A DNA stretch of 25,450 bases from the NCBI GenBank assembly GCA_043228905.1, contig JBHGNT010000440.1:1-25450 (forward strand). The letters are read 5' to 3'. The DNA comes from Azolla caroliniana. Its lineage: Eukaryota; Plantae; Polypodiophyta. The notes under the pieces were generated by a model, which worked only from the letters and a program-made list of their open reading frames with translations, did no database searches and was not told the origin of the DNA. Positions 1 through 25,450 of the stretch are shown in pieces. How positions within the stretch are numbered: position 1 is the stretch's first letter; each line of letters opens with the position of its first letter. Made by a program: the position numbers and the translations under genes.

Positions 1-174
1 CCGGTTCAGAAGCTTCCACTCCGACTCTATTACTCCCTTGGGTATCTCGGCATTGTCGATCGGTTCGTACAGGTCTCGGACGATGAGAAGGTCTTCCATC
101 TTTATCTTCCAGTCGGCGTAGTTCTGTGAGTTCAACACCATCATGCCCGGAGGCCCACTACCGCCGCCTTCCAT
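1..174 (-). CDS. gag: Copia Gag N-terminus, truncated by the window edge
   Basis: Hand translation gives MEGGGSGPPGMMVLNSQNYADWKIKMEDLLIVRDLYEPIDNAEIPKGVIESEWKLLNR. The LNxxNYxxWxxxMxxLL motif is typical of Copia Gag N-termini. Confidence 0.85.
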   Translation of the reverse strand, partial: MEGGGSGPPGMMVLNSQNYADWKIKMEDLLIVRDLYEPIDNAEIPKGVIESEWKLLNR

Positions 175-191
175 TTTCTGTGTTACCGTCA

Positions 192-202
192 CTCTGATAC
201 CA
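192..202 (-). promoter_or_regulatory. Primer-binding site, tRNA-iMet (Copia A)
   Basis: TGGTATCAGAG on the minus strand, 3 nt after the LTR end CA. Confidence 0.9.
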
Positions 203-205
203 GTT

Positions 206-832
206 TGTTGAAAAACAGTGCTCGGCCACAACCGAGGAATAGGATCAACTCACAGAAAACGGGAAATACAAAGTGCACGAGGACAATAGAGAGAAAAGGT
301 ACACTGGATATTTTACGTGGAAAACCCTAAATGGGAAAAACCACGGGAGTCCTCAAATTCCAACTATCACTATGAACAGGGATGTACACTGGTGAAGCTG
401 CAAGGCAACAACCTTGAGCTCACTGTCTTCGCCACAGGCGGCGGTAATACATAGAGGCAACGACCTCTTCGTCTCTCTCTCTCTCTCTCTCTGGGCTGCT
501 CTCACTTCGCATAAAAATGAGCAACAACAACATAAAACTGATTGCCCTAAGTCATATTTATACACATATGACTTTCGGGCTATTTACAAATATAGCCTCA
601 AGGGCTCTTGGCAAAACATATTCACAAATATGTCCCCGCATCCGGATCTCTCTCCGGGTACATTCAGCATCCGGCTCCGTAACCGGGGTCTTCAGCATCC
701 GGCTCCGTAACCGGGGTCTTCAGCATCCGGCTCCGTAACCGGGTATTCTTCATCCTACGGTTCCGTAACAGCCTCCGGGCTTGCCGTCATTCATCTCCGG
801 ACATCCCATCCGGAGGGACCGAAATCCCAACA
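206..832 (-). repeat. 5' LTR of Copia A (about 627 bp)
   Basis: TG...CA termini and a TATA box (TATAAATA, 555-562, minus). Its reverse complement is clearly homologous to the Copia C LTR at 22213-22723 (shared TGTTGGGAwwTCGGTCyCTCCGGAT start, GGCTATATTTGTAAATAGCC, CTCCCGTGGTTTTTCCCAT). Confidence 0.88.
663..744. repeat. 28-bp tandem repeat, about 3 copies, in U3 of the Copia A LTR
   Basis: Unit TTCAGCATCCGGCTCCGTAACCGGGGTC at 663 and 691, with a partial third copy at 719. Confidence 0.95.
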
Positions 833-2524
833 ATAAAGGATAGACGGGAGTTGGGGACTCTTCTCAAAGATGATACCCAAGCAAATGGGCTCGTAGCGGA
901 CTGGATCGCGGTGAAGCGGGCATGCAATAGGCTCGACAAGCGTCGCCAATGGGTTGATGACACCGACTTGACGGGACCGACTACCACGGAGAAAGCAAGA
1001 CCGCCGAAAGTAGCTGAGCTGCTGAGACAAAGTAATGTGGAAGAAAAGAAGATTGATGACGACATCATTGAAGAGCTAGCGAAGAAGTTCGAGAAGGTCA
1101 CGCTAGCCAACATGAATCGTCGGGGCCCTAAAGGAAAAGAACCCTTTAGATGCGTGTGGTGCGATAACATGGACCACATGAGAAGGGATTGTGCAAGCCT
1201 TCGAGAGGCGATTCGACATAATATCGTATACATAGAGGACAACATGATCTGCTCAAGCGAGACTAGAAGACCCCTACGGGTGAATTTTGGAAGAGGAGGA
1301 ATGAAGAAATCTATGGAGGATGCCGATGCGACTCATGTGGATGCGATGCACTATGCTGCGTCGGCCGGAATAAGAGTCGGGAAAGACAAGACTGAAGCTG
1401 CTAGAGCGGGAGCAAAGTTTTGGACTTCCGTTCTCGAATATGAGAAGAAGGGAAAAATCACATCGAACGAGGTAGAGCTTGCTGACCGAAGCGTGCAACG
1501 CATAACCGGGTGGTCGCATCCGGTGGACGACAACACCATACTCGCAGAGGTGATGTGCGATAACCACGAGGTGTTCGTCGAAGAAAAGAGAAAGAGAATA
1601 GAAGAGCAAGGCCCATCTAAAAGACATGAAACAAGGAACGTGAAAAAGAAGGATGATGTGGAGACGAGTCGACCTTTACAATCGGAGGAACGAGAATCAA
1701 GCCAAAAAGGGGAGCCGAGCATACGAGTTGAAGAAACAGTGCGGCCCGTGAAGGTTGGTGTCGAAGACCCCGCTCGGAGGACAAGGACTATACCTACCTA
1801 TAAGCTAAGGTCGGACATAGAGCAGACGACGAACCTAAAGAAGATTCTCGAAGAACGAGTTCTTGATAGCAACGTAACTTTGTCCTTAAGGGAATTGCTT
1901 GGCATTACGAAGAAGGAGTTCCATGACACGATCGTGGACCTTGTAAAGAGAAAGAGACAACAATCGAACGAGGAAGAAGAGAAGCCGCAAAAAGCAAAAA
2001 CGAATGCCATAACGATGGCAAGAGACGAAATCGATGAAGATATGGTGGACAACCACTACACTCGACCTCATTGGGCACGAGCGACAACGGAGACGCCGGT
2101 GAAGATCGGGGAGAAGAAAGAGACCGTGGTAGCCTTGATCGACCACGGCTAGAAGATCAACCTCATGTCAACCGACTTCTACAAAAAAGGAAGATGGCCA
2201 ATCAATACAAACCACGGATGGAAGATTCGCGTGGCAACAAAGTCTACGGAGGATTTGTACGGAGCTTGTCCCAATGTCAAAGTCACGATCGGGGATGTGG
2301 AGATGGATCAACACTTCTTCGTACAAGAACCGGCGTCGCATCCTGTCATCCTAGGGCAACCTTATATCACATCATCTCGGATGGAGACCAAAGTGTTCGA
2401 TAATGGAGCAGCCTTCGCACGAATAAAGAGTCTTGACAATCAAAGATCGGTCCAATTCCTAACAGTGTGAGCCAATCATGAAAGGAATCGAGATAGTCTC
2501 GGAGGCGAATCCTCGGATTTTTAG
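833..2524 (+). pseudogene. gag: G1 ORF1, Gag-protease, 5'-truncated, with premature stops at 2150-2152 and 2468-2470
   Basis: CCHC knuckle CVWCDNMDHMRRDC, protease ALIDHG*xINL ... VILGQPY, natural end SSDF* at 2522-2524. Colinear with the 680-aa G2 ORF1. Confidence 0.9.
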
Positions 2525-2577
2525 AGCGGACTATTGAAGCATGGGGCACAAATAGTCCGAGCAATCACAAGACCCCA
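2515..2577 (+). promoter_or_regulatory. Predicted -1 ribosomal frameshift signal (G_GAU_UUU plus H-type pseudoknot), G1
   Basis: Slippery site 2515-2521 in the ORF1 frame; stem 1 2527-2535/2551-2559; stem 2 2542-2546/2573-2577. pol is in the -1 frame. Confidence 0.8.
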
Positions 2578-5500
2578 CAAGAAAGAAGAGTGCGTGGATT
2601 GTAAGGAGAAGCAACATGTGTCACACCTAGTGGCGCATGTAAACCAGTACTACCCGACAAGAAGCACAAGCGCCGTATACAAGAATTCGAGAAGATGCTG
2701 AAAGAAGAGAACATAATAGAAGAAGGAGAGTTCGTGACTCATATTATGGAAGAAGCCTCATTTAACGACACCATCGGTGAAATCGAGGACGTCGTGGACT
2801 TGAGCTCTCTCCACAACCAACGCGTGATTTCGGTTAACTCCGTCAACATGTACGCTATCATCGATGAATACCGTCGTGGCATCTCGATGAAGGAAGCTGA
2901 CATCAACACGAAATATAAAACGGTGGATAAGAAGATCAAGCCAGTTGCGGTTCCGCTACTGGAAGATAGCTGGCAAAAGATGAAGGAAGTCGCTAACGAT
3001 TCAAGCTTAAGAGATCCGAAGAAGATAGGTCATGACTTCACCAAAGAGACGAAGGGGAAGCTACGAGTTGGAAAGGAGGATTTCCTTCTCTCTGAAGAGG
3101 AGCGAATGTTTCGCGATATGCTTGAGAGACATGGGAAGGCTTTCGCATTCTTCCCACGAGAAATCGGATGCGCCGACCCAAAGGTTATAGAGCCGATGGT
3201 GATCTTCACGGTGCCTCATGTGCCTTGGAATTTGAAACCGATACCGGTTCCGAGAGCACACCTTCCGAAGCTGATCGAGCTCTTAAAGGAGAAGGTGAGT
3301 ATGGGAATTCTAGAACCGTCGAATGCTCCTTATTCCAATAGGTGGTTCACGGTGCCGAAGAAGAATGGATCATTGCGATTCATCCAAGATCTTCAACCCA
3401 TCAACAAGGTGACAATTCGAAATGCTGGAATCGGTCCGAGCATGGACGAATTTGCCGAAGCGTTTGCGGGCCGGTCCATCTACTCCATTGGCGATCTCTA
3501 CTCCGGATATGACCAATTCCAATTGGCGATCGACAGTCGAGACATTACAACCATGAGAACTCCGATCGGGCTTCTGCGGATGTGTACCTTACGCCAAGGC
3601 ACAACGAACTCGGTGACTCATATGGTGAATGCCATGAATAAAGTCTTGAAGGATTGCATTCCGGACATCACGATGCCATTCTTGGATGATATTCCGATAA
3701 AAGGATGTTCGGATGAGGAGAAAGATGAATCGAAAGATAAGGAAGGTTGTAGAAAGTTCGTTGCGGATCATATGAAAGATTGCGAGAAGGTGCTTCAAAG
3801 GCTCGAAGATGCGAATTTGACATTTTCGGGAGAAAAATCCGCATTCGGGCAACCGGAGATCTTGGTGGTAGGTCACTTGTGTGGAGCATACGGCCGGAAG
3901 CCCTCGCCATCCAAAGTGAACGCAATCCAAGACATGAAAGAAGAATGCGAAAACCAAACGGAGGTTCGAAGGTTCCTTGGAGCGTGCGCATTTTATCATA
4001 TATGGATTCCTCACTACGCTCATGTCGCCGAACCGTTATATGGACTACTAAAGAAAAGAATAAAGTTCGAATGGCGAGACGAGCACACAGAGGCGATGCG
4101 AAGATTAAAGAAACTGCTTCTTGAAGCTCCGGCACTAAGGAAGGCCGACTATGCCGAAGGGAAACCAATTTACGTGACTGTAGATACGAGTCCAACCGGA
4201 ATCGGGTGGGTCATCAACCAAGAAGGTGAAGATAATGCGCGATATGCCGTCCGGTTCGGAGCAAAGGTTCTCAGCGAACGACAACAAAGATATGCCCAAG
4301 TCAAGCGGGAACTTTGGGGTATTGTGTCAGCAGTGAAGACGGACAAAGATTACCTGATCGGGTCAGAAGTGATAATAGAGACAGATTGTCTCCCAATTCT
4401 CGGAATGGTCTCAAGATGTGCGACCCCAGATCTTGGTATGCTAAGGTGGATCGCCTACATCAAGTCTTTAAACCTAGAGATCCGTCACATTGCAGGGAAG
4501 AAGAACGCCATGGCTGACATGCTGTCGAGGGCAAGATTTTCAAATGGAAGTAACATGGTTTCGGAAGATGAAGATGTCGCGCTCGACTTCTTCAAGATGG
4601 CTCGATTGTCAGCGGAAGACCAGCACACGCAAACCCTCCACACCTTCAACGAGAATGAGTACGAAGGAGAGTGGTTACTCATCGGTAGATTCCTAAGAAC
4701 ATTGACGGCAGATGCTTCGTTTACAAAGGAGGAGGCCCTACGAATCCGAAGGAAAGCTTACCGATACTTCTTGAAGGGAGGATTCCTTTGGCGACATCCA
4801 AAAAGAAGGATAGGAATACCACGTCGAGTGGTGGTAAAGAAAGAAGAGCAAGAGACGCTGATGACCGAATTCCACGAGAGTGCTTGGGCAGGTCATAGAG
4901 GAACATGGGCGACGTTTGAAAAATTGAAGGAGAAGTACTGGTGGCCAAGCATGTACAAAGATGTACTCCATTTCCTGTCCACATGTGAAACTTGCCAAAT
5001 ATATTCAAATATACGTCATCATGATGAGTTAAAGCCGACATACCCACTCACCATTCACTTCAAATGGATGGTGGATCTGGTCTCGATGCCAATGGGAGTG
5101 GGACAAATGAAGTACTTAGCGCTGGCAAGGGAAGACTTGACAAATCAGGTGGAAGGACGAGCCTTGACAAATAAGACGACTTCAGCCATTTGTAAATTTT
5201 TACTTGAAGATGTTGTTTGCCGATATGGATGTGTAGGGAAGATAGTGGCCGACCGAGGGGAGTTGGACGCGCACGAAGCGACGGAGCTCTTCGAAAGACT
5301 AGGCGTGAAGCTCTCCCTCACGACTGCCTACAATCCGGAAGCAAATGGGAAGATCGAGCGAGGGCATGGACCTATCGTTAAAGCCATCGTACGGGCATGC
5401 AACGGTCGAGTCGGGAATTGGCCACGACTATTACCCTATGCCTTGTGGGCCGATAGAATGACACATAGCTCGGTGACAGGGTATATACCGACGAAGCTTA

Positions 5501-6009
5501 TGTATGGACAAAAGCCGATTATGCCCATCGAAAGGACGATCGCCTCATGGGTAGCGATACCGTGGGAGAACGAGATGAGTCGAGAAGAGTTATTAACGGC
5601 GCGGATAAGGCAACTTGAAAGAAGACCTGAAGATTTAGAAAAAGCGCGAAAGATGATGAAGGCAGCCCGAGTAAAGAACAAAGTTCGGTTTGACAACACG
5701 CATCGACTTCGTCCCAAGAAGATTGAAGAAGGGGATTGGGTTTTGGTTTACGACAACACCCTTGACAATCAACACAGTACAACAAGGAAGTTCGCAAGAA
5801 GATGGTTCGGGCCGTATGTGGTGACAAGTGCCAACGATAATGCCACATAACACCTTGCGGAACTAGACGGATCAAGGTTGGTCGTACCCATTGCGGGAAA
5901 AAGAGTAAAGATTTTCAAGAAAAGACAAGACAAGGATCCTGACCTCGATTACCTCGACGATGAACATAATAGGCCGGATGAAAATGAAGACATGGAGGAA
6001 TCTAATTGA
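2521..6009 (+). pseudogene. pol: G1 ORF2, pol (reverse transcriptase, RNase H, integrase), with two in-frame stops (about 2602 and 5848)
   Basis: Contains the 1051-aa ORF 2695-5850: RT (PKKNGSLRFIQDL...FLDD), RNase H (VTVDTSPTGIGW), integrase HHCC (H-x6-H...CETC), D-D-E core and GPY motif. It continues past the 5848 TAA to an acidic tail ending at 6009. No chromodomain. Confidence 0.92.
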
Positions 6010-6069
6010 TCATCGTAGCCGAAATCTCACTTCTTCTCTTCTTGGCACGTACCGGAGGACGTGCGGTTT

Positions 6070-6081
6070 GGTGGGGGTGGA
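6070..6081 (+). promoter_or_regulatory. Polypurine tract of G1
   Basis: GGTGGGGGTGGA immediately before the LTR start TGTCGTG. Confidence 0.8.
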
Positions 6082-6449
6082 TGTCGTGAAGATTTTCGGC
6101 AATAGTGTGAAAATCTCATAAAACGTACGAAATCGAGTATGAATCACATAGTACAATAATTGTGAAGATAACATTTTAAATAGATTTAATATCTAAGTAC
6201 AAAATGATGGAGGTTTCGAATGCACTTTATTACACGAGAAACGGACAAATAAATGTCAAGATATGAGGGTATAAAGTTTGTAAAAGGAAAGGAGAAAATT
6301 GTGAGATATCCCACATAGGCACGACAAATACAGCTCTCATCATATATAAGGTGGAGCAAAAGATATTATCTTTGTGTCTATGTGTGGAGCATAGAGAGTT
6401 CAAGGTAACTTGAACTAAGAGTGGAGGTGGGCTAGCTACTCATAAAGGG

Positions 6450-6625
6450 TTTTGGCTAACCAAAACCGGACCGACGTTTTGGCTAACCAAAACCGGACCG
6501 ACGATGGAGCCGGCAATCCGGCGATGGAGCCGGTGATCCGGCAGCAATCCGGCGACGGCATCCGGCGAGACACCGGTAACCGACGGCATCCGGCGGCGGC
6601 ACCGGTAACCGACGGCATCCGGCGA
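6450..6625. repeat. GC-rich tandem and degenerate repeats in the G1 LTR
   Basis: TTTTGGCTAACCAAAACCGGACCGACG x2 and ACCGGTAACCGACGGCATCCGGCG x2; 12 CCGG sites counted. Confidence 0.9.
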
Positions 6626-6682
6626 ACCATCGACTAGATAAATAAATATATAAATATATATACATATTTACATATACAAGGA

Positions 6683-6756
6683 GGGCAAGTAAGGATTCAA
6701 ACCTTGCACCTCCAAGTTAGGAGTTAATTATATTTCTATCATTGTTCTTTTACATG
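6683..6756 (-). other. Degenerate tRNA-like (A-box/B-box) sequence in the G1 LTR, antisense to the element
   Basis: Minus strand TGGAGGTGCAAGGTTTGAATCCTT resembles a B-box/T-arm and is homologous to the G2 LTR motif. The A-box is degenerate (AAGAACAATGATA). Confidence 0.5.
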
Positions 6757-7179
6757 TAAATTCTCATACATGAGAGCTAAAAATGAGTGACATGGTTATC
6801 ATGCACCACATGTAATACATATGCGCCGAATGGCAAACATGCAATTTATGCATGTCTTGTACCCTCACATGCATCATATGCATGAGAGCATCTATAAAAG
6901 AGGGAAGGGGGAGGAGAAAAGACACGGTTTTTTTTATGAAAATTAAGAGGAAGAAATTCGTTATCAAATTGATCGTGTAACTTGTTTCTTAAATCTAAAG
7001 TTAAAACTTCAATCAATCTCTCTCAATCGTGTGATCTCAACTTCTCTCTTTCCCAATCTATCTTAAGTACTTTCTCGCTAAAGCTTACGCCAAAGCTTGT
7101 ACCGACTTTGAATCCTTCCGGTCTAGAACCCCGACGGTTCCGCCTCACGATCCGCGCGTTGTGACGGATCTTCACGAGA

Positions 7180-8954
7180 ACGTGCAACTTGAGAAGTGCA
7201 CTGATTGCTTGGCCGGAAAGAAAAACCGAACCTCCTTCCGGTCAAGAGCACTGATGAGACGGAATGCACCACAGGAGTTGATGCATACCGATGTGTGTCA
7301 AGTGGACACGAAGTCATATGCCGGATCGCAGTACTTCATGACGTTCATAGATTACCACAACCAGAAGCTGTGGGTCTCACCATTGAAGACGAAGGACTAG
7401 GTACTATCCGTCTTCAAGGAGCTCCACACGAGAGTGGAAAGAGAAACCGGCCGGAAGCTGAAGGCGGTTCAAGTAGATAACGGAGGAGAATATCGGGGGT
7501 AGTTTGAGGAGTACTGCCGGTCGAAGGGAATCCGGCTCGAGTTTACTGTGTCGAAGATGCCGGAACTAAACGGGTTGGCTGAAAGGATGAACCAAACCAT
7601 AATGGAGAGTCTCCGGAGCATGTTAGCACATGCAAAGTTACCCAAGACGTTTTGGGCTGAGGCGCTGACGACGGCGACCTATGTGATAAATAGATCACCC
7701 TCAGCACCCTTGGAAGGAGACTCACCTCAAAAAGTATGGACCGGTAAAGATGTATCTTACCGGTATCTGAAGGTGTTCGGGTGTCTCGCATATGTGCATG
7801 TTGCAAAGGAGAAGAGAGCAAAGCTAGATCCAAAGTTCAGGCCATGCATATTCCTTGGATACGGCGATAATGAGTTCGGTTACCGCGTGTGGGATCTGGT
7901 CGACAAGAAGGTGTTCAGTCAGGACATAGTCTTCATGGAAGACTTGACCATTGCCGACTGGGAGTCGGAGAAGAAGGTGATGAACTCCAGGTCATTTAAT
8001 GAAAATCGGCTTGAGGACACAAGGATTTACCCGGTTGAAAACCACATGCTAGCCGGTAACCGGATGACACTCGACGAACCGGCCAGATATGGACAGGAAA
8101 CCGAACCAATCAAAGAAGAAGAAGAAGAAGAAGAAGAAGAAGAAGAAGAAGACATCGGAACCGGAACCAGACAAGATCCTGAATCAGATGATCATGAGGA
8201 ACAAACGGAGGAACTGGCAACCAGAAACCAAGGACGGAGATATCCTCTCCGAGAGAGAAGAGCCCCCCGGAGATTTCCAGATGCAGAGCATGTGTTGCTG
8301 ACCAATGAGGGGGAGCCGGAAAGCTTCGAAGAAGCAAAGAGAGACACCCACAACCGCAAGTGGTTGAGTGCCATGCAGGATGAAATGGATTCCCTTCATG
8401 AGAACCACACATATGAACTGACGGAGTTGCCGAAAGGGAAGAGAGCACTACAGAACAAGTGGGTGCACAAGTTGAAACCAGGAGATGCTGGAAATCCATC
8501 CAGGTATAAGGCCTAAATCGTGGTGAAGGGCTTCCAGCAGAAGAAAGGAGGGGATTTCGATGAGATGTTTGCCCTGGTAGTAAAGATGACATCCATCTGA
8601 ACGGTATTGGGCATAGCGACAAGCATGGACCTCGAGGTAGAGCAACTGGACGTCAAGATGACATTCCTACATGGCGACCTCGAAGAAGAGATCTACATGC
8701 ATCAACTGGAAGGATTTGAGAAGAAAGGGAAGGAGCACCTGTTGTGCCGGCTGAAGAAGAGACTATACAGACTAAAGCAAGCTCCCCGGTAATGGTACCG
8801 GAAGTTCGACTCCTTCATGAACAACCAAGGGTACCACAAGACGCAGACCAATCATTGCGTGTTTGTGAAGAAATTTGATGGAGGAGATTTCCTGATACTC
8901 CTCCTATATGTGGATGATATGTTGATCATCGGACGAGACCAGATTCTGAAGAAG
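7180..8954 (+). pseudogene. pol: Copia C pol, part 1 (end of zinc finger, integrase core, RT N-terminal half)
   Basis: CTDCLAGK, ELMHTDVC, PELNGLAERMN, EPESFEEA, QLDVKMTFLHGDL, LLYVDDM; several TAG/TAA stops. Confidence 0.92.
8115..8150 (+). repeat. (GAA)12 microsatellite encoding poly-Glu in the IN-RT linker
   Basis: Directly visible; in frame with ORF 7548-8516. Confidence 0.95.
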
Positions 8955-9411
8955 TGTTGAGAGACAAGCTCAACATCAGCCAGATCGGCTGAAGAAGCCG
9001 AGGACCGGATCGGTTGGGACCGATCGGTTAGGCCGAATGCGTAAACCGGTACGCAGATCGGTGCGTAGGTAGGGCCGGATCGGTGTGTAATCCGGGAGGC
9101 CATTAGGAAAGATATTTCATGAGGAATATATTTGGGAGTTAGTGTAGGAGCTCTTAATGAGCATTGAAGTACTGTCAGTACTTCTGTCAGTCCTTCTAGG
9201 ACTTGTATAAAAGTGTTCATTGAACACACATATGTATAGTGTGGTGAATAGAGATTGAATACTGTTGTTAAATATAGTTCTTGTGTTTTCTCTCTCTCTC
9301 ACTGTCTCTGTCTCTCCCGCGTATACTGCGTAAGCTCAAGCTCTCCATTAAACCTGAGTTTCCTTCCTTCTGTTCGCTCTTCATACTTGCTTCCGCACGC
9401 TACTTTCTACA
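8955..9411 (+). repeat. 5' LTR of Copia D (457 bp)
   Basis: TGTTGAGAG...TTTCTACA; matches 13702-14060 plus 21187-21279. Confidence 0.97.
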
Positions 9412-9423
9412 TGGTATCAGAGC
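9412..9423 (+). promoter_or_regulatory. Primer-binding site, tRNA-iMet (Copia D)
   Basis: TGGTATCAGAGC directly abutting the LTR end. Confidence 0.95.
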
Positions 9424-9495
9424 GCGAGGGTTGAGAACCTCCCTGCAGCCGACAAAACTTGACGAAGAAGAACAAGAAGAACGATGGATAGAGGC

Positions 9496-12400
9496 ATGGC
9501 GAGCTCGCTTCCAACAGAGAAGCTCGACAGAACCAACTACGCGTCTTGGTCCTACAAGATGCACCAGTACCTGCTCGGGCACGGCTACTAGAGTTATGTC
9601 GAAGGAGCTAATGACGCGGCACCCGAATCGACACACAGAGACTTCCCGTCGTGGGAGCAATCGGCGAGCAGGGTATTATACTGCTTCGCGTTGTGTGTGG
9701 GCGAACAACTATTGAGCTATGTTCGGGATGCAAAGACGCCGAAGGGTGCGTGGGAAAATCTGAAGAGAGATTTTCACTGCGAGCACCACAGCCAGGAAGC
9801 TTCAGCACCGACAGGAGTTGAGCAACCTACGACAACGCGACTTGTTGGTGGCGAACTATACCTCGAAGATCAAGGATATCTGTGACTCCCTCACCTCCAT
9901 AGAGGTGAACATCGAGGAGAGCGAGATGGTCCAGATCTATCTCGGAGGTTTGGCGTCGAAGTTCGGAGCGTTTCGAACGGCTGTGTGTACCTGGGAGAAT
10001 ACACCGTCCTTTTTCGACTTACAGTCAATGCTCCTGGTAGAGGAGAACCACGCAGGTGCATCTACAAGCATGCACACTGACAACAGAATGTTGTACACGG
10101 AGGGAGATAGGCCCCGTGGACGTGGAGGACGAGGCGAGTCGGCGCGCAATGGAGGCGGCCGACGAGATCAAGGAAGAAGGCACCGAAGTGATGCCGACAG
10201 CAACTCCGGACCCTCCGGAAACAGGGGGAGTCGAAGCGATGAGAACCGGCAAGGGAAGGCCATCGCATAGTGCTGGTACTGTGGCAAGAAGGGCCACAGG
10301 GAAAGTGAATGCTGGAAGAAGCGCGCCGATTCGGAGAGAACCGGTTCCGGAAACGGCTCCGGACATACCGACAAGGGAAATCGGCAGCGATCACACTACG
10401 CCGAAGACTCCGGGAGAGCCGGAGAAGGGTCAGCCTTCGCGACGAGACACGAAGCAAACTCAATGAAACAGACCACCCCGAGATCGGACGAGGTGTGGTA
10501 CGTAGACTCCGGCGCGTCAAACCACATCACGAGCCATAAGGAGTGGTTCTCGTACCTTGAAAAACCGATACAACCTGGAGTAGTCGCAACTGGAGACGAC
10601 ACTCCGCATCCGATCACGAATGTCGGAGAAGTTCCCCTTAGCCATGTCGGGCAGAAAGGGAAACTCATGAACGTGCTGCACGTTCTGACAATCACGAAGA
10701 ACTTGGTCTCGGTCGGACAGATCGTCGACCAAGGGATGGAGGTTCGGTTTACACACCTCGGGTGCTTCATTGAGGAAGAAGGCCGTGTGATTGCGCAAGG
10801 GCGCAGAGACCGGAGGATGTTCATCCTCGACTCCACTCACGGTGGCACCGCAATGTTCGCGAAGGGAAGAAAAACAGAGTCGAACATCGACTTGTGGCAC
10901 AAGCGGATAGGCCACGTCAACTACTAGCGGCTTCAAGATCTGCAATCGAAACAGGTAGTGTTCGGATTGCCCAAATTTAGTGGCCAAAAGGCACAAATTT
11001 GTGAAGCCTGCCAGCTCGGGAAGCAACACCGACTTCCTTTAAGCTCGACCTTATACACTCCGATGTGTGGGGGCCGGCACAAAACGTTAGTCTTGGCGGG
11101 AGCCGATATTTCGTCTCCTTCATCGATGACCACACGCGGCACACGTAGATCTACCTCATTGAGAGGAAGAGCGAAGTCTTCGACTGTTTCTGGGACCTCA
11201 AAGGGTTCGTGGAAACGGAAACGGGACGAAAGTTCAAGTGCCTACGGTCCGATGGCGGGAAAGAGTACTTTTCCGGTCAATTCAACGGTTATCTACAACA
11301 AATGGGAATTCGGCACGAATTCAGTTGTAGATACACGCCGGAGCAGAACGGCGTGGCCGAGAGGAAGAATCGGTCAGTTGTGGAAGCGGCACGGGCAATG
11401 CTGGAGGAGAAGAGCTTGCCCAAGTTCTACTGGGCCGAGGCGGTAAGGACCGCGGTATACATCCAGAATCGGATCGGAGACAAAGTGTCGGCGCACGAGC
11501 TATATTTCGGAACGAAGCCGAACTTACGACACTTGAGGGTGTTCGGTTGCATTGCGTACGTGCATGTACCGAAGAGAAAAGGAGGAAGCTGGACGCAAAG
11601 GCCGAGAAATGCATCTTGGTCGGTTACTCGGACGAGCAGAAGGGTTATAAGTGCTATAACCCTCACACCAAACAAGCGCGTGTTAGCCGCGACGTTGTGG
11701 TTGACGAGTCCGCGTCCTGGTACTAGCCCCCGACTCCGAACCCCGACTCCAATCCGAGTTCTGACGATGAGGTCAGCGAGGCCGAGATGTCTTCGGATGA
11801 GCCCAAAATCGAGACCCACGAAGAGAGTCCGATTTCACTCTATTTAAGTGGACCAATTGGACGATTGAGTCGGTACGACCAGTTCGATGAAGAGCTGGCG
11901 AGTAGTGGAGACTCGGCCGTGCATTCCCCACGCAGGAAGCCGAGGAGACGGCTTACGCGCGAAGAGAAAGGGAAGAAGAAGGTGTCGGATTCCGGCACGG
12001 ATAGGAACGAGTCAGACCGACGCGAGTCAGACTCCGAGGGAACCGGTGACAGGTCTTTAAAGGTGAAAACTGCGTCGACCGAGAAGGCCTCGACATCGGC
12101 TAATGTGAGATTACGCCGGTCTACCCGCCAGAAGAATGTTGTTTTGCGGTTCGGATACAACGAGTACATGGCGCATCATTATGCGTACATGACCCGTGTA
12201 GCGGAAGTGCGTGAGCCGGAGAGCTACGCAGAAGCGGCTAAAGACGCGAATTGGCGTGCCGCGATGGAGGAAGAGATGCACGCATTGGCGGAGAATGAGA
12301 CCTGGGACCTGGTTGACGCACCAAGGGTGGTAAAACTGATCGGGTGTAGGTGGGTGTACAAGGTCAAGTACAACACCGATGGCTCGGTCAACCGGTACAA

Positions 12401-13515
12401 GGCTCGGCTAGTGGCAAAGGGCTACGCGCAGAAACATGGCATTGACTACGATGAGACGTTTGCGCCGGTCGCGAAAATGATGACCGTCCGTGTTTTGCTC
12501 GCAGTAGCTGCGGTGAAGGGGTGGCACTTACATCAGATGGATGTAAAGAATGCGTTCCTGCAAGGTGACCTTGAGGAACAGGTGTACATGGTACAACCCC
12601 CCGGATTTCACTCCGGAACGAACTCCTCGGCAGTATGCCGACTGAAGAAGTCCCTTTACGGACTGAAGCAAGCCCCGCGTGCCTGGAACGCGAAGATCAC
12701 GCAACAACTACGTCGGATGGGCTTCGTCATGTCAAAATCGGACTCTTCCCTATTCATCCGGAAAGGTCGACTCAGACCGGTTAGTATTTTACTATATGTT
12801 GATGACTTGGTCATCACCGGCGTCGACAGTTGCACTGTCGAGCACCGAAGCTGAGTACCGAGGAGCGGCTGTTGCGACATGCGAAGCCATATGGTTGAAG
12901 CGGCTACTTAGGGACCTGCAAGAGGAGGTGTCAGATCCGACGACGATCTACTGTGACAACCTCACCAGCATCCAACTCGCGAAAAACCCCGTTTTCCACG
13001 CACGGACCAAGCACATTGAGGTGCACTACCATTTCGTCCGTGAGCGTGTCCTTTCCGGTGAAATCAAACTTCAGTACATGCCGACGGATCGGCAGACTGC
13101 CGACATCTTCACCAAGCCTCTTGGTCTGGACAAGTTGCGGCAATTCTCAGGTGCGCTTGGATTGCGTCACCTCGACGTGCCAAACTTGAGGGGGAGAACA
13201 GTCCCGAATGACCAAGACTGCGACACCGAGTCGGTTGACTCGGTTGTCGAGTTCGACTTCGGATCGACTGAAGAAACCGAGGGCGGACCAGCGGAAAAGT
13301 CCGGAAGCGGACAAAAGGGGAACCGCCGAAGGAGAGAGCCGAAGCCAACCACACATGGAGAAGATGACGCCATCGAGGGCGAGAAGACCAAAGACAAGTT
13401 GGAGACAACCAAGTCGGACGAGAGCGAAAACCGATCGGAGGTAGCCGAGTCGGTTCGGATGTTTGATTCAGATACGTTGAATCAACCGAGGCCCAAACGG
13501 AAGAAAAGGCAGTAG
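9496..13515 (+). pseudogene. gag-pol: Copia D gag-pol polyprotein, disrupted by stops, frameshifts and deletions near 11040 and 12827
   Basis: MASSLPTEKLDRTNYASWSYKM start; CWYCGKKGHRESEC knuckle; WYVDSGAS protease; LWHKRIGH/CEAC; LRSDGGKEY, PEQNGVAERKN; RT YKARLVAKGY...YVDD; RNase H ALSSTEAEY...HIEVHYHFVRE...ADIFTK. Confidence 0.93.
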
Positions 13516-13689
13516 GAGAAGCGTCAACACCACAACAGCAGAAGAGCTGATAAGGGCCACATGAACAAACAAGCTGACCGGAAGGGTTGAAGCGCGCAGA
13601 GTTGAACAGGTCGTGGAGCGCGAGCGAGGCGTGAAGCCAGGAGGAACCGAAGCTGTGAGCCCGAAGATCCCGAAGAGCCTCAAGTTGAG

Positions 13690-13701
13690 CTTGAGGGGGA
13701 G
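13690..13701 (+). promoter_or_regulatory. Polypurine tract of Copia D
   Basis: CTTGAGGGGGAG immediately before the 3' LTR start TGTTGAG. Confidence 0.9.
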
Positions 13702-14060
13702 TGTTGAGAGACAAGCTCAACATCGGCCGGATCGGCTGAAGAAGCCGAGGACCGGATCGGTTGGGACCAATCGGTTAGGCCGAATGCGTAAACCGGTACG
13801 CAGACCGGTGCGTAGGTAGGGCCAGATCGGTGTGTAAACCGTGAGGCCATTAGGAAAGATATTCCGTGAGGAATATATTTGGGAGTTAGTGTAGGAGCTC
13901 TTAATGAGCATTGAAGTACTGTCAGTCCTTCTAGGACTTGTATAAAAGTGGTGTTCATTGAACACACATATGTATAGTGTGGTGAATAGAGATTGAGTAC
14001 TGCTGTTGAATATAGTTCTTGTGTTCTCTCTCTCTCTCACTGTCTCTGTCTCTCTCGCGT
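13702..14060 (+). repeat. 3' LTR of Copia D, left part (interrupted by G2)
   Basis: Matches 8955 to about 9322. Confidence 0.97.
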
Positions 14061-14789
14061 TGTCGTGCCTTTCGGCTCCGGATCGTTGCGTGAGTCGGGT
14101 AGGAACCGCCGAGGTTTTGGACTAGGAGGAAGAAAAATACAAATAAGGCTAGTAAAGAATAGGTATAAAGAGTTATAAGATAAGAATCTCATGAATCCCA
14201 CGAGTTTAGTATATTTAGTCAATATTTAGGTAGTAAGAGAGAATTAGTTTAGCAAATTTGTGAATCCCACAAATATTTTAGATTGATTGATCATTATAGA
14301 AAAATAATCAACAAAAACTACAATGTGCTCCCCATCCTTATATAGTGATCGGAGAGACTAAGCATAGCTACATGCTTTTTTTTTTCTAATATGTTCATGC
14401 ACACTAAATGTGCATGTGATGCTTTTCTAATCCTTGCTTTTATTTGCTAAATATAGTGCTCATGCACGCTAGATGTGCATGAGTCACTTTTTAGTTGCTT
14501 GCGTTTTACTATAAAATATTCACGCACTCTAAAAATACATGATTTACCTTTTAATAAAGGTAGGCGCAAATAAAGCACTTATAGTTATTAAATCTATTTG
14601 TAGAACACTAAAGATAAGGTAGCATAATGGTAAAGTTGAGGTTTGGCTACATGGAGGTACAAGGTTCGAATCTTGCCCTATGCACGTGATAAATGTTTTG
14701 ATATATTATTTATTTATTTATTGATATGTATCTAAAATCGGATATATTATTTTATGGTTTTCACGTAGTGTGTGGAATACACTACGACA
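14061..14789 (-). repeat. 3' LTR of G2 (729 bp)
   Basis: TGTCGT...ACGACA termini; near-identical to 20461-21186; TATA CTATATAAGG at 14336-14345 (minus). Confidence 0.97.
14613..14684 (+). other. tRNA-like A-box/B-box cassette in the G2 3' LTR, antisense to the element
   Basis: TAGCATAATGGTA (14620) and GGTTCGAATC (14663) with tRNA-like spacing and partial acceptor-stem and T-stem pairing. Confidence 0.65.
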
Positions 14790-17700
14790 CTCGCCCCCTC
14801 TGAACCCGCACATCCTCCGGTATGTGCCGAAGTTCTCGATTCCTCATATCCGTCTTCACCCAAAGCTTCCTCCGATTCTCCCCTTATATCGACTATGAGT
14901 TGTAATTCACTTTCTTTGCTTCCCACATCACCGTGGTCTTCGTCCGATTGCTCCTCGTTGTTGGCCTTGGCTTGGATCACATAGGGTTTGTCGTCGGTCC
15001 GCTTCTTGAAAATCTTCACCCGCTTCCCGGCTATAGGCACTCGTAGTATTGTTCCATCCAACTCGGACAGTCGGTACGTTCCATTGTCGAAGACTTTCCG
15101 AACCTCGTATGGCCTGAACCACCTTTTCGCGAATTTCCGCATCGTTGTATGTTGATGGTCCAAACTACTGTCATAGACGATCACCCAATCCCCTTCTTCA
15201 ATCCTCCTTGGTCGTAGTCGGTGCTTTGTGTCGAACCAGCTTTTGTTTCGGAATCGTGCTTCTTGTTGTCGGCGTATTGCTTATGCTATGTCTGCCGGTC
15301 TTCCCTCTAGTTGTCGTATCCGGACCGCTAGTAGTTCTTCCCGGCTCATCTCTTCCTTCCATGGTAGCACTGTCCATGTTGTGATCGTAGTTTCCGTCGG
15401 CATTACCGATGCTTGTCCGGTCATGAGTTCTGCCGGCATGTAACCGGTTACGGAGCTATGCGTCGTCCGATCCGCCCATAGTGCATACGGAAGCATCTGC
15501 GGCCAGTCCTTCACCTTTCCATCGTATGCCATCGCAAGTGCTTTCACAATCGGACTATGTCCTCGTTCGATTTTCCTGTTGGCCTCCGGATTGTATGCCG
15601 TTGTCAGCGATAACCGAACTCCGTGTTTGGCGAAGAATCCCCTAGCTTTGTCCGAGTCGAGTTCTCCCCGGTCCGCAATCACTTGTCCTACGCACCCGTA
15701 CCTGCAAAATACTTCCTCCAAAAGAAATTGGCATACCGCGGAACACGTTTTCCTCTGAAGCGCTCGACCTTCTATTTGATTCGTGAGATCTTCTCGAGCT
15801 AATACCAAGTATTTCTTTTGTCCGATCCCGGTCGGCATGGCCACTATGTCGACCATCCACTTGAAGTTGATTGTCGGTGAGAATGTCGGATGTAACTCAT
15901 CTCGATGTCGAACCCCGGAGTAGACTTGACATTTCTTGCAGCTTTCCGTGAACTCCGCGACATCTTTGTACATTTTCTTCCACCAATATTTTTGCTTGAT
16001 CTTCACAAATGTTGCCCATGTTCCTCGGTGTCCAGCCCAATCGGATTCGTGAAACTCGGACATTATCCGGTTTCGTTGCTCTTTTGTCCCGACTACTCGA
16101 AGTGGTATACCATCCGGTCTTTTCGGCGCCCTCCATATTAATCTGTTTTCCAAGAAGAACTTTTGGACTTGCCTCTTCTTCCTTCGGATCTCGGCTCTTC
16201 TTCCTTTATCGTTTGTTGAATCCTCGGCCTCTTGTAACATCTTTCCGATCATCAAGCTTTCTTCCTCGTATTCTTCTTCCCGGAATTCTCGGATTACGTT
16301 CACTCGGCATATGTGCTCCGACGCGAAGTAGTCTTCGGAAACTTCTTCATTATCCGATTCGGTTATGTCGTCTCCGAACCGAGCCCTTGATAACATATCC
16401 GCTACCGCGTTGTCCTTCCCCGAGATGTGTCGAACTTCCGGATTAAGCGACTTGACATATGCAACCCACCTTAGCATAGCTACATCCGATATCGTACAAC
16501 ACCGCATCATCCCGAGTATCGGAAGACAATCCGTCTCGATCACCACTTCGGCTCCGATCAAATAATCCCGATCCGATTTTATCGCCGACACGACTCCCCA
16601 CAGTTCTCTTTTGACTTGTGCATATCCACGTTGCCTTTCGTTGAGAACCTTTGCTCCGAATCGGATTGGATACCGCGAACCATCCGAGTCGGCTTGATTG
16701 ATGACCCACCCGATACCAGTTGGACTTGTATCAACCGTTACTATGATTGGTCGGTCGTAGCTTGGCTTCTTAAGTGCTTCCGCCCTCCGAAGTGTCTTCT
16801 TCAATTTCTTCAGGGCTTTGGTGTGTTCCGGTTTCCATTTGAATTTCTTACCTTTCCGCAACAAGTGGTAGAGCGGGTCCGCTATATGTGCATAATGCGG
16901 AATCCATATGTGATAGAATGCACATGCACCGAGAAACCTTCGGACCTCGGATGTTGACTCGCATATTTCTTCCATAGCTTGAATCGCATCGATCTTTGTT
17001 GGTGACGGTCTTCGGCCGTAGGGCCCACATAGATGTCCGACCACCAATATTTCTTCTTGGCCGAATGCCGATTTCTCCCCGGAAAGTGTTAGGTGCACAT
17101 CTTCTAGCTTTCGCAACACTTTCTCACAATCATGAATATGGTCGACCACAAACTTTCGGCATCCCCGATCATCCATAGTCTCATCTTTTTCTTCTACCGC
17201 ACATCCTTTCATCGAAATGTCATCGAGGAACGGCATCATTATCTCCGGAATGCAGTCTCGAAGCACCTTGTTCATCGCGTTCATCATATGAGCAACCGAG
17301 TTTGTCGCTCCTTGTGGTAGTGTGCACATTCGGACTAATCCTATCGGTGTTCGCATGGTTGTGATGTCTCGGCTCTCCACGACTAGTTGGAATTGGTCAT
17401 ACCCCGAGTATAGGTCTCCGATGGAGTATATCGCACGACCGGCAAAAGCTTCCGCAAATTCGTCCACTATCGGACCGACTCCCGAGTTCCGGATCGTGAC
17501 CTTATTCACTGGTTGTAAGTCTTGGATAAATCGGAGTGACCCATTCTTCTTCGGAACCGTAAACCATCGATTTGAGTACGGATCAGTTGATGGCTCTAGA
17601 ATCCCCATCGCCACCTTCTCCTTGAGCAAGTCAACGACTTTCGGAATATGCGCTCATGGCACCGGAATCGGCTTCAGGTTCCACAATACATGGTCAATCG

Positions 17701-18382
17701 TGAAGATCACCATCGGCTCCACTATTCTCGGATCGACGCACCCTATCTCCCTTGATGTAAATGCAAACGCTTTGCCGTGTTGCTCCAACATCTCGCGAAA
17801 CCGTTCTTCTTCTTTTTGTAATAGGAACCCACCTCCACCGATCCGAAGTTTCTTCCAGGTCTCATCCGTGAAGGCATGTCCGATATCCACGGACTTCCGA
17901 AGTGTCGGATCTCCCGAGACTTCTTTCCTCTTTTGTTCGCTATCGGCGGGTAGTGGTTCTGCGGCCGGTTTCACCTTCTTCTCCACGGTCTTGTATTTCG
18001 TACTTACCATTGCTTCTTCTTTGCGGAGCGTATCCGGCTCCATTTTCACAATGATCTCGTACATCTCGACCGATTCCACCGGGACTACCCGGTTCCCTTG
18101 GCTTTTATCTTCCGCAAGCTCTTCAAGTCGTTGTAGCGTGCTCCCATAGAACACTTCTTCGACTATCCCCACGATTTCTTCATCTTCTTTTATTATCGAT
18201 GCCGACCGCAACTTATCCTCCACTTGTCTGTATCCTTTCTTCAATCCTCCGGTTACGGTCGTGTACGTAGATGCCCCATCCGGACCGATTCGTACATGTT
18301 TTACTCCGAGAGTTTTCTTCCTGTGTGGGGTATCAGGGCTTCTCGGACTATCACTTCCCCACTCTGCAACAGTCCGCTTTAA
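14747..18382 (-). pseudogene. pol: G2 ORF2, pol (RT, RNase H, integrase), a single frame with two in-frame stops (17654 and 15281)
   Basis: ORFs 17654-18244, 15281-17629 and 14747-15184 share one frame, which is open up to the slippery site. Motifs: FLDD, VTVDTSPTGIGW, H...H/CKKC, VD..D..E core. Confidence 0.93.
14790..14802 (-). promoter_or_regulatory. Polypurine tract of G2
   Basis: CAGAGGGGGCGAG on the minus strand, immediately before the LTR start TGTCGTAG. Confidence 0.85.
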
Positions 18383-18388
18383 AAATCC
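18325..18388 (-). promoter_or_regulatory. Predicted -1 ribosomal frameshift signal (G_GAU_UUU plus H-type pseudoknot), G2
   Basis: Slippery site 18388-18382; stem 1 18376-18366/18354-18344; stem 2 18362-18357/18330-18325. Confidence 0.82.
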
Positions 18389-20421
18389 ATTCTCACTTGG
18401 GACAAGAGTTCCTTCTTGTTCCTTTCGTGATTTGCTGGCACAGTTAGGAATTGGACGGATTTCCCACCGTTTTGGCTCCGAATTCGCGCAAAAGCCGCAC
18501 CGCTATTGAGCACCTTCGTCTCCATCTGTGATGCCGTTATAAAGGGTTGGCCGAGGATGACGGAATGTGAAACCTCATCTTGCACGAAGAAATTTTGGTC
18601 GATTTCGACATCCCAGATCTTCACCGTCACATCAGGACAAGCCGCAAATAGATCTTCCGTTGCTTTGGTGGCCGCCCGAATCTTCCATCCATGGTTGGTG
18701 TTAATAGGCCACTTCCCCTTCCGGTAGAACTCCTTGGACATCAAGTTGATCTCCGATCCGTGATCAATCAATGCTAGCACGGGTTCTTTGATGTTGCCGA
18801 TTCGGACCGGAGTCTCCGTAGTCGCCCGTGCCCAATGTGGCTTTGTATAGTGGGAGTTCGGAATTTCGTCCTCCACTTCGGTGTCGTTCATTAAAACGGT
18901 GTTCGCATTCACCCTTGGAGCATTTTCCTCCGTACTTTGTCTTTTTCGCTTCACGAGATCCACGAGAAGATCGTGGAACTCCTTCTTTGTTATTCCGAGT
19001 AGCTCCCGAAGCGAGAAATCTACCTGGCTATCCAAGATCCTTTCTTCGAACACTCTTTTCAAGTCAGTTTGTTGTTCTATGTCCGAGGCGTGCTTGAATG
19101 CCGGAGTTGCCTTTTCTTTTCCCTTACCTCCGGAGTCCCAGCTTTCCGGTATCTTCGATGGCCCGTCCGCATCCTCCGTGCGTCGTCGTTTCTCGTCCAC
19201 ATACACCTTATGCAATTGACACAGGGCGTATACGCTATTCTTGTCGACAGGGCACTCCCATCCCGTAGCTTCCCGGATGCCTTCCGCGGTGCTTCGGATC
19301 TCGTTGGAGTCGGTTTTCTCTGTGTTTTCTAGAACTTCTGGCCAAAAAGATGTCTTTGCTCTCGATGACTCCCTGACACATATTCCCGCGGTTGTCGCAT
19401 AGTTGCTTCTTCCCGCCAATTCCTCCTCGAGCACCTTCTTCATGCCGCCTTTCCGGAAGTTCTGTCGGAGTGGCTTCTGAGAGTCCATCGAATGAATCCG
19501 GTTTCCCTCGTAGTAGATGAGATCCCGCCGTAGCGCCTCCTTATGCTCGTCGCAATCCCTCCGATCGTGTTCGGCGCTATCGCACCATATGCATCGTCGG
19601 TCCGTATACTTGGAGCTTGTGGGGCGGTCATCCGACTTCTTCACCATCGCGATCTTTAGATTCTCCATCTCCTTCAATAGTTGCTCCACCGTAGATGCAT
19701 CAATCCCCTTCTCGGTTGTAGTCTCCCGAGCCCGAGGTTGATGGTCTTCCAATCCGGTTCTAGGTTTCGGAATCGGTTCCAAAGCCCTCTTTTCCTCGTT
19801 GGCAAGCCATTGCCCCCTCTTCGTGTATCGCGCGACGATATCCCGCACACTTTCCCATGTTTCGGTGAGGCCACTCTCCGTGGTCGTGTCCTCCAAGAGC
19901 ACTCCGAGATCTTTCCGGTCCCGGACATCCACGGCTCGCAAGAACATGATCACCTTGTCCGGTACGAGGATAGCTTGATCTCTCGCGGACAACCTCCCGA
20001 ACCGGCTTTCGAATGCCGAAAACACATCAACGACCTTCAATCCCTTGTCCGGCGTCTCCACCCAATCTTCGAATCCCCTTCGTGTCGCCTTGGAGGAATC
20101 CTCGATGGCGAACGTCCTCTTTAGCTCTACTTCAAACGCCTCCCATGTCGGATTTTGCTGTCGTAGCCCATGGATGCTTGCTTGAAGCCCGTAAGTCGCC
20201 ACCCGGTTGAAGGACGTCACTTGCAGTCCTTCCGATATTCCGCACCGTAGCATCTCCGCCTTGTAGTCCCGAAGATACCGCGACACGTCTTTCCCGTCGA
20301 ATTGTCCGTTTCGTTGCACGAGCCGCTCCACTGATGCCGCTATCTCCGACATCGCGCGTTGTTCTTGTAGCATGCGCTCGAACATCATCATCATGTTGCT
20401 AGCCTCCGGTTGATTTTCCAT
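18379..20421 (-). CDS. gag: G2 ORF1, Gag-protease, intact 680 aa
   Basis: FDGKDVSRYL Gag start, CIWCDSAEHDRRDC knuckle, LALIDHGSEINL...VILGQPF protease; the ATG is 17 nt after the PBS. Confidence 0.93.
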   Translation of the reverse strand: MENQPEASNMMMMFERMLQEQRAMSEIAASVERLVQRNGQFDGKDVSRYLRDYKAEMLRCGISEGLQVTSFNRVATYGLQASIHGLRQQNPTWEAFEVELKRTFAIEDSSKATRRGFEDWVETPDKGLKVVDVFSAFESRFGRLSARDQAILVPDKVIMFLRAVDVRDRKDLGVLLEDTTTESGLTETWESVRDIVARYTKRGQWLANEEKRALEPIPKPRTGLEDHQPRARETTTEKGIDASTVEQLLKEMENLKIAMVKKSDDRPTSSKYTDRRCIWCDSAEHDRRDCDEHKEALRRDLIYYEGNRIHSMDSQKPLRQNFRKGGMKKVLEEELAGRSNYATTAGICVRESSRAKTSFWPEVLENTEKTDSNEIRSTAEGIREATGWECPVDKNSVYALCQLHKVYVDEKRRRTEDADGPSKIPESWDSGGKGKEKATPAFKHASDIEQQTDLKRVFEERILDSQVDFSLRELLGITKKEFHDLLVDLVKRKRQSTEENAPRVNANTVLMNDTEVEDEIPNSHYTKPHWARATTETPVRIGNIKEPVLALIDHGSEINLMSKEFYRKGKWPINTNHGWKIRAATKATEDLFAACPDVTVKIWDVEIDQNFFVQDEVSHSVILGQPFITASQMETKVLNSGAAFARIRSQNGGKSVQFLTVPANHERNKKELLSQVRMDF

Positions 20422-20438
20422 CTCCTTGCCACCCGGTC

Positions 20439-20456
20439 TTCACGTCGGGTTCACCA
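20439..20456 (-). promoter_or_regulatory. Primer-binding site, tRNA-Trp (G2)
   Basis: TGGTGAACCCGACGTGAA is complementary to the 3' 18 nt of plant cytosolic tRNA-Trp as I recall it (...TTCACGTCGGGTTCACCA). It lies 4 nt from the LTR end. Confidence 0.88.
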
Positions 20457-20460
20457 ACTG

Positions 20461-21186
20461 TGTCATGCCTTTCGGCTCCGGATCGTTGCGTGAGTCAGGT
20501 GGGAACCGCCGAGGTTTTGGACTAGGAGGAAGAAAAATACAAATAAGGCTAGTAAAGAATAGGTATAAAGAGTTATAAGATAAGAATCTCGTGAATCCCA
20601 CGAGTTTAGTATATTTAGTCAATATTTAGGTAGTAAGAGAAAATTATTTTAGCAAATTCATGAATCCCACGAATATTTTAGATTGATTGATCATTATAGA
20701 AAAATAATCAACAAAAACTACAATGTGCTCCCCATCCTTATATAGTGATGGGAGAGACTAAGCATAGCTACATGCTTTTTTTTTTTCTAATATGTTCACG
20801 CACATTAAATGTGCATGTGATGCTTTTCTAATCCTGGCTTTTATTTGCTAAATATAGTGCTCATGCACGCTAGATGTGCATGAGTCACTTTTTAGTTGCT
20901 TGCGTTTTTCTATAAAATATTCACGCACTCTAAAAATACATGATTTACCTTTTAATAAAGGTAGGCGCAAATAAAGCACTTATAGTTATTAAATCTATTT
21001 GTAGAACACTAAAGATAAGGTAGCATAATGGTAAAGTTGAGGTTTGGCTACATGGAGGTACAAGGTTTGAATCCTACCCTATGCACCTGATAAATGTTTT
21101 GATATATTATTTATTTATTGATATGTATCTAAAATCGGATATATTATTTTATGGTTTTCACGTAGTGTGTGGAATACACTACGACA
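20461..21186 (-). repeat. 5' LTR of G2 (726 bp)
   Basis: Matches 14061-14789 (about 18 substitutions and 2 indels by hand count). Confidence 0.97.
21014..21085 (+). other. tRNA-like A-box/B-box cassette in the G2 5' LTR
   Basis: TAGCATAATGGTA...CAAGGTTTGAATCCT, the second copy of the cassette. Confidence 0.6.
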
Positions 21187-21279
21187 GCGTATACTGCGTA
21201 AGCTCAAGCTCTCCATTAAACCTGAGTTTCCTTCCTTCTATTCGGTCTTCATACTTGCTTCCGCACGCTACTTTCTACA
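21187..21279 (+). repeat. 3' LTR of Copia D, right part
   Basis: Matches about 9319-9411, ends TTTCTACA and is followed by TSD AGAAG. Confidence 0.97.
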
Positions 21280-21284
21280 AGAAG

Positions 21285-22202
21285 GCTCTGAACCAGACCT
21301 TCTCAATGAAAGACTTGGGGCTGGCAAGACAGATATTGGGAATGCACATCATCTGGGACCGGTCGAAGAAGCTGTTGTGGTTGTCACAGGAGAAGTATGT
21401 GACAAAGGTGCCTCAACGGTTCAACATGTCGGAGGCGAAACCGGTCGAATCGACACTTCCGGCAAACTGCAAGCTATCCGGAAAAGAAAGCCCGAGGACA
21501 AAGGCGGAGAAGACGGATATGATGAAGATACCATATGCCTCTGTCGTTGGGAGCTTGATGTACCCGATGGTATGTACCCGACCGGATATTGGATATGCAG
21601 TCGGAGTGGTGAGCTGGTTCATGAGCAATTCCGGAAGAGAGCATTGGAACGCGGTCAAGTGGATACTTCGGTATCTGAAAGACACGTTGAGTATGTGCCT
21701 CCGGTTTGGCTCTGGAAAACCCCAACTCAATGGTTTCACGGATTCGGATATGTTGGTTGATGCAAATACTAACCGGTCGACATCCAGATATGTCATGACT
21801 TATGGAGGGGGAGTTGTTTCGTCGCAATTGAGGCTGCAGAAGACGGTTGCATTGTCAACCATAGAGGCAGAGGACATGGCAGTTGTAGAAGCCGGCAAGG
21901 ATATAATCTAGATGAAGGACTTCATCGGAGAGATAGGGATCCAACAGGAGGAATACCAGCTCTACTGCGATAGTCAAAGCACCATCCACCTTGCAAAGAA
22001 CGCGACCTACCATTCCCGGACGAAACATATCCAACGGAGGTACCACTAGATCCTGGAGAAAGTAGAAGATCAAGAGTTCATGCTGACGAAGATCCACATG
22101 GAAGAGAATGGGTCGGATATGCTTACCAAGATGTTGACAACCGATAAGCTAGACGTGTGCGGAAAGCGGATCGGGTTGACGAGACATCCCATGCCGAAGT
22201 GA
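21285..22202 (+). pseudogene. pol: Copia C pol, part 2 (RT C-terminal half, RNase H)
   Basis: FSMKDLG, PYASVVGSLMY...TRPDI, TVALSTIEAE, LYCDSQS, RTKHI, DMLTK; contains in-frame TAG stops. Confidence 0.92.
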
Positions 22203-22210
22203 AGGGGGAG
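22196..22210 (+). promoter_or_regulatory. Polypurine tract of Copia C
   Basis: GAAGTGAAGGGGGAG, 2 nt before TGTTGGGA. Confidence 0.88.
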
Positions 22211-22212
22211 AT

Positions 22213-22723
22213 TGTTGGGAAATCGGTCTCTCCGGATTGGACCCAGTGATGAATGAAGAGGACTCGGTGAGAACCGGAAGAGAGACATATTTGTAAATAT
22301 GTCTTGAGCAAGCCTATTGAGGCTATATTTGTAAATAGCCCTAAGTTCGTATAAGTATAAATAAGACTTAGGACAATCACTTTATGTGCATGTTGTTATT
22401 ATTGTTGTCAGATATTGTTGTACAGAGCGAGAATGACTTAGAGAGAGTGTGAGATACAGAGAAATACTCTGTTGCAACCGTCGGTTGGTGAAGAAACAGA
22501 GCTCAAGGTTGTTGCCTCCAAGTCTCCGATTGTACCCTCTTTTCTTCATAGTGATAGTTGGAGTTTGTGGGCTCCCGTGGTTTTTCCCATTCAAGGTTTT
22601 CCACGTAAACATCCTGTGTACTCTCTTTTGTGTGTACTTCTATTCCCATTCCAGTGTTGCACTCTTATCGAAGTAATTCAAGACTCGGTCGTGGCCGAGC
22701 AGTATTCCGCGCTATTCCTTACA
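22213..22723 (+). repeat. 3' LTR of Copia C (about 511 bp)
   Basis: Follows the PPT; TATAAATA at 22356; homologous to the Copia A LTR. The right end (CCTTACA) is inferred from that homology. Confidence 0.82.
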
Positions 22724-23417
22724 AGTACTATGTGTTGGTATGGTTTGTGGATTACTAGGGAGTTAGGCACTATTAGAGGGTTTAATATCGCATGGGTAGG
22801 GCCGCGGAAACAAAGGTGAGAGTGAGAGCACATCAAGAAGAGAATCTAGGAGAGAATATCGAGGAGTCATTAAACCTTGATGTAACAGTTACTCCTTGAG
22901 TTATAAAAGGGGAGGCCTCATATTGTTTGAGGGATCGTTTTTTTTCTTGAGAAGCAGAGGACGCTATCGAACAGGAAGAAGTAGCTCACTCACTCGTTCT
23001 CTTCTGAACCTCTACGTCCAAACCCTGGGAGGAACCCTCGGCTCGTGTCAGACGCCCGCGCACTCCTGACCAAAGGCCCCATTTTTCTGTGTGTTTGCTA
23101 TAGAGCTCGAAGCTCTATTCCCAGCTCTAACCGGTTGTATTCCCTATGCTTCGCGCGCGCGCGTCCTAACTACTATTGACAATCTATTCCATTGCTTTAC
23201 GTTGTTCTTTTTCTCTTGTGTCGTTCTTGCGTTGCTATTCTCTCGTACTGCATTAGGTCCGAAACCTACGATCACCTCCTTCCTACTCCTCTTTGTCTGA
23301 TTCACGGTGTTTGTGTGTACACGACTCGAGGGCCTCTTCCTCCTTTCTCGATTCCTTGATTCAAGACCCCCTGTGGTCCTACCCCATTTCTACCCATCCA
23401 CGCGGAATTCCGCGACA
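22724..23417 (+). repeat. Right part of a relic Gypsy-type 5' LTR (element Z), interrupted by Copia C
   Basis: TATA-like TTATAAAAGGGG at about 22901; pyrimidine-rich U5-like tract; ends CGCGACA like the G1/G2 LTRs; followed by a PBS. Confidence 0.6.
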
Positions 23418-23421
23418 TATT

Positions 23422-23439
23422 TGATGAACCCGACGTGAA
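23422..23439 (+). promoter_or_regulatory. Degenerate tRNA-Trp primer-binding site (element Z)
   Basis: TGATGAACCCGACGTGAA, 17/18 identical to the G2 PBS, with the same 4-nt gap after ...GACA. Confidence 0.8.
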
Positions 23440-23716
23440 ACATATCATCTTAATGATGAGCCTTGAGGTTGGGTAACATACCAACATAGTTTTCTTGTTA
23501 ACGAGGGGGAAATAAGGTTTCTCGTCACATATGTTTTCATTTAAAAAACATATATGGGAAAGGCCTTCGCATATCTCTCGTACGCATAAACATTAAACAT
23601 TCGAAAGGAGCAATCCATTTGGTTAGCTCAAGTGTTTAATGTATTTACTCTTGCGGTCTCAAGTTCAAATATGACCAAGACCATACAACATTGTTGATAC
23701 ATATGACTATAAAACA

Positions 23717-24212
23717 TGTTTAGACTTTAGGTCTAAGTGCACTTCGGGGAGACACGTTATTAGAGATCTAGGTACTAAAGTAAGCTTAAGATAAGGATAA
23801 AGTAATGATAGATAGAAAGGAGAAAGAGAAAGAAGGGTGCCGATCCACCCGACCACCCTCGAGCGAAGGGATCGAGACGGACTCGAGCCTCGATCGGTGT
23901 CCCATACCACCGCCGTGGCGTCGAGTTGTACCTGGTGTTGGCGCGCTCGCTACAAGAGTTGACCCACCACAAGAGCAGAGTCTCGATGTAGTCAAAAGAT
24001 GATGAAATGAGGGTAGCTAGGCCTCTTATTTATAGCGATACCCAAGTCCCCCAGGCAAGTTCACACTTGGCCTAATGGGTTGTCTCAATCCCAAGGATTA
24101 AAAGTAATCCTCCCCTTCTTTACATTCTCATTTGACCCTCACACTTATCCACGTGTATAGAATACTATGGTAAATTCTCACCACGGGATATTATATGGTC
24201 ATGCCCGTAACA
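23717..24212 (-). repeat. Putative 3' LTR of the chromovirus
   Basis: Begins with TG right after the PPT; TATA CTATAAATAAG at about 24025-24035 (minus). The end at ...TCTAAACA is a best guess because no partner LTR is in the window. Confidence 0.6.
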
Positions 24213-25450
24213 TACTCCGCCTCTTTAAAACATTGCACTCTTGCAATGGAAAGTTAGGGAAGTTAGTTCTGGGAGTATTTTCACGTTCCCATGTGGCATC
24301 TTTTATTGATTTATCCATCCATTTTATTTTAAATTCTCGGATTTCTTTAGTACGTAATTTTTTTGTTTTAACATCGAGAATTCTTTCTGGTACATGTGGT
24401 TTAGAAGACAATTCTTCAGAAGTAACCAAAGTTTCAGTTGTAACTGTATTGTCGCCAGAACCTAAAAGTTCTTTTAGACGACTCACATGAAAGACTGGAT
24501 GAATTCCGACACCATCGGGAAGAGCGAGACGATAGGCTGATGACCCAATGCGTTTGAGGACTATAAAAGGTCCACAAAACCGTGGGGCTAACTTAGTGCA
24601 CTTACTTGTAGACAATGTCTTAGAATTGTGAGGTACACGTAAAAATACCTTCTATCCAGGGCTGAATACACGAGGTTGCCTATGATGGTCGGCATAAAAA
24701 CACGCTCTATCTTGAGCTGTTTTTATATTATCTCGTGCAATATGCAACATATCTTGCATATCCCGAAGAAAGTTTTGCGTGCTTCGTAACTCATGATGAT
24801 GTATATTAACATTAATCGGGGCTCGTGGCTGAAAACCATATATCTACATAAAAGGACTATACCCCGTCGACGTATGCTTGGAGCTGTTATAAGCAAACTC
24901 CAAAATTGGGAGATAACGTTCCCATTTTGTTGGTTTTGCACCAACGTATGCTCGAAGCATGTCCTCAATAATTTGATTTACTCGTTCTGTCTGTCCATCG
25001 GATTGAGGATGATCCGTGGAGCTCATGCTCAACGTAGTTTCTAACTTCTTAAATACTTGCGTCTAGAAGTCACTAGTAAACTTTGGATTTCGATCACTCA
25101 CGATATCCATCGGTAACCCATAAAAACGAAACAATTCGTCAACGAATTGGTAAGCCAATTCAGGAGCTGTTATGATGGTTTTAGTAGCAATAAATCTGGC
25201 CATTTTAGTTAGTCGATCAACGACAACCCAGATGGCATCATGAACTTTTTGGGTGGGAGGAAGGCTAACAATAAAATCCATGGATATACTTTCCCACTTA
25301 TTATTGGGAATGTCCAAGGGATGTAAAAGTCCAGCGGCTTTAAGTCGCTCGGCTTTGTTAACTTGACACTGGTGACATTTAGTCACATAGCTATGTATGT
25401 CAGGACGCATCTTAGGCCAATAAAATTGAGTGGAGATGAGAATGAGTGTA
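24199..25450 (-). pseudogene. pol: Chromovirus pol C-terminus (integrase, GPF motif, chromodomain), disrupted
   Basis: CHQCQVNK, WESISMDFI, VVVDRLTK, IVSDR, HPQSDGQTERVNQ, KLAPRFCGPF, HPVFHVSRLK, PERILD...IKW...DATWE. Confidence 0.92.

Follow-up and report, generated by a model that had tools for sequence, protein, structure and literature searches.

The window analysed here, i.e., the whole 25,450-nt stretch of Azolla caroliniana contig JBHGNT010000440.1, contains a Ty3/gypsy retrotransposon of 7126 bp, designated G2, at positions 14061–21186, and a decayed element of the same kind, designated G1. All features of G2 are given here for the minus strand. The 5' LTR (20461–21186) matches the 3' LTR (14061–14789) at 707 of 725 aligned bases, and the primer-binding site (20440–20456) lies 4 nt from the 5' LTR. 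G2 sits within a copia LTR, flanked by the 4-bp target-site duplication GCGT (14057–14060 and 21187–21190); an uninterrupted copy of this copia LTR near 9319 has a single GCGT. ORF1 (18379–20421) is intact and encodes gag (DUF4100) with a C-terminal aspartic-protease-like domain. Pfam matches to the protease are weak (5 and 4 of 51 ORF1 homologues), the source annotation of ORF1 relatives reads 'Peptidase A2 domain', and a PDB search with the ORF1 profile gave no significant match. The pol gene (14747–18382), in the -1 frame relative to ORF1, encodes a linker of about 127 codons, reverse transcriptase (RT), RNase H and integrase. In Pfam, G2 pol matched only RT, RT-RNaseH and integrase models, with no chromodomain or aRH match and a 177-aa tail lacking any match; the ORF map showed no extra ORF, the coding region occupying the G2 interior. 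The initial annotation placed pol in the -1 frame and read it as open from the junction onward. The frame holds; the open reading does not, for stops interrupt pol in both window copies. G2 pol has a stop after 242 codons (17656) and another at 15283, and in G1 there is a pol stop after 27 codons (2602), with two more stops in ORF1. Close relatives are intact, e.g., L003, whose pol has 1201 open codons.

The primer-binding site of G2, which may resemble the complement of tRNA-Trp, starts with TGG, and the exact 17-mer is present at 39 of 82 loci. A search for a tRNA matching it, covering 60 of 120 viral loci, gave chance-level matches only, with one tRNA-Met and no tRNA-Trp. Named relatives of G2 come from Physcomitrium, Riccia and Adiantum. 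In the REXdb account, Phygy is a non-chromovirus Ty3/gypsy lineage, defined from P. patens only, with elements of 7.7–10.0 kb, 4-bp NCGN duplications, a tRNA-Trp primer-binding site and an ORF organisation given as ND (PMC6317226). G2 is like Phygy in its NCGN duplication (GCGT, from one insertion only), in having no chromodomain, aRH or extra ORF, in its conserved TGG-starting primer-binding site, and in having Physcomitrium proteins among its matches, which carry no lineage label. It is unlike Phygy in its length, 7126 bp, which falls short of the range listed from one species. On the features as described for Phygy we file G2 as Phygy-like, and not as a proven member.

The surroundings of G2 are composite. 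The copia element that received it (8953–14060 and 21187–21279) has its 3' LTR split by the G2 insertion and is itself nested in another copia-like element (7035–8516 and 21024–21911). Two LTR-like stretches in inverted orientation, 299–650 and 22269–22621, are 72% alike and showed no link to G1 or G2 in our tests. Short tandem repeats of 25–28 nt flank the G1 coding region (663–776, 6449–6502 and 6571–6624). A sequence nearly matching the G2 primer-binding site recurs at 23414–23439, possibly as a remnant, with no Phygy-like coding sequence seen adjoining it. The minus-strand translation of 24199–25449, inspected by eye, holds pieces of a further gypsy integrase whose tail is chromodomain-like.

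The junction between ORF1 and pol in G2 has the layout of a viral -1 frameshift signal. The slippery heptamer G_GAU_UUU (18382–18388, minus) supplies the final ORF1 codons, Met-Asp-Phe, and abuts the ORF1 stop, UAA (18379–18381, minus). A 5-nt spacer separates it from the 5' arm of stem 1 (18366–18376, minus), which pairs with a 3' arm at 18344–18354 (minus) to give 11 bp, 3 of them G-U. Inside the stem 1 loop is GTGGGG (18357–18362, minus), the 5' arm of stem 2; its complement, CCCCAC (18325–18330, minus), follows stem 1 after a 13-nt linker. The initial annotation had described just this arrangement, and the heptamer, stop, spacer, stem 1 and loop complementarity were all confirmed by position. 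Rfam has no family that matches the G2 cassette. A homologous cassette lies in G1 (2515–2577, plus). The two elements are 69% identical in nucleotide sequence over the 3' end of ORF1, and a covariance model of the junction, with both families in its training set, found only the G1 and G2 sites within the window. G1 had been said to share the G2 geometry with changes that preserve pairing. The layout is indeed shared, and the nine stem 1 pairs common to the two elements show two changes, both one-sided; both G1 stems are shorter than those of G2, stem 1 being 9 bp and stem 2 being 5 bp.

Folding statistics were obtained for the G2 copy. The 32-nt hairpin folds with a z score of -4.05, and the 52-nt cassette with a z score of -1.2 under nested folding, which is unable to score pseudoknots; among 81,763 background positions in these pol genes, 203 have a two-stem geometry comparable to that of the cassette. 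It is conservation across families, and not the single copy, that carries the case. Under nested folding, 18318–18335 (minus) forms a small hairpin, CCUG/CAGG, whose loop contains CCCCAC; by eye, L008 and L009 show a hairpin of this type too.

Related junctions were collected by a metagenome scan, from which the best 80 of 175 relatives were taken (75 of the 80 from one assembly series). Together with two further loci from genome contigs and with G1 and G2 these made 84, of which 83 reached the ORF1 stop. A search of viral contigs found no relatives. Clustering at 88% gave 35 families that are 55–87% identical, and 32 were analysed, without L012, L029 and L071. The loci left out were L002 (contig end), L048, L049, L057 and L081 (junction interrupted or degraded), L029 (truncated), L012 (decayed), and L064, L069 and L071, in which the covariance model finds the cassette and local indels displace the ORF1 frame. 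L001 and L002 lie on contigs filed under cyanobacterial and Streptomyces genome assemblies and are probably eukaryotic contamination of those assemblies; in L001 pol is open, and the cassette is divergent but still paired.

At the 83 junctions pol lies in the -1 frame in 70, in the +1 frame in 3 and in the ORF1 frame in none, 10 being unassigned. An in-frame arrangement of ORF1 and pol, the outcome that would have counted against the initial annotation, is therefore found at 0 of 73 assignable junctions. A slip-type heptamer ends ORF1 at 77 of the 83: G_GAT_TTT in 66, G_GAT_TTC in 5, G_GGT_TTT in 2, G_GTT_TTT in 2, G_GTT_TTC in 1 and a locally shifted copy in 1, the variants G_GAU_UUC, G_GGU_UUU and G_GUU_UUC being slip-type too. 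All 32 families have G as the first base of the heptamer, the third position of codons for 11 amino acids, versus a background of 0.27; its Asp codon is GAT in 27 of 27, versus 0.67. In 19 of 32 families a stop closes the pol frame 3–8 codons upstream, so that the frame change must fall in a short stretch around the heptamer. Since the ORF1 stop adjoins the heptamer in 24 of the 32 families but comes one codon on in 3 and five codons on in 5, it does not belong to the signal as a fixed element. The spacer is 5–6 nt in 31 of 32 families, and 3 nt in L028 through extra pairs. The junctions thus combine the features by which -1 signals are recognised, namely an X_XXY_YYZ-type heptamer (here the G_GA variant), pol in the -1 frame across the site (70 of 73) and a structure within the range of 5–9 nt downstream.

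The same ends are seen in proteins. Of 201 ORF1 homologues found, 120 were listed, and 99 of these end within 45 residues of the protease-end motif. Slip-type ends account for 92 of these 99 listed homologues: DF in 57, DF plus five residues in 27, GF in 2, GF plus five in 2, NF in 2 and VF(D/Y) in 2, with other ends in 7. Moss, liverwort and fern entries are among those with slip-type C-termini at the protein level, and from these shared ends we infer that the slip site would be common to elements of the three groups. P0110, P0114, P0081, P0120 and P0073 have ORF1 C-termini of NF, GF or VFP with a few residues added; such ends predict further slip-site variants, e.g., A_AAU_UUU.

Stem 1 aligns without gaps across the 32 families, with pairing kept in 248 of the 256 cells that make up its eight core pairs. 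Double-sided changes occur at 9 of the 11 pairs, and the covariation score was reached by 0 of 500 shuffles, in which relatedness was not corrected. When the partners were slid against each other, pairing was 40–43% versus 83%. On the protease tree, same-branch compensatory events numbered 9.4 versus 3.0 ± 1.5 under a generous null. Synonymous-codon randomisation that kept the pol peptide lowered stem 1 pairing from 0.97 to 0.59, and 0 of 1000 randomisations reached the observed value. Stem 1 therefore covaries, and does so beyond the demands of the protein. Synonymous change is likewise suppressed: over 11 close pairs, among which two loci appear twice and of which 10 served for the linker, pS rose from 0.061 (cassette) through 0.174 (linker) to 0.292 (ORF1), i.e., it was about five-fold lower in the cassette than in ORF1. 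The initial annotation would have been undermined had the stems been no more conserved than the protein requires, a case that the codon randomisation and the pS values contradict.

Stem 2 was supported by three of four tests. Double changes occur at 5 of its 6 pairs, its score was 16.0 versus 11.8 under synonymous-codon randomisation (0 of 1000 reach it), and a family's own arm beats the arms of other families in 25 of 32 (0 of 20,000 permutations, relatedness not corrected). The tree-based test was negative, at 4.2 events versus a null of 6.1 ± 2.0; any co-change counts under this null, and several rows have the 3' arm misaligned. Several families have a stem 2 of no more than 4–5 bp, and in L063 and L082 the best pairing falls in another register. 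From its pattern of change, stem 2 probably forms. If instead stem 1 acted as a hairpin alone, or through a kissing-loop form, the -1 shift would be real and an H-type stem 2 would not be functional. This is the strongest of the rival readings, yet an improbable one. It gains from the tree-based result, from the 7 of 32 families in which stem 2 is short or generic and pairs no better than with a foreign partner, and from the nested G2 fold, in which CCCCAC lies in the loop of a second small hairpin; in the G2 clade a kissing-loop may take the place of a plain H-type fold. Against it are the doubly changed stem 2 pairs, the score above the synonymous control, and matched arms in distant families: GCGAGA/TCTCGC in L060, ATGAGGGT/ACCCTCAT in L062, GCAGGGA/TCCTTGC in L072, ACAGGG/CCCTGT in L078 and GGGACA/TGTCCC in L028.

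Downstream of the cassette, the linker is 118–153 codons long across families and is under coding constraint, with a pN/pS of 0.34; it is free of stops in the pol frame only, the other frames having 4–25 stops. These properties bear on a second reading, in which splicing would join pol to gag-protease as in Ogre, with the hairpin serving, e.g., packaging. The Ogre intron does lie at the same gag-PR/RT position (PMC6317226), there are 17 long fused relatives, all eukaryotic gene models from Riccia and Physcomitrium, and the DF motif is kept in 0 of the 8 fused models with a readable junction. The fused models join at scattered points, however, with 46–156 residues between the protease end and the pol motif, and such scatter is how a gene predictor behaves across a frame break. 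Further, there is no conserved donor, GGT[AG]A occurring in the last 150 nt in 9 of 32 families and at varying places; a linker that is open in the pol frame only, and constrained, does not qualify as an intron; and the heptamer is left unexplained. Three RNA runs gave 2, 2 and 5 reads, too few to judge expression or splicing. We consider splicing very unlikely. Still less credible is an internal AUG as the start of pol, whether through reinitiation or on a transcript of its own: every open-pol family has some linker AUG, but the first one is scattered from codon 1 to codon 109, the stretch upstream of it is open in this frame and under constraint, and the heptamer again goes unexplained. Equally hard to credit is slippage of RNA polymerase or reverse transcriptase on the run of 4–6 U's at the junction, adding a base in some transcripts, since the G_GAU_UUC families have just three consecutive U's, the conserved upstream GG and fixed structure spacing suit tRNA realignment, and contigs list no indels at the site (at the G2 junction, none in 2991 contigs of one run).

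We conclude that the junction feature is real and is most likely a pseudoknot-stimulated -1 frameshift signal, with a probability of roughly 0.9. A slippery sequence and a conserved predicted pseudoknot between protease and RT make it likely that these elements use virus-style -1 frameshifting. Most ribosomes would stop at or just past the heptamer and release Gag-protease; in active copies a minority, stalled by the predicted H-type pseudoknot 5–6 nt downstream, would slip back one base at G_GAU_UUU, and the product of slippage would be a Gag-protease-RT-RNaseH-integrase fusion. Slippage and its efficiency are putative here, being deduced from sequence comparison. Counting against the model, a P-site mismatch remains after slippage on G_GAU_UUU, and the umbravirus and dianthovirus signals depend on long-range pairing. 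Because the window copies are broken downstream, the mechanism would hold for the family and not for G1 and G2 today. The initial annotation had the clade making Pol by pseudoknot-stimulated -1 frameshifting, a proposal that gains support as a rule; it is not universal, since pol of one clade lies in the +1/-2 frame.

That clade consists of L062 and L065, sister families (support 99/93) with cassettes at L062:2834–2900 and L065:2496–2562. Their ORF1s end CAG GUU UUU, one codon more, and UAG. The +1/-2 pol frame encodes complete RT, RNase H and integrase, with 1152 and 1099 open codons; in the -1 frame a stop follows after at most 0 and 5 codons. Both stems are kept; the conserved core is one base nearer, and the structure lies 5 nt downstream. 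The VFD end is shared by six sequences of one protein cluster and the VFY end by two of another, and no indel is listed at the L062 junction in the contigs of the four runs that cover it, three of these runs having a listed bridging contig. Assembly error was excluded by these repeated proteins and junction-covering contigs. A +1 shift would give perfect re-pairing in L065 (UUU to UUU), which L062 (UUU to UUG) would lack; moreover, the ORF1 stop and the beginning of stem 1 overlap, in contrast to antizyme, where the spacing is 3 nt. Given the L062 mismatch and the stop overlap, -2 is preferred over +1; for the frame relation seen, the odds lean towards a -2 shift. Spacers 1–2 nt below the -1 optimum, pseudoknots included, are stated to favour -2 (PMC3458567). 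L068 has G_GUU_UUC at the usual spacing and pol in the -1 frame. Counting against -2, many -1 families reach a 5-nt spacer via one extra closing pair, a G_GUU_UUU signal with a shortened spacer is reported to have given -2 in rabbit lysate and not in wheat germ (PMC6735917), and a +1 shift could serve L065. We give slightly better than an even chance to the model that these two families switched, AG_GUU_UUU and a pseudoknot one base nearer leading to RT through a -2 shift driven by RNA structure. If so, the clade would be a natural, essential case of the -1/-2 spacer-length rule known from engineered reporters, with L068 as a built-in control for that rule.

In the Phygy-like elements the predicted shift point lies after the protease, and not between gag and protease. 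In the animal gypsy-type systems, PEG10, PNMA3 and Drosophila, the shift is at the end of gag and not after the protease. Rous sarcoma virus has its protease on the Gag side, a pseudoknot, and a heptamer other than G_GAU_UUU. This retrovirus reaches pol by a single -1 shift (PMC8310308), as is likely for the G2 family. PEG10 and PNMA3, genes derived from Ty3/gypsy, resemble the system predicted for the G2 lineage in their gypsy-type gag/pol -1 shift, which is pseudoknot-stimulated in PEG10 and Ma3 (PMC5009743), and Drosophila LTR elements have pol in the -1 frame; all differ in having animal hosts. The initial annotation attributed G_GAU_UUU to umbraviruses, in agreement with its listing as the shift site of pea enation mosaic virus RNA2, with a stop nearby (PMC5009743). 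Umbraviruses and dianthoviruses share with the G2 family this site with its nearby stop and the use of plant ribosomes; they combine a stem-loop with long-range pairing, whereas a compact local pseudoknot is predicted for the G2 family. Ogre and Retand share the break between gag-PR and RT-RH-INT; they differ from G2 in that an intron makes up the break in Ogre and a single in-frame stop does so in Retand, and in that aRH is present in both. For the -2 clade, the nearest likeness is PRRSV nsp2TF, made by a -2 shift on RG_GUU_UUU (PMC6735917), a motif that the AG_GUU_UUU of L062 and L065 fits. In PRRSV, as in L062, a -1-frame stop lies right behind the site (PMC8310308). PRRSV differs in being stimulated by a protein complex 10 nt downstream, versus an RNA structure 5 nt downstream in L062 and L065, two families that moreover depend on the shift for RT. 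The listed cases of -2 shifting are phage Mu, arteriviruses and Trichomonas vaginalis virus 1 (PMC5009743).

The signal had been thought undescribed for this lineage, and a literature search, with few subscription papers in reach, found no description of frameshifting in a Phygy-like lineage either. The REXdb table shows no lineage with gag-PR overlapping RT-RH-INT in another frame (PMC6317226), and according to a 2016 review a 2003 survey found split frames in two types of plant element, each of them +1 (PMC5009743). The mechanism is of a known kind; its host lineage and post-protease position are new, as is the probable -2 clade, as far as our searches reach. The finding fills a gap, given that the REXdb ORF layout for the lineage is ND and that the plant elements with split gag and pol known in 2016 were all +1, and it accounts for gene predictors breaking or splicing these ORFs. 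In sum, we think it somewhat likelier than otherwise that an old lineage of seedless-plant retrotransposons shares one pseudoknot-driven, post-protease frameshift cassette and that one clade of it switched to the rarer -2 shift. With the control point after the protease, protease would match Gag in abundance. A single frameshift cassette that plant ribosomes read is here available in dozens of naturally occurring, covarying versions, and the frame of L062 and L065 makes the determinants of -1 versus -2 shifting testable with natural sequences.
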